The notes beneath the pieces are model-generated. The model was given only the letters and a program-made list of their open reading frames with translations, ran no database searches and was not told where the DNA came from. From positions 7,967-71,966 of IMG/VR virus record IMGVR_UViG_3300020607_000001: a stretch of DNA of 64,000 nucleotides; one strand, given 5' to 3'. Origin of the DNA: a virus. The translations under genes and the position numbers were made by a program. Shown here in pieces: positions 1 through 64,000 of the stretch. Every line of letters starts with the position of its first letter. The stretch's first letter is position 1.

Positions 1-3000
1 TCATACCGACCATCAGCTTTCAACTGCTCGATCTTCAAAGAGTTCTTCAACCAGAAGACATCAGGATCTTCGTTGTTCGGGATCTGTTGTGTCAGAGGGT
101 TCCCCAACTTCGCATTGGCTTCGATCAGACGAGGAGTACCTTCACCACCACGACGAGCATGTTCACGGGCCAAACCCTTACGAGTGGTCAGGAAGATCCC
201 ACCATCGTTGAACGTGTCGAACAGAGCGTTGGTCCCATGGTAGAACTTGATGGGGTTTCCATCTTCGTCCTTCAGGATGTCGTCAGATTGGTCAATTTGG
301 ATGTCAGCGTCGCCTTCCACAAGGTCAGCTTCGACATTAGTTTCTGCATCGACGGATACTTCGTCCGAAGGCGTTGCATTGCTATCCGTCTCAGAAGTGT
401 CCACAGAAGACCCTTCACTATCGGCAGCACTATCCACTTCATCAATATTGTTGTCATTGGTTTCTCCTTCGGTTTGGCTCTGCTCCTCTCCCTCAGACAC
501 TGCCTCGGCTGGTGCCTCGACAGTATCTGCGGTTTCGTCGATAGCCGTTGTGTCGCCTTCGACCAGAACGCCACCTTCATCAACCAAAAGCTCAGTGCTT
601 TCGGCTACGTTTGTTTGACCAAACAGCTCAGGGAAGGTGTTACGGATCTGGTTGTAAACGGCCACAGCAGCATCAAGGTCATTGGAGACCTGTTTGGCGA
701 ACTGAGCAGAATTCGGGTTGCCCCGGTGATATGCAACAGGGTTGCGGAATTGATCAGCTTCGATGAACCGGTTGCCACCAACCAGACCACGGAAACCAGT
801 TTGAGGACCACGGCCCTTCTCATTGTTGTTCTGGAACGACTCGTTCAGAGCACCGACCTTGTTGTTCAGGTGTTCAACCAAGTTGCCAAATTCCTGCATA
901 ACCTGTTGAACAGGAACACTTTGTCCCTCTTGGTTTGTGACCAGACCATCAGAAGACTGAGCACCTTGGAAGATCTCGGACGCAAAGTCATTGATCGAAC
1001 GGAGCTGTTGACCACGTGCATCAGTAAAACCCTCAACACGAAGGCTACGAGATGTACCTTCTAGTGTTAGAGGAGCTTGATCAGTCGAACGACCAACACG
1101 GTTCAAACCAATGTGACGCTCTTGCGAGATAGTCACCTGACGGCCTGTGTGAGCGTTGACGATGGATGCAATGCTGGAAGCACCTTCCATGATACGCACA
1201 TCGCTGTCAGACAGGTTGGCACCAGACTCCTTGAGGATCTTGTTGACCACATCAGGGTTCACGTTGGATGGGTTCACACGAGCAACAGACACGTTCTCAG
1301 CCACCACATCAGTTGTGATCTCTGTATCCACGCTCTGAGTTGCATTCAGGTCAGTTTTGCGTACCTGTGCTTCGATACGGCGAGCCTGTGGGCTGTTCAC
1401 CATCTTGTTCACTTGGTTCCGGAGCGTAGCAGGCATATCACGCATCATCCCCCGGAGACGGGAGAACTGAGAAGCAGCATATGCTATCTGAGCCGGGGTA
1501 GGCTTGAACGAACGGCTGGAGAGGTTCTCTGCCAGCTCAGTGACGTTCTGTATCAATGAACCACCTGCAACACCTTCAGGAGCAGGAGTGGTATCAACCT
1601 CTGATACAGCAGCTTCCAGCTCAGGAGAGGCTTGACCGGTCTCAACTGCGTCAATGGCAGCGATTGCTGTCTCACGTGCAGCAGCAGCCCCTTCATTACG
1701 ACCAGCAATGTCAGCACCTTCGGCACGGTCACGAACCGCAGCCACAACAGGTTGCACAACGCCAGATGCAGCCTCAACAGCCTGCGATGCAGCACTGACT
1801 GCACGAGAACCAAGGCTATCACGACCAAGGATGTCATTGCGAAGGGGATCATTGAATTCACGAGCACCAACAGCATCACCGATCACAGAAGCTGCATCAC
1901 GTGCAGTTTGAGCACCAGTACCGGGGGCAGCCAGAACACCGGCCATACCAGCACCAGCAATCAGACCTGTTGCAGCGGCTTCACCGACACCTTCAGTCAA
2001 CTGACGAGAGCTGTCAGCGTTGTCACGTACAGCGATGTTTTCATTAAATTTACCAATGGATCCCTGACCAGTTTCTTCCAGAGCTTGGGAACCAACTTGA
2101 CGAAGAGACGACAGAAGACTCGATCCTTGGAATGCACCAACTGGGTTCGCTTCAAAGCGAGCAGCAATCAGACCCAATGCCGTAGCAGCAGGGAGTTGGC
2201 GAGCAAATGCTTCACGGCCTGTCTCAACAGCAACACGCATACGAGCTTGGTCAGGGTTCAGACCAGCTTCCAAATATGCGTTGTACGTCTCAGAGCCGGA
2301 CGACAGTTGTTCGTGGGAGAGTTGCATCACAGCAGTCGAGGCTTCAGCCAAGACACCAGAGGCTTCTGATACACCAACACCCAATGCAGCACCGGATGTG
2401 GTTGCCACACGTTGAGCTGTCTCATTGGCTGTCAGACGACCAGTTGTTGCACCAGCAACACGAGCACCACCTTGAGCCAGTTTGGCTGATGGACCCAATG
2501 AACCAATGGCTTCAGAGATGATGTCACCAGCAACGGCACCGTCGGAGAGAATGCGATCACCTGTGTTCAGAACGTCACGACCGATACGCTTTGCACCAGC
2601 AAAGAACTCGCTGTCACCAGCTTGAAGGTCACGAAGTTCCTGAGCAGCACTGTCCAGACCATCCAACTGGCCTTCGATACCAGACAGACGACGACGCTCT
2701 TGTAACTCATCGGATTGGAAGGAACGAATGAAAGAAGTTGCTTCATTGGTTGTCTGGGCCACATCGACACCAAATTCACCAAGACCAGTGTTCTCAGGAT
2801 CGAAATACTCATCGACTGCACCAACACCTTGAAGAACGGCAGACTCCAAAGAGCCTACCAGTCCTACAAAGCCTGCACCCACACCCAGTGTAGTATCACC
2901 CACAACTTGTGCGTTGGAGCGGTCAGCAGACTGGGCGTCACGTTGTTGACGGATTGTCTGTTGGAGAGAGCCACGTTGTTCTGCAACTTGGCGACCATAG

Positions 3001-3218
3001 CGAGCTTCAAGCTCAGCATATGGTAAGGTCATGACATCATTGGCAAAAGTACCATCAGCAGCGAATTCGTTACCTTCACGGTCAGCAGCTACAATGGTGT
3101 CCCGGATACCTGAGTCCCCAAGTGCAGCAGCTATCTGGCCTTGGGCGGTGGCTTGCCGGACGAACTCCGGGTTGGCCAAGGGGGAATTGGAGTAATCGAA
3201 GTTGAAATCGTCAGACAT
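1..3218 (-). CDS. Virion-encapsidated RNA polymerase (N4 gp50-like), N-terminal part; runs off the left window edge
   Basis: ATG at 3218 (MSDDFNFDYSNSPLANPEFVRQ...). The same frame is open where checked near 2.85 kb and at the window edge (...QLKADGRY). It is missing from the ORF track, as expected if no stop lies in the window. Ala/Gln/Glu-rich, and directly downstream of gp51/52/53 homologs as in N4. Catalytic motifs lie outside the window. Confidence 0.85.
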   Translation of the reverse strand, partial: MSDDFNFDYSNSPLANPEFVRQATAQGQIAAALGDSGIRDTIVAADREGNEFAADGTFANDVMTLPYAELEARYGRQVAEQRGSLQQTIRQQRDAQSADRSNAQVVGDTTLGVGAGFVGLVGSLESAVLQGVGAVDEYFDPENTGLGEFGVDVAQTTNEATSFIRSFQSDELQERRRLSGIEGQLDGLDSAAQELRDLQAGDSEFFAGAKRIGRDVLNTGDRILSDGAVAGDIISEAIGSLGPSAKLAQGGARVAGATTGRLTANETAQRVATTSGAALGVGVSEASGVLAEASTAVMQLSHEQLSSGSETYNAYLEAGLNPDQARMRVAVETGREAFARQLPAATALGLIAARFEANPVGAFQGSSLLSSLRQVGSQALEETGQGSIGKFNENIAVRDNADSSRQLTEGVGEAAATGLIAGAGMAGVLAAPGTGAQTARDAASVIGDAVGAREFNDPLRNDILGRDSLGSRAVSAASQAVEAASGVVQPVVAAVRDRAEGADIAGRNEGAAAARETAIAAIDAVETGQASPELEAAVSEVDTTPAPEGVAGGSLIQNVTELAENLSSRSFKPTPAQIAYAASQFSRLRGMMRDMPATLRNQVNKMVNSPQARRIEAQVRKTDLNATQSVDTEITTDVVAENVSVARVNPSNVNPDVVNKILKESGANLSDSDVRIMEGASSIASIVNAHTGRQVTISQERHIGLNRVGRSTDQAPLTLEGTSRSLRVEGFTDARGQQLRSINDFASEIFQGAQSSDGLVTNQEGQSVPVQQVMQEFGNLVEHLNNKVGALNESFQNNNEKGRGPQTGFRGLVGGNRFIEADQFRNPVAYHRGNPNSAQFAKQVSNDLDAAVAVYNQIRNTFPELFGQTNVAESTELLVDEGGVLVEGDTTAIDETADTVEAPAEAVSEGEEQSQTEGETNDNNIDEVDSAADSEGSSVDTSETDSNATPSDEVSVDAETNVEADLVEGDADIQIDQSDDILKDEDGNPIKFYHGTNALFDTFNDGGIFLTTRKGLAREHARRGGEGTPRLIEANAKLGNPLTQQIPNNEDPDVFWLKNSLKIEQLKADGRY

Positions 3219-3259
3219 GTTGGGGCCTCAGAGATTGATGTTCTGAATTACCCCAACCA

Positions 3260-5215
3260 TTATCCTCTTATTGCGGAGATTAAAAGCCTTTTGTCTTCGG
3301 CTGACAAAGAACGATCACCTTGGATGGATGTTTCGAGATCAGCCATCGCACGGAAGAACTCAGGGCTTTCAGGATCCAGTCCCTCAAGACGAGAACCCAG
3401 ACCTGTCCGAGCAATGTATGTGGACAGTTGCTGTTGAACTGCCTGTGGAGTTGAACCAGCACGAAGAGTGTCACGTGTCTGGGCAATCTCACGAGCAATT
3501 GCAGGAGGAACTTTCCGACCAGCAGCAGAGTAACGAAGAGCTTGGCTCTCCAACTGTTGCAGACGAGTTGTGGCAGCTTCTGTCTGAGCACCATCACGGG
3601 CAGCAATTGCAGCTACATCCCCTGCACGTGCTCGTGCTTCAGGACCAAAGGTGTCCCGTGCAAAGCGTACAGCAGCTTCACTGTCAAACTGGTTCCCAAC
3701 TGTATTCCAGCCAAATGGATCAGCTTGATAGCTTTCAGCCAGAGCATAAGCAGCTTCTCCACGAGAAATACGCAGACCATCGGCCAGAGTATCAATCGCA
3801 TCATTCAGCTCCTCACGTTCTTCGACGGAGAACTCACGATCAAAACGAGAAGAGATCGAGCTGATTGGATCAGCGTTATAGCCTTCAGCTTCACCAATGA
3901 CCCGTTGTTGTGGGTCATTCCCTGCCAGACGTGCTCGCTCAGCAGCTTCTGCCTCAACAGCAGCAGCAATGAGTGGATCTTCTGGGGCCTGTGGGTTGAA
4001 GATACCGGGGTTTGCTTGAGCAGCACCTTGGATCCGACCCAACAGATCAAGAGTTGCCCCATCATCAAGACCAGCACCTTGTGCAGCAGCCAAGATAGAA
4101 GCAGGATCTTGCCCATTTACCGTTGGATCAGTGAATGACCCAAGAACAGCAGCATCAGATGCAGCTTGAACACGTGCAGCTTCAGCAGCATCCAACCGGC
4201 CTTGGCCGATGCCTTGTGCTTCATATGCTGAACCAAGCAGACCATTGATGTCGCCGGGGGAGAGGTATTGAGAACCACCCAGAGCAGCTTGCAGACGGTC
4301 GAACTGTGGACGTGCCAAAGCAGTGTTGGGGGGAGTGAAACCATTCCCACCAGTGTAGGCAGCAACACGGCTCAAACGATGTTCTTCAGCAGGACGCAAG
4401 AAGTTTGATACGATTGCAGCACCAGCAGATCCGGCATCCTGTGTTGCGAAGATTGCATCACGAGCACCGCTTTCAGAGCCTTGAAGTTCGTGCATCAGCC
4501 AATCAAGTTGGTTGTCCACGGAGTAATCGTTGCCGTAACGAGCTTCAAACGCATCACGACGAGCACCTGTAAGCTGATAGAGACCACGGCCACGAGTACC
4601 GTGAACGTTGTCTTCAGCTTCTGTAATGTCGATGTCAAAGCCGGACTCATCTTGAAAGTTCATCATGAAGCCCTGAGCAACGTGCTCCGGCATACCACGA
4701 TCCAGCAGACCCTGATAAACTTGGGCTTGAACACCTTCACGGCCACGACCGAATTGGTTGCCTTCTTGGTTCGCACCAACAACCAGTCCAGACAGACCGG
4801 CAAGTTCACGACGACGACCATCTTCATAGGCATAGTTGCCAGCAGCACGACCTTCAGCAGCTTGTGCAATTGCAGTCCGAGCACGTGTTCCATCTGTGTT
4901 GGCACGAACACCAGCATCCCGGACAAAGCCTGTCCGAGCACCAAGAACGTGATCACGAAGGGTCGAGGAGATGTTGCGTCCTTCCAGACCACCACCATCA
5001 ATAAATGCGTCAAATTCAGCTTCATCACCCAAACCAGCAAGATCAGAGAGCAAAGCCTGATCGGCCTGCTCTTTCTGTCCTGCATCGTATTGGGACAAAA
5101 CACCGTTGGCTGTTTCAAAACCACGGTTGAAGGATTGGTTTGCACGAGCCAATGCCTGTGAAGCACCACTCAGATCTGGAGCAACCAGTTGTTGCCAGCG
5201 AAGACGAGGATCCAT
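3260..5215 (-). CDS. Internal virion/ejection protein (gp51-like) with phage tail lysozyme-like domain
   Basis: 651 aa. Segment VYQGLLDRGMPEHVAQGFMMNFQDESGF...GRGLYQLTGARR...NQLDWLMHEL resembles Phage_lysozyme2. N4 synteny. Confidence 0.75.
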   Translation of the reverse strand: MDPRLRWQQLVAPDLSGASQALARANQSFNRGFETANGVLSQYDAGQKEQADQALLSDLAGLGDEAEFDAFIDGGGLEGRNISSTLRDHVLGARTGFVRDAGVRANTDGTRARTAIAQAAEGRAAGNYAYEDGRRRELAGLSGLVVGANQEGNQFGRGREGVQAQVYQGLLDRGMPEHVAQGFMMNFQDESGFDIDITEAEDNVHGTRGRGLYQLTGARRDAFEARYGNDYSVDNQLDWLMHELQGSESGARDAIFATQDAGSAGAAIVSNFLRPAEEHRLSRVAAYTGGNGFTPPNTALARPQFDRLQAALGGSQYLSPGDINGLLGSAYEAQGIGQGRLDAAEAARVQAASDAAVLGSFTDPTVNGQDPASILAAAQGAGLDDGATLDLLGRIQGAAQANPGIFNPQAPEDPLIAAAVEAEAAERARLAGNDPQQRVIGEAEGYNADPISSISSRFDREFSVEEREELNDAIDTLADGLRISRGEAAYALAESYQADPFGWNTVGNQFDSEAAVRFARDTFGPEARARAGDVAAIAARDGAQTEAATTRLQQLESQALRYSAAGRKVPPAIAREIAQTRDTLRAGSTPQAVQQQLSTYIARTGLGSRLEGLDPESPEFFRAMADLETSIQGDRSLSAEDKRLLISAIRG

Positions 5216-5225
5216 GGGCTACTCC

Positions 5226-5681
5226 TTAGAGGCGGTTTTCATCAAGATAAGCATCGGTCTCACTAGCAGCACGGCCTTCCGTGTTGTGACGAGCGCGAAT
5301 GCGATCTTCTAGAGCTGTGTTGTACGTCTGGCGGTTGTTTTCCAAGTTGGTTTGGAACGTCTCACGAGCCAGTCCGAGTTGTTCTTTTGCGATCTTGTGC
5401 TGTTGGTAGGAATTCCACAGCGAACCAAGAGTCTGAATGCCGCCCATGACGAGCTGGAGGTTGCCGGTATTGAAGGATCCATCCCCATTCCGGAAGAAAC
5501 CTCCTTGCTGTTGTCCAGCTCCGCCAACGGGGTTGACACCCGAAGTGGCTGAAACATCAACACCTGAAACTGCACCACCCACCGGTTGTGTACCGATGGG
5601 AGCCATTGCAGCTTGCTGTGTACCAATCTGGGTAGTCGAAAGCGTGCTACCGTTCTGTGTTGCATCATTAAGTCCGAGCAT
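5226..5681 (-). CDS. Internal virion protein (N4 gp52-like)
   Basis: 151 aa, Gly/Gln-rich, C-terminal YNTALEDRIRAR motif; synteny. Confidence 0.7.
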   Translation of the reverse strand: MLGLNDATQNGSTLSTTQIGTQQAAMAPIGTQPVGGAVSGVDVSATSGVNPVGGAGQQQGGFFRNGDGSFNTGNLQLVMGGIQTLGSLWNSYQQHKIAKEQLGLARETFQTNLENNRQTYNTALEDRIRARHNTEGRAASETDAYLDENRL

Positions 5682-5689
5682 GGCGATCC

Positions 5690-8416
5690 TCAGTTTCTTG
5701 GAAGTGTTTGTTGAACATCGACGAAATCATAGACCATTGAGTGGGTAATATCCACCACATCAGTGCCGGTCATAGTCGTCCGTCGGATAAACTGATCAGC
5801 GGTTTCAGGGAGATAACCTCCGGGACCGTTGTTCGAGCCATTGCCTCTGACGCTATCTGTAAGGGCAAGTGGGTTAAATTGCAAATCGTTACCACCCAAA
5901 CCAGCGATCAAATCGTTGATATAGTCCATCTGGGTCTCATATTGGTCCTGTTCCTCTTCAAAGTCGGCTGCCAGCTCTCCAATCTCAGCAGCAACAAACC
6001 CTGCATATCCGTTGGCCAAAGCACCACCGATCTTTAGAATACCGGCTGCATCGAAAGTGAAACCACCTGAAGCAACGGCACCGATTGCCAGACCAGCAAT
6101 GGCAGCGAACAATGCACCGAATTTTTCACCAAACAACTCTGTCCCGATGATCTTCAGAACTTCTGACACGATGATGGAGGCCAAATAGTTGGCAACAACC
6201 CCAGCAACAATGGCAGCCGTCCCGGTTAGACCGAGGGCTGCACCAACAGCCGCGTTGGCACCGAGAATACCACTCCCTGCTGCAAATGCTCCGGGGTTGA
6301 TCACAACAGCCACCACAATGATGATAATGATCAACAAGATCTTGAAGATCCCTCGCTGATACCACTTCTGCTTCGTCACAGTGTACGAGTTGAAGAGGAC
6401 GTGAACATTGGCCGTGGCCATCTGTGTGTAATCCACAATCGAGAGAGACTTCATTGTTGGTTCATGGAGCGGGATGACAAAACCAGAAATATCAGAGTCA
6501 TCAAGTGCTTCATGTCCAGTGATGCGAACAGCTTTACCTCCGTAGATGTAGTTGGAATGTAGCAGACCATAGACCGTGATTTTCCGGTATGTGTTGTCGT
6601 CAATCTGCCAGTAAATTTCGATTGAGTCCAAAGACTTATCAACCAAACGAGTTGAACCAAAGATGTCATCTGAACGGCCCCAGAGAACACCTTCTTCTTC
6701 CTGCCAAGTGACAGTTGCACCTTTCTTGAGCTGCACTTCATTCTTCTTGGCATTACGGTCCCCACCAAGAGGATCCTCATACGTATAGACCCCAGTGATC
6801 TGTTCCAGATCAATGTGGGACCATTGCAGACGGATGTCGAAAGAAGGCATCAACGGAGAGTTGGTCTTCAATCGAATGGTTGTCTGTTCAGGGATTGAGA
6901 GAGCTGGAACCACAGGACGAGGAGGACGTAAGTTCCATGGGGTATTGTCCCAGTCTGTGGCTTTCCACGCATCCAGAGCAGCCTTAGCTGCATTGTGGTC
7001 AGCGATTGACTGTTCAAAGCCTGCCATTGTCCCCGAACCAGAGTTCTGGAAGGGGATCATATTTTCAAAATACTTGAAGATGTACTTCCGGCAGGAGTTC
7101 TCCATCACGTTCAGAGAAACCCCATACATGATGTAGGCGTAGTCGATGTCATCAATTGAGTCGTTGTCTTCGATCTCATCCAAAATCCCACTTATGTTCT
7201 TGAGATTGTTGGCTTTTCGATATGCTTTCCGGGTCTCTTCATACAAACCATTGGTGTCATATGGAGCTTCTGTCACCGACTTGTTGTTCAAACGAAGGGG
7301 GATAAACGGGAAGAATTCTTGGAAGTTCGAAGCGTCACTCTCTTGGAACAGAGCATCCAGCACAGCATTACCAGAACCTTGTGTATAGAGAAACAGCTCT
7401 TCACCATACAAAACAGTGGACTCGAAGATGTCCTGTGTGTCGAGCTGTTCAGTCCATTGAACCACAACTTCCTCACCGGTTGTCACCGTGGTTGTTGTCT
7501 TGGTTACGCCCCCACCGATGTCTTCTGTCACCACTGTGGTGTCAGAGTAGATGTTGGCTTTCTGGTCATCCCCTGTGTACGTCAGACGTTGGTATTCACC
7601 TTCGATCTGGATCCCAACATTGGCGATCAGATCTGTCTTCTCATATACGTCAATGGATCGGTTCAGATCCACACCAACTGAAGCATCTTGGTTTGTCACG
7701 ATGTCAGGATCACCATTGTCAAAGGACTCGGTGATCTCTGCATTTCGAACCAAAGTGGTAGAAAACACCGTACCAGAGGATGAGACAGGCGTAAACGAAA
7801 CCAAGTTGCCAGCCTGTACTGTGACAGTTACTGGAGTTCCGGGAACCTCTGGTTGGGTATCATCGTCGATCACGTGCATATGACGTGCCTCGATATACCG
7901 GCCATCGGTGTTGTATTGAGCATCTGTGAACGTGAATGTGTCCCCATTTGGGAACTGCACAGTGAAATCATCGGTCGAGGGTTCATAATCCCCCAGCCAA
8001 TCTTCATTGATCCGTTCTTGGTGGTTTTGAAGGATCCATCGTTCCAAGAAAGGTGTGGGATCTCCCTCACTGATCTGTGCGTTGGTTACGGTGATGTAAG
8101 ACCCAGCAGGAGCTGCACCATTCACAGGGATCTCCCCGGCCACCACATCAGGATCAGCAGGAGAGTTGTTCGTCACTGTCGCCGTAGGTAAACCAGCAAT
8201 GTCATTTCGATCTGCATAACGAAAGAAAGACCTCTGAGCGAGGCCCGGTCCATTGAAATAGGACTTTGTGATGTCATCAGTTAACGAAGGACTATTCGCC
8301 ATCACCGAAGAAAACAGAGTTCCCTTCAGGTAATTTGGACGTTCGTCCTCCGGTCCTGCCATATTGTACAGGGTCGAAGAGACGTTGATGATCTTTTTGG
8401 AGGAGAACAGACCCAT
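5690..8416 (-). CDS. Tail/virion structural protein (N4 gp53-like) with C-terminal hydrophobic region
   Basis: 908 aa. Starts MGLFSSKKIINVSS. KWYQRGIFKILLIIIIIVVAVV is followed by Gly/Ala-rich helices. Synteny. Confidence 0.75.
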   Translation of the reverse strand: MGLFSSKKIINVSSTLYNMAGPEDERPNYLKGTLFSSVMANSPSLTDDITKSYFNGPGLAQRSFFRYADRNDIAGLPTATVTNNSPADPDVVAGEIPVNGAAPAGSYITVTNAQISEGDPTPFLERWILQNHQERINEDWLGDYEPSTDDFTVQFPNGDTFTFTDAQYNTDGRYIEARHMHVIDDDTQPEVPGTPVTVTVQAGNLVSFTPVSSSGTVFSTTLVRNAEITESFDNGDPDIVTNQDASVGVDLNRSIDVYEKTDLIANVGIQIEGEYQRLTYTGDDQKANIYSDTTVVTEDIGGGVTKTTTTVTTGEEVVVQWTEQLDTQDIFESTVLYGEELFLYTQGSGNAVLDALFQESDASNFQEFFPFIPLRLNNKSVTEAPYDTNGLYEETRKAYRKANNLKNISGILDEIEDNDSIDDIDYAYIMYGVSLNVMENSCRKYIFKYFENMIPFQNSGSGTMAGFEQSIADHNAAKAALDAWKATDWDNTPWNLRPPRPVVPALSIPEQTTIRLKTNSPLMPSFDIRLQWSHIDLEQITGVYTYEDPLGGDRNAKKNEVQLKKGATVTWQEEEGVLWGRSDDIFGSTRLVDKSLDSIEIYWQIDDNTYRKITVYGLLHSNYIYGGKAVRITGHEALDDSDISGFVIPLHEPTMKSLSIVDYTQMATANVHVLFNSYTVTKQKWYQRGIFKILLIIIIIVVAVVINPGAFAAGSGILGANAAVGAALGLTGTAAIVAGVVANYLASIIVSEVLKIIGTELFGEKFGALFAAIAGLAIGAVASGGFTFDAAGILKIGGALANGYAGFVAAEIGELAADFEEEQDQYETQMDYINDLIAGLGGNDLQFNPLALTDSVRGNGSNNGPGGYLPETADQFIRRTTMTGTDVVDITHSMVYDFVDVQQTLPRN

Positions 8417-8428
8417 ATGGGGATCTCC

Positions 8429-9712
8429 TTACAGCGAGTTGTTGGAACGGACGGTTGCAAGAACACTGTCGATGTTTGTGTTGGTCAACTGGTTCGGAGC
8501 ATTCAGACCTTCGTCGAGGGTTTTCTGCGTGATCCAACCATCCAGATACATTTTGGCAGTCTTGTGAGCAGCATCTTTAATAAAGCTGTCGATCTGCTGA
8601 TCGTACAGGTCTTTCTGCTTCCCTACAGATCCTTCCACAGTCGCACCATCAGTACGAGTGTCGAGGGTCTTCGCACGTTCACTCTCAGTCTGTTCCCCGG
8701 TCAGGGTAATCTGAGTGTTCAACAGCTCGATCTGCTTACCAATCGTACCGCCAATGACGGTCAAACCATCAGAACGAGTACCCAGTGTCGAAGCACGTTG
8801 GACCTCAGTCTGTTCTTTGACCAAGCTGGTTTCAGCAGGTTGACGGAAGTTCAGGATGTGCTGTTGTTGACCCAGTTCAACTGGGAGCATGTTGTCACGA
8901 CGGAACTCTTCGATGTCAGCAGTTACCGGCAAGATCCGGTCACGTTGGATGATCTGAAGATCACGTTCCAGAGGCTGAAGAACACGGTTCTGGAATTCTG
9001 CCACAGCAGCTTGAGCAGGAAGGATACGATCCACCTGCACGTTGTTCATGGCCACAGTCGAAGGCATCACAGCAGTACGTTCATACTGAGTGATCGCAAG
9101 ATCAGCAGGCATCTGGTAGTTCCGCTGGAAGTGCTTGATTGCCACATCAGCCGTTACGCTGTCATGGTTGGCTTCTTCCGTTGCGATCTGCATCTTGGTC
9201 AAACCAAACTGAGCAGCAGTCAAGTTCATTGCGAACTGGGCTTGGACTGTCTCGAACTTGGTTTTCTCCAGCTCAATCAGAGCCTGCGTCGCTTGGATCT
9301 CAGCAATACGTGCCTGCATCTGTGCAGTGATTGCTTGCCAGCGAGACTGGTCTTTCTGAAGAGCGAATGATGTTGCATTACCCATGATGCCATTGGCGAT
9401 CTGGACATAGGCTTCAGCATATTGCGAGCCTGTAATACGGTTCCCTTTGAACTCACGTTCGAGGTGTTTGTCCATGGCAGTCATGAACTTATCGAAGGCA
9501 CCTTCGCCATCGAGACAACCATCCGTCACATCTGAGATACCAACAGACGCCACATCCTCATAAAGAGCTGATGTTTCGTCCGGAGTGACGTTGAATTGGG
9601 AACCAGAGAAATCTGGTGCATCAGGGATCGTTAGACCCCCGGCAAGGGCGGTGAACAGATCGTTGGCCAAGCCAGACGAGTTGTCAGCGTTTTCATATGT
9701 TTGATCGGGCAT
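8429..9712 (-). CDS. Virion structural protein (N4 gp54-like)
   Basis: Start MPDQTYEN after GGAAGGTG SD. G.FD..M..HL..EF...RITG.QYA motif. Synteny. Confidence 0.7.
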   Translation of the reverse strand: MPDQTYENADNSSGLANDLFTALAGGLTIPDAPDFSGSQFNVTPDETSALYEDVASVGISDVTDGCLDGEGAFDKFMTAMDKHLEREFKGNRITGSQYAEAYVQIANGIMGNATSFALQKDQSRWQAITAQMQARIAEIQATQALIELEKTKFETVQAQFAMNLTAAQFGLTKMQIATEEANHDSVTADVAIKHFQRNYQMPADLAITQYERTAVMPSTVAMNNVQVDRILPAQAAVAEFQNRVLQPLERDLQIIQRDRILPVTADIEEFRRDNMLPVELGQQQHILNFRQPAETSLVKEQTEVQRASTLGTRSDGLTVIGGTIGKQIELLNTQITLTGEQTESERAKTLDTRTDGATVEGSVGKQKDLYDQQIDSFIKDAAHKTAKMYLDGWITQKTLDEGLNAPNQLTNTNIDSVLATVRSNNSL

Positions 9713-9736
9713 AATCTGTTCACCTTCCAAGTGGTA

Positions 9737-9758
9737 ATAGGGGGTCGAAACCCCCTAT
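9737..9758 (-). terminator. Intergenic hairpin, possible terminator or processing site
   Basis: ATAGGGGGT-TTCG-ACCCCCTAT, perfect 9-bp stem; weak U-tract. Confidence 0.5.
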
Positions 9759-9759
9759 A

Positions 9760-10500
9760 TCAGTTTGCGTTGCTGCGGTCGATAGCACCACGAGCGGTCT
9801 GCTCTTGAGCCAATGCTTTCAACTGCGTTGGTGTCAGATCGGGCAGAGTCTCGATGAAGAACTTCTTCTGACGGACTGTGACACGCTCTTTCACGCCAAA
9901 TTTGCCGGACTTCTTGTCCTTCCGCACATTGTACGTGCGAGAGTTCAAGTCGTCGAGGATAATTTGTGGGACATGGTAGCCGTTCACATAGACCTCTTCG
10001 TCGAAGGGGATGAACTTGGCGACCTTGCCGGTGTATTTCGAAACCACTGAGATGATTGCACCGGGGACGGCTGCATCAGAAGGATCGTTGTTTGTAATGC
10101 GAACACGACGCATCCGAAGGGCCTGAGCACGAATGACGGCTTTACGCAGCTTGGGGTCTTTGACCTGAGCAGCGTCCATCTCCATCATTTCTTCGTTGGA
10201 ATATTTGATCCGTTCGACTTTGACGTGAACGTCTTCGTCGGGATCAGTTTCTTCCTTGTTCTGAGCGATCAGGGCTTGAGCCACTGGATCATTCAGGTTC
10301 AGGTCTTCGTCAACTTCTGGTTCATCTGGCACTTCATCAATGATGACCTCGGCCAAGATGTTTTCCTTGAGCTTGGCGACACCGGTATTCCCGGAATATC
10401 CTGCTCCAACGAAGTTGGCAATTTCACGAAGAGCATCTTTGTCTTCGGTCTTTTGCACCAGCTCTGCGAGCTGGGGTTTGGTGAGTTCTTGTAGATCCAT
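9760..10500 (-). CDS. Conserved N4 gp55-like protein
   Basis: Start MDLQELTKPQ. RVRITNNDP...G.HVPQIIL...LPDLT..QL..LA..Q motifs. Synteny next to MCP. Confidence 0.7.
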   Translation of the reverse strand: MDLQELTKPQLAELVQKTEDKDALREIANFVGAGYSGNTGVAKLKENILAEVIIDEVPDEPEVDEDLNLNDPVAQALIAQNKEETDPDEDVHVKVERIKYSNEEMMEMDAAQVKDPKLRKAVIRAQALRMRRVRITNNDPSDAAVPGAIISVVSKYTGKVAKFIPFDEEVYVNGYHVPQIILDDLNSRTYNVRKDKKSGKFGVKERVTVRQKKFFIETLPDLTPTQLKALAQEQTARGAIDRSNAN

Positions 10501-10538
10501 GGGGTTTATCCTTTGCTGAGTTACACCGTGGTGCCGTT

Positions 10539-10567
10539 CGCTTAACACAGCCTAAAACCTAAAGCAA
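10539..10567 (-). promoter_or_regulatory. Putative late promoter (TTGCTT-N17-TAAGCG)
   Basis: TTGCTTTAGGTTTTAGG matches the motif upstream of terS at 16/17 nt. Lies just after the MCP terminator. Confidence 0.55.
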
Positions 10568-10574
10568 ATCCCCA

Positions 10575-10606
10575 AATGAAAAGGGCCACCCGAAGGCAGC
10601 CCTTTC
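10575..10606 (-). terminator. Rho-independent terminator after major capsid gene
   Basis: AAAGGGCTGCC-TTCG-GGTGGCCCTTTT followed by CATTT. Confidence 0.8.
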
Positions 10607-10627
10607 CCGTCGCTTGGTGATGGGGTC

Positions 10628-11857
10628 TTATACAGGGATCACAGAGTGAGCCACAGCCATCCGTTCGCCGCGCAGCTTGATGAAGCCATAGAAGAACTTC
10701 ACGGAGCTGAAACCGATCTTCCCGTAAGGGTCGTTCCGGTCTGCGTTCTCAGTACCCGGCTTCTTGACGATGATGCGGAACTTGGACTTGCCTTTTCCAC
10801 CCATGCCCTGAAGGCCGATTGTTGCGAACGCTTGGTCACCGATGACCAACAGAGGAGCAACGTCGTACTGATCGCCGCCACCATTGTCAGTGACTTGGTA
10901 ACCACGGTTTGCACCAGTTGCAGCAGCACCGACGCCAGCCCAGTACATCATCTGCGGAACAACCACGATGCGAAGGTAAGCGCCGGGGATGGCACCGATT
11001 TCGCCGTTCATGATCGTAGCCGCGTCAGCATACTGCTCGACAGGTACGAATGCAGGGTTGCCGTTGGCATCCAACAGATCGGTCAGATACATCTGAAGCT
11101 CGGAGCCAATGTAGGCAACGCGAGATGCAGAGATCGTGCGAGTGTCGATCATCCGGGAACCTTTGATGATAGTGGTTTTCTTCGGCGTCTTGTTGTCGTC
11201 AAGAGTGATCGACAGACGCTTCAGATCGGCCAGTGTGATGAGCGAGTCATCAGCAGCGGCAGCAGCTTCACCAGTCATCGTGGCCAGCGACGTAGCAGCA
11301 CCCGTGAACACACGAACATCAGCAGCAGCCAACAGGTCAGCTTGCAGAAGATCTTCAGTGATCTCGTTTGCACCACGGAGCATTTCACGCGACATGTGAC
11401 CATACAGCTCGCTGTCCGTATCGAACATCATGCTGTCTTCGGTCCATTCAGTGAAGAAACCGTACTCGGTAATCTCACCAGATCGTTCCAGACGGGTGAA
11501 ACCAACGCGGTTCACACGACCACCGTTCTCAGTCAGAGTCGGCATACGACCAGTGATCGTACCAACGTCACGAGAACCGCCGTAGAGGTTGCCGTCAACG
11601 ATGGTTGCACCAGCAGCGTCAAGACCTTGGTCGTTGACGTTCAGGTCGTCCAAGAGAGGAACGTAGTAGTACACTTTCAGTTCTTTACCAAAATGCTTTG
11701 GCATCGAACGCATGTCAGCCAGAGGAGAGAAATACATCTCTTCAGCGGCGTCGATCAGCGACTTGCGGTCCCAGTAATGGGTGTTGAACTGAGGGCCGAC
11801 AGACGATTGGTCTACACCGGGTGCTCCAACTCTAGGGGCGTTATAAATCTGTGTCAT
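10628..11857 (-). CDS. Major capsid protein (N4 gp56 family)
   Basis: 409 aa. YVPLLDDLNVNDQGLDA, GNLYGGSRDVG, PTLTENGGRVNRVGFTR and DPYGKIGFSS motifs are typical of N4 MCP. Confidence 0.95.
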   Translation of the reverse strand: MTQIYNAPRVGAPGVDQSSVGPQFNTHYWDRKSLIDAAEEMYFSPLADMRSMPKHFGKELKVYYYVPLLDDLNVNDQGLDAAGATIVDGNLYGGSRDVGTITGRMPTLTENGGRVNRVGFTRLERSGEITEYGFFTEWTEDSMMFDTDSELYGHMSREMLRGANEITEDLLQADLLAAADVRVFTGAATSLATMTGEAAAAADDSLITLADLKRLSITLDDNKTPKKTTIIKGSRMIDTRTISASRVAYIGSELQMYLTDLLDANGNPAFVPVEQYADAATIMNGEIGAIPGAYLRIVVVPQMMYWAGVGAAATGANRGYQVTDNGGGDQYDVAPLLVIGDQAFATIGLQGMGGKGKSKFRIIVKKPGTENADRNDPYGKIGFSSVKFFYGFIKLRGERMAVAHSVIPV

Positions 11858-11892
11858 AGCGAGTTCCTTTCAAAAGCGTGACATCAGTGGGT

Positions 11893-13281
11893 TCAGGTAG
11901 GAGGTTCCATTTTCAGGAAATCTTCATCTGAGAGTTTGGCGAAATCAGGCTCAGCCGGTTTGGCTGGGGTTTTGCTCTGCTTTGCCGGGGGAGTTGAAGA
12001 AAGGTGTGGATTGGGTGCAGCCTTCTTCGGTGCCTGCGCCTTCCTTGCTCCCGATACCACTGGCTGACCTTGAGGTGGGTTTTGCTGCTGCAATTGACCC
12101 ATCGGAACAGCCGCCGGAGCGGGTTGCTTACCGAAGACTCCTGCGTTCTTCATCGCCTCACCAACTTGATCGAAGGCTTGGAGATACGGAACGTCGGTTA
12201 GATAACCCATGCTCCGTTGATACGTCAGTTCGTCTGCGATTTTGCTGTAAACACCTGTCTGCTTCATCTCCGTCAAATTGCCCAGCAGAGCTGGGTTCTT
12301 CTGGAGCTGTTGCTTCGACGCATCGTCCCAAGTGTTGTGGATCTCGCTTACCAGAGCCTGACCTTCAGGGTTAGACATCGCGGTATCCAGAGCATCTCGG
12401 AACGCATTCTCGTCAGCGTTTCCAGCGTAACTTTTTGCCTGATAGCGTACTTCGGCTGATGTATCAAGGTCCATTGGATCCAAATTGTTGTCTTTCAACA
12501 ACTTGGTAATGGCTGTCTTGTCACCTTTTGCCACGTCAATCAGGAACGAGATCTTCGCTTCGTCGGCCAAACCATGGTCCGTCAACATACGGTTGAGGGC
12601 CTTCATAGGCTTGATTTCCTGCATCCGGCGAGAATAGTTCACACCTTGCTGCATGAGACGAATTGCATCTTCGGGGGTCCGAACATGGAAGTCTTTGCCG
12701 TCGGCTTTGAACGGAGCAGTAATTTTCTTGAAGAAGTCCACTGCCTGAGCAGTTTGTGCTTCATCCAGCTTTACTGGTTCGTCGTCTTTTTTCGGCTTCG
12801 TGCCATCGGCGGGATCTTTCCCTTCTTCCCCGGCGTCTGCTTTGGGCTTGTCACCCTTGGCCGGATCGGCTTCTTCACCTGCTGGTTTGCCTTCGCCAAC
12901 AAGTGGGTCGGTATTCCCTTCAGGTGTCTTTGAACCATCGGGATCTTCTTCCCCTTCGGGCGTGACAGGCTCGCCGGAAGGATCACCACCCCCGGAAGCA
13001 TCAGGCTCACCACCGTCAACAAATGACTCATCGTCATCAGCAACAGGTGTTTGACCTTCAGGGTCTTCTTCTGGGTTTGGAGTTTGGTTTGCGTCGTCCG
13101 TGGCGGCTGCTTGTGCTGCTGCATCATCGTCATTCCCATCTGTGTTCTGATCATCAACTTCACCGGTAGGTTCGGGTGCAGGTTGTGGATCTTCAACAGG
13201 GGTTTGATCAGTTGGTTTTTCCATTTTCAGGAAGTCCTCATCGGACATGTTGTCGAAATCGAGTTCAGTATCTTTAGCCAT
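11893..13281 (-). CDS. N4 gp57-like protein (scaffold / 'tape measure' annotation)
   Basis: Acidic low-complexity N-terminus. PFKADG...EDAIRLMQQGVNY. MSDEDFLKM-type motif at both ends. Confidence 0.8.
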   Translation of the reverse strand: MAKDTELDFDNMSDEDFLKMEKPTDQTPVEDPQPAPEPTGEVDDQNTDGNDDDAAAQAAATDDANQTPNPEEDPEGQTPVADDDESFVDGGEPDASGGGDPSGEPVTPEGEEDPDGSKTPEGNTDPLVGEGKPAGEEADPAKGDKPKADAGEEGKDPADGTKPKKDDEPVKLDEAQTAQAVDFFKKITAPFKADGKDFHVRTPEDAIRLMQQGVNYSRRMQEIKPMKALNRMLTDHGLADEAKISFLIDVAKGDKTAITKLLKDNNLDPMDLDTSAEVRYQAKSYAGNADENAFRDALDTAMSNPEGQALVSEIHNTWDDASKQQLQKNPALLGNLTEMKQTGVYSKIADELTYQRSMGYLTDVPYLQAFDQVGEAMKNAGVFGKQPAPAAVPMGQLQQQNPPQGQPVVSGARKAQAPKKAAPNPHLSSTPPAKQSKTPAKPAEPDFAKLSDEDFLKMEPPT

Positions 13282-13328
13282 TGCTGTATTCCTTCAGTTG
13301 GCGTTGATTGATGGGTAGTTGGGGGATT

Positions 13329-13733
13329 TTACTCCCCCTGAGTTTCACCTTCTGCTGCTGCTTCAAGTGCTTCGTCACGGGCCTGAACCAAGGCTTTCAG
13401 CTCTTCACGAGCTTGATGACCTTCTTCTGTGGCCGTTTTGAAGTAGATACGGCATTTGCCGATTGCATCGAGACTGGCTGCACAACCGTCAACGACGGAT
13501 TTGGCAACTGCCCCGGATGTGATCAAACCAGTCAACCGTTTCACTTCAGCTCCGAAGTAACCTTCGAGCATGAGCTTCTGGAAGTCTGGGTTGTTGGCCA
13601 GACGCACTGCTGCGTCGCCACGTTCAATGGCGTGTTCAAGTTCAGCCTTGGCTTCGTCAAACTCTTCCATTGTCATTGCCATTTCTGGCTCTTCGTCTTC
13701 ACCAAACGATGCGTTGTAGAGATCCATGTTCAA
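13329..13733 (-). CDS. N4 gp58-like protein
   Basis: RLANNPDFQKLMLEGYF motif; lies between portal and gp57. Confidence 0.7.
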   Translation of the reverse strand: MNMDLYNASFGEDEEPEMAMTMEEFDEAKAELEHAIERGDAAVRLANNPDFQKLMLEGYFGAEVKRLTGLITSGAVAKSVVDGCAASLDAIGKCRIYFKTATEEGHQAREELKALVQARDEALEAAAEGETQGE

Positions 13734-13779
13734 TCCTCTTCATGAATGTCACCCCGAACTATTCAGGGTGACTTTAGTT

Positions 13780-16104
13780 TCATGCGGAACTCAATGGACC
13801 AATTGGAAGCTGTTGTCCAGATAGTTGTGGAGGAACTGCGTTAGGATCTGAGAACCCGGATCCCAACTTCGGTGCAGTTTCACGCTCATCCTTGGCTTCG
13901 GTCAAGGCATTGAAACCAACGGCAGCTTCAACGAATGGGGCCGGAGCTTCACCTTTCAACAATGCCTTGGTGACTTCCAGATCCCGGTTACCACGTGCCT
14001 GAGCACCCATCTTCTCAACTTCACGCTCATGCTTGAGGCCAGAGACATTCTCATCAACTTCTTCGAGCAACTTGGCAGCACGAGCACGGGCTTCTTCTGC
14101 ACGAGCAGTTTCCAGATCAACTTTGGCCTGCATCTCTTGGAGTTGCAATTGCTGCATCTGCTGTTGGAATGGATCAGGCTGTGGCTGATACGAACGAATA
14201 CGTTCAGCCAGTTCAGGCATACGCTTCAGATCAGCGATCTCAGACAGAACCACAGAACGAAGACCGGGATCCATGTCAGGACCAACTGTCTGGAGAACCA
14301 TACCAAGATCATTGGCCTTCTGTTCATCGACGGAGGCTGTGGAAATATCAACTTTCAGATCGAAGTTGCCTTCCAGTTCAGCACGAGAAACTTCAACGAA
14401 TTCTTCGTTGGTGACCCGGACAACTTCCTTTTCTTCCAAGAACTTAGCGTTCATCGCGATGATCTTCTCACCGATCTTCTGCATCCCTTTTGCCAGACGG
14501 CGAAGGATCGACATCTCACGAGTTGCAGCAGAGTCCAGAGCACCACGGATACCTGTGGCCACAGAACCATAAGCATCACCAGAGATACCACCGGAGAAGG
14601 ACTTCACACCTGTGAGTGCTTCAGCTTCTTGGTTCTGAAGAGCAATGGTCTCCATCGCAGAACGAGGGATCTCAGGATACTTCATCTGTTGGATCAGTGC
14701 ATTCGGATCACCGTTCGGGTTGAACTCAAAGTCCTCACCGTTGGTGAAGCGACGCTTGTTCACTGGATCCAAGGAACCCTTGGCATAACCAGTCTGAGCA
14801 TTGGCAGAACGACCCATCAGGTCGATCATACCACGAGTAACAGCACCGATGATCCGCTGGTTGTCCTGCAACAGAGAAGCATCTGCTTCACCGAAGACAG
14901 AATTCAGGATCGGCATGTAGGGGACGATGACGAAAGGAGGCATATCATCAGGGAATGGGTTTTCAGCCATCTGGATGATTGTCTCACCAACCCATGTCAC
15001 GACGATTGGAACCATGACACCTGTGTTGTGGACATCGTACAGACCCCAATACTCATAAACCAAGACCTTCTGCTTGTCAGACATCGACCGGCTGTCAGTG
15101 GCCGGGGTTGTTGACTCGTGGTCCGGGTTGCCGTGTTGGGACTGGATCTTGGCCTGTTCCCAGTTCACTTGATCCAAATTCTTGAACTGCTCTTTCTTCT
15201 TCTTCAGGTCCGAGGGTGCTGCTTCATACGTGTAAATCATGAACTGTGCATTTTCCCACTCACCATCACAGGAAGGGTCAACGAACAAGTTTTTGATATT
15301 CACGATACGCAGAGAAGGACAGTTTTTGGTTACCGTCTCACGAACAGCCTTGGTCACACCATTGGCAACAGCTTCGAGGAGCTGGTTCTGTTCAACGGAC
15401 ATCTCAGCCGAAGCCTTCAGGCTTTCAGGCAGGGACTCAAAATCAGGAGTTTCGTTCTGCAAATGCTGAACGGCAGCCATGATCATCTCACCCTTCTGTT
15501 GATCGTTGGGATCAACGGGGAAATAATCGAAGTTGGTCTCCTCAACTTCGTGTGTCATGTGCTCACGTTCCCAACCAACACGAACAACCACAGAACCTTC
15601 GTCCACGGCTGTACGTACATAACGGTCAACGAAATCAACTTTGTTGATCTTGGTGTCGAACTGCCAGTTCAGGAGGACTTGGTTTTGTTTGGCTTTCGCA
15701 GCATCTTCATGGGTCCGGGGTGAAACCTTGAACATCCGGTCAGTGTTGAGGAAAGGCTCAGACAGAGCAGGATAACGCCATTCGTTGTGCTTACGAACCA
15801 ACTTGGGCTGCACAGCAGAACGTCCGGGCTTTGCTTTCTTCGGAGCTTCACGACCAGTTGTGTTCCGGAGATCCAACCAACCTTCAACGTTTGCAGACTG
15901 ATCATTGGTCTCTGTCCGTGCAAATTCGAGATCGGCTCGCAAATCTGCAAGGGTAGGTTCCTTATCCCACTCGGTCAGTTTCGCAACGCCATCAGGGTTT
16001 TCCACTGTCTCAAGTTGATTTGGATCGACACCAACTTCGCCGGATTGTTCATTCCGGTTGGTAGATTGTTCTGTGACGTTGTTTTGAATATCCACGGGCA
16101 TCAT
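13780..16104 (-). CDS. Portal protein (N4 gp59)
   Basis: 774 aa. GRSAVQPKLVRKHNEWRYPALSEPFL, LLNWQF, VYEYWG, GVKSFSGGISG. Confidence 0.93.
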   Translation of the reverse strand: MMPVDIQNNVTEQSTNRNEQSGEVGVDPNQLETVENPDGVAKLTEWDKEPTLADLRADLEFARTETNDQSANVEGWLDLRNTTGREAPKKAKPGRSAVQPKLVRKHNEWRYPALSEPFLNTDRMFKVSPRTHEDAAKAKQNQVLLNWQFDTKINKVDFVDRYVRTAVDEGSVVVRVGWEREHMTHEVEETNFDYFPVDPNDQQKGEMIMAAVQHLQNETPDFESLPESLKASAEMSVEQNQLLEAVANGVTKAVRETVTKNCPSLRIVNIKNLFVDPSCDGEWENAQFMIYTYEAAPSDLKKKKEQFKNLDQVNWEQAKIQSQHGNPDHESTTPATDSRSMSDKQKVLVYEYWGLYDVHNTGVMVPIVVTWVGETIIQMAENPFPDDMPPFVIVPYMPILNSVFGEADASLLQDNQRIIGAVTRGMIDLMGRSANAQTGYAKGSLDPVNKRRFTNGEDFEFNPNGDPNALIQQMKYPEIPRSAMETIALQNQEAEALTGVKSFSGGISGDAYGSVATGIRGALDSAATREMSILRRLAKGMQKIGEKIIAMNAKFLEEKEVVRVTNEEFVEVSRAELEGNFDLKVDISTASVDEQKANDLGMVLQTVGPDMDPGLRSVVLSEIADLKRMPELAERIRSYQPQPDPFQQQMQQLQLQEMQAKVDLETARAEEARARAAKLLEEVDENVSGLKHEREVEKMGAQARGNRDLEVTKALLKGEAPAPFVEAAVGFNALTEAKDERETAPKLGSGFSDPNAVPPQLSGQQLPIGPLSSA

Positions 16105-16106
16105 CC

Positions 16107-16370
16107 TTATTCAGCGAGTATGTCTGAAAGACTTTCGTAAGCCTCTACAACAATTTCTTTTTCTTGGCCACATTCAAGAAGAGCGTCGCCCAGTCGGCCC
16201 ATGCGTATCTCATCTGAACCAACAGAGGAACCCCTGACATCACGGATTACGTCCAGAGGATGTGGACATGGTTCGGACACGTTGGTTGGGAGGGGATCAG
16301 TTTGAACCCCACCGTTCTTCCAAGCGTCGCAACCCCCCAGTAGCAGTAATACCGGGAGCATCGGAACCAT
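16107..16370 (-). CDS. o-spanin (Rz1-like lipoprotein)
   Basis: Lipobox LLLGGC, Pro/Cys-containing, overlaps the 3' end of the i-spanin. Start codon uncertain. Confidence 0.7.
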   Translation of the reverse strand: MVPMLPVLLLLGGCDAWKNGGVQTDPLPTNVSEPCPHPLDVIRDVRGSSVGSDEIRMGRLGDALLECGQEKEIVVEAYESLSDILAE

Positions 16371-16623
16371 CGGCTTCAAGAGCTTGTGTTTCAAGGTCAT
16401 GGACAAGATCCAATCTTTCCTGTTGCAAAGCGAGTATTTCAGCGTTCTTTACGCTGATTTCTTCACCCAAGTCAAAGAGATCTTCCTGAAGGGCGATACG
16501 ATCAGCCTCGAACTTTGCGATTTGATTGACTGTGCCTTTGTGCCAGCCAAAGCCAAATGACCCCACCAGCAATGCTAGTGAGGCCACGATGAGGTACGGT
16601 TTGGGGATGAGTTTCAACATCAC
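16297..16623 (-). CDS. i-spanin (Rz-like)
   Basis: N-terminal TM helix followed by coiled coil; directly after the endolysin. Confidence 0.75.
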   Translation of the reverse strand: MMLKLIPKPYLIVASLALLVGSFGFGWHKGTVNQIAKFEADRIALQEDLFDLGEEISVKNAEILALQQERLDLVHDLETQALEADGSDAPGITATGGLRRLEERWGSN

Positions 16624-17276
16624 ATGAACTTCTTGACCAGACGTTCACGCAGCTCGTCACCAACTTCGACAGGGTTACGCGAAACGGTTTCACCGGGCAG
16701 AACCACATAATCCCACTTCCAACGCTGCTTGATACCCAGTGTGGGTTGAACTTCAGCATGGGACAGAGTTGTCCACTTGGAGATAGGGAAGTCGTATTCT
16801 TCTGCCAATTCAGCAGTTTGCTCCAACATCGCGTCGATGCCTTCCCAAGTGATAGGGTTTGAACCCCATGTGATTGGGTTGGTTTGCTTGGCACCTGCCA
16901 TCGCATCAACGGATTGACCGATCCAGCCAGTGTTCATGGACTTCGTATGAGAAGCACCAACACCACGACTCCAGTCATACATCACCTGCTCAGCAATGGT
17001 CGAACGACCTTGATGAGTGTCACCGGCAACGGTGTGCAGGAAGTTGTACGCCTTCAGTTCGAGTTGGATCAAACCATTGGCTCCCGCCGTCCAGTGCCAG
17101 ACACAACCACGAACTCCACGGTTGAACAGATCCTGTTTACGGCGAACGCCTTTCATTTTGCACGCTTCAGCAAGCGCAGCACGAGTCTTTGGTCCACTCA
17201 CACCGTCGATGCTCAAATGGGCCGAACCAAGAACAGCATTTGCACGGCCTTGGTAGTCTCGGATGGTAAAGCTCAT
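16620..17276 (-). CDS. Endolysin: PG-binding domain + N-acetylmuramoyl-L-alanine amidase
   Basis: IDGVSGPKTRAAL (PG-binding); HWTAG, ASHT...N...IG, LSHAEV, KWD (Amidase_2-type Zn motifs). Start MSFTIRD after AAGGAG. Confidence 0.85.
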   Translation of the reverse strand: MSFTIRDYQGRANAVLGSAHLSIDGVSGPKTRAALAEACKMKGVRRKQDLFNRGVRGCVWHWTAGANGLIQLELKAYNFLHTVAGDTHQGRSTIAEQVMYDWSRGVGASHTKSMNTGWIGQSVDAMAGAKQTNPITWGSNPITWEGIDAMLEQTAELAEEYDFPISKWTTLSHAEVQPTLGIKQRWKWDYVVLPGETVSRNPVEVGDELRERLVKKFM

Positions 17277-17446
17277 TGGCTTTCTCCTTGGGTTGTGGGA
17301 ACAGGGCATGTAGCTGTTTCCCGTTTGTCATAGATTGCCCCAACGGCAATCACGGTCATCCACCCCAGTAAGATCAACAGAGGCCAGTTGAAATGAATGC
17401 GGTGTCCAACGAGGAAGTAGTTAACGGTTTGATTTGGCTTGCTCAT
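17273..17446 (-). CDS. Small single-TM protein in lysis cassette (possible antiholin)
   Basis: Read manually: MSKPNQTVNYFLVGHRIHFNWPLLILLGWMTVIAVGAIYDKRETATCPVPTTQGESQ (57 aa). ATGA overlaps with both neighbours. Confidence 0.65.
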   Translation of the reverse strand: MSKPNQTVNYFLVGHRIHFNWPLLILLGWMTVIAVGAIYDKRETATCPVPTTQGESQ

Positions 17447-17802
17447 TTGGAAATCCTCTTCTCAACGAACATCTCGATCCAAGATGGAAGTTTCGTGATG
17501 AGCGCCCGGAAGATGTGTTCCCCAGAGATCACCATAACGATAGTGATGGGGACGATGAGATCCACGCTGAACACACCTGAGAAGAAACTGTCAGGGCTGT
17601 CAGACCAATGGATCAGCAGATCAGGACCGTAGAAACCACAAATGACACCAGCGACCATGCCACCGTATGTCCGTTTCCGACGCGCAATTTTCTGCTGCGG
17701 AGTTTCATCCTCTGCAACAGGCTCCTCGGACATCAACCACTTCGCCAAGAGCGTGAGTGTGATGACGACCCAAAGTTCGAAGTCTTCAAAAATCTGGTTC
17801 AT
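17443..17802 (-). CDS. Putative holin
   Basis: 119 aa, three hydrophobic segments, upstream of the endolysin. Confidence 0.65.
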   Translation of the reverse strand: MNQIFEDFELWVVITLTLLAKWLMSEEPVAEDETPQQKIARRKRTYGGMVAGVICGFYGPDLLIHWSDSPDSFFSGVFSVDLIVPITIVMVISGEHIFRALITKLPSWIEMFVEKRISK

Positions 17803-18449
17803 ACGAAGCCCCTATCGCTAAATCGGGTGTCCTCGTCGGTCACCTCAGATGTGTTGGATGTGTTTTCGATTGTATCGTCCACACACTTTTTGAGGTAGAG
17901 GCCGTAATACCCATCACCGCGTGCCTTATGTTCTTCCCCGCCCATATGGGTCAGATACAGACCTGCGACGTAAAGCGCCAGCACTTCGTAGAGATGATTT
18001 GGCAAATTCATGTCAGCATCAGTGTCCGGCAGCTCCGGATGATGCACATGGAACCAGACATCAACCGCTGGAGGATTGCACTCCATGAAGGTGTCAGAGA
18101 ACCGAAGTGTCTCTTGGTTTGGTTGCATGATGTGGACACTGTTCTTCGGAGTATGTTTCCGCTCATTGGCGGTCACGATCTCAAAGACAGAAACCAAATT
18201 TTCGAAGTCAGCTCCGGCACTTACGTCCAAAGGATATACGTTCTGGCCGTCAACAAATGTCAACGTCCGGACCTCCTCAAAGAGCTTCTTCTTCGAAGAC
18301 AGATCAACCAGACCTTGGTTGGTCAGCTTCAGAATGTGGTCGTGGTATTCCGGGAGGATAACCCCGGACTGGGACTCATCCACTGCGGCAGTATTACGCA
18401 ACTGGCCTACAGCAAGACGGTCCATAAAATCACAGAAATTGAGGATCAT
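17799..18449 (-). CDS. Head-tail adaptor/structural protein (N4 gp67-like)
   Basis: NQGLVDL, LALYVA and C-terminal RFSDRGFV; synteny next to terL. Confidence 0.75.
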   Translation of the reverse strand: MILNFCDFMDRLAVGQLRNTAAVDESQSGVILPEYHDHILKLTNQGLVDLSSKKKLFEEVRTLTFVDGQNVYPLDVSAGADFENLVSVFEIVTANERKHTPKNSVHIMQPNQETLRFSDTFMECNPPAVDVWFHVHHPELPDTDADMNLPNHLYEVLALYVAGLYLTHMGGEEHKARGDGYYGLYLKKCVDDTIENTSNTSEVTDEDTRFSDRGFV

Positions 18450-18461
18450 TGGTTTCGTTCC

Positions 18462-20069
18462 TTAGACAATGTAAGCATCAAGCTCGGTTTCGAATTCATC
18501 TTGAACCTCAGTTCCCCAGAGCGGATCAGATGCTTGCACTTCCTTACGTGCCTGCGGATCATCAGGGTTTGGCGACCATGCGTTCATATTCTGGATCATG
18601 GAGATGGTGTCAAGACAGTCATCTTTGCCCTTGATCCCATCTTTGGTTGCCAATGAGATTTGTTCCATGAACAAGCCCAGTACCCGAGTGTCTTTCATCT
18701 CAAGGGGGAACCTGATCTTCCCGGCCTTAAATAGAGGAACCACAAGATTAAATCTACTCAGTTTATCGGTTGTGGGTCGGATACCCATCTTCTTTCCCTC
18801 ACCTGTGAGGTTGAAATACAGATCCCGATACTGCATTTCCCTTTGTATCCATTGGATAAATCCGCCTTGTTGACCGGTCACCTCGACCCCAACACCCTGC
18901 GGATTATATTCCCGAACCAAGCGGAAAAGATCATCAATTGTCGTGTCCATGGTTTGACGAGCACACACCCCATCCACCCACGTCCAGTTCTTATCCTTGT
19001 CATGCGCCCAGACCGAAATCACGGAATAGTCAGCAGTCTGCTTCGACGACGTTGCAAAGTCGGTCGTGATGTAGAAGTTGTAGCTGGCTTTGTTCTTCAG
19101 GATCTCCCGACGGGAAACCCAACCAATGTCATCTTCCTGAACCAAACGAGACTCATCATCGGTAATCCGGAGCATAAGCTCCTGACGGAACGACTCCAGC
19201 TTTCCCTGCTTCTGGAAGAATTTATAATCGGCTTTCAACTGGTCGTATGTGAAACGATCAGGCCATGCAGGTTGGAACTCGGACTTCTCACATGGGAACT
19301 CTTTACAGACCGGCCACACGTTCACTTCCCAAGCACCGGACTCGATTGCTTGGTAAACGATGTCGTTCTTGTCGAAAGGTGTCCCATTCAGAATGGTCTT
19401 GCTCTTCTGAGGATGGAGAGCGTGGTGCAAACCTTTGTACACCGTGTCGTTGATCTTCGCCATCGAAGTTGGAGACTTCGCATCTTCATCTGAGATCAAG
19501 TCATCGAGAACAGCAAGCGAGGGACGTTTCCCAAAGATCTTCGTACCACGGATACCAGACTTGGCACCAAACATCCGGACGCCAAACTTGTTCCCGTTGG
19601 TCACATGGAACTCCATGTAGTTCTCTGTGATACGGACTCCCTTTTCAGGCATCCAGTGCTGAAGGAACTCCGAGGAGTCGTAACGAGATTTGATCGACTC
19701 ACGAGCCGACTTCACACCGTTGTCCATGCTGTCCGAAATATACAGCATACTTTGGACCTTCCCGAAACCGGGCAGATGATTGAACATCGCAAGGTATAAC
19801 GTCATGTATTCAAAGAACAAAGTTGTCTTTGCTGAACCACGGAAACAGAGGTTGGTGATACGCTTCTTCGGGTTCGTCACTTTGTCTAGCATGGCCAAGT
19901 GCATGGAGGGCGTCTTGTGTTCTTCGCCTTTCCCATCGTTGACCAGCTTGATGAAGTTCATGAACTGAAGGCTGAACTTCGAAGGGACATACCCCCCGTT
20001 GTTGATGTAATTGAAATCAACTTCGTTCAGAAAATCATCAACCGTCTTGTTTCCGAAGAACTCACTCAT
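18462..20069 (-). CDS. terL: Terminase large subunit (N4 gp68)
   Basis: FRGSAKTT Walker A, AVLDD Walker B, NGTPF, TTDFATS and DDCLD nuclease motifs. Confidence 0.95.
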   Translation of the reverse strand: MSEFFGNKTVDDFLNEVDFNYINNGGYVPSKFSLQFMNFIKLVNDGKGEEHKTPSMHLAMLDKVTNPKKRITNLCFRGSAKTTLFFEYMTLYLAMFNHLPGFGKVQSMLYISDSMDNGVKSARESIKSRYDSSEFLQHWMPEKGVRITENYMEFHVTNGNKFGVRMFGAKSGIRGTKIFGKRPSLAVLDDLISDEDAKSPTSMAKINDTVYKGLHHALHPQKSKTILNGTPFDKNDIVYQAIESGAWEVNVWPVCKEFPCEKSEFQPAWPDRFTYDQLKADYKFFQKQGKLESFRQELMLRITDDESRLVQEDDIGWVSRREILKNKASYNFYITTDFATSSKQTADYSVISVWAHDKDKNWTWVDGVCARQTMDTTIDDLFRLVREYNPQGVGVEVTGQQGGFIQWIQREMQYRDLYFNLTGEGKKMGIRPTTDKLSRFNLVVPLFKAGKIRFPLEMKDTRVLGLFMEQISLATKDGIKGKDDCLDTISMIQNMNAWSPNPDDPQARKEVQASDPLWGTEVQDEFETELDAYIV

Positions 20070-20754
20070 CGTCAGCTTCCTCTGCATCAGGGATGTTCAA
20101 CGGAAGAGCTGCAACCTCTTGAGTTGTCATGACTTCACCTTCGATGGTTTGGAGTTGCATGTCAGCCATCTCAGACAAACGCTGTTCCAGAGCTTTCATG
20201 CCATCGTTCATTCCGATGTCAATCTTCAGCTCAGCTTTGTTCGCTTCTGGTTTCTTCAGGTGTGTCAGTATCGAGTTGGCAGCTTCTACCCGGACTTTGC
20301 CGGACTCGTTCACGTCGTTCATGATCTCGTAGTTCACGTTCAACGCAGATTGGAACATGTCCTGATTGAGAACCCATGTTGGGATCATCGCACGCTCATA
20401 AACCAAGTTGACCAGCTTACCTTTGTTGTAAGCGGCCACGTATGAGGCGATGTCTTTGGGAGCACGTCCGTCTTGAACCATCTGAGTATGACGTTCCGGG
20501 AAGGTTGCTTTGTAAGCGTCGAGGTTCGATTTGCCCATGACCTTGTGCGACACATACATGACAGCTCGCACGTAATCGCCCAGTTTGAAACGACCTTCGG
20601 ACAGCACCTGACTGAAGGATATAAAGTTCTCCCGGATGTACCGGGCTTCCTCCGGATCTTTGGACAGAGCATTCAATTGGTCAACCATCGGCTGGGTGAT
20701 ATGTCCCTTTTGGCCAGCGGGGAGGGACTCTTGGACCTCAACGAGTGTAAGCAT
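20062..20754 (-). CDS. N4 gp69-like protein, putative terminase small subunit
   Basis: Start MLTLVEVQESLP after GGAG. YVRAVMYVSHK, AYNKGKLV, EAANSILTHLK motifs. Confidence 0.8.
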   Translation of the reverse strand: MLTLVEVQESLPAGQKGHITQPMVDQLNALSKDPEEARYIRENFISFSQVLSEGRFKLGDYVRAVMYVSHKVMGKSNLDAYKATFPERHTQMVQDGRAPKDIASYVAAYNKGKLVNLVYERAMIPTWVLNQDMFQSALNVNYEIMNDVNESGKVRVEAANSILTHLKKPEANKAELKIDIGMNDGMKALEQRLSEMADMQLQTIEGEVMTTQEVAALPLNIPDAEEADDE

Positions 20755-20787
20755 TGCTAGAAGCTCCGTTTTCATGGTAATCAGTAT

Positions 20788-20816
20788 TTCATGACCGACC
20801 CTATAACCTAAAGCAA
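20788..20816 (-). promoter_or_regulatory. Putative late promoter at the head of the late block
   Basis: TTGCTTTAGGTTATAGG, near-identical to 10551-10567. Confidence 0.55.
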
Positions 20817-20829
20817 GACTGGAAAGCAA

Positions 20830-21150
20830 ATGTCTCAATCAATCTGCACCACAAATTACACCTGCACCCAGAAATGGTACACGGCTGCTGACTCCACTGA
20901 AGGTGGTGGCGAAGATGTCATTCTGTACTCTGACGGTCCTCATGCTGAAGACACAAACGTCACTTGTGTGGTGAACGGTGGTGATATTCAGTTCCAAGTG
21001 AAAGACCACAACGATGTATGGTTCACACCTTCGGAAGCATCTTACACTGTGACGGCTTCGAACCTTGTTCGGATCCCACGTGCCAACATGCCAGACATTC
21101 GGATCTTGGCGACCGCTGATGCAACGTTCTCAATCGCAGGTGCTGTGTAA
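20830..21150 (+). CDS. Small beta-rich hypothetical (probable virion) protein
   Basis: 106-aa ORF, translationally coupled (TAATG) to the next gene. Confidence 0.65.
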   Translation: MSQSICTTNYTCTQKWYTAADSTEGGGEDVILYSDGPHAEDTNVTCVVNGGDIQFQVKDHNDVWFTPSEASYTVTASNLVRIPRANMPDIRILATADATFSIAGAV

Positions 21151-23045
21151 TGCCACCAGTAATCACCCAAACTCAGGATAACTGGACCATTCGGACGATT
21201 GATGTCACGCACATCAATCCGTCCATCTTGGAGGGTCAGCATGTTATCCACGGGATCCTTCCCAAACGGGCAGCCATTCCTCTCCTTCGGTATCCACCTG
21301 TCAACTTGGTGCCGCCTTCGATCTCTGGTGATTTCAAGATCCCAGCGGTCCTAACCTGTAACCCCGGTGTGTGGGATGCAGCTCCGACTGCTGACTATCT
21401 ATACCAGTGGCGAGCCAATGGAGTTCAAATTCTGGGTGAGACCGGACCAACTTGGACATCGAACCTGACATACGATGCTTTCGAGATCGACTGTGTGGTC
21501 ACGGCTGTGAACAACCAAGGCTTTGCAACTTTACCAACATCCAACCAAATCACAGTTGAGATCGTTGAGCCTATCGAGGTTCGAGAGCAAGATTACTATT
21601 CTATTCAAGGACTTAATCAGTTCCAGAAACAGAACATGATGATCTTCCGTGAAGCAATCATCACAGGCATCTCGACAGATGATCAAGTCACCATGTTCGA
21701 AAACAAGTCTATGGTTGTATCCGGTATGGGTGTTGAAAGCACTCTGACCAATGCTGATCTGAAATCGTTTGTCGTAACTGGTTTGGCTGCGGATGATCGC
21801 GTAGATAGTACCCACATGGATCTCTATGTTTTGCAGATCCCTGAATTTCTTGAAGCAGTTCCTGTTCTGAACTTTGGTGCTGAAGACGGAATGAACCATT
21901 GGACACAGACTGAAGTGTCAAACGTTCTATCCCGATCCGACATCTCAGCATTTCAGAACACTTCTGTTTTCATGGGTGGGAACAACACTGTGTTTTCCGG
22001 TATGGAACAAACCATCGCACTTCCTGTTTCGGTTCATCCAGTTGTGGACGCCAGCCAGTGTCTTCCAATTCTGTCTTGGTTCCAAGGTTCCTTCGACAGT
22101 GATGATCGCGTGAAAGCATACATGATCTTCTTGGATGTGAATGGTGATGTCATTGATACCGTCTGGACCAGTGATACCTACGTACCAAGCTGGACTTTCC
22201 GATCCATCGCGAACACGACTTGCCCTGTTGGGACTCGTTCGATCAAAATACGTTTTGAATTCTCTCGCGTCGCTGGAGCAAACAATGACGGGTATGTTGA
22301 TCAAATCGTTCTGGAAATGTGGGAACAAGTTGGTGCCGGGGTTCCTGTGGCTGCCCCAACCTACACGGATCCTTATTATGATAAAGTAACCCTGTTGATG
22401 AACTTCGAGACTGGGTTCGACAATGAAGCTCTGTTTGGGCATGATCCATACACCTACTCCGGAACACCAACTCTCGATCCTGTTGGTCTTGTTGCTGGTT
22501 CGAACTCTCGTGCCAAATTCAATGTCGATGCCACGAACGAAAATGATCGGATTGGTTTGTACTACCCCGGTGCAGCAGGAATGAACTTCGGCACAGGAGA
22601 CTTCACAATTGAAGGCTTCGCTGAAACTACCTCATCCAGCAGCACTTATTGGCACTCGATTATTGGCAACTACGACAGTGGTTTCAATGGTTCGTGGGCA
22701 ATCATGCGTCGTGACAACAACGATGGTGGGGTTCTGATCTTCCTTTGTGACGGGAACGCCAGTGTCCAAGGCACGACCAACGTGAATTCCGGTGTGTTCC
22801 ATTTTGCCATTTCTAGGAATGGTGATACTTTGCGTCTGTTCGTTAATGGTGTAATGGAAGGTAAGATCACTGGATATGTCGGGGTTAATGTTGGTGGGAC
22901 ACCTGTTGGTCGTCTCGGTGGCAACAACCAATCTTCCAACGACAACTGGCGTGGATACATCGACAGTGTTCGCGTTACCAAAGGTGTGGGGCGTTACGAT
23001 CATGACACTCCATTGACCGTCCCAACTGCACCCTACGCCTTGTAA
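21150..23045 (+). CDS. Multidomain fibre/adhesin: Ig-like, 5x19-aa repeats, carbohydrate-binding-like domain, LamG/concanavalin-like domain
   Basis: PPVNLVPPSISG...YQWRANG (Ig-like). DPYYDKVTLLMNFE...GTGDFTIEG...GYIDSVRVTKGVGRY (phage LamG-like). Confidence 0.75.
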   Translation: MPPVITQTQDNWTIRTIDVTHINPSILEGQHVIHGILPKRAAIPLLRYPPVNLVPPSISGDFKIPAVLTCNPGVWDAAPTADYLYQWRANGVQILGETGPTWTSNLTYDAFEIDCVVTAVNNQGFATLPTSNQITVEIVEPIEVREQDYYSIQGLNQFQKQNMMIFREAIITGISTDDQVTMFENKSMVVSGMGVESTLTNADLKSFVVTGLAADDRVDSTHMDLYVLQIPEFLEAVPVLNFGAEDGMNHWTQTEVSNVLSRSDISAFQNTSVFMGGNNTVFSGMEQTIALPVSVHPVVDASQCLPILSWFQGSFDSDDRVKAYMIFLDVNGDVIDTVWTSDTYVPSWTFRSIANTTCPVGTRSIKIRFEFSRVAGANNDGYVDQIVLEMWEQVGAGVPVAAPTYTDPYYDKVTLLMNFETGFDNEALFGHDPYTYSGTPTLDPVGLVAGSNSRAKFNVDATNENDRIGLYYPGAAGMNFGTGDFTIEGFAETTSSSSTYWHSIIGNYDSGFNGSWAIMRRDNNDGGVLIFLCDGNASVQGTTNVNSGVFHFAISRNGDTLRLFVNGVMEGKITGYVGVNVGGTPVGRLGGNNQSSNDNWRGYIDSVRVTKGVGRYDHDTPLTVPTAPYAL

Positions 23046-23056
23046 GGAGAAATCAC

Positions 23057-24031
23057 ATGGCTAATATTCTTTTCGCATCCAACAACGTGGCTCATTTTCC
23101 CGGTGCATCAACAGGAGCGGACAACACCCGCTTCGATGCAGCTCGTGTGCCATATTCCATTCGCTTGACCAACTATCAGCAAGTGTCTTCTCCGGTTTTC
23201 CAGCAAACAACTGGTGATGACACATGGTTCCACTTCCGGACCCACTGGTACAATGTCAAGTACAACTTCACAGGTACATGGTTCACAGCATTCGATGCTG
23301 CCAATAACACTCTGTTCACAATCCAGAAACGGAATGCGACCTACTCGTCTGACCCCCGTCTGATCCTGTATGATGGTTCGACTTCGTTAACCGATGATGG
23401 TTCATTGGCTTTGCCTGACGATCTGATCTCATCCATTGACATCCGTTTCCGTCAGACCTCTCTCGTCATTGAATGTGACATGTATGTGAACGGTGGCCTG
23501 TCTTGTTCGTTGGCATTCGCCAGCAACCCCAATGGTCGGGGACATCCGGTTCGTTTCCAACTGGGTGCCGGTATCGTGGACAACTTGACTGACTCGCAAG
23601 ACTTCTCTGAGATCTTGGTTGCAGATGCTGACACACGGAACGCACGTCTTGACTTGCTCCGTCCACAAGCAGCCGGTGCTTATGAACAGTGGGATGGTCA
23701 ATTGGCAACTCTTGCCGACGATGACTCGACCTCTGGAATGACCACCATTGATGCGGATCAGCGTCAGACAATGACCATGACCCCGTATGGAGGTGCTCCC
23801 AACATTTCCAACGTGGTTGCAGTCTCGACAACGACCCGTGGCCAAAACTCACCCACCCAGTTGCAACATACTGTTCGTCTTTCGGGTGTCGATTATGATG
23901 GCGTTGCTCATGATGTTGATTTCGCTCTCGAATATCACATCACCGACTTCAAAATTAACCCAGCAACTTCGCTCGCATGGGACGAAACTGATGTTGCGGC
24001 AGTTGAAGTTGGGTTCGTTTCTCGTGCATAA
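23057..24031 (+). CDS. Putative virion/receptor-binding protein, paralog of 43598-44560
   Basis: 324 aa, beta-rich, AAGGAG SD, C-terminal NPATSLAWDETDVAAVEVG. Confidence 0.65.
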   Translation: MANILFASNNVAHFPGASTGADNTRFDAARVPYSIRLTNYQQVSSPVFQQTTGDDTWFHFRTHWYNVKYNFTGTWFTAFDAANNTLFTIQKRNATYSSDPRLILYDGSTSLTDDGSLALPDDLISSIDIRFRQTSLVIECDMYVNGGLSCSLAFASNPNGRGHPVRFQLGAGIVDNLTDSQDFSEILVADADTRNARLDLLRPQAAGAYEQWDGQLATLADDDSTSGMTTIDADQRQTMTMTPYGGAPNISNVVAVSTTTRGQNSPTQLQHTVRLSGVDYDGVAHDVDFALEYHITDFKINPATSLAWDETDVAAVEVGFVSRA

Positions 24032-24082
24032 TGTCAGGGAGCAGTTTGCTCCTTGAAAGGACGGTGAACTTATCTCGGATCT

Positions 24083-24112
24083 CCCCCGGCTTCGGCTGGG
24101 GGTTTTCTGTTT
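24083..24112 (+). terminator. Rho-independent terminator
   Basis: CCCCCGGC-TTCG-GCTGGGGG followed by TTTTCTGTTT. Confidence 0.85.
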
Positions 24113-24211
24113 CAGGGGGACGCGAAGCTAGTCCGCGAATTTTTAGTCTTTAGTCTTATTATAGTTATGACTCTTTTTTCTTTGGATTTTTCAAACCAAA
24201 GGAAGAAACTC

Positions 24212-24718
24212 ATGATCCGACATCCAATGCTGAAGGCTTGGGCGGCCACGTTCGTCCGACGCTGGCACACTCAACCTCTTCTCTGTGACTCCCATGACCC
24301 GATTGGGGGCCACCAAGCTCGCTGCACGCACATGCTGCTCCTCTTCTGGCCTGACAGCACCCGTGACGCCATCATCGACTGTGTGATCCACGATCAGGGC
24401 GAGATCGCCTCTGGTGACATGGCTCGGCCTGCCAAACAGATGTTCCCTGACCTCCGGGACATGATGAGCAAGGTCGAAGGCCAAGAGATCCGTGATCAAG
24501 GCTGGAAACCCGGCCCCATCAACGGCATCGAACTCAAACGCCGGAAGTTCGTCGATCTATTCGACTCATACCTCTGGATGCTCCGTCATCGCCCCTCCAT
24601 GCAACGAAAGACAGAATGGGTTGAACAGAAAGACCTTCTGGACAACTGGGCCACTGAGCTGGGTGTGACAGACATGTTCCGTCATTACCTCGCAGCAGCC
24701 GAACGCTACTTCGATTAA
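24212..24718 (+). CDS. HD-domain phosphohydrolase (YfbR/DatZ-like)
   Basis: VRRWHT, GGHQ, IHDQGEIASGD..RPAK, KFVD motifs. Confidence 0.8.
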   Translation: MIRHPMLKAWAATFVRRWHTQPLLCDSHDPIGGHQARCTHMLLLFWPDSTRDAIIDCVIHDQGEIASGDMARPAKQMFPDLRDMMSKVEGQEIRDQGWKPGPINGIELKRRKFVDLFDSYLWMLRHRPSMQRKTEWVEQKDLLDNWATELGVTDMFRHYLAAAERYFD

Positions 24719-24736
24719 GCTGTCTCCTTTGGTTTC

Positions 24737-24793
24737 GGGGGTGTCACGGGTTGTGACCTGATCCGGTGGGTTCGACTCCCATCACCTCCACCA
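24737..24793 (+). ncRNA. 57-nt tRNA-like RNA (Ala acceptor stem + T-arm, no anticodon arm); tmRNA-TLD-like
   Basis: GGGGGTG pairs with CACCTCC including G3-U70. ACCA end. T-arm GTGGG-TTCGACT-CCCAT. Only 22 nt lie between the 5' acceptor strand and the T-arm. Confidence 0.7.
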
Positions 24794-25368
24794 TGAAATT
24801 AGGGAGGATCTTCTGCATTTTTACTCTCCAGTGGAAAATCCTCCCAATTACGGTACAGCGTAAAGAACATCATCGTGGTATATGTGCATCTGACAGAACA
24901 AATGTCCTGTTTCCCAGACTTGACAGCCTCGGTCTAAAATCCGTACTACGAAGCAGGTCTCGCCGGGACCAAGGGGCCTTCGCTGGGTGAAATCCGTTAC
25001 CACAAGAGTGATAACCATTGCCGCGTTCGCTCTCCCCAGTTGCCAGCCAGAATTCAAAACTCCTCCGGATTATCGACGAACCTTTCCCCGGAAAGGTGAG
25101 GAGCTATGGTCTGTATATCATAAACCTCAATTATGGTCCCCGGATCATCGAGTGCGAAAGCGTGAATTGAGATCGAAGATATGAACCAAAGAAGACAAAC
25201 GCAGTTTGTCTGATGCAGGTGAATATCTGAGATCGAAATTAGCGGTTTTGTGCGAGCCATTTAACCGGAACTCAGAGATAGCCTAACCCTGTTACTCTGC
25301 ACCTGAGTTCGCTTTAGGGCCGATCTTAAAAATCTCAAATTTTCATATCCCGATTTTTCATAACACAC

Positions 25369-25425
25369 GATGGGGGTAGGTTGATCTGTACACTCACCTC
25401 ACACATCGACCCCACCCCCCCCCAT
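25369..25425. repeat. Imperfect inverted repeat near the presumed genome terminus
   Basis: GATGGGGGTAGGTTGAT ... ATCGACCC-ACCCCCCCCATC-like arms, ~70 bp upstream of the first early promoter. Confidence 0.5.
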
Positions 25426-25496
25426 CTTCTTTTTTACACTCTTCATGGCCCCCCTATTTACACTGGAGTTCACACTCTGGCCTTACACACACATTC

Positions 25497-25512
25497 GCTT
25501 CGCTCCTTGTGG
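25497..25512 (+). promoter_or_regulatory. vRNAP early promoter 1
   Basis: Template strand 5'-TCC-ACAA-GGAGC-GAA-GC, same register as N4 TCC-AAAA-GAAGC-GGA-GC. Predicted +1 is G25511. Confidence 0.8.
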
Positions 25513-25544
25513 ATCTCATCAACCAACTCACAGGAGTACACACC

Positions 25545-25799
25545 ATGTCCATCTTTACATCCACCTCGGCAGCCGTCTGCTCAGTCCTCGACACTGTTAC
25601 CGACATCGGCACAGCTACAGGAAAAACCGTCTCTATGGCGACTACATACGTAGACAATCGTGCTACCTCTCAGCAACTCACTGACAAACAACACGTCATG
25701 CTTCGCACAGCTAAATCCCTCCGCATCGTGCAAGAAGAACTGAAAGAAGACGAGGAACTAACCGCTCTCTTCAATCAGCTCAAAGACGAGTTCAAGTAA
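25545..25799 (+). CDS. Early hypothetical protein
   Basis: AGGAG SD, 84 aa, first gene after promoter 1. Confidence 0.75.
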   Translation: MSIFTSTSAAVCSVLDTVTDIGTATGKTVSMATTYVDNRATSQQLTDKQHVMLRTAKSLRIVQEELKEDEELTALFNQLKDEFK

Positions 25800-25807
25800 C
25801 TCAACCA

Positions 25808-25844
25808 TCTCACCCTCACACCAGAGGGTGGGACACCTTCTTTT
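25808..25844 (+). terminator. Hairpin, possible terminator
   Basis: TCTCACCCTC-ACACCA-GAGGGTGGGA with a downstream CTTCTTTT. Confidence 0.45.
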
Positions 25845-25906
25845 CTGGATAGACAAACCCTGTCTGACAGACCTGAACTTAACCTAAACTCTGGAGACCT
25901 CCTCTT

Positions 25907-26086
25907 ATGCAAACCTCTTTAGCATCTGGAGTCGTAGGCACCTCTCACTTCCATATGTATTTCTACGGTCACCACATTCATCTCGTATGGGACAATGACT
26001 GGTCATCTATGATCTCACGTCCTGTTCACGCTGGTGATGATCCACAGGATACTGCAATGCAATGGAAAGAGGAGATTTGCTACTGA
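25907..26086 (+). CDS. Small early hypothetical protein (59 aa)
   Basis: Read manually: MQTSLASGVVGTSHFHMYFYGHHIHLVWDNDW...KEEICY. GGAG SD. Confidence 0.6.
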   Translation: MQTSLASGVVGTSHFHMYFYGHHIHLVWDNDWSSMISRPVHAGDDPQDTAMQWKEEICY

Positions 26087-26336
26087 CAAACCAAGGAAGA
26101 ACAAAATCTCATGAACAATTCACCATTCCCCGAACTCAAAACACAGGAAGAAATCAACGATGAAAGTCTGCGTCCATTGGTACAGTTCATACGACTGTGC
26201 CACCAATTCTGCTCACGTCTGGGCATCTGCAAATCCATTTGAGATGTTCTGGATAGGAACCATCGGACTGATGCTACTGTGTTGGAAATTCACCAAATCA
26301 TAGGCAGGTAAACCCTGCTTTTCTGGCGTTGCAGTC

Positions 26337-26352
26337 GCTTCGCTCCTTTTGG
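26337..26352 (+). promoter_or_regulatory. vRNAP early promoter 2
   Basis: Template ACC-AAAA-GGAGC-GAA-GC; predicted +1 is G26351. Confidence 0.8.
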
Positions 26353-26426
26353 TATCTGACCAGACCGTCAGAACCTTAACCCTATGGCAATCATGCCAAA
26401 TCAATCATGATGAAGGAGAAATTATC

Positions 26427-26834
26427 ATGGCTTTTACTCTCGCAACTAACAACGGCAAACGCACAGCAACAGCTTCGAAGTCTTCGACTCGTGAAGAGTC
26501 CGAATTCGATGGTCTGTGGATCAACGTTGGCGTCATATCTGCTGTCGAAGGCGCTGAAGATGGCGAAACCAAGTTCGTCCGTCTGCCTCGTGGCATTGCC
26601 GTTTCTGATCTCGCTGACCACAAGGTCTATGCGAACACCAACCCTGACTGGGCTGAAGAAGCAACTCTGGCCAACGGCATCATGGATGTGATCCGTCAAG
26701 CTGGTCTTGAACTGGAAGAAGGCGAGTCGATCCCGCTGCAACTTCACGTTCAACTGTATAAGCGTCAGGAACAAGTCGAGCAAGCACCTGCTGCTGCCGA
26801 CACTGCTGACCTGCGTGCGTCCATCATCGGCTAA
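26427..26834 (+). CDS. ssDNA-binding RNAP II cofactor (N4 gp2 / Drc-like)
   Basis: LWINVG...FVRLPRGI...LEEGESI.L.LHVQL resembles gp2 WLNIG...FISLPTGI...LEPGEE...LQVQL. AAGGAG SD. Confidence 0.8.
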   Translation: MAFTLATNNGKRTATASKSSTREESEFDGLWINVGVISAVEGAEDGETKFVRLPRGIAVSDLADHKVYANTNPDWAEEATLANGIMDVIRQAGLELEEGESIPLQLHVQLYKRQEQVEQAPAAADTADLRASIIG

Positions 26835-26870
26835 CTCAGCCTGAGATCCACTGTATCGTAACGAATGACT

Positions 26871-26931
26871 AAACCCTGACTTCCCAACTTTGAACCTCCC
26901 TCAAAGTTGGTGAAGTTGGGGTTTATTTTTT
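26871..26931 (+). terminator. Long hairpin terminator
   Basis: AAACCCTGACTTCCCAACTTTGA...TCAAAGTTGGTGAAGTTGGGGTTT followed by ATTTTT. Confidence 0.7.
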
Positions 26932-26965
26932 AATCAGATAGACCAACAGATGGACTCTTCGGCTC

Positions 26966-26981
26966 GCTTCGCTCTTGCCGG
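26966..26981 (+). promoter_or_regulatory. vRNAP early promoter 3
   Basis: Template ACC-GGCA-AGAGC-GAA-GC; predicted +1 is G26980. Upstream of the RNAP II operon. Confidence 0.75.
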
Positions 26982-27080
26982 TTTCTCGTCAACTTCCAAG
27001 TTGATGACTGAAACGTGAAAGTTCAACTCAACCTGCCAAGTGACTATAGAGCACTGGCATCCTAACTGGGGTACAAAACC

Positions 27081-27410
27081 ATGGTAAAACTGGCTGAAAA
27101 TACGCTGGAAACTGTCCAAAACAGCTTCCCAAAGATCATCAAGATCGCTCTGAACATCGCCTATTCAAACGGCATGATCAACCGATCAGAGCCAGAGGTA
27201 GAATACCTCACACGCATTGCTGACATCATCGCAAAGCGTCCTCTCATCAAGGTCATCCAACTGGAGGTAGACCTCCAAAACACGACTGATGAACAGCTCA
27301 TGACCATCGCTGATGGTGAACATGAAGAAGCCCAAGCTCTGCTTGCTCAGCATTGCAAAGAGATCGGCTTCGCAAACGTACTGTTCGACGAATTCTTTGA
27401 AGGAGAATGA
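27081..27410 (+). CDS. Hypothetical protein
   Basis: 109-aa ORF in a tightly packed operon. Confidence 0.7.
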   Translation: MVKLAENTLETVQNSFPKIIKIALNIAYSNGMINRSEPEVEYLTRIADIIAKRPLIKVIQLEVDLQNTTDEQLMTIADGEHEEAQALLAQHCKEIGFANVLFDEFFEGE

Positions 27411-27411
27411 T

Positions 27412-27753
27412 ATGTGGGGATTAATGCAAGAAGAAGAGTGGAAACGTAAATTCTACTCCAAGCTAGATGATGTAAGAAAGATCCCATTTTCATTTGTGAC
27501 TGGTCCCGGAAGATCTGGGGCAGTCGCATCTGTCTACGCATCTCATTACCTTGGGATCCCCTTCAAACCACACAAAGCAGGAAACTACGACTCAGACAAT
27601 TCAGTGCTGATCGTAGATACTGTTGAGTATACAGGCAAAACGCTTCGCAAAGCTGCTGCTTGGTACGAGAAACGTGGTCTGATTGCCTTAACAACCTTCG
27701 CGGTCAAAGAGACTCGCGGTCACTACTACAAGATGTGGTACGAAAACTTCTAA
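27412..27753 (+). CDS. Minimal type I phosphoribosyltransferase-like protein
   Basis: VTGPGRSGAVASVYASHYLGIPF and VLIVDTVEYTGKTL (PRPP-loop-like). AAGGAG SD. Confidence 0.7.
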   Translation: MWGLMQEEEWKRKFYSKLDDVRKIPFSFVTGPGRSGAVASVYASHYLGIPFKPHKAGNYDSDNSVLIVDTVEYTGKTLRKAAAWYEKRGLIALTTFAVKETRGHYYKMWYENF

Positions 27754-27766
27754 GGAGAATGAACCA

Positions 27767-28546
27767 ATGACATCAATGATCGACACACAGAAAGGCTTGG
27801 AAGAGCTGTTCTCACAAAACCAACTGCTCGACGTTCTGCGTGACCAGTTCTCACCTCTAACCGAAAACCCATTCATGCTTGATGTCGTGGTACAAATCTA
27901 TCTGCACAAGCAGGCAGATGTGCCAACGATGGTCGGACTGTTCTCGCCAAAATGGGGAGAGCCACAGGACGTTGCTGACATGCTGTTCGAAGCTGTCGAA
28001 GAAGACATGCTGGACTTCGATATGGAAACCGAAAGGTTCTCCCTGAAGTATGGCATCTCCGGCGATGTTGAAGACATGCTGGCACGCTACCAGTTCCCAC
28101 TTCCCATGATCGTTCAACCTCTTGAGGTGACCAAGAACACCATGGGATCAGGGTACTACGACACAAAAGGCAGCATCGTGCTGAACTCGTCTGAGATCTT
28201 CAAAGAAGAAGACGTGTGTCTGGACCATATCAACCGGGCAAACTCTGTCTGCCTCACGTTGAACATGGATGTGGTAGCATCTGCTGAAGGCAACATGATC
28301 ATTCCACAGAGAAAGATCGGTGAAGGCTTCGAAGACTTCCGGAAACGGAAAAAACAGGCTGCCACATTCTATGAGACCTCGCTCGACGTGATGAAGAACC
28401 TGATGTCCTTGGGCAACAAGTTCTGGCTGACACACAAGTATGACCGTCGTGGACGGACATATGCTGTCGGTTATCACGTCAACTCTCAAGGCACAGACTA
28501 CAACAAAGCTGTGCTTGAACTGTCTAGGAAAGAGGTCATCAAATGA
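27767..28546 (+). CDS. RNA polymerase II subunit 1 (N4 gp15-like)
   Basis: YQFPLPMIVQP, CLDHINRAN, LTHKYDRRGRTYAVGYHVNSQG (T7-type DxRGR.Y). Confidence 0.92.
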   Translation: MTSMIDTQKGLEELFSQNQLLDVLRDQFSPLTENPFMLDVVVQIYLHKQADVPTMVGLFSPKWGEPQDVADMLFEAVEEDMLDFDMETERFSLKYGISGDVEDMLARYQFPLPMIVQPLEVTKNTMGSGYYDTKGSIVLNSSEIFKEEDVCLDHINRANSVCLTLNMDVVASAEGNMIIPQRKIGEGFEDFRKRKKQAATFYETSLDVMKNLMSLGNKFWLTHKYDRRGRTYAVGYHVNSQGTDYNKAVLELSRKEVIK

Positions 28547-28659
28547 TCTTCTACAAACGTCAACTGATGGATTACAGCGACCAGCCTGATCCACGCAAAC
28601 AAACTGAGTTCGCCCAGAAAGTTCTAATCTGGGGTGCTCAGTTCAGAGGAGAAATCTGA
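28543..28659 (+). CDS. Small hypothetical protein (38 aa)
   Basis: MIFYKRQLMDYSDQPDPRKQTEFAQKVLIWGAQFRGEI; stop/start overlaps on both sides. Confidence 0.55.
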   Translation: MIFYKRQLMDYSDQPDPRKQTEFAQKVLIWGAQFRGEI

Positions 28660-28859
28660 TGATCTGCATAAGTCTTGGACACATGAAACAGTTCTGTATC
28701 GACGGCAACGGAGATATGAACATCACCGATGATACCGACCCAAACAACAAAGTCACGATCAACTTAGGTCGTGCTGCTGAGTTTAGGTTGGATGCCATCA
28801 TCACAAATATGAACCGCTTACGCCATCATTGTGTGGAGGATCCAGATGATAACGGGTGA
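28659..28859 (+). CDS. Hypothetical protein
   Basis: 66 aa, GAGGAG SD. Confidence 0.65.
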   Translation: MICISLGHMKQFCIDGNGDMNITDDTDPNNKVTINLGRAAEFRLDAIITNMNRLRHHCVEDPDDNG

Positions 28860-29067
28860 AGACATCGAACGCTTCCGTCAGATGGAAGAAGATGCTCCAA
28901 AGAAACTACTCGTCATTGACACACAGCAGTTCTTTGAGATCGAAATCCCTGCCGACATTGACCCAGAAGAGTTTTTAGACTCTGATGAGTGTCGGCAGAT
29001 CTGTGCTGATCGGATCCTTGATCAGACAACTGACCTCAACATAGATCGTGTCGTAAGGAGACCATAA
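28846..29067 (+). CDS. Acidic hypothetical protein
   Basis: GGAGG SD before MITGEDIERF. Confidence 0.65.
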   Translation: MITGEDIERFRQMEEDAPKKLLVIDTQQFFEIEIPADIDPEEFLDSDECRQICADRILDQTTDLNIDRVVRRP

Positions 29068-29125
29068 TCTCAGAAAATCCTCATGATCCTTGGCCTTCAC
29101 CATCCAAACCCAAAGGAGAAACCAA

Positions 29126-29497
29126 ATGTCAGACCAACAATTCAAAAGATGGGTACGTGAACGTATCATCGCTTGGATCGTAACGATCCTGCTGTTCATC
29201 GCCTTCATTACTTGGGCAACGACCACTGAAGCTCAAGAAACTGGACCAGTTAACGAAGGAAATTGGTCCGTGCCATACGATGCTCTCATCCTCTGTCCAA
29301 TGTTAGTGACAGAAGTTGATGCAGATGTCTGTCTGTTCATTGAAGACGAATGGGGACCATATCCAACTGAAGAACGTTGTAACAAACGTCTCGATCAGAT
29401 GGCTGAAGTCTTCCCCGGCATCGCCACAATGCAATCAGGCGTGCCTCATTGGTCACTGATCAGCAAACCATGTGCAATCGCAGGTGTAGATGCATGA
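29126..29497 (+). CDS. Membrane-anchored/exported Cys-containing protein
   Basis: AAGGAG SD. TM/signal IIAWIVTILLFIAFITWA. Four Cys in the C-terminal part; GPYPTEERC motif. Confidence 0.7.
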   Translation: MSDQQFKRWVRERIIAWIVTILLFIAFITWATTTEAQETGPVNEGNWSVPYDALILCPMLVTEVDADVCLFIEDEWGPYPTEERCNKRLDQMAEVFPGIATMQSGVPHWSLISKPCAIAGVDA

Positions 29498-29748
29498 TCG
29501 ACAATGCCATTGACGACCGTAAGCATCTCGGCTGGGACATTACCAAATACAATGCCATAGCTGAGATGCTGAACGAAAACTGCTTCCAAAACAAGCAGGG
29601 TGACTGGTGCTCTATCAAGAAAGCCAAAACCAAAAAGCTCAAAAATATCAGAGCCTTAATCAAGAAAGATGCACACCTCAGTGCTTCTCTCATCATGCGT
29701 GAGTATATCCGTCGCCTCGACTATGAGATACGGAAACGCAACCGATGA
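29494..29748 (+). CDS. Basic hypothetical protein
   Basis: ATGA-coupled ORF. Confidence 0.6.
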   Translation: MIDNAIDDRKHLGWDITKYNAIAEMLNENCFQNKQGDWCSIKKAKTKKLKNIRALIKKDAHLSASLIMREYIRRLDYEIRKRNR

Positions 29749-30083
29749 CACTTCCCAAGTTGGCTCAACGATACGGGACCGGCATGGGAGTGACCATCAC
29801 TGAAGACGACCTCGAACAAGATGAGACTGGGGACTGGGTTCACAAAACACCTGTGAAGCCTGAACCCTTTCATGCTGATGATGCTCTCAAGAACAGAGTG
29901 CATCGTAAGGTATGGAGAACAAAGGATAAAAGAGAGATCCCCATCGCTGAGATGGAGACTGTCCACATCCTCAGAACTCTCAACATCTTGAAGACCAATG
30001 CTCCGAAGGATCACCCAGTGACCATCGAGTACACACGGTTGTTCAAGGCTGAGCTTCACTCCCGTGACCCAAATGCTTTCTAA
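29745..30083 (+). CDS. Hypothetical protein
   Basis: WRTKDKREIPIAEMETVHI motif, common in phage early genes. Confidence 0.65.
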   Translation: MTLPKLAQRYGTGMGVTITEDDLEQDETGDWVHKTPVKPEPFHADDALKNRVHRKVWRTKDKREIPIAEMETVHILRTLNILKTNAPKDHPVTIEYTRLFKAELHSRDPNAF

Positions 30084-30120
30084 TCGCCAATAGTACCTGT
30101 TTGAGAGGGACGCTCAAGCG

Positions 30121-30264
30121 ATGATCAGCACATTGGTTCCCAAATACGCAAAGGCTGCTTCCGTCAAGAAAGACGGTGACGGCTACTGGCTCAACGTGAG
30201 CTGGAACTGTGGCATCACAGCTCCGTTAACCATCCAAGAAACATACCAAGCATTAGGAGAGTAA
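30121..30264 (+). CDS. Small hypothetical protein (47 aa)
   Basis: MISTLVPKYAKAASVKKDGDGYWLNVSWNCG...LGE; fills the gap before RNAP subunit 2. Confidence 0.5.
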   Translation: MISTLVPKYAKAASVKKDGDGYWLNVSWNCGITAPLTIQETYQALGE

Positions 30265-30265
30265 C

Positions 30266-31465
30266 ATGCTTAAAGTACAACAATTTCAGAACCTTACAGG
30301 CACCGAGTATCTGATGGCTGACATCGCATGTATGCACGACAAAGCATACGAGAAGAAAGGCTGGGCTGAGCGTCTGGCTCACTTCCAGTCCATCGACTTC
30401 ACCAACCCGAAGTCATTCAAGAACGCATCCAACCCTATCGGATTGCGTGCTGCCATGGTTGCTCTGAACAACACCATGCACAAGAAGGCATCAGGCTATC
30501 TCATCAGCTTGGACGCATCCTCATCCGGTATGCAACTGCTGAGCCTGTTGGTTTCATGTCCGACGAGCTGGAAGCTCTGTGGTGGAGACGAGACCATCCT
30601 CGACTCATACACCCACATCTACAGCTCAATGGACACAGGCATCACTCTTGACCGGAAAGAGGTCAAGAACTCCATCATGACAGCACTGTATGGCTCAACT
30701 GCCACACCCAAAGCTGTCTTCGGTGACGACATCGAAGTGTTCTATGAAACCATGGAACTCATGGCACCCGGTGCTTGGGATCTTAACCTTGGCTTGCAAG
30801 AGCTGTGGGACGAGATCGACGGAACCACATACGACTGGCAGATGCCTGACAACTTCTACGCCTGCATCGAAACCAATGACAAAGAGGTGATCCCATTCAC
30901 CTTCTTGGACAAAGAGTTTCAGGTGGTTCAGAAGGTCAACGAACGTCCACGCTTTCACAAGGGTCTTGGCCCGAACCTCATCCACTCTGTGGACGGTATG
31001 GTGGTGCGTGAGATGTATCGTCGCTGTCAGTTCGATGAGAAGGTCACCACACGTGTGATGAACCTGATCGTTGACGAGGTAGAAGGTGGTACTGATGGCC
31101 GCTCTGCTGAGATGGTTGAGACATTGTGGCAACACTATGAACAGTCTGGCTTCCTGTCAGTCCGTATCCTCGACTATCTGTTCGAAGACACCATCGGACT
31201 GGTTGACCCTATGGTCATCGCCAAACTGATCCAGACAATGCCTGAGAAGAGCTTTGATCTGGTCACGGTTCATGACTGCTTCCGTTGTCACCCGAACTAC
31301 GGCAATGACCTGCGTCGCCAGTACAACACGATCTTGGCAGACATCAATGACTCGATGATCCTACCATACATCTGTGCTCAGGTGTCTCGGAAACCAATCA
31401 AGGCACGTAAAGTGGGCGTAATCCCTCGTGATGTGATCTTGAACGGCAACTACCTTCTGTCGTAA
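30266..31465 (+). CDS. RNA polymerase II subunit 2 (N4 gp16-like)
   Basis: Motif A LDASSSGMQ, motif B RKEVKNSIMTALYG, NLIHSVDG, motif C VHDCF. Confidence 0.93.
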   Translation: MLKVQQFQNLTGTEYLMADIACMHDKAYEKKGWAERLAHFQSIDFTNPKSFKNASNPIGLRAAMVALNNTMHKKASGYLISLDASSSGMQLLSLLVSCPTSWKLCGGDETILDSYTHIYSSMDTGITLDRKEVKNSIMTALYGSTATPKAVFGDDIEVFYETMELMAPGAWDLNLGLQELWDEIDGTTYDWQMPDNFYACIETNDKEVIPFTFLDKEFQVVQKVNERPRFHKGLGPNLIHSVDGMVVREMYRRCQFDEKVTTRVMNLIVDEVEGGTDGRSAEMVETLWQHYEQSGFLSVRILDYLFEDTIGLVDPMVIAKLIQTMPEKSFDLVTVHDCFRCHPNYGNDLRRQYNTILADINDSMILPYICAQVSRKPIKARKVGVIPRDVILNGNYLLS

Positions 31466-31468
31466 AGA

Positions 31469-31511
31469 AAACCCCAGCTTCCCAATCAAGGGAGGCTGGG
31501 GATTCTTTTTT
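31469..31511 (+). terminator. Rho-independent terminator
   Basis: CCCCAGCTTCCC-AATCAA-GGGAGGCTGGGG followed by ATTCTTTTTT. Confidence 0.8.
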
Positions 31512-31541
31512 GACCAATCCCACAAGGACGAGGAAAGCATC

Positions 31542-31751
31542 ATGACCAAGCACCCTGAGATCTACTACCTCTATGACGATAAAACAAGGATTGTTTATTG
31601 GACAGACAAAGAACCTGATCCAGAAAATATCAACTTCCCGGAACTGATCCTCCTCGGACAGTCTTCAAATCCGAACAAAAAGATGGCCATGGCCGTGTTC
31701 ACTCACAAGCTCGATGATCCAACGAACTGGAGGCTCAGACCCTTGGATTGA
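31542..31751 (+). CDS. Hypothetical protein
   Basis: 69 aa, GAGG SD. Confidence 0.65.
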   Translation: MTKHPEIYYLYDDKTRIVYWTDKEPDPENINFPELILLGQSSNPNKKMAMAVFTHKLDDPTNWRLRPLD

Positions 31752-31797
31752 GCTATCGCTCTTTTTCGGTTTTCTATCTAACTGAAGGAGAAATGTG

Positions 31798-33015
31798 ATG
31801 ACCGCCGAAATTCTGAAGCTCAAACCGACAGAGGTTTATGACTTCGTAACCGCAGCATTGACATGCAACCAAGTCCCTTACGTTGCTGGAGCACCTGCCA
31901 TTGGCAAGTCCCAGATCGTGAAGCAGGTCGCCAACGATGCGAATGCGAAGATGATCGACCTACGGCTGTCTCAGATCTTGTCAGAAGATATGACCGGACT
32001 GCCTGAACGCGACGTTGAACGTGGCAAAGCAGTCTACCTGCCGTTCGAAACCTTCCCCTTGGAAGGTGATCCGATCCCTGACGGCTATAGTGGCTGGCTC
32101 TTGTTCCTTGATGAACTCTCCTCCGCATCGGAAGAAGTGCTGGCTGCTGCCTATTCTCTCATCCTCGACCGTGAAGTCGGCGGCAAGAAGCTGCATGAAA
32201 AATGTCTGGTCGTGGCTGCCGGTAACCGTGCATCGGACTCTGCGATTGCACGTGAACTGCCTGACACTCTGATCACTCGGATGCTTCCGATTGAAATGAA
32301 GATCAACACCAAAGATTGGCTGCTCTGGGCAACAGATGCTGCAACCAAAAGCCATGAAGCTGTTGTTGGTTTCATCCAGAAGAACTCCAACATGCTCTAT
32401 GCCCCGAACAAGGCTGATGATCGTGCTGAGCTGGAGACATACCCAACACCTCGTGGCTGGGAAAAGGTCTTCGGTCACATGGCTTTCCATGACAAAGAAG
32501 TCGCTCGCAAGGCTGCCAACCGTAACAAAAATGGTACAGTCACTGTCGAAGACTCTGCTGGACTGCCTCGTGAAGTGGATGCTCCACAGGGTGAACCAAT
32601 CACAGAACTGGTATTCAACCTGATCGCTGCTGCGGTAGGCCCACAGGCTGCTCGTGCATTCCGTGAAGATTATGACGAAGCAATCAAGCTCCCATACCCA
32701 TGGGAAGTGGCCACATCGCCCAGCTCGACACGCATCCCAACCTCTCACACAGCTAAAGCGAAGCTGATCTCTACCCTGTCCAAGCACTTCCTTGAGTCTG
32801 ATCAGCAGGTACAGAACAGCCTGCTTCAGTACGTCAACCGGATCGGTGGCGAATACTCTGAACTGATGCTCAATCAGATCAAAGGTGGCCTTGGTTCCTC
32901 ACCCTTGGACAAACGTCTGGTTGATCAAACAGCCAAACGTCTGAGCATTGACCCTCTCTTGGGGACAGCTCCGAAGGGAGGTGCCTCCGGAAACGACGAG
33001 GACATCCCCTTTTGA
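31798..33015 (+). CDS. MoxR-like AAA+ ATPase (N4 gp24-like)
   Basis: GAPAIGKS Walker A, LLFLDE Walker B, VAAGN, PTPRGW. Confidence 0.88.
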   Translation: MTAEILKLKPTEVYDFVTAALTCNQVPYVAGAPAIGKSQIVKQVANDANAKMIDLRLSQILSEDMTGLPERDVERGKAVYLPFETFPLEGDPIPDGYSGWLLFLDELSSASEEVLAAAYSLILDREVGGKKLHEKCLVVAAGNRASDSAIARELPDTLITRMLPIEMKINTKDWLLWATDAATKSHEAVVGFIQKNSNMLYAPNKADDRAELETYPTPRGWEKVFGHMAFHDKEVARKAANRNKNGTVTVEDSAGLPREVDAPQGEPITELVFNLIAAAVGPQAARAFREDYDEAIKLPYPWEVATSPSSTRIPTSHTAKAKLISTLSKHFLESDQQVQNSLLQYVNRIGGEYSELMLNQIKGGLGSSPLDKRLVDQTAKRLSIDPLLGTAPKGGASGNDEDIPF

Positions 33016-33052
33016 TCTAAGACCTGAACTCTGGGCAAAGATCAAGAAGAAC

Positions 33053-33409
33053 ATGGCTCACGAGTCGTTGTCTGTGGAAGATAAACGCACCATTTTGAAT
33101 GGTCACTTCCCTGTTCAGACAACGACTCACGCTGTCGATTACATCCATGATGCTCCTGCAAAATCCTTCAACGAAGGAGATTCAGTCATCGAGACCAGCT
33201 CTGGTCGGATGTACATCAAAGCAAAAGGTGAGCTTGTCTTGGTCAGTGAACCTACACCAGTGACTGGTGTACCACAATCATCTAACCCTCTGAAGGGAAA
33301 AGGAAAAAGCTATGGAAAGCACGTTGAAAATGGCTGGGGACAATACGTCAAACCAGTCTCAGACTGGAACGACCCAATCAACGACTGGGCAGACCCCTTC
33401 AACCCATAG
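33053..33409 (+). CDS. Hypothetical protein overlapping the 5' end of the next gene
   Basis: Fills the gap between ATPase and VWA gene; start uncertain. Confidence 0.5.
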   Translation: MAHESLSVEDKRTILNGHFPVQTTTHAVDYIHDAPAKSFNEGDSVIETSSGRMYIKAKGELVLVSEPTPVTGVPQSSNPLKGKGKSYGKHVENGWGQYVKPVSDWNDPINDWADPFNP

Positions 33410-34637
33410 CCTCAAATCCGCTGATGGTGAGCTTCGTCATTATGTCGAAGAGATGCTTCATCTCGACAAGCGTTTCATCGGCATGAGCAGCTACGTGATC
33501 AACATCAACTTCTACTGGTCCACTGAGATCCCGACAGCATGTGCTGGCCACGGCTTTATCTTCTTCAACCCAGAATTCTGGGACAAACTCAACGAGGAGA
33601 AGAAGAAAACCGTGGTCGCTCATGAAATCTGGCACCTCATTCTGAACCACTTGGACCGGATGGAAGGTCTCGACTCTGACATCCACAACCAAGCAGCAGA
33701 TCATGTCATCAACAATGGTCTGTTGGAGGATGGTTTCGAGATCGGACCCGATGAAGACTTTGGAGGCATCAAACCTTGCTGCGATCCTCGATTCAAGAAC
33801 ATGTCCACGGAACAGGTGTACCGGATCATCCAACAAGAGAAGAAGGACGATCCTGACTCTCATGGTGGTGGAGAAGGTGCATCAGGCCCAACCAAAGACC
33901 AGATCGAAGACCTCATCCAAGAGGCCATCAACGGATCTGGTAAAGACCTTCAGCAAGTGGCTGATGAGAACGAAGAAGCCCGTGAACAGGCTGTTGGTCA
34001 GCCTAAAGATCTGGGCGGAACTGGAGTCGGCTCTGAAGCAGGTAACTTGGTTCGTGAGATCATCGCCACGTGTGTGCGTATGGTCAAAGATGCCTCATAT
34101 GAGGAGATCTTCGAGAAGTACCTGATCGACCCTCTGAGCGGTGGTAAACGGACATTCATGCGTCCATCCCGTCGTCAGGCAAAGGGTGGTCTACGCCTGA
34201 AAGGGAAGTTCCCGAAGAAGGGCAAAACCAACAGACTGACACGTCTGGTTTATGCACTTGATGTCTCTGGTTCCATTTCACAAAACGATGCACGTATCTT
34301 CCTTGAGTCTGCTAAGACCTTGAAAGAACGTCTAAATCCTCGTGAAATGATTATCATGCTCTGGGACACTCGAATCGTATTCGAGAAGACCTTTGGCGAA
34401 CATGATAACATCGGTCACATCAACATCCGTGCCGGTGGTGGCACATCCTTGGAGCCAGTCTACAAGCGAGTGAAGCAGATCAACCCTGAAGCACTCGTGA
34501 TCTTCACTGATCTCTGTGTTGGTATTCCACCCAAACCTGAGTGGGAGACCATTTGGTTTGTTCCTGACCGGAACGTCCATCCCTATCACCTCAACCAAGT
34601 CACCTATGGTGACGTGTATGCAATCCCGGAGAAATAA
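33312..34637 (+). CDS. Metallopeptidase (DUF2201-like) + VWA domain protein (N4 gp25-like)
   Basis: IPTAC, AHEIWHLILNH (HExxH), NQAADHVIN, LDVSGSI (MIDAS), GGGT, IFTD. Start at 33312 or 33330. Confidence 0.88.
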   Translation: MESTLKMAGDNTSNQSQTGTTQSTTGQTPSTHSLKSADGELRHYVEEMLHLDKRFIGMSSYVININFYWSTEIPTACAGHGFIFFNPEFWDKLNEEKKKTVVAHEIWHLILNHLDRMEGLDSDIHNQAADHVINNGLLEDGFEIGPDEDFGGIKPCCDPRFKNMSTEQVYRIIQQEKKDDPDSHGGGEGASGPTKDQIEDLIQEAINGSGKDLQQVADENEEAREQAVGQPKDLGGTGVGSEAGNLVREIIATCVRMVKDASYEEIFEKYLIDPLSGGKRTFMRPSRRQAKGGLRLKGKFPKKGKTNRLTRLVYALDVSGSISQNDARIFLESAKTLKERLNPREMIIMLWDTRIVFEKTFGEHDNIGHINIRAGGGTSLEPVYKRVKQINPEALVIFTDLCVGIPPKPEWETIWFVPDRNVHPYHLNQVTYGDVYAIPEK

Positions 34638-34639
34638 CC

Positions 34640-35083
34640 ATGATCGTAAACGGACACTTGCTGCTCGACTCTGCTCCTATCAAGGACATGGAGACCAAAA
34701 AGCAAAAGTTCATGGGAACATCCTATGGACTGGCTGAAGCCGGATACGACATCCGGATCAAGCAAGACATTTGGTTGGCACCTGACAATCGCTTTAAGCT
34801 GGCTTCGGCCATCGAAGAGTTCCAGATGCCAACCGATCTCGTGGGCGTTGTCCATGACAAATCCACTTGGGCCAGACGTGGCCTCAGTGTGTTCAACACG
34901 GTCATCGAGCCGGGTTGGAAGGGGTTCCTTACTCTTGAGCTGGTTTACCATGGCTCAGAAGGGATCCACATCACAGCAGGACAAGGCATTGCCCAAGTCC
35001 TGTTCCATGAAATCCTTGAGACTGCTGCCTACGACGGTAAGTATCAGAACCAAGAGGACAAACCTGTGGAGGCTCGTTCATGA
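34640..35083 (+). CDS. dcd: dCTP deaminase
   Basis: AGYDIR, DKSTWARRGL, NTVIEPGWKGFLTLEL, GKYQNQ. Confidence 0.9.
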   Translation: MIVNGHLLLDSAPIKDMETKKQKFMGTSYGLAEAGYDIRIKQDIWLAPDNRFKLASAIEEFQMPTDLVGVVHDKSTWARRGLSVFNTVIEPGWKGFLTLELVYHGSEGIHITAGQGIAQVLFHEILETAAYDGKYQNQEDKPVEARS

Positions 35084-35580
35084 CAGAACACAACACCACT
35101 GCAAGCGGAGCCATGCGTGCCAGCATTGGAACCAAGATCGACACAGATCTGGTGCCATATGAACTGGTCGTTGCTGCTGCCGTCGGACTCGGACTTGGAG
35201 AACACAAGTACGCAGCCCGGAACTTCGAGAAGGGACTGAGCTATCGCTCCCTGATCAACTCAATCGAACGCCACTGTAAAGCGTTGAAAGACGGCGAAGA
35301 GCTGGACAAGGATACTGGTATCCCTCACTACATGCTCATTGCCTCATCGACTGCGATGCTGGTTCACAACGTGATGCAAGAGGCCGTCATCGACGACCGT
35401 GCTCCCCCAAAAACACCCAAATACGGTGTGGATCAGTTGGCTGCCATTGGTCAGACTGAGTTGGATAAAGCCATCAAGTTCTGGGAAAGCAAACTGGGCG
35501 TCCCAGCTCCCTACACTCCCGGAGAACGTCAGGCAGTAGCCGAACGTCCTCTTGGCACGCTACGGGATGACAACACATGA
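35080..35580 (+). CDS. DUF5664 / dATP-dGTP diphosphohydrolase-domain protein
   Basis: GEHKYAARNFEKG...SIERH...GEELDKDTGIPH. Confidence 0.75.
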   Translation: MTEHNTTASGAMRASIGTKIDTDLVPYELVVAAAVGLGLGEHKYAARNFEKGLSYRSLINSIERHCKALKDGEELDKDTGIPHYMLIASSTAMLVHNVMQEAVIDDRAPPKTPKYGVDQLAAIGQTELDKAIKFWESKLGVPAPYTPGERQAVAERPLGTLRDDNT

Positions 35581-36593
35581 CCAAAATCTACACACATCCG
35601 GGACAACCCCAGATGCAGGTGGAAGTGATCTTGGCCTCTCAAGGGCCAAATCACAAACCAATCTACACCATTCGGATGCGATACCCTCGCCCGATCCATG
35701 GTGAGATCATGACCCACCGTGTGTTTGGTCGCAATGCTCGCTCATCTCGTGCTGTCCCTGTCCGGACAATGTTGCTGGAATGCACATCAATCCCGTACAT
35801 TCCTTGGCATTGGGGCAAAAACCAACGTGGAATGCAGGCAGAAGAAGAGTGTAATGAACTCATCACTGTACCAACTGAAACTGGCGGATGCTTTGACGTT
35901 GATCGTGAAACTGCTTGGCTTCAAGCCCGTGACGCTGCTGTAGCAGTGGCTGAAGGCTTCATGAACGCTGGGTATCACAAACAGAACCCCAACCGTTTGT
36001 TGGAACCGTTCTCGTGGATCGACACCCTCATCACCTCGACAGACTGGGACAACTTCCTGTGGCTTCGTGATCACAAAGACGCTGAACCACACCTGCAAGA
36101 CCTTGCTCGCTTGGTCAAACAGGCCATCGACGAAGCAGAAATTCAACCACTCCAGCCGGGTGAATGGCACATGTCGTACATCACCCCAATGGACATCCAG
36201 AACCTGATCATATGTCCAGACGAGGACACTGAGCGGGCTATTGATGAACTTGGTTGTGATGGTCAGGAACTCCTGAACATGGTTTCTGCTGCACGCTGTG
36301 CTCGCATCTCCTACAAACCATTCGACGGAAATGCTGCTTATCGTGCTGAATTCGACCGATACAACTTGCTCGTGACATCGGATCGGGTTCATGCATCACC
36401 GCTTGAACATCAGGCCACTCCTGATAAACATTCGGCTTTCGAGGTTTCACAGTTGATTAACACACCTGATGGTGCGGAAAATTCAGCTTTTGAAGTCGTT
36501 GAAGGATGGTGCAATCCGGAACTCCATGGCAACTTGGATGGTTATATCCAAGCCCGGAAACTGGTTCCGAATGAAGTTTATTCTTCAAACTGA
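35577..36593 (+). CDS. thyX: FAD-dependent thymidylate synthase
   Basis: EIMTHRVFGRNARSSRAVP, HKQNPNRLLEPF, NFLWLR, SAARCARISY, HASPLEH. Confidence 0.88.
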   Translation: MTKIYTHPGQPQMQVEVILASQGPNHKPIYTIRMRYPRPIHGEIMTHRVFGRNARSSRAVPVRTMLLECTSIPYIPWHWGKNQRGMQAEEECNELITVPTETGGCFDVDRETAWLQARDAAVAVAEGFMNAGYHKQNPNRLLEPFSWIDTLITSTDWDNFLWLRDHKDAEPHLQDLARLVKQAIDEAEIQPLQPGEWHMSYITPMDIQNLIICPDEDTERAIDELGCDGQELLNMVSAARCARISYKPFDGNAAYRAEFDRYNLLVTSDRVHASPLEHQATPDKHSAFEVSQLINTPDGAENSAFEVVEGWCNPELHGNLDGYIQARKLVPNEVYSSN

Positions 36594-36598
36594 CAACA

Positions 36599-36629
36599 TT
36601 ATGGTCTAAGGGCTTCTCTTAGACCATAA
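36599..36629. repeat. Perfect 12-bp inverted repeat without U-tract
   Basis: TTATGGTCTAAG-GGCTTCT-CTTAGACCATAA. Confidence 0.75.
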
Positions 36630-36646
36630 CACCGAGAGGAAAGCTC

Positions 36647-37801
36647 ATGAGCAAATACTATGACCAGTGGGTGAAAGACGGAAAACCATCTTTCCGGAAA
36701 TTCGCCAAGAAAGTCGGGGTTAATGAGTCCTCAGTTCGGAAATCCATCAACAAGCACATTGCACGATTAGAAACTCAAGAGGATGCAGAACAAGCAATCC
36801 TCGACGGGATGGAAGATCTCGGCTTTATTGGACACCCGGACTCAGGATGGGTGAAATCCCAAAAACCCGATAAGCACGGACGGACCTACTCCTTCCGATT
36901 TGACAACAAAAAAGATGCAGAAGATCAGCAGTCCAAGATGGACGCCATCGCTGCCAAGTTCACCGGAACATCCCCCGTCAAATTCAAAATTCCCAAAGAG
37001 ACCGGGAACAAACGGGTCAAGAAAGCCTTCATTTCCATCTCAGATCTTCACTCTGGCTCCCTCGCATGGGGCAAAGAGACCGGCTACGGTGATTGGGATC
37101 TGGACATTGCCATGACACGTCTACGTGCTTGGCTCACGAAGCTCCTGAACCACGTCCGTGAAGAGAACGTCGATGAGATCATCCTGTTCTACAATGGCGA
37201 CACTCTTCACACCAACGGCAAAGAACCAATGACCTCGACTGCTGGTTCCAGCCACATCCTCGACACCGACAGTCGCCACTTCAAAGTGGTGGACAACACA
37301 GGTGAAGAGATCATCTACACCACTGATATTGCTGCACAAATCGCTGATGTCCGACTGGTCATCAAGCGAGGCAACCATGATGGTGACAGCTATCTTGCAC
37401 TCCTTCAGGGTGCGAAATGGCGATACCACAATCAGCCAAACGTTCACGTCGAAGTGGATCCCAATGACTATTGGGCGCACATCTTCGGGAAGGTTGCACT
37501 GTTTGGTCACCATGGTGATAAGGTCAAACCAGAACGCCTGATCATGCAATTCATGCAGCGGTATCGGAAAGAGATCGCAGATGTCGAACACGTCACAGTG
37601 TGGACAGGCGACAAGCATCACCGGAAACTTGAACAATTCCCCGGAGTTGTATGGGAACAGGCTTCCAACTGGTGTGAACCTGATCAATATGGTTCAGCCT
37701 ACGGTGACACCGCTATGGCACAGGCCGTCATCTATGATGAGGTCGAAGGTGAACGGACACGTTTCACTGTCAAAGCGTCCCAAATCTTTGAAACCACATA
37801 A
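36647..37801 (+). CDS. HTH + calcineurin-like metallophosphoesterase
   Basis: SDLH, GDTLH, GNHD, HHGD, GDKHH. N-terminal SFRKFAKKVGVNESSVRK is HTH-like. Confidence 0.85.
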   Translation: MSKYYDQWVKDGKPSFRKFAKKVGVNESSVRKSINKHIARLETQEDAEQAILDGMEDLGFIGHPDSGWVKSQKPDKHGRTYSFRFDNKKDAEDQQSKMDAIAAKFTGTSPVKFKIPKETGNKRVKKAFISISDLHSGSLAWGKETGYGDWDLDIAMTRLRAWLTKLLNHVREENVDEIILFYNGDTLHTNGKEPMTSTAGSSHILDTDSRHFKVVDNTGEEIIYTTDIAAQIADVRLVIKRGNHDGDSYLALLQGAKWRYHNQPNVHVEVDPNDYWAHIFGKVALFGHHGDKVKPERLIMQFMQRYRKEIADVEHVTVWTGDKHHRKLEQFPGVVWEQASNWCEPDQYGSAYGDTAMAQAVIYDEVEGERTRFTVKASQIFETT

Positions 37802-37813
37802 GGAAGATCTCCT

Positions 37814-38425
37814 ATGACGAAAGCACGATTTGCAGTCGGTCAAACTGTCACTGCTGGGGAGGGAGACGAGAAAGTCTCCGTCCTCATCAAAGCCATCCAC
37901 GCATCTCGCAAGGGTAACGTTTACGTGTGCGAAGGCCCTGACGGTAAGACCGCAGAAATCCCAGCCAATGAGCTGACAGCTATTGTGAAGACTCAGAAAC
38001 CATCTCTGACCGGCACTCAAACGACATACCTGCTTCAAGGTTGTCCGGCTGAACAGATCACATCTCTGGCTGGGCGTGATTTCACTGACATCCGCGTTAC
38101 GAGCAAATGGTATCTCGCCGTCGAAGAAGACGACGTGATCCCTTACTACACTTCTGTGAAGAGCGAAGACTTCGTTCCATCGGAAGAGACTTACCCTGAA
38201 CGGGGTGAGCTGATCTGTAACGTGGTTGTGGTGGAAAAGACCCTGTATGCCACCTTCGATGAAGCAATTGCAGCATCGGAAGAGAACCACTTCGTTCTCG
38301 CAGGCAACAGCACAGGCGATCTGAAGACCCTGATCACAGACATCTACCCTGACACAGCTCTTGAGCGTGCAGAGAATGATGCTGACGATGGCTTCACAGT
38401 CCTGACACTACGCGTCGCGGAATAA
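37814..38425 (+). CDS. Hypothetical protein
   Basis: 203 aa, SH3-like N-terminus. Confidence 0.7.
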   Translation: MTKARFAVGQTVTAGEGDEKVSVLIKAIHASRKGNVYVCEGPDGKTAEIPANELTAIVKTQKPSLTGTQTTYLLQGCPAEQITSLAGRDFTDIRVTSKWYLAVEEDDVIPYYTSVKSEDFVPSEETYPERGELICNVVVVEKTLYATFDEAIAASEENHFVLAGNSTGDLKTLITDIYPDTALERAENDADDGFTVLTLRVAE

Positions 38426-38445
38426 AACGCCACTCACGGCATTAA

Positions 38446-38473
38446 GGACCTCTCTTCGGAGGGGGTCTTTTTT
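38446..38473 (+). terminator. Rho-independent terminator
   Basis: GGACCTCTC-TTCG-GAGGGGGTC followed by TTTTTT. Confidence 0.8.
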
Positions 38474-38474
38474 A

Positions 38475-38530
38475 TTGACAAAATAGATAGATCTGGTCTT
38501 GGAGCTAGAAAGTTGGTACAGCATGGTAGA
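38475..38530 (+). promoter_or_regulatory. Putative host-RNAP (late) promoter for the structural island
   Basis: TTGACA at 38475 immediately after the terminator; -10 element unclear. Confidence 0.4.
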
Positions 38531-38550
38531 CCAACATAAGGACAAGGCCC

Positions 38551-39030
38551 ATGAGTGACGAATGTGAAGTCCCAGTCCTCGATTTCAAACGAGGCGACGA
38601 CCTGAAACTGGACTTTACCGTCCAAGATACCAATACGACAGAAGCGATTGCTGCTTTTGCAGTCCTTACCACAGCTCAAGCAGCTCTGGTTGAGGCTCAA
38701 GAAGCCGATCCTGTTGTACCAGCCGACGTTACCGCTGCTGAAGCGGCTGTAACTGCTGCACAGGCAGCCTATGATGCTGAGATCCTCACTTCCATTGCTG
38801 GTTGGACGATACGTGCTCAGGTACGCCGGGGTGGTAAGCTCATTGATGATCTGGACATTCTGATCATCGACGAAGCAGCAGGATGTTTTGCAATCCAGAA
38901 AGATGATCTCCTCACAGCCAATTGGCCAGTGGCACAGCTCGAATGTGACATTGAATTCATCACTACTTCTGGAAAGAACTCATCTGAAACGTTCATCATC
39001 AACGTGAAACGGGATGTAACTCGCACATGA
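38551..39030 (+). CDS. Ig-like (BppU-N-like) anchor protein with helical insertion
   Basis: FKRGDD...GWTIRAQVR...WPV...DIEF...SETF..V..DVT pattern. Confidence 0.65.
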   Translation: MSDECEVPVLDFKRGDDLKLDFTVQDTNTTEAIAAFAVLTTAQAALVEAQEADPVVPADVTAAEAAVTAAQAAYDAEILTSIAGWTIRAQVRRGGKLIDDLDILIIDEAAGCFAIQKDDLLTANWPVAQLECDIEFITTSGKNSSETFIINVKRDVTRT

Positions 39031-39575
39031 GCCATAAACCATACTCCCTCAACGTCCAATTGGGTCCACTGTTTACGCTGAAATGTGTCAACAACTCAGG
39101 CCCCAAAGGTGACAACAGCAAGTTCTCGCTGTCTCCATGCCCACCTTCTCAGGTGGTACAAATCGTTGTGGGTGCCAAAACCTCATCCTTGTTTGCAAAC
39201 AATGGTGGAGGGGGTGCTGCTGGGACAAATGCTTATTCTGGTTCAACTATCACTGCATCAGCACCTCTTGCTGGAATGCGAGCAGTCACTGTGCTCGGCA
39301 CATATTGCCAACCAAACTACGACAGCCTGTCCTCTTATGCAGGCGTCACCGTCAACTCCATGGCCCAAGGAGCTACAGGCTCCGTCATCAAAGAAGGTCT
39401 CCTTCAAGGTGGTGGACCATGGATCCCATCTGTACCTATTTACGTATACAACGATGGGGTGTTGACCCAATCGTTGAATTTGCCAGAGTGGCGACGTATA
39501 GGGTATGCCGTAACAGCATCTCAGGTCAATTTGGATCCTTTTCCGTTCCTAGAGCTGTCATCCGCCAACTGGTAA
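39027..39575 (+). CDS. Head-fibre/decoration-like protein (DUF2190-like), paralog of 42111-42587
   Basis: RAVT...LSSYAGVT...DGVLTQ...RRIGYA..A.Q.NLDPFP. Confidence 0.65.
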   Translation: MSHKPYSLNVQLGPLFTLKCVNNSGPKGDNSKFSLSPCPPSQVVQIVVGAKTSSLFANNGGGGAAGTNAYSGSTITASAPLAGMRAVTVLGTYCQPNYDSLSSYAGVTVNSMAQGATGSVIKEGLLQGGGPWIPSVPIYVYNDGVLTQSLNLPEWRRIGYAVTASQVNLDPFPFLELSSANW

Positions 39576-39588
39576 AGGAGAAAAAACC

Positions 39589-40146
39589 ATGGCTGCTTTT
39601 CAAATCTTCAAAGAAACCGCCCTTCCGGGTACGTTGGTTGCAAACTCGATCTACCTGATCACGCACCCGACGAACACAGACTATCTGGAAGTCTATGTCA
39701 CCAACAACGCTGGTACAGCTACTCGTCGCATCCCGACAGAAGCTGACATCCAAGCCCTTATCAACAGCTCTCTCAGTGCTCTGAATGCTGTTGACGTTGT
39801 GGCAGACATCGCAACTCGTGATGCTCTGACCCCTGCACAGGGTGACCAAGCCTTCGTCATCGACGCAACAGGCGATCCTACCGTGGACTCCGGTGGTGCA
39901 ACGTACATCTACGACGGCACTGCATGGGTGAAAATCAGCGAAGCTGAGTCCATGGACGTGGCTCTGGACTGGAACAACATCATCAACGGCCCGACCTCTT
40001 CGGCTGGTGCCATTGATGCTGCGGTTGCAAACAGCCACACACACGCCAACAAGACCGAACTGGACAAAATCGACGAAGACGTTGATGGCGATCCAACCTA
40101 CGACGGACGGAATATCGTTCTTCGTGGCGGTCCTCCTGCGTGGTAA
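39589..40146 (+). CDS. Fibre segment protein
   Basis: ALPGTLVANSIYL, VADIATRDAL, DATGDPTVDSGGATY, WVKISEAESMD, SHTHANK. Confidence 0.7.
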   Translation: MAAFQIFKETALPGTLVANSIYLITHPTNTDYLEVYVTNNAGTATRRIPTEADIQALINSSLSALNAVDVVADIATRDALTPAQGDQAFVIDATGDPTVDSGGATYIYDGTAWVKISEAESMDVALDWNNIINGPTSSAGAIDAAVANSHTHANKTELDKIDEDVDGDPTYDGRNIVLRGGPPAW

Positions 40147-40157
40147 GGAGCTAAGTC

Positions 40158-40346
40158 ATGGCTGCAACTCAAATCACAAAGACAGTTTCTGTCCTACCTG
40201 CGACGTTGCAGCCTGACACCCTTTATCTGGTGCGTACAGGCTCCGGTTTTGACATCTTCATGACTGACTTAACCGGGGCCGTCGCCTTTCAATCCAACAA
40301 CCCCGGAGGAGGTGGACCTCCTCAGTGGACAACAGAGAATTGGTAA
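40158..40346 (+). CDS. Small fibre segment protein
   Basis: VLPATLQPDTLYLVRTGSGFD, paralogous to the N-terminus of 39589. AAGGAG SD. Confidence 0.7.
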   Translation: MAATQITKTVSVLPATLQPDTLYLVRTGSGFDIFMTDLTGAVAFQSNNPGGGGPPQWTTENW

Positions 40347-40349
40347 ACC

Positions 40350-41042
40350 ATGCCTGATGACGTAACCTTTCACAAAGCCGCTGCTCCCGTTGAAACTCCG
40401 GGTGCAATTACCTTTGTCCGTTCACCTGAACAGGACCATGTGACGGCTCACGTGGCTGGAACCAATGGAACAACTCTACCATTCTTTGGGAGCAATGTGA
40501 TCTTTCTGGGCAACGGGGTACAACTTCCCGACCCACCCGCACTATCGACCATGTATGTCAGTTTATCTGGCAAAATGATCTACTATGTTGGAGCAGACGG
40601 AATGGTCATGCTCCTCCCAATCTCGGAGGGCAGTATCTTGGCCAAACTTTATTACGAAGAAGAGAAAGACCCAGTATCTGCAACGGGTACGGGCAACAAC
40701 ACCATGGTGGAGATGACCGAAACATTCGATCCCGGTATCTACCTGATCGACGTAACGTATGGCTGGACGGCTGACTCCACAGGATCTGACTTCATTACAG
40801 AAGTCCTCGTTGATGGTTCACCTGCCTGTCAGCTTCACCAGCAGGAACCACAGGATGCTGCCGGTTCAGTTGCGTGGACAAACACAAACCAGCTCCAAAC
40901 AGGGATCAAACGGTTCACTGTTGATTTCACTGATGGAGCTTCACACACAATTACTGTCCAGTTCCGAGCATCAGGAGCAATCCCTGTCTCAATGTTCGAT
41001 ACTACCATTCTGGCATGGAACCTGACGGAGCTTGCACAATGA
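40350..41042 (+). CDS. Fibre tip-like protein
   Basis: N-terminus similar to the two previous genes; C-terminal beta-sandwich-like region. Confidence 0.6.
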   Translation: MPDDVTFHKAAAPVETPGAITFVRSPEQDHVTAHVAGTNGTTLPFFGSNVIFLGNGVQLPDPPALSTMYVSLSGKMIYYVGADGMVMLLPISEGSILAKLYYEEEKDPVSATGTGNNTMVEMTETFDPGIYLIDVTYGWTADSTGSDFITEVLVDGSPACQLHQQEPQDAAGSVAWTNTNQLQTGIKRFTVDFTDGASHTITVQFRASGAIPVSMFDTTILAWNLTELAQ

Positions 41043-41623
41043 CCAAAATCATGAAATTGAATACTGCTGAGATGGTCGGGGCTGCCAATGTCGGTCCTGT
41101 CATTTCTCACATCTCCGGCCTTCCTGAAGTGATAGGTATTACTTGCCGTGGTTTGGAAGTCACAATCACATTCGCTGAAGAGCTGGATGCGATCCAGCAA
41201 ACCACTGTAAAAGCAATGGAACTGACGCTTCCTCTGAATGCTCGGATCATTCGTTATTCAAAAGTGGCCTCTGAAGACTGTGGAAAAGCTATCACAGCCG
41301 GTCTCTGGTCTGATGTCACTGGAACCAACATGTTCTATAACTCTGACGTTGAAACTCAACTCAACTTGGTTGGAGCTGTGGTCTCTCAGACTGACACCTA
41401 TTGGCACGCTCGTGAGTATATTGGTGGGGAGAAAATCCCTGTCCTGCATACCCCAATGCAGTTGATCGGGCTGGGTCAAGCTATCAAGACGTGGAAGGAA
41501 GAACGCATTTACGTCTTCCAATATTTTCGAACTCAGCTACAAGCATGTACGACAACCGCCCAATGTGATGCCCTGTTCCAAACATGGGATGCTATGGCTG
41601 CACCAATTTACCCAACGGAGTAA
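41039..41623 (+). CDS. DUF4376-like fibre-associated protein
   Basis: AITAGLWSDVTG...YNSDVETQLNLVG...HTPMQL..LG. Confidence 0.65.
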   Translation: MTKIMKLNTAEMVGAANVGPVISHISGLPEVIGITCRGLEVTITFAEELDAIQQTTVKAMELTLPLNARIIRYSKVASEDCGKAITAGLWSDVTGTNMFYNSDVETQLNLVGAVVSQTDTYWHAREYIGGEKIPVLHTPMQLIGLGQAIKTWKEERIYVFQYFRTQLQACTTTAQCDALFQTWDAMAAPIYPTE

Positions 41624-41629
41624 GCCATC

Positions 41630-42121
41630 ATGGACAAGTATCAAAGCCCGAACCTGTATCAGCCTACATCAACCCGCCTTGCTTTTTACAAAGCCAAAGG
41701 AACGTGGGTTGATCGCCTCATTCGATGGGGCAGCTCATCCAAATACTCTCACGTTGAGCTGATCGGGCCTGATGGTCTGGGCTGGTCTGCATCACCTCGT
41801 GACGGGAAAGTCCGGAAAGTGAAGATCGACTTTGACTCCGGAAACTGGGATGTCATTGATCTGCCTTGGAAAAACCTTGATGTCGTCGCTGATCGTATCA
41901 ACGATGAGATGGGCAAAAAGTACGACTGGATAGGCGTCATCTCCAACCATGTCATTCGTTTGGTTCGACCCAACAAAGGCAAATGGTTCTGTTCAGAAAT
42001 ATGTGCTCATGGTCTCGGACTGGACAACCCTCACACCTTCTCACCCGGCAGTCTTGCCGACACGGTTCGTTATATGACGACCTATGTGAACAAGCTGAAG
42101 GGAGATACTGATGGGTCTTAA
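41630..42121 (+). CDS. Permuted papain-like amidase (YaeF/YiiX, NlpC/P60 superfamily)
   Basis: YSHVEL, GKKYDW.G, KWFCSE, SPG.L. Confidence 0.8.
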   Translation: MDKYQSPNLYQPTSTRLAFYKAKGTWVDRLIRWGSSSKYSHVELIGPDGLGWSASPRDGKVRKVKIDFDSGNWDVIDLPWKNLDVVADRINDEMGKKYDWIGVISNHVIRLVRPNKGKWFCSEICAHGLGLDNPHTFSPGSLADTVRYMTTYVNKLKGDTDGS

Positions 42122-42587
42122 TATGACACGTGAGCTGGGACCACAGTTCATCATCACCAACAAATCTGATCAATTGACCCTCCAAGTGGGGGTTAAAAGC
42201 TCGTCTCTATTCCAAACTGGAGGGACTGGTGGTGGTACAACTGTTACAGTCTCCTCTGACGGTGTGGAAATCACAGCCGCTGAACCATTGGGAGCATATC
42301 GTGCTGTCACCCATGGTGGCCTGTACTGTGACTCCACCGTCGAAGATCTCTCTGCTTATGCAGGGGTTACCACTGTCGCTCTGGCAACGGGTGCAACAGG
42401 GACTGTGGTTCGTACTGGGTTGGTCTCTGACACCCTGTGGACATGGACACCAAATCAGGCTGTCTTTATCTCCACAGACGGGGTATTGACTCAGACACCG
42501 CCTGCTCTACCGCTTCGGCGGATAGGCTGGGCAATCTCTGCAACCCAAATCAATCTCGATCCCTTCCCAATCATCGTAGGAGAATAA
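42111..42587 (+). CDS. Head-fibre/decoration-like protein, paralog of 39027-39575
   Basis: RAVT...LSAYAGVT...WTWTP...DGVLTQTPP...RRIGWAISATQINLDPFP. Confidence 0.65.
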   Translation: MGLNMTRELGPQFIITNKSDQLTLQVGVKSSSLFQTGGTGGGTTVTVSSDGVEITAAEPLGAYRAVTHGGLYCDSTVEDLSAYAGVTTVALATGATGTVVRTGLVSDTLWTWTPNQAVFISTDGVLTQTPPALPLRRIGWAISATQINLDPFPIIVGE

Positions 42588-42589
42588 TC

Positions 42590-43099
42590 ATGGCTGGTGA
42601 AAAATTTCTGAAACACGACGCAAACGGTAACCTTCAAGAAATCGTTTCCGTTCAAGTAGGTGGTGCTCCCAATGCGGAAAAACTGCCTTCCCTCGACGCC
42701 GCAGGCCGTCTGGACATCACAATGATGCCAACTGGTCTGGGCAGCGATACTGCTGTTCTCCCATGTCTGGGCGATCTGGCAGCCGGTGACTTTGTGAACG
42801 TCTTCGACAACGGCGGTGCATTCACCGTTCGTAAAGCTGACGCTTCATCTGTTGCCACTGCTGCTCATGGCTTCGTCCTTGATGCTGTCCTCGACGGTGG
42901 CAACGCAACTGTCTACTTCGAAGGTACAAACACGGCTGTTCTGGGCATGTCGCCCGGTAGCGTCTATCTGTCCACGACTGCTGGTGTCGGCGCAAACGCT
43001 GCTCCAACTGGTTCTGGCCAGATTGTTCAAAAGATTGGCATTGCTGTTGCAGTCGATCAGATGAACTTCGAAGCCGCCAACCCAATCATCTTGGCGTAA
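42590..43099 (+). CDS. Head-fibre/decoration-like protein
   Basis: LDAAGRLD, LAAGDFVNV, VRKADAS, AHGFVL, VYFEG.N, YLSTTAG, QKIGIA. AGGAG SD. Confidence 0.7.
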   Translation: MAGEKFLKHDANGNLQEIVSVQVGGAPNAEKLPSLDAAGRLDITMMPTGLGSDTAVLPCLGDLAAGDFVNVFDNGGAFTVRKADASSVATAAHGFVLDAVLDGGNATVYFEGTNTAVLGMSPGSVYLSTTAGVGANAAPTGSGQIVQKIGIAVAVDQMNFEAANPIILA

Positions 43100-43103
43100 A
43101 CCA

Positions 43104-43595
43104 ATGCCAGATCGTCGTCCTCTTGTTCTTATAAACGGCAGTCTCTACGTTCTGCCTGTGGGCGACGATCTGGTCACCCACCGTCCTATCGTGCTTGATG
43201 GCGGTGAATTGAAACAGCTCGATGCTGTTGAAAATCCCAGAGACCATCCAGTTCTTGTCTACATCGACGAAGAGTCAGGTGTGTCTCAGTGGAACGGGTT
43301 CGACATCCTCATTGGAGTAGTCAATCCAACAGACTTCAATGTCCACGACATTCAAACCAACATGATTGCAGGCATCCCAACAGGACATCTCGCTTGTTCT
43401 GAGATGCAGCTTCACATTGTGCTTGGTCCTGCAACCGGACAAATATCTATGTCCGATTTATCATCTAACGTCACTTTGGGTCCTTCTTCTGGTCAGATAA
43501 GCGTTGTAAACCTTGAAACAGCCACGATCCCCGGTGTACATCCTCTGGTAACCTCGGTGTCAAATATCGTTGGCAACGTCATTTTGGAGTCCTAA
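43104..43595 (+). CDS. Fibre linker protein with five ~18-aa repeats
   Basis: N-terminal RRPLVLING / HRPIVLDGG duplication; C-terminal repeats. Confidence 0.65.
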   Translation: MPDRRPLVLINGSLYVLPVGDDLVTHRPIVLDGGELKQLDAVENPRDHPVLVYIDEESGVSQWNGFDILIGVVNPTDFNVHDIQTNMIAGIPTGHLACSEMQLHIVLGPATGQISMSDLSSNVTLGPSSGQISVVNLETATIPGVHPLVTSVSNIVGNVILES

Positions 43596-43597
43596 CT

Positions 43598-44560
43598 ATG
43601 GCAGTACTTTATGCATCGAACAGCCTCATTCATTTTGGTGGATCTCCTACCAGCGATGGTAATGCATCGAACTTTGATACCTCAAAATATGATTATGCGA
43701 TCATCATCAATGATGACACGACCTTGGCACAACAGTTCCCACATGACGAAAGCTCGACTGACATCACGGTTTACCAGTGGGATTACAAAGTTCCGATCAA
43801 CTCTGGTTCCAGTGAAGACGGCTACTTCATGGATTGGCGAGATACTGGTGGTAATTTGGTCAGTCGTATTGACGTGCTCAACGGTACATTTGCCATTAAG
43901 GCATATGGAAACTCAGTAGTTACAGATAGTTACAGCTCTTTCATCAGTGCTGCTTCCATCAACAAAATGAAAGTGACTCTCACTGTCACGGCGACAGATG
44001 TCACGGCTTCTTTGGTGATCAATGGTGCTTTTATTACCTCAGCAACAGTCTCAAACACCAACGGAAACGTTGGTAAACCTGTCACAATGAACTTCGCATA
44101 TATCGACAGTATCAATGGTGGTCCGGGATATGCTTCTGGGATCCTCGTGACTGAAGAGGACATCGGCAATCTCGGTTTTGTAAAGCTGAAAGCAGCATCC
44201 ATTGGCACTGATGCTGATCTTGTTGGGACGGTAGCAAACGTCTCTGATGACAATCTGCTGACTGGTGTAATCGCTGATGCAACCAACGAGAAGATCTCCT
44301 TCAATATGGAGACATTCTCTGGAGCCAACCTGATCAAATCCTATGTAACATCTGCTGTCTTGTCGGCAGGTGAGAGTGCTCCTTCGAACTATCGGTTCTA
44401 TCTCCTGATCGGAGGTGTTCAATATCCTGGAGCAACTCAGTCGATCAACTCGAACACCACTCAGTTCGTGCGTGAAGAGTGGACCACTGATCCTTCAGAT
44501 GGACTTCCTTGGACTGAAGCGAAGATCAACGCAGCTCAAGTTGGTATCGAGGTTCTGTAA
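43598..44560 (+). CDS. Putative virion/receptor-binding protein, paralog of 23057-24031
   Basis: MAVLYASNSLIHFGG ... TDPSDGLPWTEAKINAAQVG. Confidence 0.65.
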   Translation: MAVLYASNSLIHFGGSPTSDGNASNFDTSKYDYAIIINDDTTLAQQFPHDESSTDITVYQWDYKVPINSGSSEDGYFMDWRDTGGNLVSRIDVLNGTFAIKAYGNSVVTDSYSSFISAASINKMKVTLTVTATDVTASLVINGAFITSATVSNTNGNVGKPVTMNFAYIDSINGGPGYASGILVTEEDIGNLGFVKLKAASIGTDADLVGTVANVSDDNLLTGVIADATNEKISFNMETFSGANLIKSYVTSAVLSAGESAPSNYRFYLLIGGVQYPGATQSINSNTTQFVREEWTTDPSDGLPWTEAKINAAQVGIEVL

Positions 44561-44799
44561 TGGCTCTACCCGTTTCTCCTATCAAGAAGATCACCAAACT
44601 GGACCGTATCAGTCCCCATAATCTGTACCGTGCAGTTGATTTTCAGGGAGAGAGACCTCGTTACCTACATCTCTCCGGCCTCTCGATCACCGAAGACAAG
44701 AATTACTCGTGGATGGGTACAAAGAAGCAGTTCAATGCGATCTGTGCTCTCCACGAATGGGACGGTTTCAGTCTCGTTTCTGTATCCAAATTCCAATAG
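44560..44799 (+). CDS. Hypothetical protein
   Basis: 79 aa, TAATG-coupled. Confidence 0.6.
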   Translation: MALPVSPIKKITKLDRISPHNLYRAVDFQGERPRYLHLSGLSITEDKNYSWMGTKKQFNAICALHEWDGFSLVSVSKFQ

Positions 44800-44843
44800 C
44801 TCTTCTTTTTTGGTTTCGAACCAAGAAGAAAGGAAACCTCAAT

Positions 44844-45395
44844 ATGCAGTCGTTTATCGAACTGATCCATGCTGATATCTTCAAAGCTCAGCGTGATTTC
44901 ATGCGCCTCATGGAAGCCCCACGGGACTTTGTATGGTGGGCTGATACCCTCATCACCGAGGAGACCAAAGAACTGGTCAAAGCTCACGAAGAAAATGAAG
45001 GGATGGAACAGGTGTTCAAGGAACTGGCTGACGTGATCTACGTCGTCTGTGGCTTTTACAACTCCATGCCGACCTTCCCGCATGAGCTGGTGGACGAGGC
45101 AACCAACAAACGGATCCAAACGATCCTCAACGAAGCATGGACTGCTGTCTGTGTCGTCGGTGAGGCGTATCAGATCCCTGTGAACATCATGGGCGAAGCA
45201 TTTGCTGCTGTCCACGTCTCCAATCTCTCCAAACTGGACGAGAATGGTGTTCCTATCCGTCGCGAAGATGGTAAGATCCTCAAGGGTCCAAACTATCAAG
45301 CCCCGGACATGGCCCCAATTGTTACCAATTGGAAAGCCTTTGTTGAAAACCTCAAAGCACAGGAAACCGAAAGTGATGCTGAAACAACTGACTGA
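44844..45395 (+). CDS. MazG-like / PRA-PH NTP pyrophosphohydrolase
   Basis: LITEETKEL, KELADVIYV, VHVSNLSKL, RREDGKILKGPNY. Confidence 0.88.
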   Translation: MQSFIELIHADIFKAQRDFMRLMEAPRDFVWWADTLITEETKELVKAHEENEGMEQVFKELADVIYVVCGFYNSMPTFPHELVDEATNKRIQTILNEAWTAVCVVGEAYQIPVNIMGEAFAAVHVSNLSKLDENGVPIRREDGKILKGPNYQAPDMAPIVTNWKAFVENLKAQETESDAETTD

Positions 45396-45690
45396 TCAGA
45401 ATTTTCACGACGAAGTTCGTGAACACTACGGACCGGTGGTCATCCTCTTCTCCGGAAGCTGGTGTGGCCCCTGCCAAGCCTTCAAACCAATCGTCGAAGA
45501 CATGTCTCAGAACATGGCAGACGTGAAGTTCATGGTGGCTGACATCGAAGAAGCGAGCCAGATAGCACAGGAGCTGAGCATACGTGCAGTCCCGTCACTG
45601 GCCGTCTTTACCGGTGGCATGATCCAAGAGGTCTTCTCTGGAACCATGTCGAAATCTGATCTTCGGATGTGGATACAAGACGCGATCTAA
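45376..45690 (+). CDS. trxA: Thioredoxin
   Basis: WCGPC active site; IRAVPSL. Confidence 0.92.
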   Translation: MLKQLTDQNFHDEVREHYGPVVILFSGSWCGPCQAFKPIVEDMSQNMADVKFMVADIEEASQIAQELSIRAVPSLAVFTGGMIQEVFSGTMSKSDLRMWIQDAI

Positions 45691-45715
45691 CTTCCTGACT
45701 ACATTGACGAAATTG

Positions 45716-45752
45716 GAACCCTGCTGACTTAGGTTGGCAGGGTTTCTTTTTT
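45716..45752 (+). terminator. Rho-independent terminator
   Basis: GAACCCTGCTGAC-TTAG-GTTGGCAGGGTTT followed by CTTTTTT. Confidence 0.8.
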
Positions 45753-45792
45753 GGTTTCTGGCAATAACGCCGTAACAATGATGGAGTAACCC

Positions 45793-46014
45793 ATGCAAGT
45801 ACCCGGAACACGTAAGACAGTGAATGGTATCATGTCTGCTTTTACAAAGACCATCGCAAGCCTCGATATGGTCGCTGACCAAAACGAGGCCGATGTTGTT
45901 GCTCTGAAAGAGCAGCAGGTGGAAATCGACCGCCAAATCACAACGGCAGGCTCTGAAGCCTCCCGTGCTCGTCAGATCGCGTCTTCTCTGAAAGACCTGA
46001 TCGGAACCGAATAA
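45793..46014 (+). CDS. Small coiled-coil protein upstream of rIIA
   Basis: 73 aa, GGAG SD. Confidence 0.7.
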   Translation: MQVPGTRKTVNGIMSAFTKTIASLDMVADQNEADVVALKEQQVEIDRQITTAGSEASRARQIASSLKDLIGTE

Positions 46015-46040
46015 CTCAACCCAAGAAGGAGACCAGACCG

Positions 46041-48602
46041 ATGCAAGTCATGCAAGGTGCTGAATTCAAACAAGCTCAGGTTGTCATCGGCCAGCAAACG
46101 AAAACAAAGGGGTTCTCAGTCTCTGATGATCCTATGCTCATGAGCATCTTGTCCACTGGTCTCTACCAGAACCCCCTGAAAAGCATGATCCAAGAAGCTG
46201 TCTTCAATGCGTGGGATGCTCACAAAGCAGCCGGTCGCACAGACAAGCCAATTGAGATTGTCTTCACCGACGATAACCAACTGATCATTTCGGACTACGG
46301 ATATGGCATCGACCCCGATGACATGTACGAGATTTATTGTGTCTATGGTGCATCGACAAAGCGTGATGACAACGATCAGACAGGGGGTTTTGGGCTTGGT
46401 TGTAAGGCACCCTTTGCCTATACCGACTCATTCCGTGTAACCTCTTCCCACAATGGGAAGCGTCACCTGTATCTTGTCAGTCGTGCCAACGATGACAATG
46501 ATGGGAAACCCGGCATCACCGAGCTGGTAGGCGATCTTGATTGCCTCGACTCAGGTCTGGTGGTCTCCATTCCCTTAAAGGACGAACGTGATGCTGTTAA
46601 AGCATACGAGATCCTCAAAAACAAAATCTTCCCCTACTCCGGTATCAACTGGAAACTGACCTTCAAAGAACACGATGAAGAGGCAGAACAGGAAGCTGAA
46701 CTGGCCCCCGGCGAGTTCGTTCTTGGTCCCGGTCGCATGAACATGCACGAGGGCCTGACAGCTCAGTATGGTGGCGTTGCTTACAACGTCCCCTACGACG
46801 ATGAGTGTGGCTACCGAGAGGAATACAACTTCCTCTGCAACACCATTGGTGCTGTTGGTTCTGTACGTGCAGGCTTCGCCTCTGGCACCCTGACACCTCT
46901 TCCTTCACGGGAGGGCCTAAACCTCTCTGAAACGACTGTCATCAATCTGCGTGACCAAATCCAAGCTGTGATCAACGAACTCAACGTTCTGATCCATCCA
47001 ATGATGAAGCTGGCCATCGACTGGGTTGCTCACTGTGTGGGCGACACTGACGCTGAACTGTACGACTCAGAAGGTAACTACTCTCACCATCGTGGAACAC
47101 CCTTCAGCAATTTCTGCCAAGCAGGGATCACGAAGAACTTCTCTGATGTCATCACTGGTGAGCAGAAGCGTATGTTCATCGACCAACCCATTGATCCTGA
47201 TCAAAATGCCGAACTCGTTGAGCGTCTGCGTATGGTCATCATGGATCACACCAAAAAGATGATCAAAGTAGTTGGTATTGACTGGTTCCTCAAGCGTCGT
47301 GCTGTTGCATGGTCAGTCCAGAATGGACATGATCGTGAACGATTCGACATCTTGTTGCGTGAAAGCCAACGTCACAGCAGTTGTATTCTGAGCGAGCGCC
47401 TCAATCAACGAACCATCGAGAAGACAATCAACGCATTGCTTCAGGTGTCTCGATTGGTAGGCATCAAACCTCACCTCCGGACTCGTATCCGGGGAGAGAA
47501 TGCCTCTTCACGTTTCACCCCGGTGGCCGAAGAGACATCACCCAACTCCTACAGCCGTTCAATCAAGTACGAGGAGATGAAGAAGGCTGGCAAGCATTTA
47601 CCAACTGAACGCATCAAACTCCACACCTTACGTGCATCTCAGGGCAGTCGGAGTGCTCCGAAGAGCTTGGACCCAAACGTGATTGTTCTGGCTCACACGA
47701 TCAAAGACGCGAACTATGCAGATGAAGCGGAGACTTCCTACAACTCCAATCGTCGCAAAACTCCCATCTTTGTGGTCGGAACCAGTGTGGCAAAAATGAC
47801 AAAGGCTCAGGAATTCCTACAAGCTGAAGGCTATGAGGTGCTGGTTGCTCCCAAATATGTGGAGCCTCAGTACACCATCGAAAATCCAAATCCTTCGGTC
47901 CCTGTGTTCGAAGGGTGGCCTCGTCTGGATCCTCATGCTCAAGGTTTTGCCTGCGAATATGAGACACACAAAGAGCCAACGATGTACATCTTGTACTCGA
48001 AGACTCGGTTCAAAGAAGAAAACGATTACTACTATCGTCGTTCAAAGGATCGTCTCGATCACAATGCTGTTTATTCGATTAAACGGTTCTTCTCTGATGA
48101 TCGTATTGTAGTCATCAACCACCCCAACAAGGTACGTGCTGTCAAGAAGCTGGGCATCCAGTCACTTGGCGAACGTGTCGATGAGATGGTTCGGAAGATG
48201 TTCTCTGATGCTTCGTTCATCGGCAAACTGTCGATGCACCAATATGCTGAAGAAAACGGCAATGTCCCGGATGGACTGCTACAAATCCCTGAGTTCTCAA
48301 AGCTCTTGGGTCTACCATACATCCGGACTCGTGAACTGATCAAATTCCGTCAGGCCAAAGAGCTGCTGGACAACCTGTCCGAATGTACTTCTGACGTGCT
48401 TTGTTCTGATGACACACGAGCACTCATCAAAAAGAATATGGCAGTGGATCCCGCTGCTGTAACTCGGACTACCTCATTGCTGACAGCTTTGAACGTTCTC
48501 GATGCTCGTGTCCTCAAAGACCGGATCAACGGAATGGGCGAAGGCGAACGCAAGGTGTATGCCGAGAAACTCGCCCGGTTCGTCCGGACAACTGCAACCT
48601 GA
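46041..48602 (+). CDS. rIIA: rIIA-like protein
   Basis: GHKL ATPase motifs: LYQNP...QEAVFNAWDAH, DYGYGI, YGASTK, GGFGLGCKAPFAY. Confidence 0.9.
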   Translation: MQVMQGAEFKQAQVVIGQQTKTKGFSVSDDPMLMSILSTGLYQNPLKSMIQEAVFNAWDAHKAAGRTDKPIEIVFTDDNQLIISDYGYGIDPDDMYEIYCVYGASTKRDDNDQTGGFGLGCKAPFAYTDSFRVTSSHNGKRHLYLVSRANDDNDGKPGITELVGDLDCLDSGLVVSIPLKDERDAVKAYEILKNKIFPYSGINWKLTFKEHDEEAEQEAELAPGEFVLGPGRMNMHEGLTAQYGGVAYNVPYDDECGYREEYNFLCNTIGAVGSVRAGFASGTLTPLPSREGLNLSETTVINLRDQIQAVINELNVLIHPMMKLAIDWVAHCVGDTDAELYDSEGNYSHHRGTPFSNFCQAGITKNFSDVITGEQKRMFIDQPIDPDQNAELVERLRMVIMDHTKKMIKVVGIDWFLKRRAVAWSVQNGHDRERFDILLRESQRHSSCILSERLNQRTIEKTINALLQVSRLVGIKPHLRTRIRGENASSRFTPVAEETSPNSYSRSIKYEEMKKAGKHLPTERIKLHTLRASQGSRSAPKSLDPNVIVLAHTIKDANYADEAETSYNSNRRKTPIFVVGTSVAKMTKAQEFLQAEGYEVLVAPKYVEPQYTIENPNPSVPVFEGWPRLDPHAQGFACEYETHKEPTMYILYSKTRFKEENDYYYRRSKDRLDHNAVYSIKRFFSDDRIVVINHPNKVRAVKKLGIQSLGERVDEMVRKMFSDASFIGKLSMHQYAEENGNVPDGLLQIPEFSKLLGLPYIRTRELIKFRQAKELLDNLSECTSDVLCSDDTRALIKKNMAVDPAAVTRTTSLLTALNVLDARVLKDRINGMGEGERKVYAEKLARFVRTTAT

Positions 48603-48612
48603 AAGGACCAAA

Positions 48613-50121
48613 ATGTCTGACAACACGAAGAACATTGTCCGCATGATCGCCGGAGAAGATAAACTCACCCTGATTACGATCAAGGGTGAGCTGATCGACA
48701 TCGCAAATGGCGACATGTACGACACGGAAAAGATGGTCGATGTTCTCACCCCCAAACTGACCGGTTTGGGTGGTGTTGAAGTCGATCTCGATGATTTCCT
48801 CATCATCAAGCAAGCACTATTCCCCGAAGATTACGCTGACGAAGGCGACATCATTGTTCGGGTGGTAGAGGGAAAAGAAGTCAAAGGCATCTTCTTCCCA
48901 CTGAAGATCGAAGTGGCTGTAAAGGTTGGCGAACAAGAAGTCGTCATCCCGGAAGCTGAACACCTCACCGGTCAAATGTCTCGTGCAATTGATCAAAACT
49001 CACCATCGGTGGCCAACTTCATGCGTCGTATCGCCAAAGTTGCTGCTGAACGTCGTCACTCTGCTGAAGATCTCATGAAGTTCATTCGTCACTGTGATCT
49101 GCCGTTGACTGATGCAGGAGACATCATCGCCTACAAACGGGTCAACCAGCGAGGCTCAGACTATGTTGACTGCCATTCCGGGACTGTGGTCCAGAATGTG
49201 GGCTACCGCGTCTACACGGACGTGGAAAAGGTCGATCCAGACCGCTCACGTGCATGTTCTAATGGCCTGCACGTCGGTTCCCTATCCTTCATGCGGAGCT
49301 TCTACGGTGGCCACACACTTGTGTGCTTGGTTCGTCCGGAAGATTTCATCGCTGTTCCAACCTACGACGAGAAGAAATGCCGTGTCTGTTCCTATGACAT
49401 CATCGGCGTCCTCTCTCCCGGAGACCGTGACAAGGTGAACAAGAGCGAGCACATTACTGACTCGCCGTTCAACGTTCTGATCGGTAACGCAGTGGCTGGT
49501 AACACAGTGACCATGACCCATGGGAACTACGTTGAAGGTATCGGCAAAACACGGGTCCACAAGATCGGTGAAATACCGGGCTTTGAGCCTGCTGAACCAA
49601 CGACAGAAACCTTGTCCGACGAAGAAGTCATCGCCAAAGGTCAGTCTCTTGAGACAGACACCACAGCGAAATCTCGTGGGACAAAGGTTCTGGCCAAAGC
49701 ACAGGCAGCCAAATCTGATTCTGTGCGTGATCAGGCTCGTGCATTGTTCGATGCACAGCAATGGGATGAACTCAAATCCTTCAAGAAAGCGAAGAAGAAG
49801 AGTTGGACAGTTCTCGGCTTCACTGGCTCTGAAGAAGAGACCATCCTCACATCTGGTCCATCCTTGGAACAAGGCGTCGAAGAAGTTGTCTCTGACATCG
49901 TTGAAGACGTGATCGCATCCAAGACCGAAGAACCAATGACAGATCTCCCCAAAGTGCCTGAACCGGCTCCAACGGGAACTGTGAAGGAACAAGCTCGTGC
50001 GTTGTTTGACGCTCAGGCATACGACCAACTGGTCGAGTTCCGGAAGACGAAGAAGAAAGGTTGGAAGATCCTTGGCTTCACTGCCAAAGAGATCAAGACA
50101 ATCGAGTCCTTCGCTTCCTAG
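48613..50121 (+). CDS. rIIB: rIIB-like protein
   Basis: DLMKFI...DLPLTDAGDIIAYKRV...DCHSG...VDPDR...CSNGLHV...PEDFIAVP...KCRVC.Y. Confidence 0.9.
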   Translation: MSDNTKNIVRMIAGEDKLTLITIKGELIDIANGDMYDTEKMVDVLTPKLTGLGGVEVDLDDFLIIKQALFPEDYADEGDIIVRVVEGKEVKGIFFPLKIEVAVKVGEQEVVIPEAEHLTGQMSRAIDQNSPSVANFMRRIAKVAAERRHSAEDLMKFIRHCDLPLTDAGDIIAYKRVNQRGSDYVDCHSGTVVQNVGYRVYTDVEKVDPDRSRACSNGLHVGSLSFMRSFYGGHTLVCLVRPEDFIAVPTYDEKKCRVCSYDIIGVLSPGDRDKVNKSEHITDSPFNVLIGNAVAGNTVTMTHGNYVEGIGKTRVHKIGEIPGFEPAEPTTETLSDEEVIAKGQSLETDTTAKSRGTKVLAKAQAAKSDSVRDQARALFDAQQWDELKSFKKAKKKSWTVLGFTGSEEETILTSGPSLEQGVEEVVSDIVEDVIASKTEEPMTDLPKVPEPAPTGTVKEQARALFDAQAYDQLVEFRKTKKKGWKILGFTAKEIKTIESFAS

Positions 50122-50143
50122 CCGGGCCACCTCTCCCGGCAAA

Positions 50144-50184
50144 GAGACCTCCCACCAACCTCCCGGTGGGAGGTCTTCTTTTTT
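50144..50184 (+). terminator. Rho-independent terminator
   Basis: AGACCTCCCACC-N8-GGTGGGAGGTCT followed by TCTTTTTT. Confidence 0.8.
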
Positions 50185-50330
50185 GGTTTGGCAGCAACGG
50201 ACTAGCCTATGCTCCAACCCGTTAGCCTCGGCCATTAGACAGCTATTCTCCTCATAGGCATAGGAGAAAAAGCAATCGAAAAGCTGACAAGCGATGGGGC
50301 CAAATCTTTCAACAAATTCAGGAGGTTACC

Positions 50331-50652
50331 ATGTCTGTAAAGACACTCATCCCGACTCTCACTGGGCGTCGGTGAATGACTCACCGGTGACACCTATGCC
50401 CTTCCAACCAAAGGGAAAAACATCGAAGACATGCCTCGTGTAACCATCAACGAACACGTTGATCGGTTCCTTGATTTCGCACCTGCCAACCCAAACCTCG
50501 CCTTCAAGGTGACCTGTGTCGGGACCGGCCTTGCCGTTTGAAACCATGAAGACATCGCTCCGATGTTCATTGGTGCTCCAGACAATTGTCATTTCGATGA
50601 GCTGTGGAAGCCATGGCTCGGAAACAATGTTCCCTATTGGGGAACTTTCTAA
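50331..50652 (+). pseudogene. Disrupted A1S_2505-family (macro-like) phage gene
   Basis: Frame reads GVGE*LTGDTYALPTKG...HVDRFLDFA..NPNLAFKVTCVGTGLAV*NHEDIAPMF.GAPDNC. TGA at 50377 and 50539. The SD-led ATG at 50331 is out of frame. Confidence 0.75.
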
Positions 50653-50663
50653 GGAGCAGCATC

Positions 50664-51215
50664 ATGGAGATTTATTATACCGGTATCGGAAGCAGAGAGA
50701 CGCCGAATGATATTCGTACCAAAATGTCCCAAGCAGCCAAAGTCATGGCAGGGTTGGGATTTATCCTCCGGTCCGGGGGAGCTGGCGGGGCCGATACTGC
50801 GTTCTATGAGGGGGTCAAGCAAGCCCAAGTGGCAGACAGATTTGCTGAAATCTATGTACCTAAAGTACCCTTCAATGGGTTCTCTCCGGAGTATGGCAAT
50901 TTCGGAACGGTACTCGGCCCACCAACCAAGAATGCACGACTGCTTGCCAAAAAGTACCATCCGAACTGGCCCGTCTTGGGTGATCTTGGACGAGATTTCA
51001 TGGCCCGAAACGCCTACCAAGTATTGGGGTCCGATCTTAACACCCCTTCCAGTTTCATCCTCTGTTGGACGCCTAATGGAAAAGTTGTCGGTGGCACCGG
51101 CCAAGCTCTCCGGATGGCCGACGACTTGGACATTCCCGTCCTCAATTTCGCTATTCACTCTGACGAGCACATCAGCGATTTCATCCTGTCACAAAGCAAT
51201 GGAGCAAATTCATGA
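50664..51215 (+). CDS. DprA/SLOG-family protein
   Basis: YTGIGSRETP, LRSGGAGGAD, HPNW, RNAYQVLG, GGTGQA. Confidence 0.85.
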   Translation: MEIYYTGIGSRETPNDIRTKMSQAAKVMAGLGFILRSGGAGGADTAFYEGVKQAQVADRFAEIYVPKVPFNGFSPEYGNFGTVLGPPTKNARLLAKKYHPNWPVLGDLGRDFMARNAYQVLGSDLNTPSSFILCWTPNGKVVGGTGQALRMADDLDIPVLNFAIHSDEHISDFILSQSNGANS

Positions 51216-51559
51216 AGTTAAAACAACGACTTATGTCTATGATCCGGAGCAAGGTTGGACTCCCCGAAGACGTTCAGAACTTGGTGGACTATATGGAGGA
51301 GATCGGCCAAGGTCAGGACTGTGTGATCTACCAAGGCAGGGAATTCCCGATTGCCTTGGGATCAGCGAATGGGGACATGATCGGTCAGCCGATGGTTTTC
51401 CGGACCAATGAAGAACGTGCTGCATTCGGTGCAGGCATTCACCACGGAATGAAGCTCATGGGAGGCTCTGCCTCTTTCATGGGCGACGAACAAACTCACT
51501 ACGAGTCGGATGAGATGGACGAAAAAGCCACTTACCGATTACCTCATCGGAAGTGTTGA
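51212..51559 (+). CDS. Hypothetical protein
   Basis: 115 aa, ATGA-coupled. Confidence 0.65.
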   Translation: MKLKQRLMSMIRSKVGLPEDVQNLVDYMEEIGQGQDCVIYQGREFPIALGSANGDMIGQPMVFRTNEERAAFGAGIHHGMKLMGGSASFMGDEQTHYESDEMDEKATYRLPHRKC

Positions 51560-51620
51560 TCCATAACGCCCGTCTTGGTATGACCGAGACCTTTCCTGAA
51601 CATAAACCAAGGGGTGCCAC

Positions 51621-53933
51621 ATGGACCAATTTTCCTTTCCTCAACCAATCTGCGAACAGATCTGGAACCAAAAGTACCGTTTCAAAACGGATCGTGAAGG
51701 CTTCAGATCTGATAGTGATGTGGTTGATACTTGGAGCCGTATCTCAAACGCATGTGCAAACTTGCCAAGGCTCCATAACCGACCAGAAGAAAAAGAAGCT
51801 CTCGCTCAGCGGTTCTTCAATGCCCTGTCTGGTTTTCAGTTCCTACCTGCTGGCCGTATCCAATCGGGTGCAGGAACAGAACGCAACGTGACTCTGTTCA
51901 ACTGCTTCGTCATGGGAACAATCCCTGATGATCTTGGGGGTATCTTCGATATGCTCAAGGAAGCTGCTCTAACAATGCAGCAAGGCGGTGGGATCGGTTA
52001 CGATTTCAGCACTCTCCGTCCCGAGAATGCTCCCGTCAAAGGGGTTGAGAGCTTCGCTTCCGGCCCACTGACATTCATGGATGTCTGGGACACAATGTGT
52101 AAGACGATTATGTCTGCTGGCTCACGCCGGGGGGCTATGATGGCCACAATGCGTTGTGATCACCCTGATGTCATGAAATTCATCACTGCAAAGCACGATG
52201 CACTACGTCTCCGAAACTTCAACGTTTCGGTACTGGTCACCGACGCCTTCATGGAAGCAGTGGATAACGATGAGATGTGGAACCTCGTCTTCGACGGTAA
52301 GACCTATTCACAGGTCAAAGCCAAAGAGATGTGGGAAGCGATCATTGAAAACACCTACAACTACGCTGAACCGGGCGTGATCTTCATCGACCGGATCAAC
52401 GAAGAAAACAACCTCCACTTCATGGAGACCATTGCAGCGACTAACCCATGTGGCGAACAACCATTGCCCCCGTATGGTGCCTGTCTTCTGGGATCCGTGA
52501 ACCTTGCTCAGTTTGCTTTCAATCCTTTCCAGTATGGGGCTGCCCTACGCTGGAACGACTTGGAAGAAGCAGTACGGACTGGGGTGCGTTTGCTTGACAG
52601 CGTGATTGATACGTCTGGTTTCCCTCTGGAAGCACAGCGTGAAGAGGCGCTTCTGAAGCGTCGCATGGGACTGGGTGTCACAGGTCTGGCTGACCTGCTG
52701 TTCATGCTGGGACATCGCTACGGTTCGCCGTCGGCTGTGGAACAGACTGACATGATCATGCAGCGAATTGCCGAATGGGCCTACGATGAGTCTATTAACA
52801 TGGCCATCGAAATGGGGTCTGCTCCATGTCTCATGGAACGTGAGGCACGGGAGAAGTTCGTTCAATCGGGCTTCATGAAGCGTATGCCCCAAACCATCCG
52901 TGATCGGATTGTCGAAGACGGCATCCGGAATTCACACCTCTTGAGCATCGCACCAACCGGCACGATCAGCATGTTTGCTGGCAACGTGTCATCCGGTGTC
53001 GAGCCGATCTTTGCTCCGTTCTATGACCGTAAGGTCACACGGGACAACGGTGAAAAAGAAAGCGAACGTGTATCAGTGTTCTCAGTTCATAAGTTTTTCG
53101 CTGCTGGTTTCACCGAAGATCACCAATGGTGGAAGGACTATATGGCCACCGCTCAAGATCTAACCCCTGCTGACCACATCGTCATGCAGGCGGCTGCACA
53201 GAAATGGATCGACTCGTCGATCTCCAAGACTGTGAACTGCCCGGAAGACATCTCTCTGGAGGACTTCCAAGCTGTGTATGAACACGCATATGCTACGGGC
53301 TGCAAAGGCTGCACGACCTACCGGCCAAATGACGTGACAGGCTCAGTCCTGAGCGTCGTCGAAGATGCTGAAACCAAAGAGGAAATGTCAGAGATGGAAC
53401 CGGTCAACGTACCGGCCATAATGGATCGTCCCGAAGTGGTGGATGGCTCGACATACAAACTCCGGTGGGGTCAAGACGCCTTCTACGTGACGTTGAACCA
53501 TGTTGCTGAAGCAGATGGTTACATCCCGTTCGAGATCTTTGTGAATTCAAAGAACCTTGAACACCAAGCGGCCATGGCTGCTTTGACGCGAATGATCAGT
53601 GCGATTTTCCGTCGTGGTGGGGATGTGAGCTTCGTAGCCGAGGAGCTGAAAAACGTTCACGATCCAAAGGGTGGGAACTTCGTTCAAGGACGTTACATCC
53701 CATCCCTATTCGCTCTGCTGGGGTACACCCTCGAAGAGCACCTTGGCTTGATTGGGTTCGTACCGACCCAAATGACAGAGCCTGCATCAGAAGCGGAGAC
53801 TATCAATCTCGAAGAGCAGTTGCCAGATACCGGGGTCATCCCGGATCAATGCCCAAGCTGCAAAGAATACGCTATGGTGAAGGTCTCTGGCTGCCCAACT
53901 TGTCAGAGCTGTGGCCACTCCAAATGTGGCTAA
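51621..53933 (+). CDS. nrdJ: Adenosylcobalamin-dependent (class II) ribonucleotide reductase
   Basis: FLPAGRI, TLFNCFV, GGGIGYDFS, TNPCGEQPL, IAPTGT, SISKTVN. C-terminal TSCPD-like domain and CxxC..C..CxxCG. No nrdB partner present. Confidence 0.92.
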   Translation: MDQFSFPQPICEQIWNQKYRFKTDREGFRSDSDVVDTWSRISNACANLPRLHNRPEEKEALAQRFFNALSGFQFLPAGRIQSGAGTERNVTLFNCFVMGTIPDDLGGIFDMLKEAALTMQQGGGIGYDFSTLRPENAPVKGVESFASGPLTFMDVWDTMCKTIMSAGSRRGAMMATMRCDHPDVMKFITAKHDALRLRNFNVSVLVTDAFMEAVDNDEMWNLVFDGKTYSQVKAKEMWEAIIENTYNYAEPGVIFIDRINEENNLHFMETIAATNPCGEQPLPPYGACLLGSVNLAQFAFNPFQYGAALRWNDLEEAVRTGVRLLDSVIDTSGFPLEAQREEALLKRRMGLGVTGLADLLFMLGHRYGSPSAVEQTDMIMQRIAEWAYDESINMAIEMGSAPCLMEREAREKFVQSGFMKRMPQTIRDRIVEDGIRNSHLLSIAPTGTISMFAGNVSSGVEPIFAPFYDRKVTRDNGEKESERVSVFSVHKFFAAGFTEDHQWWKDYMATAQDLTPADHIVMQAAAQKWIDSSISKTVNCPEDISLEDFQAVYEHAYATGCKGCTTYRPNDVTGSVLSVVEDAETKEEMSEMEPVNVPAIMDRPEVVDGSTYKLRWGQDAFYVTLNHVAEADGYIPFEIFVNSKNLEHQAAMAALTRMISAIFRRGGDVSFVAEELKNVHDPKGGNFVQGRYIPSLFALLGYTLEEHLGLIGFVPTQMTEPASEAETINLEEQLPDTGVIPDQCPSCKEYAMVKVSGCPTCQSCGHSKCG

Positions 53934-53938
53934 GCAAC

Positions 53939-53974
53939 CGGCCCTCCATCTTCGGATGGGGGGTCACTTTTTTC
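53939..53974 (+). terminator. Rho-independent terminator
   Basis: CTCCATC-TTCG-GATGGGG followed by GTCACTTTTTT. Confidence 0.7.
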
Positions 53975-53987
53975 ACAGGAGAAACCA

Positions 53988-54356
53988 ATGATCCTTCTAT
54001 CGTATGACAATGTGATGCGAGGGCTGAACAAAGGCATGAATATGCTTTGCGTCAGTGCCAATAGACACATGAACCGTGAGATGTTCGCCAATGCTGCTGA
54101 ACTTTGGTACGTCAAAGGATTCTCCGAAATCAAAAAACAACCCTATCAGATAGAATATGGACCAGCAGGAGACAGAGTGGCGATCAGGTTTGATCACCTT
54201 GTCAACATGCAGGCAGGGTCTTGGAGGGGTTTTCGTGGTGTTTTTCTTTTTCACCCGGAACTCGAAGAATTCAAACAACTGAGTACACGACAGCGTGAAG
54301 TGCTGATCGAGATGGACCACAGAAACCAAAGGAATGAAGAACAATGGCAACATTAA
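53988..54356 (+). CDS. Hypothetical protein
   Basis: 122 aa, AGGAG SD. Confidence 0.7.
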   Translation: MILLSYDNVMRGLNKGMNMLCVSANRHMNREMFANAAELWYVKGFSEIKKQPYQIEYGPAGDRVAIRFDHLVNMQAGSWRGFRGVFLFHPELEEFKQLSTRQREVLIEMDHRNQRNEEQWQH

Positions 54357-55621
54357 ACGACGAACAGCGTGCAGCCTTTACGGACACGCTGGCGTTCCTC
54401 AACGACCCTACCCGGAAATTCCACCGGGTCTCAGGTGGAGCAGGGACAGGCAAATCCTTCTTCATCTCGAAGGTTGCCACTGACATCTTGAAGCACACCG
54501 GCCCAGACGTTGATCTGTGGGACGTGGCCATTACGGCTACGACCAACAAGGCTGCTGCTGTGCTTGCCGACGCCATGCCTCATATGCGTGGCGAAATTGG
54601 CACAATCTATTCGGTCATGAACCTTCGGGTTCACTCGAACTACAATGACGGGACACAAAAAATCATCCCGACACGGAACTGGGTGGTCCATGATCGCACT
54701 TTGATCATTGTTGACGAAGCGTCGATGGTGAACAAGTCGCTGATGGAATACATCGAGAAGGGAACCACTGGCACTTGTAAGATCCTCTTCGTAGGAGACA
54801 AGAACCAATTGTCACCTGTGAAGGAGGCTATCAGCCCTGTCTATGCCAATCCCATCTCTGAAAGTCTGCTGCTGAAGCCTGTGCGGAATGCAGAACAGCC
54901 TGCCCTCATGGAACTTTGTGAACAGGCGGTTGATACCGTGCTGACCGGCAAATTCCATCCCATCAAGGAAGTCCCCGGAGTCATCGACTTTGTGGATGGA
55001 AACCAGCTTCAGGGTATCCTCGAACGGGAATACCACACTGAAGATCCTCGAAAGCGTGTGCTTTGCTACACGAACCGCCGTGTCATCGAATACAATGGTT
55101 TCATCCGTGAGCTGCGTGGTTTCACCCAGCCGTACAACGTGGGCGAGATCATGACCAACAACAGCTCTGCTGAACTGGTAGACAAGACCCGTCTTTATAC
55201 CGACCAAATGATTGAAATCGTTACGGTTTCTGCTCCCTACATCGACAACCAGATCATCAAAGATACCGACATAGAGATGGTCGATCTGGAAGTCCGGGAT
55301 CCGAGCACTGGGGCCGAATACTCGATCACTTGTTTCTGGGATCCTGATGACCGTCAGGAGGTGCTGAAATACTACAGCTCCCACAAACGCTGGGATCGGT
55401 ACTTCCGGGTCCGGGACAACTATCCCGATCTGCGAAGTGTTGCTTCATCCACCACTCACAAAGCTCAGGGTTCAACTTATGATTCTGTGATTGTGGATCT
55501 GGCTGACATCGGCAAATCAACCAACTCCGAACAGACAGCACGCATGATGTATGTGGCCTTGAGCCGCCCAAAGCATCGTCTGTACATTCGGGGCAAATTA
55601 CCTGATCGGTATTTCCAATGA
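54344..55621 (+). CDS. dda: SF1B Dda/RecD-like DNA helicase
   Basis: GGAGTGKS, ATTNKAA, IVDEASM, VGDKNQL, TTHKAQGST, YVALSR. Confidence 0.9.
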   Translation: MATLNDEQRAAFTDTLAFLNDPTRKFHRVSGGAGTGKSFFISKVATDILKHTGPDVDLWDVAITATTNKAAAVLADAMPHMRGEIGTIYSVMNLRVHSNYNDGTQKIIPTRNWVVHDRTLIIVDEASMVNKSLMEYIEKGTTGTCKILFVGDKNQLSPVKEAISPVYANPISESLLLKPVRNAEQPALMELCEQAVDTVLTGKFHPIKEVPGVIDFVDGNQLQGILEREYHTEDPRKRVLCYTNRRVIEYNGFIRELRGFTQPYNVGEIMTNNSSAELVDKTRLYTDQMIEIVTVSAPYIDNQIIKDTDIEMVDLEVRDPSTGAEYSITCFWDPDDRQEVLKYYSSHKRWDRYFRVRDNYPDLRSVASSTTHKAQGSTYDSVIVDLADIGKSTNSEQTARMMYVALSRPKHRLYIRGKLPDRYFQ

Positions 55622-55800
55622 CCAACGCTCAACACAAGTGGCTGAAAAAGCTCAGAGAAACTGGGTTTGTCGAAGCTGGTTGGGCTTGGGGACGTAGCCA
55701 ACGCAATCGTCCTCTTCGGAAATTGGTTGACCTTGGCTTAGCCAAAGAGGTAAGCAATCACCCCGACGGCTATTACTGTCATGGGTTTATCCCCAACTAA
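55618..55800 (+). CDS. Small basic hypothetical protein
   Basis: 60 aa, ATGA-coupled. Confidence 0.6.
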   Translation: MTNAQHKWLKKLRETGFVEAGWAWGRSQRNRPLRKLVDLGLAKEVSNHPDGYYCHGFIPN

Positions 55801-55810
55801 GGACATCATC

Positions 55811-58447
55811 ATGAACTACGAGATACTGGGAACCGGGCTGCCAGCTCGGATTGCCATCCTTACCCCACGAATTCAGAAGAGCGAGATCAACAAGCACTAT
55901 TTCGACCCTCATCTTGCTACACTCGGTGAACAAGTGATGGTCTGTGATTTGTATCTCAATCGTTCGAAGAAGAAGACTCCTGCTGCTGAGATCAAAGAGT
56001 ACATCGAAGAACTGGCACCACATCTTATTGATGCCGGGATCGAATTGCTCGTTGTGAACCAGCCTGATTACTTCAAAGTCCTGACAAAGCAGGCCAAAAC
56101 CGATGCCAATATCGGTGATGTGCTTGATGGTCCGGGTGGCTTCAAGGTCACCTACATCCCGAACTATGCTCGGATCTTCCATGATCCGGACAAAACCAAA
56201 GCACGAATTGCTTCAGGGATGGATGCCGTGGTTCGATGGACCAAAGGCGACACAACAAAGACCGGAACCGACATCATCAACTTCGAAGCCTATCCGTCAA
56301 CGACACAGGATAAGCTCAATTGGTTGGATAAGCTCCTGAAAATGGAGTGCGATCTGACCTGTGACATCGAAGGCTTTGACCTGAAGCACTTCAATGCCGG
56401 TATCGGTACGATCACATTCTGCTGGAATGAGCACGAAGGCGTGGCCTTCGAGATCGACAACTGCTCAACCAAAGAAGAAAACGTCATCATGCGTGAAGCT
56501 CTAAAGCGTTTTTTCGAGACGTTCGAGCATCGGATGATCTATCACAACATCTGCTATGACGTTTATGTCCTGATTTATCAACTATTTATGGATAACCTTC
56601 TGGATCAGGAAGGTCTTCTCTATGGTTTGGAGGTCATGCTGAAGAGCTGGGAATGTACCCAGATCATCACGTATCTAGCCACCAACTCCTGTGCTGGTAA
56701 CGAGCTGGGTCTGAAGGTTCAGGCTCAAGAGTTCGCAGGCAACTATGCAGTGGAAGACATCCACGACATTACCCAGATCCCTCTGGATAAGTTGTTGAAA
56801 TACAACCTGATTGACGGTCTTTCAACATGGTACGTGTACAACAAGCACTATGACACCATGATCGCTGACGATCAGGAACGTGTCTATGTCGAGATCTTCA
56901 AGCAATCTGTGATCGACATCATTCAGATGCAACTCACTGGCTTGCCGGTGAACATGGAAAAAGTCGTGGCTTTGGATAAGCAGCTCAATACTGAAAGCCA
57001 AACCAACGTGGACAAAATGGCGAAGACCCGTACCGTCCGTGGCTTTATGACAGTGCTCGAAGATGAGACGCTGGCCAAGAAGAACGAGAAACTGAAGACG
57101 AAAGTCGTCACTCGTGCTGATCTTGGTTCAACCAATGATCTGACAGTCGAGTTCAATCCGAACAGTGACCCTCAACTACGAAGGATCTTGTACGGCAAGG
57201 ACTTCCTGAGCCTGCCAGAGATTGACTTCACCAAGACAGGCTTGCCCTCAACTGGTGCTGAGACGCTGGAAAAGCTCCTCAATCACACCTCCTTGGAGGA
57301 GACCAAGGAGTTCCTGAACATCCTGTTGGAGTTCAAGGCGTCTGCAATCATCATCAGCACGTTCCTCCCGGCCTTCCTGAAGGCAGAACGTGGTCCTGAC
57401 GGTTGGCACTACCTATTTGGCAACTTCCGCCTTGGTGGGACGCTCAGTGGCCGTCTGTCCTCAAATAACCCCAATCTCCAGAACATTCCAAGTTCTGCTG
57501 GTGCTCCTCTGAAGAAGAGACTTGCCAAGCTGATCAAGGAATGCTTTGAAGCACCTCCCGGATGGATCTTCTGTGGACTGGACTTCGACTCACTCGAAGA
57601 CCGGATCTCAGCTCTGACCACACGGGATCCTGAGAAGCTGAAGGTTTACACCGATGGCTACGATGGACACAGCTTGAGAGCCTACGGGTATTTCGGACAT
57701 GAGATGCCAGACATCGACCCCAACTCTGTGGACTCGATCAACAGCATCGCCAAGAAGTACAAAGGCTACCGTCAGGAGTCGAAGGCACCAACCTTCGCCC
57801 TGACCTATCAAGGGACGTTCCACACACTCATGAACAACTGTGGTTTCAGCAAAGAAAAAGCTCAGAGCATCGAGTCGAAGTACCAAGCAATGTACTCGGA
57901 TTCGATCAAGTGGGTCACCGACCGGCTTGAGAAGGCTACAGAAGACGGCTACGTCACTGTGGCGTTCGGTCTGAGGCTGAGAACACCTCTCCTGAAGCAA
58001 ACAATCCTCAATGTGGGTAAGACCCCCAAAGAGGCCGCTGCTGAAGGCAGAACAGCCGGTAACGCGATGGGCCAGTCCTATTGCATGTTGAACAACCGTG
58101 CTGCCTCTGAGTTCATGGGGAAAGTCCGGAAGTCGAAGCATCGACTCGACATCAAACCATGTGCTCATATCCATGATGCTCAATACTACCTTGTCCGTGA
58201 CGAGGGATCTATGGAGCCTCTGATGTACATGAACGAGCATCTGCCCAAAGCAGTTGCTTGGCAGGATGATCCTGAGATCTATCATGATCAGGTGAAACTG
58301 TCCGGCTCGGTCGAGATCTATTGGCCAAACTGGAACCATGGATTTGATATTCCAAATTCGTGTTCTGAAACTGAAATCATTGGTTGCATCCAAAAGCACC
58401 ATGAAGACCTCAAGAAAGAAGGAAAACATCCATGTCAGATAAAGTAA
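55811..58447 (+). CDS. Family A DNA polymerase with 3'-5' exonuclease
   Basis: CDIEG, YHN..YD, YNLID, GTLSGRLSS.NPNLQNIP, DFDSLE, RQESKAPTFALTYQG, IHDA. Confidence 0.95.
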   Translation: MNYEILGTGLPARIAILTPRIQKSEINKHYFDPHLATLGEQVMVCDLYLNRSKKKTPAAEIKEYIEELAPHLIDAGIELLVVNQPDYFKVLTKQAKTDANIGDVLDGPGGFKVTYIPNYARIFHDPDKTKARIASGMDAVVRWTKGDTTKTGTDIINFEAYPSTTQDKLNWLDKLLKMECDLTCDIEGFDLKHFNAGIGTITFCWNEHEGVAFEIDNCSTKEENVIMREALKRFFETFEHRMIYHNICYDVYVLIYQLFMDNLLDQEGLLYGLEVMLKSWECTQIITYLATNSCAGNELGLKVQAQEFAGNYAVEDIHDITQIPLDKLLKYNLIDGLSTWYVYNKHYDTMIADDQERVYVEIFKQSVIDIIQMQLTGLPVNMEKVVALDKQLNTESQTNVDKMAKTRTVRGFMTVLEDETLAKKNEKLKTKVVTRADLGSTNDLTVEFNPNSDPQLRRILYGKDFLSLPEIDFTKTGLPSTGAETLEKLLNHTSLEETKEFLNILLEFKASAIIISTFLPAFLKAERGPDGWHYLFGNFRLGGTLSGRLSSNNPNLQNIPSSAGAPLKKRLAKLIKECFEAPPGWIFCGLDFDSLEDRISALTTRDPEKLKVYTDGYDGHSLRAYGYFGHEMPDIDPNSVDSINSIAKKYKGYRQESKAPTFALTYQGTFHTLMNNCGFSKEKAQSIESKYQAMYSDSIKWVTDRLEKATEDGYVTVAFGLRLRTPLLKQTILNVGKTPKEAAAEGRTAGNAMGQSYCMLNNRAASEFMGKVRKSKHRLDIKPCAHIHDAQYYLVRDEGSMEPLMYMNEHLPKAVAWQDDPEIYHDQVKLSGSVEIYWPNWNHGFDIPNSCSETEIIGCIQKHHEDLKKEGKHPCQIK

Positions 58448-58695
58448 ATGGACTGCCTGTAGCTGGCTACAAAGCCCAGTCCCAAAACAACGTGATCGCC
58501 GTGAACGCCAACAAGATCACAGAGGAGAAAATTCTCCGTCTGATGGACCGTATGAAAGACGATCCTGAAGTCGATCAACGTTGGCTTGCGATTGCCCGGA
58601 CAGATCTTGAAAAAGGCTTCATGGCCTTGAACCGTTCGATCTTCAAGCCGGGTCGTGTTCGTCTCAGCATTGATGACGAGGAGTCCCGCTCATGA
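58432..58695 (+). CDS. acb2: Acb2-family cyclic-oligonucleotide sponge (anti-CBASS)
   Basis: VAGYK.QS...VNANK..EE...RWLAIARTDLEKGFMALNRSIFKP parallels Acb2 IKGYR...N..K...[24 protein letters not shown]. Confidence 0.8.
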   Translation: MSDKVNGLPVAGYKAQSQNNVIAVNANKITEEKILRLMDRMKDDPEVDQRWLAIARTDLEKGFMALNRSIFKPGRVRLSIDDEESRS

Positions 58696-59687
58696 AGAAG
58701 GTCACCAATGACCACGGGATCGACCTTCCTATTGCTGTGTGGCTGTTACAAAACGGCTACAACAGCGGGGCTTCTGAAGCTCCAGAGGGAGAGTTGATCT
58801 CTGTCACAGGTCTCATGAAACCAACAAGACAGCTCATCCTCGGTCGTCAGGTGAATACCGAAGACGAAGAGATGGATGTCAGTGACATGATTGCTTCCCG
58901 GATGGGACACGGTCTCCACCAGTCCATCGAAGAAGCATGGACCAAGGGTGACTGGCAGGGTGCTATGAAGCGCCTTGGTTATCCCCAGAAGATCATCGAC
59001 AAGATCAAGATCAACCCTGACCCGAAGACGGTCAAAAAGGGTGATATCCCGATCTATCTCGAACAGCGTGGCTTCCTCCCAATCGGGGACATTATTCTGA
59101 CTGGACAGTTGGACTTTTCAATCGACGGTGCCTACCGTGATGTCAAATCCACATCCACATTCTCCTACACCTCCGGGTCAAAGGATCAGGACTATATCCT
59201 TCAGGGGTCGATGTACCGTCTGATCATGCCAGCGTTCATCTGGAAGGATCAAATGCGGATTGAATTCATCTTCACCGATTGGCAGAAATTCATGGCCAAG
59301 CAAAATCCGAACTACCCACAAACCCGTGTTGTGCATCAAGAGTACGCTCTGATGTCACGCGAAGACACGGAACAGTGGGTGATGGACAAGCTGGCCGACA
59401 TCCGAAACAATGCAGCATTCACCTTCAAACAGGATCGTCTTATCCGTTGTACGGACAAGGAACTGTGGAAAGGCGACGACAAATTCAAGTATTACGCCAA
59501 AGAGGAGACCGCCAAGAAGGGTGGTCGTGCCTCGAAGGTGTTTGACAGCTTGGTAGATGCTACAGCCCACCAACAACAAGCAGGCAAAGGCGTTGTCGTC
59601 ACCTTCCCCGGTGAAGTCAAAGCATGTGAGTATTGCCCTGCTTTCTCGGTTTGTGAACAACGGAAGGAGTATTTCCCTGATGTCTAA
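58692..59687 (+). CDS. PD-(D/E)XK / Cas4-like exonuclease (N4 gp42-like)
   Basis: ISVTGLMKP, G.GLH..IE, YLEQR, GQLD...DVKST, YILQGSMY, CEYCP...C. Confidence 0.85.
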   Translation: MKKVTNDHGIDLPIAVWLLQNGYNSGASEAPEGELISVTGLMKPTRQLILGRQVNTEDEEMDVSDMIASRMGHGLHQSIEEAWTKGDWQGAMKRLGYPQKIIDKIKINPDPKTVKKGDIPIYLEQRGFLPIGDIILTGQLDFSIDGAYRDVKSTSTFSYTSGSKDQDYILQGSMYRLIMPAFIWKDQMRIEFIFTDWQKFMAKQNPNYPQTRVVHQEYALMSREDTEQWVMDKLADIRNNAAFTFKQDRLIRCTDKELWKGDDKFKYYAKEETAKKGGRASKVFDSLVDATAHQQQAGKGVVVTFPGEVKACEYCPAFSVCEQRKEYFPDV

Positions 59688-61836
59688 TTTCTATGATTTG
59701 GATGTCATCGAACAAACCCCACACCACCAAGCAATGACGGACCTCGTTGACTTGCTGTGCCACCGTACTGGAAACGTCAATCGTGACTTCTTTCAGGCGG
59801 AGGTGGCCTATTTCTTGGGCCTAATCCCATCCTCCATGCGAGTGACGATTGCCAGCAAAGAACGGGGAACCATCCCGATCAATATCTATTCGATTGGTTT
59901 GGCTACGTCGGGCTTTGGTAAGGGGCATTCGGTGAGCATCTTGGAAGAGGTTCTGCAAGACTTTCGCGAGAACTTCATGGGATCCACGTTTGGACAGTTG
60001 GCTGAAACTAACCTGTTCAATCTCGCTGTGGACATCGCTGCTGCCAAAGGCGGCGACGAACAAAAAGAACTGAAAGCATTGGAGGCTGACTTCAAACGTC
60101 AGGGCCATGCTCCGTTCATCTTTGACTCCGGCACTGGTCCGGCTGTCAAACAGCTACGCTACAAGCTCCTCCTGTCAGGTGCAGGCTCGATCAACTTCCA
60201 AATGGATGAGATCGGCTCCAACCTTCAGGGTAACACAGAGGTGATCAACACCCTGTTGGAGCTTTATGACCTTGGCAAGATCAAAGCCAAGCTCGTGAAG
60301 AACACCCCGGACAATGAACGGGGTCTCGACATCGCAGGTTCGACACCATCGAACGTCTTGATGTTTGGCACCAGCTCGAAACTCTTCGACGGTTCCAAGG
60401 TCGAGGAGGAGTTCTACTCCTTCTTGGCAACAGGATATGCACGTCGCTGCTTCTTCGGCATCGGTAAACCAACCGAAGCATTGAAGACTGTGCAGCCCGA
60501 AGACGTGTATGACAGCTTGGTTTCTCAGAACCAGTCTCAAGCACTCAACCGGTGGAAAAACGCCCTCGGTAAGTTTGCAGACCCTCGCTACCATGGGATC
60601 GAACTTCAGGTTCCAAAGGAAGTGGGTGTCGAGCTGGTGGCCTATCGTCTCCAATGTGAGGCACTGGCCAATGATATGCCTGAACACGAAGAAATCCGGA
60701 AGGCTGAATTGTCTCACCGGTACTTCAAAGCTCTGAAGCTGGCAGGTGTCTACGCATTCATTGATGAGTCGATTGACATCACCATCGCCCATGTCCGTCA
60801 GGCCATCAAAGTGGCTGAAGAGTCTGGCTCTTCGTTCGAGAAACTGCTCACCCGTGAGCGGAACTTCGTGCGACTGGCCAAGTACATTTCGGCCTCTGCT
60901 GATAACCTGACCCATGCTGATCTGGTTGAAGATCTCCCATATTACCCAACTAGCACCACAGCTCGTAAGGAGATCATGGATCTGGCAATGGCTTGGGGCG
61001 TATCGAACCATGTGGTCATCACGAAGAAAGTCGTGCAACAGGTTGAATTCTTTAGCGGATCTACGCTTGAAGAGACAGACCTGAACAAGCTCAGCTTCTC
61101 TTTCTCCGACCACTTCGCCTATGACTATGAGCCACAGGCTCAACCACTCGATAAGCTGCCTCTGCTGCTGGATCAACCTGATCTGCACTGGGCGAACCAC
61201 CGCTTCGACAAGAAGCACCGGAGCGAAGACAACGTTATTCCGGGGTTCAACATGCTGGTGGTTGATGTCGATGGAGGCATCCAGCTTGAAGCAGTCAAAG
61301 AGCTGCTGGCTGATTACACCTTCATCACGGCCACAACAAAGCGTCACTCCGACGAAAAGAACCGGTTTCGGCTGATCATGCCGACCAACTATGTTCTGAC
61401 GTTGGACAAAGACGACTACAAGGAGTTCATGAACTCTTTCTTGATGTGGCTTCCATTTGAGTCGGATGCTTCTGCGAACCAACGTTCAAAGAAGTGGATG
61501 ACCTGTGAAGGCTCAGAGGTTCACGTTAACCGTGGTCCTCAAGTCATTGATGTCCTACCGTTTATCCCGAAAACCAAGCAGAACAACGAGTACGTTCAGT
61601 CCGTGGCAGACCTCGGAAATCTGGACAATCTCGAACGCTGGTTCTTGAACCACATGGAAGCAGGCAACCGCAACAACACGCTGTTGAATTACGCCATGAT
61701 GTTGAAAGATGCAGGGATGGGCTACGATGAGCTGGAAGGCAAAGTCTTGGAGATCAACCAGAAATCATCATCGCCACTGAAGAAGGATGAGGTTCAATCC
61801 ACCATCCTGAAATCAGTTGCACAGAAAATGGCATAG
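59680..61836 (+). CDS. DNA primase (N4 gp43-like; DUF3987 + PriCT)
   Basis: SGFGKG, MDEIGSNL, GYARRC, VVDVDGG, TTKRH, GNRNNTL. Confidence 0.88.
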   Translation: MSNFYDLDVIEQTPHHQAMTDLVDLLCHRTGNVNRDFFQAEVAYFLGLIPSSMRVTIASKERGTIPINIYSIGLATSGFGKGHSVSILEEVLQDFRENFMGSTFGQLAETNLFNLAVDIAAAKGGDEQKELKALEADFKRQGHAPFIFDSGTGPAVKQLRYKLLLSGAGSINFQMDEIGSNLQGNTEVINTLLELYDLGKIKAKLVKNTPDNERGLDIAGSTPSNVLMFGTSSKLFDGSKVEEEFYSFLATGYARRCFFGIGKPTEALKTVQPEDVYDSLVSQNQSQALNRWKNALGKFADPRYHGIELQVPKEVGVELVAYRLQCEALANDMPEHEEIRKAELSHRYFKALKLAGVYAFIDESIDITIAHVRQAIKVAEESGSSFEKLLTRERNFVRLAKYISASADNLTHADLVEDLPYYPTSTTARKEIMDLAMAWGVSNHVVITKKVVQQVEFFSGSTLEETDLNKLSFSFSDHFAYDYEPQAQPLDKLPLLLDQPDLHWANHRFDKKHRSEDNVIPGFNMLVVDVDGGIQLEAVKELLADYTFITATTKRHSDEKNRFRLIMPTNYVLTLDKDDYKEFMNSFLMWLPFESDASANQRSKKWMTCEGSEVHVNRGPQVIDVLPFIPKTKQNNEYVQSVADLGNLDNLERWFLNHMEAGNRNNTLLNYAMMLKDAGMGYDELEGKVLEINQKSSSPLKKDEVQSTILKSVAQKMA

Positions 61837-61844
61837 GAGACAGC

Positions 61845-62600
61845 ATGTCAGCAGAACACCCAAAGAGCATTATGATCTGCGGGGAGAGTGGCCACGGTAA
61901 GTCGGCTTCTCTCCTCGGCATCAAAGATCGTTCCGATGTGCTCTACCTCAACTGTGAGAACGGTAAACCATTGCCGTTCAAGAACAAATTCAAGAAGAAG
62001 ACCATCACTGACCCTGAAGACATCATCGACTTCATCGACCAATTGGCCGAAATGGGCAGCGAAACACCGTACAAATTCGTTGTGATCGACACCGTGTCGT
62101 TCATGATGGACATGTTCGAACGTGTTCACGTGATGGGATCTGCCAACTCACAGGCAATGTGGGGCCAATATGGCATGTTCTTCCCACGTCTCATGGACGC
62201 CACTGGTGCCTGTGAAGACATCTTCTTCATCTTCTTGGGTCACCTCGACTCATACCTCGACGAAGACGAAGGGATGATGAAATACAAGGTTCCCGTCAAG
62301 GGTGCATTGGCGAAGAAAGGTCTCGAAGCCTTCTTCACAACAGTGGTTTACGTGAAGCGTATGCGTACCAAGGACATCGTGAAAGCGATCCCCAACGGTA
62401 ACTCCATGCTGAAGGTGACCACCAAAGAGGAGGCACAGGGCTACAAGCACGTGTTCCTCACTGAACCGGACAAGAGCACCATTGGTGGTCGTATTCGCAG
62501 CCCTCTGGGGATGTGGGAAGACGATGAAGGTTACATCGACAACGATGTCTCCCATGTCCTGAAACGCCTGATCGACTATTACGCAGAAGACGACGAGTAA
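61845..62600 (+). CDS. Sak4-like AAA ATPase (N4 gp44-like)
   Basis: GESGHGKS, NCENGKPLPF, VVIDT, RIRSPLGM. Confidence 0.85.
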   Translation: MSAEHPKSIMICGESGHGKSASLLGIKDRSDVLYLNCENGKPLPFKNKFKKKTITDPEDIIDFIDQLAEMGSETPYKFVVIDTVSFMMDMFERVHVMGSANSQAMWGQYGMFFPRLMDATGACEDIFFIFLGHLDSYLDEDEGMMKYKVPVKGALAKKGLEAFFTTVVYVKRMRTKDIVKAIPNGNSMLKVTTKEEAQGYKHVFLTEPDKSTIGGRIRSPLGMWEDDEGYIDNDVSHVLKRLIDYYAEDDE

Positions 62601-62656
62601 TCACTCTTCTTCTTTGGTTTCGACCAAGCAAACTCTCATGAAACAAGGAAATCCAC

Positions 62657-63469
62657 ATGAGCAACATTTTCGCAAACAAAAAGAGCGTCAAATCCGAGAA
62701 GGTCGAAGACGACTTCATCGGTGGTGGCGGCGTCCTTGACACGGACATCTATCTAGCAACTGTCAAATACGCCTATCTGGGCAAAGCTGCCAACTCCGAC
62801 GCACGCAACCTGACTCTGAGCCTGATGATCAATGGTAAAGAAGTCACCAAGTCGATCTGGATGACGAACCGCAATGGCGATGTCACCTACAAAGACAAGC
62901 GTTCCGGCGAAGAGAAGAACCTTCCGGGCTACAACCAAGTCAACGGCTTGGCCATGCTGCTCCTGAGCCGTGAAATCGGTGAACTGGACGTGGAAGAGAA
63001 GACTCTGAACCTGTACGACTTCGACGCCAAGAAAGAGCTGCCACAGGCAGTTGACTGCTTCGTCGAGCTGCACGGTCTTGAACTTCAGGTCGCTGTTCAG
63101 CGTCAGACTGTTGACAAGAACGCGAAGAACGAAAGCACCGGCAACTACGAACCAACGGGCGAAACACGTGACGAAAACGAATTCGTCAAGTTCTTCCCAG
63201 CGGAACGTCTGGTCACGATTTCTGAGGTTGCTCAGTTTGTGAAAAGCCTCGGCGGTGACTTCAATGAAGTTCTGGGAGACGGTGAGATCGCAAAAGCGAT
63301 TGCCAACATGGAAGACGACGGTGACTATGCAGCCAAATGGCTGGAGAAGAACCGTGGCAACGTCTGGGACAAGTCGAAAGGCAAGTCTGAAGGCAAAGCC
63401 TTCGGTGGTGGTAAGTCGTCAGGCGGTGGCGGCGACTCCAAGAAGAAATCATCCCTGTTTGACGATTGA
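62657..63469 (+). CDS. ssb: N4-type single-stranded DNA-binding protein / late activator (gp45-like)
   Basis: LPGY, YDFDAKKE, TGETRDENE..KFF, C-terminal KKKSSLF; synteny. Confidence 0.85.
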   Translation: MSNIFANKKSVKSEKVEDDFIGGGGVLDTDIYLATVKYAYLGKAANSDARNLTLSLMINGKEVTKSIWMTNRNGDVTYKDKRSGEEKNLPGYNQVNGLAMLLLSREIGELDVEEKTLNLYDFDAKKELPQAVDCFVELHGLELQVAVQRQTVDKNAKNESTGNYEPTGETRDENEFVKFFPAERLVTISEVAQFVKSLGGDFNEVLGDGEIAKAIANMEDDGDYAAKWLEKNRGNVWDKSKGKSEGKAFGGGKSSGGGGDSKKKSSLFDD

Positions 63470-63498
63470 TCGACAGGTGGTTTCCTGAAGGTCTGAAG

Positions 63499-64000
63499 AT
63501 GGTAGCCGAGCATGAAGTTCGGCTGCCAACCATCATGGAGGTGTCAAAAAAGGTCCGTAAAGGCTTGAATTTGAACATCTATCGCAACCTTCACCATCAC
63601 AGCCTCAACACTCAGAAACAGAACTTCCATGAAGATGTGAAGCATCTGGTAGAAAATCTGCCCAAGGCTGCCAAGATCTGGATCCACTACCAGATTTTCG
63701 CCCCTACAAAGGGTCGATTGGACACGATGAATGTTGGGTCAGTCGTTGACAAATACTTCAGCGACACGCTCGTAGAAGCCGGAATGATCGAAGATGATGA
63801 CTACACCCGTGTGGTCTTCAACTCTTTCTCTTTTGGTGGTGTTCGGAAAATGGACGGACACGCAATCGCAACCATTCACATTTTAGAAGAGGAAACGCCC
63901 ATGCGGGTACTCTTGGACCAAGATGACATCCAAACTGCACTGACAGCCCATGTTGAAACCATGGGTATTCCCGGTGCAACTGGTGTCAAGATCGAGGCTA
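63499..64000 (+). CDS. RusA-like resolvase (N4 gp46-like) continuing in frame into a gp47-like region; partial
   Basis: Read manually: LNLNIYRN...RLDTMNVGSVVDKYFSDTLVEAGMIEDDD, no stop before the window end. Alternative TTG start at 63466. Confidence 0.8.
   Translation, partial: MVAEHEVRLPTIMEVSKKVRKGLNLNIYRNLHHHSLNTQKQNFHEDVKHLVENLPKAAKIWIHYQIFAPTKGRLDTMNVGSVVDKYFSDTLVEAGMIEDDDYTRVVFNSFSFGGVRKMDGHAIATIHILEEETPMRVLLDQDDIQTALTAHVETMGIPGATGVKIEA

Follow-up and report, generated by a model that had tools for sequence, protein, structure and literature searches.

What use a phage could have for a tRNA-like RNA that has no anticodon arm is the question raised by a 57-nt element at 24737–24793 of the 64-kb window analysed here, the whole stretch of DNA corresponding to bases 7967–71966 of a viral record that is complete at 71,966 bp and carries terminal repeats. 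A sequence-only reading had described the element as a mimic of tRNA-Ala or of the tmRNA TLD, and our own reading of the letters gave the same parse, with all parts on the plus strand. The 5' strand of the acceptor stem (24737–24743) pairs with 24783–24789 at seven of seven positions, the third pair being G:U (G3:U70). It is followed by a D-arm-like hairpin (24744–24756), assigned by eye, with a 4-bp stem (24744–24747/24753–24756) and a 5-nt G-rich loop (24748–24752), which appears to occupy the place of the tmRNA D-loop analogue. A 9-nt linker (24757–24765), carrying a GATC site at 24760–24763, replaces the anticodon arm or helix P2. The T arm (24766–24782) consists of a 5-bp stem (24766–24770/24778–24782), paired at five of five positions with a G:U outer pair, and a 7-nt loop (24771–24777). 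The remaining bases (24783–24793) supply the acceptor 3' strand, the discriminator A73 (A 24790) and an encoded CCA (24791–24793). Acceptor stem and T arm are 22 nt apart (24744–24765), which leaves no anticodon arm, as had been claimed. A separate downstream tag-coding piece was rejected, since inspection by eye revealed no tag-like frame in the following 1.2 kb (24794–26000), in line with the earlier claim that a tag frame is missing. Because the element has neither a resume codon nor a tag frame, it cannot tag proteins. Its letters point to an RNA that is tmRNA-like at both ends and carries no tag.

To gauge how readily such an arrangement arises by chance, both strands of the 64-kb window were scanned for a fully paired T stem (5/5) with the T-loop consensus and a fully paired acceptor stem (7/7) lying 10–139 nt upstream. 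The element was the single site returned. In first-order Markov simulations of the window (n=200), at least one such generic site occurred in 66 of 200, while sites that also had G3:U70 and A73 occurred in 2 of 200. The encoded CCA represents an additional chance factor of about 1/64 by our own arithmetic.

We then compared the element with RNA family models, searching Rfam unfiltered by gathering score. The best family was the tmRNA model RF00023, which matched the element from end to end (model positions 1–374) with 314 positions, the mRNA-like domain, deleted. The score was 31.8 bits (E = 3e-11) when 401 bases were searched and 40.3 bits (E = 3e-16) in a search of the 72-kb whole genome, both below the curated gathering score of 47 bits for this family. 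With gathering thresholds applied, Rfam gave no match to the element. In the same search mode, the ssrA gene of mycobacteriophage DS6A (28478–28560 of JN698994), a published 'TLD only' form, reached 43.2 bits, and ordinary tRNA genes of related phages scored 8–27 bits. ARAGORN found no tRNA or tmRNA gene in the window, and a whole-genome search with the tRNA model RF00005 at E <= 0.01 reported an unrelated site and not the element, so the expectation that standard tRNA callers would miss it was borne out. The unrelated site, outside the window (L282:750-825; bases 751–824 of the G000 contig), is the sole tRNA-model match in the phage genome, at 29.3 bits and barely above the cut-off; ARAGORN labels it tRNA-Ser(GGA), yet its 76 nt include no long variable arm.

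Several identities could be set aside. The element is not a tRNA-Ala, as it has no anticodon arm and is called by neither ARAGORN nor RF00005. Nor is it a whole tmRNA: the message domain with its resume codon, tag frame and pseudoknots is missing, P2 is missing and the score is sub-threshold. A two-piece (permuted) tmRNA was rejected because the corresponding model, RF04321, gave only 11.8 bits (E = 2.6), and the G-rich run downstream is part of a self-contained hairpin. A phage attP copy of a tRNA or tmRNA 3' end was likewise rejected, as the 5' acceptor strand is present and the integrase family PF00589 was unmatched in the complete genome. The element instead appears to fit the tag-less 'TLD only' kind, with both tmRNA ends in one piece and the message part missing. 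The structural side of the sequence-only reading therefore stood, with RF00023 the best family and RF00005 silent. As a kind of RNA it is not novel, DS6A being already in print.

The likeness to tmRNA extends to individual bases. When the 3' 26-base pattern of the element was searched in bacterial genomes, at least 121 matches were found in at least 120 loci; among the 121 listed, 102 lay in ARAGORN-called tmRNA genes, five in tRNA genes (four Ala, one Arg) and the other 14 outside any called gene, the majority of them truncated at locus ends. No Alphaproteobacteria were among the matches listed. The acceptor stem and T loop of the element are identical to those of a full two-piece tmRNA in Ruegeria phage RpAliso, whose D-loop analogue has five consecutive bases in common with the element. 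As to the claim that the 5' part resembles the tmRNA D-loop analogue, the GG and the G-A-C end of the D region line up by eye with both the Rfam consensus and RpAliso. The RpAliso gene itself is unannotated (OR257569; L152:565-786, 912-1133), reaches 129.5 bits with RF04321 and has two Y RNA-like (YrlA) matches after it, both sub-threshold (34.7 and 42.3 bits).

The middle of the element departs from the tmRNA pattern. Its D region is one base longer than the D-loop analogue, and a 4-bp hairpin is predicted in place of the unpaired stretch. The element lacks helix P2, as well as the junction that usually precedes the T arm, and has only the linker there. The contacts of E. coli SmpB are described as D-loop A15, U17 and G19 together with A334 before the T arm (PMC8363625); of these bases the element aligns, by eye, only the G, which is predicted to lie inside the stem of the D hairpin. 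Binding of SmpB by the element is doubtful, because the contact bases are altered, the one aligned G is predicted to be paired and the 3' junction is different. Nearest-neighbour folding of the 57 nt further predicted a minimum-energy rod (-24.4 kcal/mol) that consumes the T arm and does not contain the D-arm-like hairpin. The tRNA-like fold came to -18.8 kcal/mol, and the T arm was present in ~4% of the predicted ensemble.

By its gene content, the phage is an N4-like podovirus of the Rhodovirinae, that is, a roseophage. It encodes N4-like RNA polymerase subunits, a portal and a terminase, and its portal is 72–79% identical to those of Sulfitobacter, Ruegeria, Dinoroseobacter and Roseobacter phages; judging from these relatives, its hosts are likely to be roseobacters (Alphaproteobacteria). 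We found neither an SmpB gene nor, by the PF00589 search, an integrase in the phage genome. Lacking its own SmpB, the phage would therefore have to use that of its host if it uses any. Upstream of the element lie a gp53-like gene (23057–24031) and, after it, a plus-strand gene at 24167–24718 for an HD-domain (YfbR-like) protein, which matched phrog_6047 (3e-24) and, below the cut-off, the Pfam YfbR-like family (21.2 bits); tblastn matches of the product are annotated as HD domain proteins. The stop codon of the HD gene is 18 nt before the start of the element, so that co-transcription of the two is possible. A terminator-like hairpin precedes the gene, and none with a U tract lies between gene and element. 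A link between the two was not supported, as the HD gene occurs in relatives of the phage that have no such element. The element is followed by about 0.7 kb of non-coding DNA and then by sequence with homology to the left end of DSS3phi2-type genomes, which makes it the last feature of the right genome arm.

Both flanks of the element carry further signals. A 9-nt motif taken for a start site had been placed 6 nt upstream by the sequence-only reading; at 24728–24736 on the plus strand it in fact abuts the first G of the element with a gap of 0 nt. The window holds eight exact copies of the motif, and 53 matches with at most one mismatch against 20.1 expected. The other exact copies are at 44809, 45750 and 62613 on the plus strand and at 18190, 29118, 53370 and 54322 on the minus strand. 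The three other plus-strand copies lie between genes, each after a pyrimidine run, and end 35–52 nt ahead of a start codon (ATG), and at two plus-strand copies the motif forms half of a short palindrome. On the other side, 8 nt after the CCA, a stable plus-strand hairpin without a U tract occupies 24802–24845 (-23.6 kcal/mol, z = -3.6), a stability equalled by 1 of 200 shuffles. This hairpin sits in the non-coding stretch toward the presumed genome end and might act as a 3' end, processing or protection element. No public run recorded as RNA was found to contain the stretch.

We asked what stands at the same place in relatives. In phiCB2047-B (HQ317387, L130:4218-5868), the right-end slot contains 14 annotated tRNA genes on both strands, two of them pseudo; phiCB2047-B is the nearest cultured relative, and its tRNA array stands where the window has the HD gene and the element. 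Three tRNA genes fill the slot in Silicibacter phage DSS3phi2, EE36phi1 and Roseovarius phages, and small ORFs in others. Searching 12 cultured Rhodovirinae records with RF00023 revealed no such element in 11 of them, DSS3phi2 alone having an anticodon-less match. This DSS3phi2 element is 113 nt long, unannotated and located at the very right end of the genome (FJ591093, 74434-74546; L135:1501-1613). G3:U70, A73 and CCA are all present, its T arm has the same 3' strand as that of the window element, and it contains two long internal hairpins; ARAGORN did not call it and found no anticodon. Ruegeria phages V12, V14, V17 and V21 carry it with 97.7% conservation, either unannotated or beneath a 'hypothetical protein' annotation. 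The slot also occurs with a longer tag-less relative and, in some phages, probably with nothing. Sanyabayvirus relatives have the HD gene and no element.

Contigs from four public runs (X2–X5) added relatives less than 90% identical to the window phage. The X3 contig keeps 24768–24805, comprising T arm, acceptor 3' strand, CCA and slightly beyond, and has 108 nt between HD gene stop and T arm versus 53 nt here. In the X2 contig, 24585–24791 is replaced by 144 unlike letters, and in X4/X5, 24585–24833 by 166 unlike letters. Should the HD gene retain its length at that end, little or no room is left, and these relatives probably have no element. The sequence-only reading had allowed that relatives might carry a full-length tRNA or tmRNA at this place, which would mark the element as a simple deletion relic; no full tmRNA was found in the slot, whereas tRNA arrays do occupy it in some relatives. 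As the slot is variable and conservation patchy, the element is an accessory, fast-changing feature rather than a core gene.

We next looked for anticodon-less elements in other viruses. With the 324-aa and 183-aa neighbour proteins as queries and the window's own record excluded, no close relative of the phage was found in viral contigs. Scanning viral contigs for a sequence pattern produced matches in at least 120 loci, and 86 of the sites among the matches listed had full acceptor pairing. ARAGORN called 50 of these 86 as tRNA genes (49 of them Ala), and the 36 uncalled sites comprised, by eye, 31 anticodon-less and five tRNA-Ala-like elements. There are hence at least 31 anticodon-less elements, with 25 distinct sequences in ~20 families, 58–87 nt long and borne by unrelated viral contigs (L010, L013, L015, L019, L022, L024, L025, L027, L031, L032, L034, L036, L049, L062, L072, L083, L085, L101, L103, L120 and L122, plus duplicates). 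Most of the 31 listed retain the canonical tmRNA D-loop analogue and a short capped P2. The exact T-loop sequence of the window element occurred, among the 86 viral rows listed, only in anticodon-less elements (16 rows, by eye). Four further contigs (L002–L005, for example L003:4062-4146) carry 83–88-nt elements whose acceptor stem and last 26 bases are exactly those of the window element. ARAGORN labels these tRNA-Ile(GAT), each adjoins a tRNA-Thr gene, and for L003 and L004, the two scanned with Rfam, the tmRNA model was best at 44 bits. Outside viruses, a TLD-like element of ~85 nt, tag-less and with its P2 capped, was seen in a contig of a bacterial metagenome-assembled genome (L235, about 1490–1576).

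Forms as short as the window element are much rarer. An exhaustive scan of viral contigs for forms of <=58 nt returned 57 stretches, six of them with full acceptor pairing. Three of the six belong to one 58-nt family (L034, L094 and L124, hereafter the L034 family), two are nested in a longer tRNA-like gene, and the sixth has the same sequence as one of the nested sites and carries an anticodon-type loop, which leaves the L034 family as the one other true family. Metagenome contigs L128 and L129 added to it, and a search of viral and metagenome contigs with the linker and 3' pattern, the window's own record being excluded, matched this family only. Its carrier is an unrelated, GC-rich phage in which a small terminase gene lies downstream of it. 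Its build is that of the window element, with acceptor stem, G-rich-loop hairpin, linker and T arm, and seven of the last eight linker bases are common to both. The D hairpin stem has 5 bp in the L034 family versus 4 bp in the window element, with different sequences, and for the L034 family the tRNA-like fold is the minimum-energy fold. Between L124 and L034, a compensatory change affects acceptor pair 7:66; the 5' strand lay outside the search pattern that found these two, and the stems of the mini elements were compared by eye. Because the L034 family shares the hairpin build, it supports the D-hairpin reading of the window element over the P2 pairing offered by the Rfam alignment, for which the family gives no support. 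Without P2, the 57-nt element is the most reduced tag-less TLD form seen in this analysis.

The anatomy of the element, its likeness to tmRNA, the absence of a tag, its genomic slot and the like elements in other phages were observed directly; expression, processing, charging, partner binding and an effect on the host are steps that we infer from them. The explanation we favour, to which we give about an even chance, is that the element is a minimal tag-less relative of the tmRNA TLD that competes with or substitutes for host tmRNA. It would be transcribed from its own start at the abutting putative start motif, or together with the upstream HD gene. RNase P would excise it from the transcript, and its 3' end would be trimmed back to the encoded CCA. 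Host alanyl-tRNA synthetase (AlaRS) would then charge it via G3:U70 and A73. Minihelices with G3:U70 are charged by AlaRS. EF-Tu, and possibly SmpB, would bind the charged RNA, which would compete with host tmRNA for AlaRS, EF-Tu, SmpB and stalled ribosomes. The outcome could be damped tagging and tmRNA-linked decay during infection, or a tag-free rescue as proposed for jakobid mitochondria. We favour a competitor or substitute of tmRNA because a DS6A-like molecule is described as strongly inhibiting tmRNA, perhaps by titrating SmpB (PMC4131195, citing Mao 2009), and because jakobid mitochondria, whose tmRNAs have no mRNA domain, are thought to rescue ribosomes in this tag-less way with imported SmpB (PMC3590771). 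Counting against the mechanism are the sub-gathering score, the absence of P2 and the junction, the predicted fold that is not tRNA-like and the patchy conservation. P2 is absent here as opposed to the capped P2 of DS6A and of most other viral examples.

A decaying relic, left by internal deletion from a longer tRNA- or tmRNA-like gene and without present function, would account for some of the same observations, and we regard it as unlikely while giving it some weight. It would suit a variable right-end slot that gains and loses tRNA-type genes, from 14 in phiCB2047-B to three in DSS3phi2, EE36phi1 and the Roseovarius phages, as well as the 113-nt relative in DSS3phi2, the longer stretch before the T arm in the X3 relative, the probable absence from the X2 and X4/X5 relatives and the predicted fold. 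Yet decay has spared every defining part: both stems pair throughout (7/7 and 5/5), and a canonical T loop, A73 and CCA remain. A clean succession of D hairpin, linker and T arm would be a rare outcome of random internal deletion, and an unrelated phage family (L034) has the same compact build together with a compensatory change. The element could also act in cis, as tRNA-like punctuation at which RNase P and 3' trimming set or stabilise the 3' end of the HD mRNA, the small RNA being a by-product, or, in a variant covered by the same estimate, as a mark for the end of right-arm transcription beside the genome terminus. The start 18 nt after the HD gene stop, the placing of the terminator-like hairpin before the HD gene with none bearing a U tract between the gene and the element, the strong hairpin 8 nt after the CCA and a position matching the right end of DSS3phi2-type genomes all agree with such a role. 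Punctuation would nevertheless have no need of an alanine identity set, and G3:U70, A73 and CCA are kept both here and in DSS3phi2; Sanyabayvirus relatives, moreover, have the HD gene without the element. We consider punctuation distinctly improbable.

The chance is similarly slim that the element is an acceptor-arm decoy, charged or uncharged and independent of SmpB, which soaks up a host factor or defence enzyme. The enzyme decoyed would read acceptor/T arms or CCA ends, or the RNA might serve as an off-ribosome alanine donor, a version we include in the same estimate. The missing P2 and the altered SmpB-contact bases, found beside a perfect acceptor/T half, speak for a decoy, and AcrIIIA1 (PMC11662646) is a published example of a phage protein turning fragments of tRNA and tmRNA against defence. 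No evident partner gene lies nearby, the neighbours being a weak YfbR-like HD protein and non-coding DNA, and the reading draws solely on absences. Related to it is a wider proposal that we put forward tentatively and think unlikely, namely that the P2-less hairpin-D form and the L034 family are not SmpB decoys but distinct phage-made, alanine-charged 'elbow-only' RNAs with a target of their own, and that anticodon-less RNAs with alanine identity form a widespread, mostly unannotated gene class, to which the ~20 or more families among the viral matches listed would belong. Such a target might be an enzyme of the host or a defence system recognising acceptor/T arms or aminoacyl ends; alternatively, the RNAs could donate alanine off the ribosome.

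If RNAs of the favoured kind, minimal tag-less relatives of the tmRNA TLD, do block or bypass trans-translation, they would give phages a compact tool against a near-universal bacterial quality control, and also serve as a minimal natural substrate with which to study how AlaRS, EF-Tu and SmpB recognise RNA. As far as our literature search reaches, phage tag-less tmRNA domains are represented in print by the single case of DS6A, and the full-text search returned no report of a tag-less TLD for N4-like phages or roseophages and no phage survey. The window element extends this kind to lytic N4-like phages of marine Alphaproteobacteria. Judging from our viral scans, RNAs of this type would seem to be common in viral contigs, where tRNA callers routinely miss or mislabel them.

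How the element relates to known systems can be seen by setting it beside each of them. The TLD of tmRNA is described as resembling tRNA-Ala minus the anticodon stem-loop, being charged by AlaRS and bound by EF-Tu, with SmpB filling the place of the missing anticodon arm (PMC8012679). With tRNA-Ala and alanine minihelices the element has the acceptor identity set in common; it differs from tRNA-Ala in having no anticodon arm and in a T loop of the type seen in tmRNA genes. The tag-less forms of organelles comprise the jakobid tmRNAs, of which that of Jakoba libera is described as having returned to a contiguous form from a two-piece ancestor (PMC3590771), and the ~65-bp mRNA-domain-less forms of Mallomonadaceae plastids (PMC11915505). 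Compared from their descriptions, these are like the element in lacking the tag domain and keeping G3:U70 and A73, and unlike it in being organellar and mostly two-piece. The DSS3phi2 element belongs to the same phage subfamily and slot, has G3:U70, A73, CCA and the same T-stem 3' strand, and is equally silent in ARAGORN; it is, however, twice as long, has two internal hairpins in place of the 22-nt middle and lies beside other neighbour genes. The closest published counterpart is the ssrA of DS6A, called 'TLD only' and 'little more than the TLD' by Hudson, Lau & Williams 2014 (PMC4131195), a form that the 2025 tmRNA database also covers (PMC11915505). Both are encoded by phages as a single piece that has an acceptor and a T arm but no tag frame, and both align to RF00023 end to end at sub-gathering scores (43.2 versus 40.3 bits). 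The DS6A ssrA is 83 nt long, with an unpaired D-loop analogue, a P2 hairpin and a 3' end that is not a full CCA, whereas the window element differs on all of these, with 57 nt, a D hairpin, no P2 and an encoded CCA. DS6A is a temperate actinophage and the window phage a lytic N4-like phage, whose likely hosts, the Alphaproteobacteria suggested by its relatives, use two-piece tmRNA. A tag-less phage tmRNA TLD has thus already been described in DS6A, and the window element is a further variant of this rare kind.
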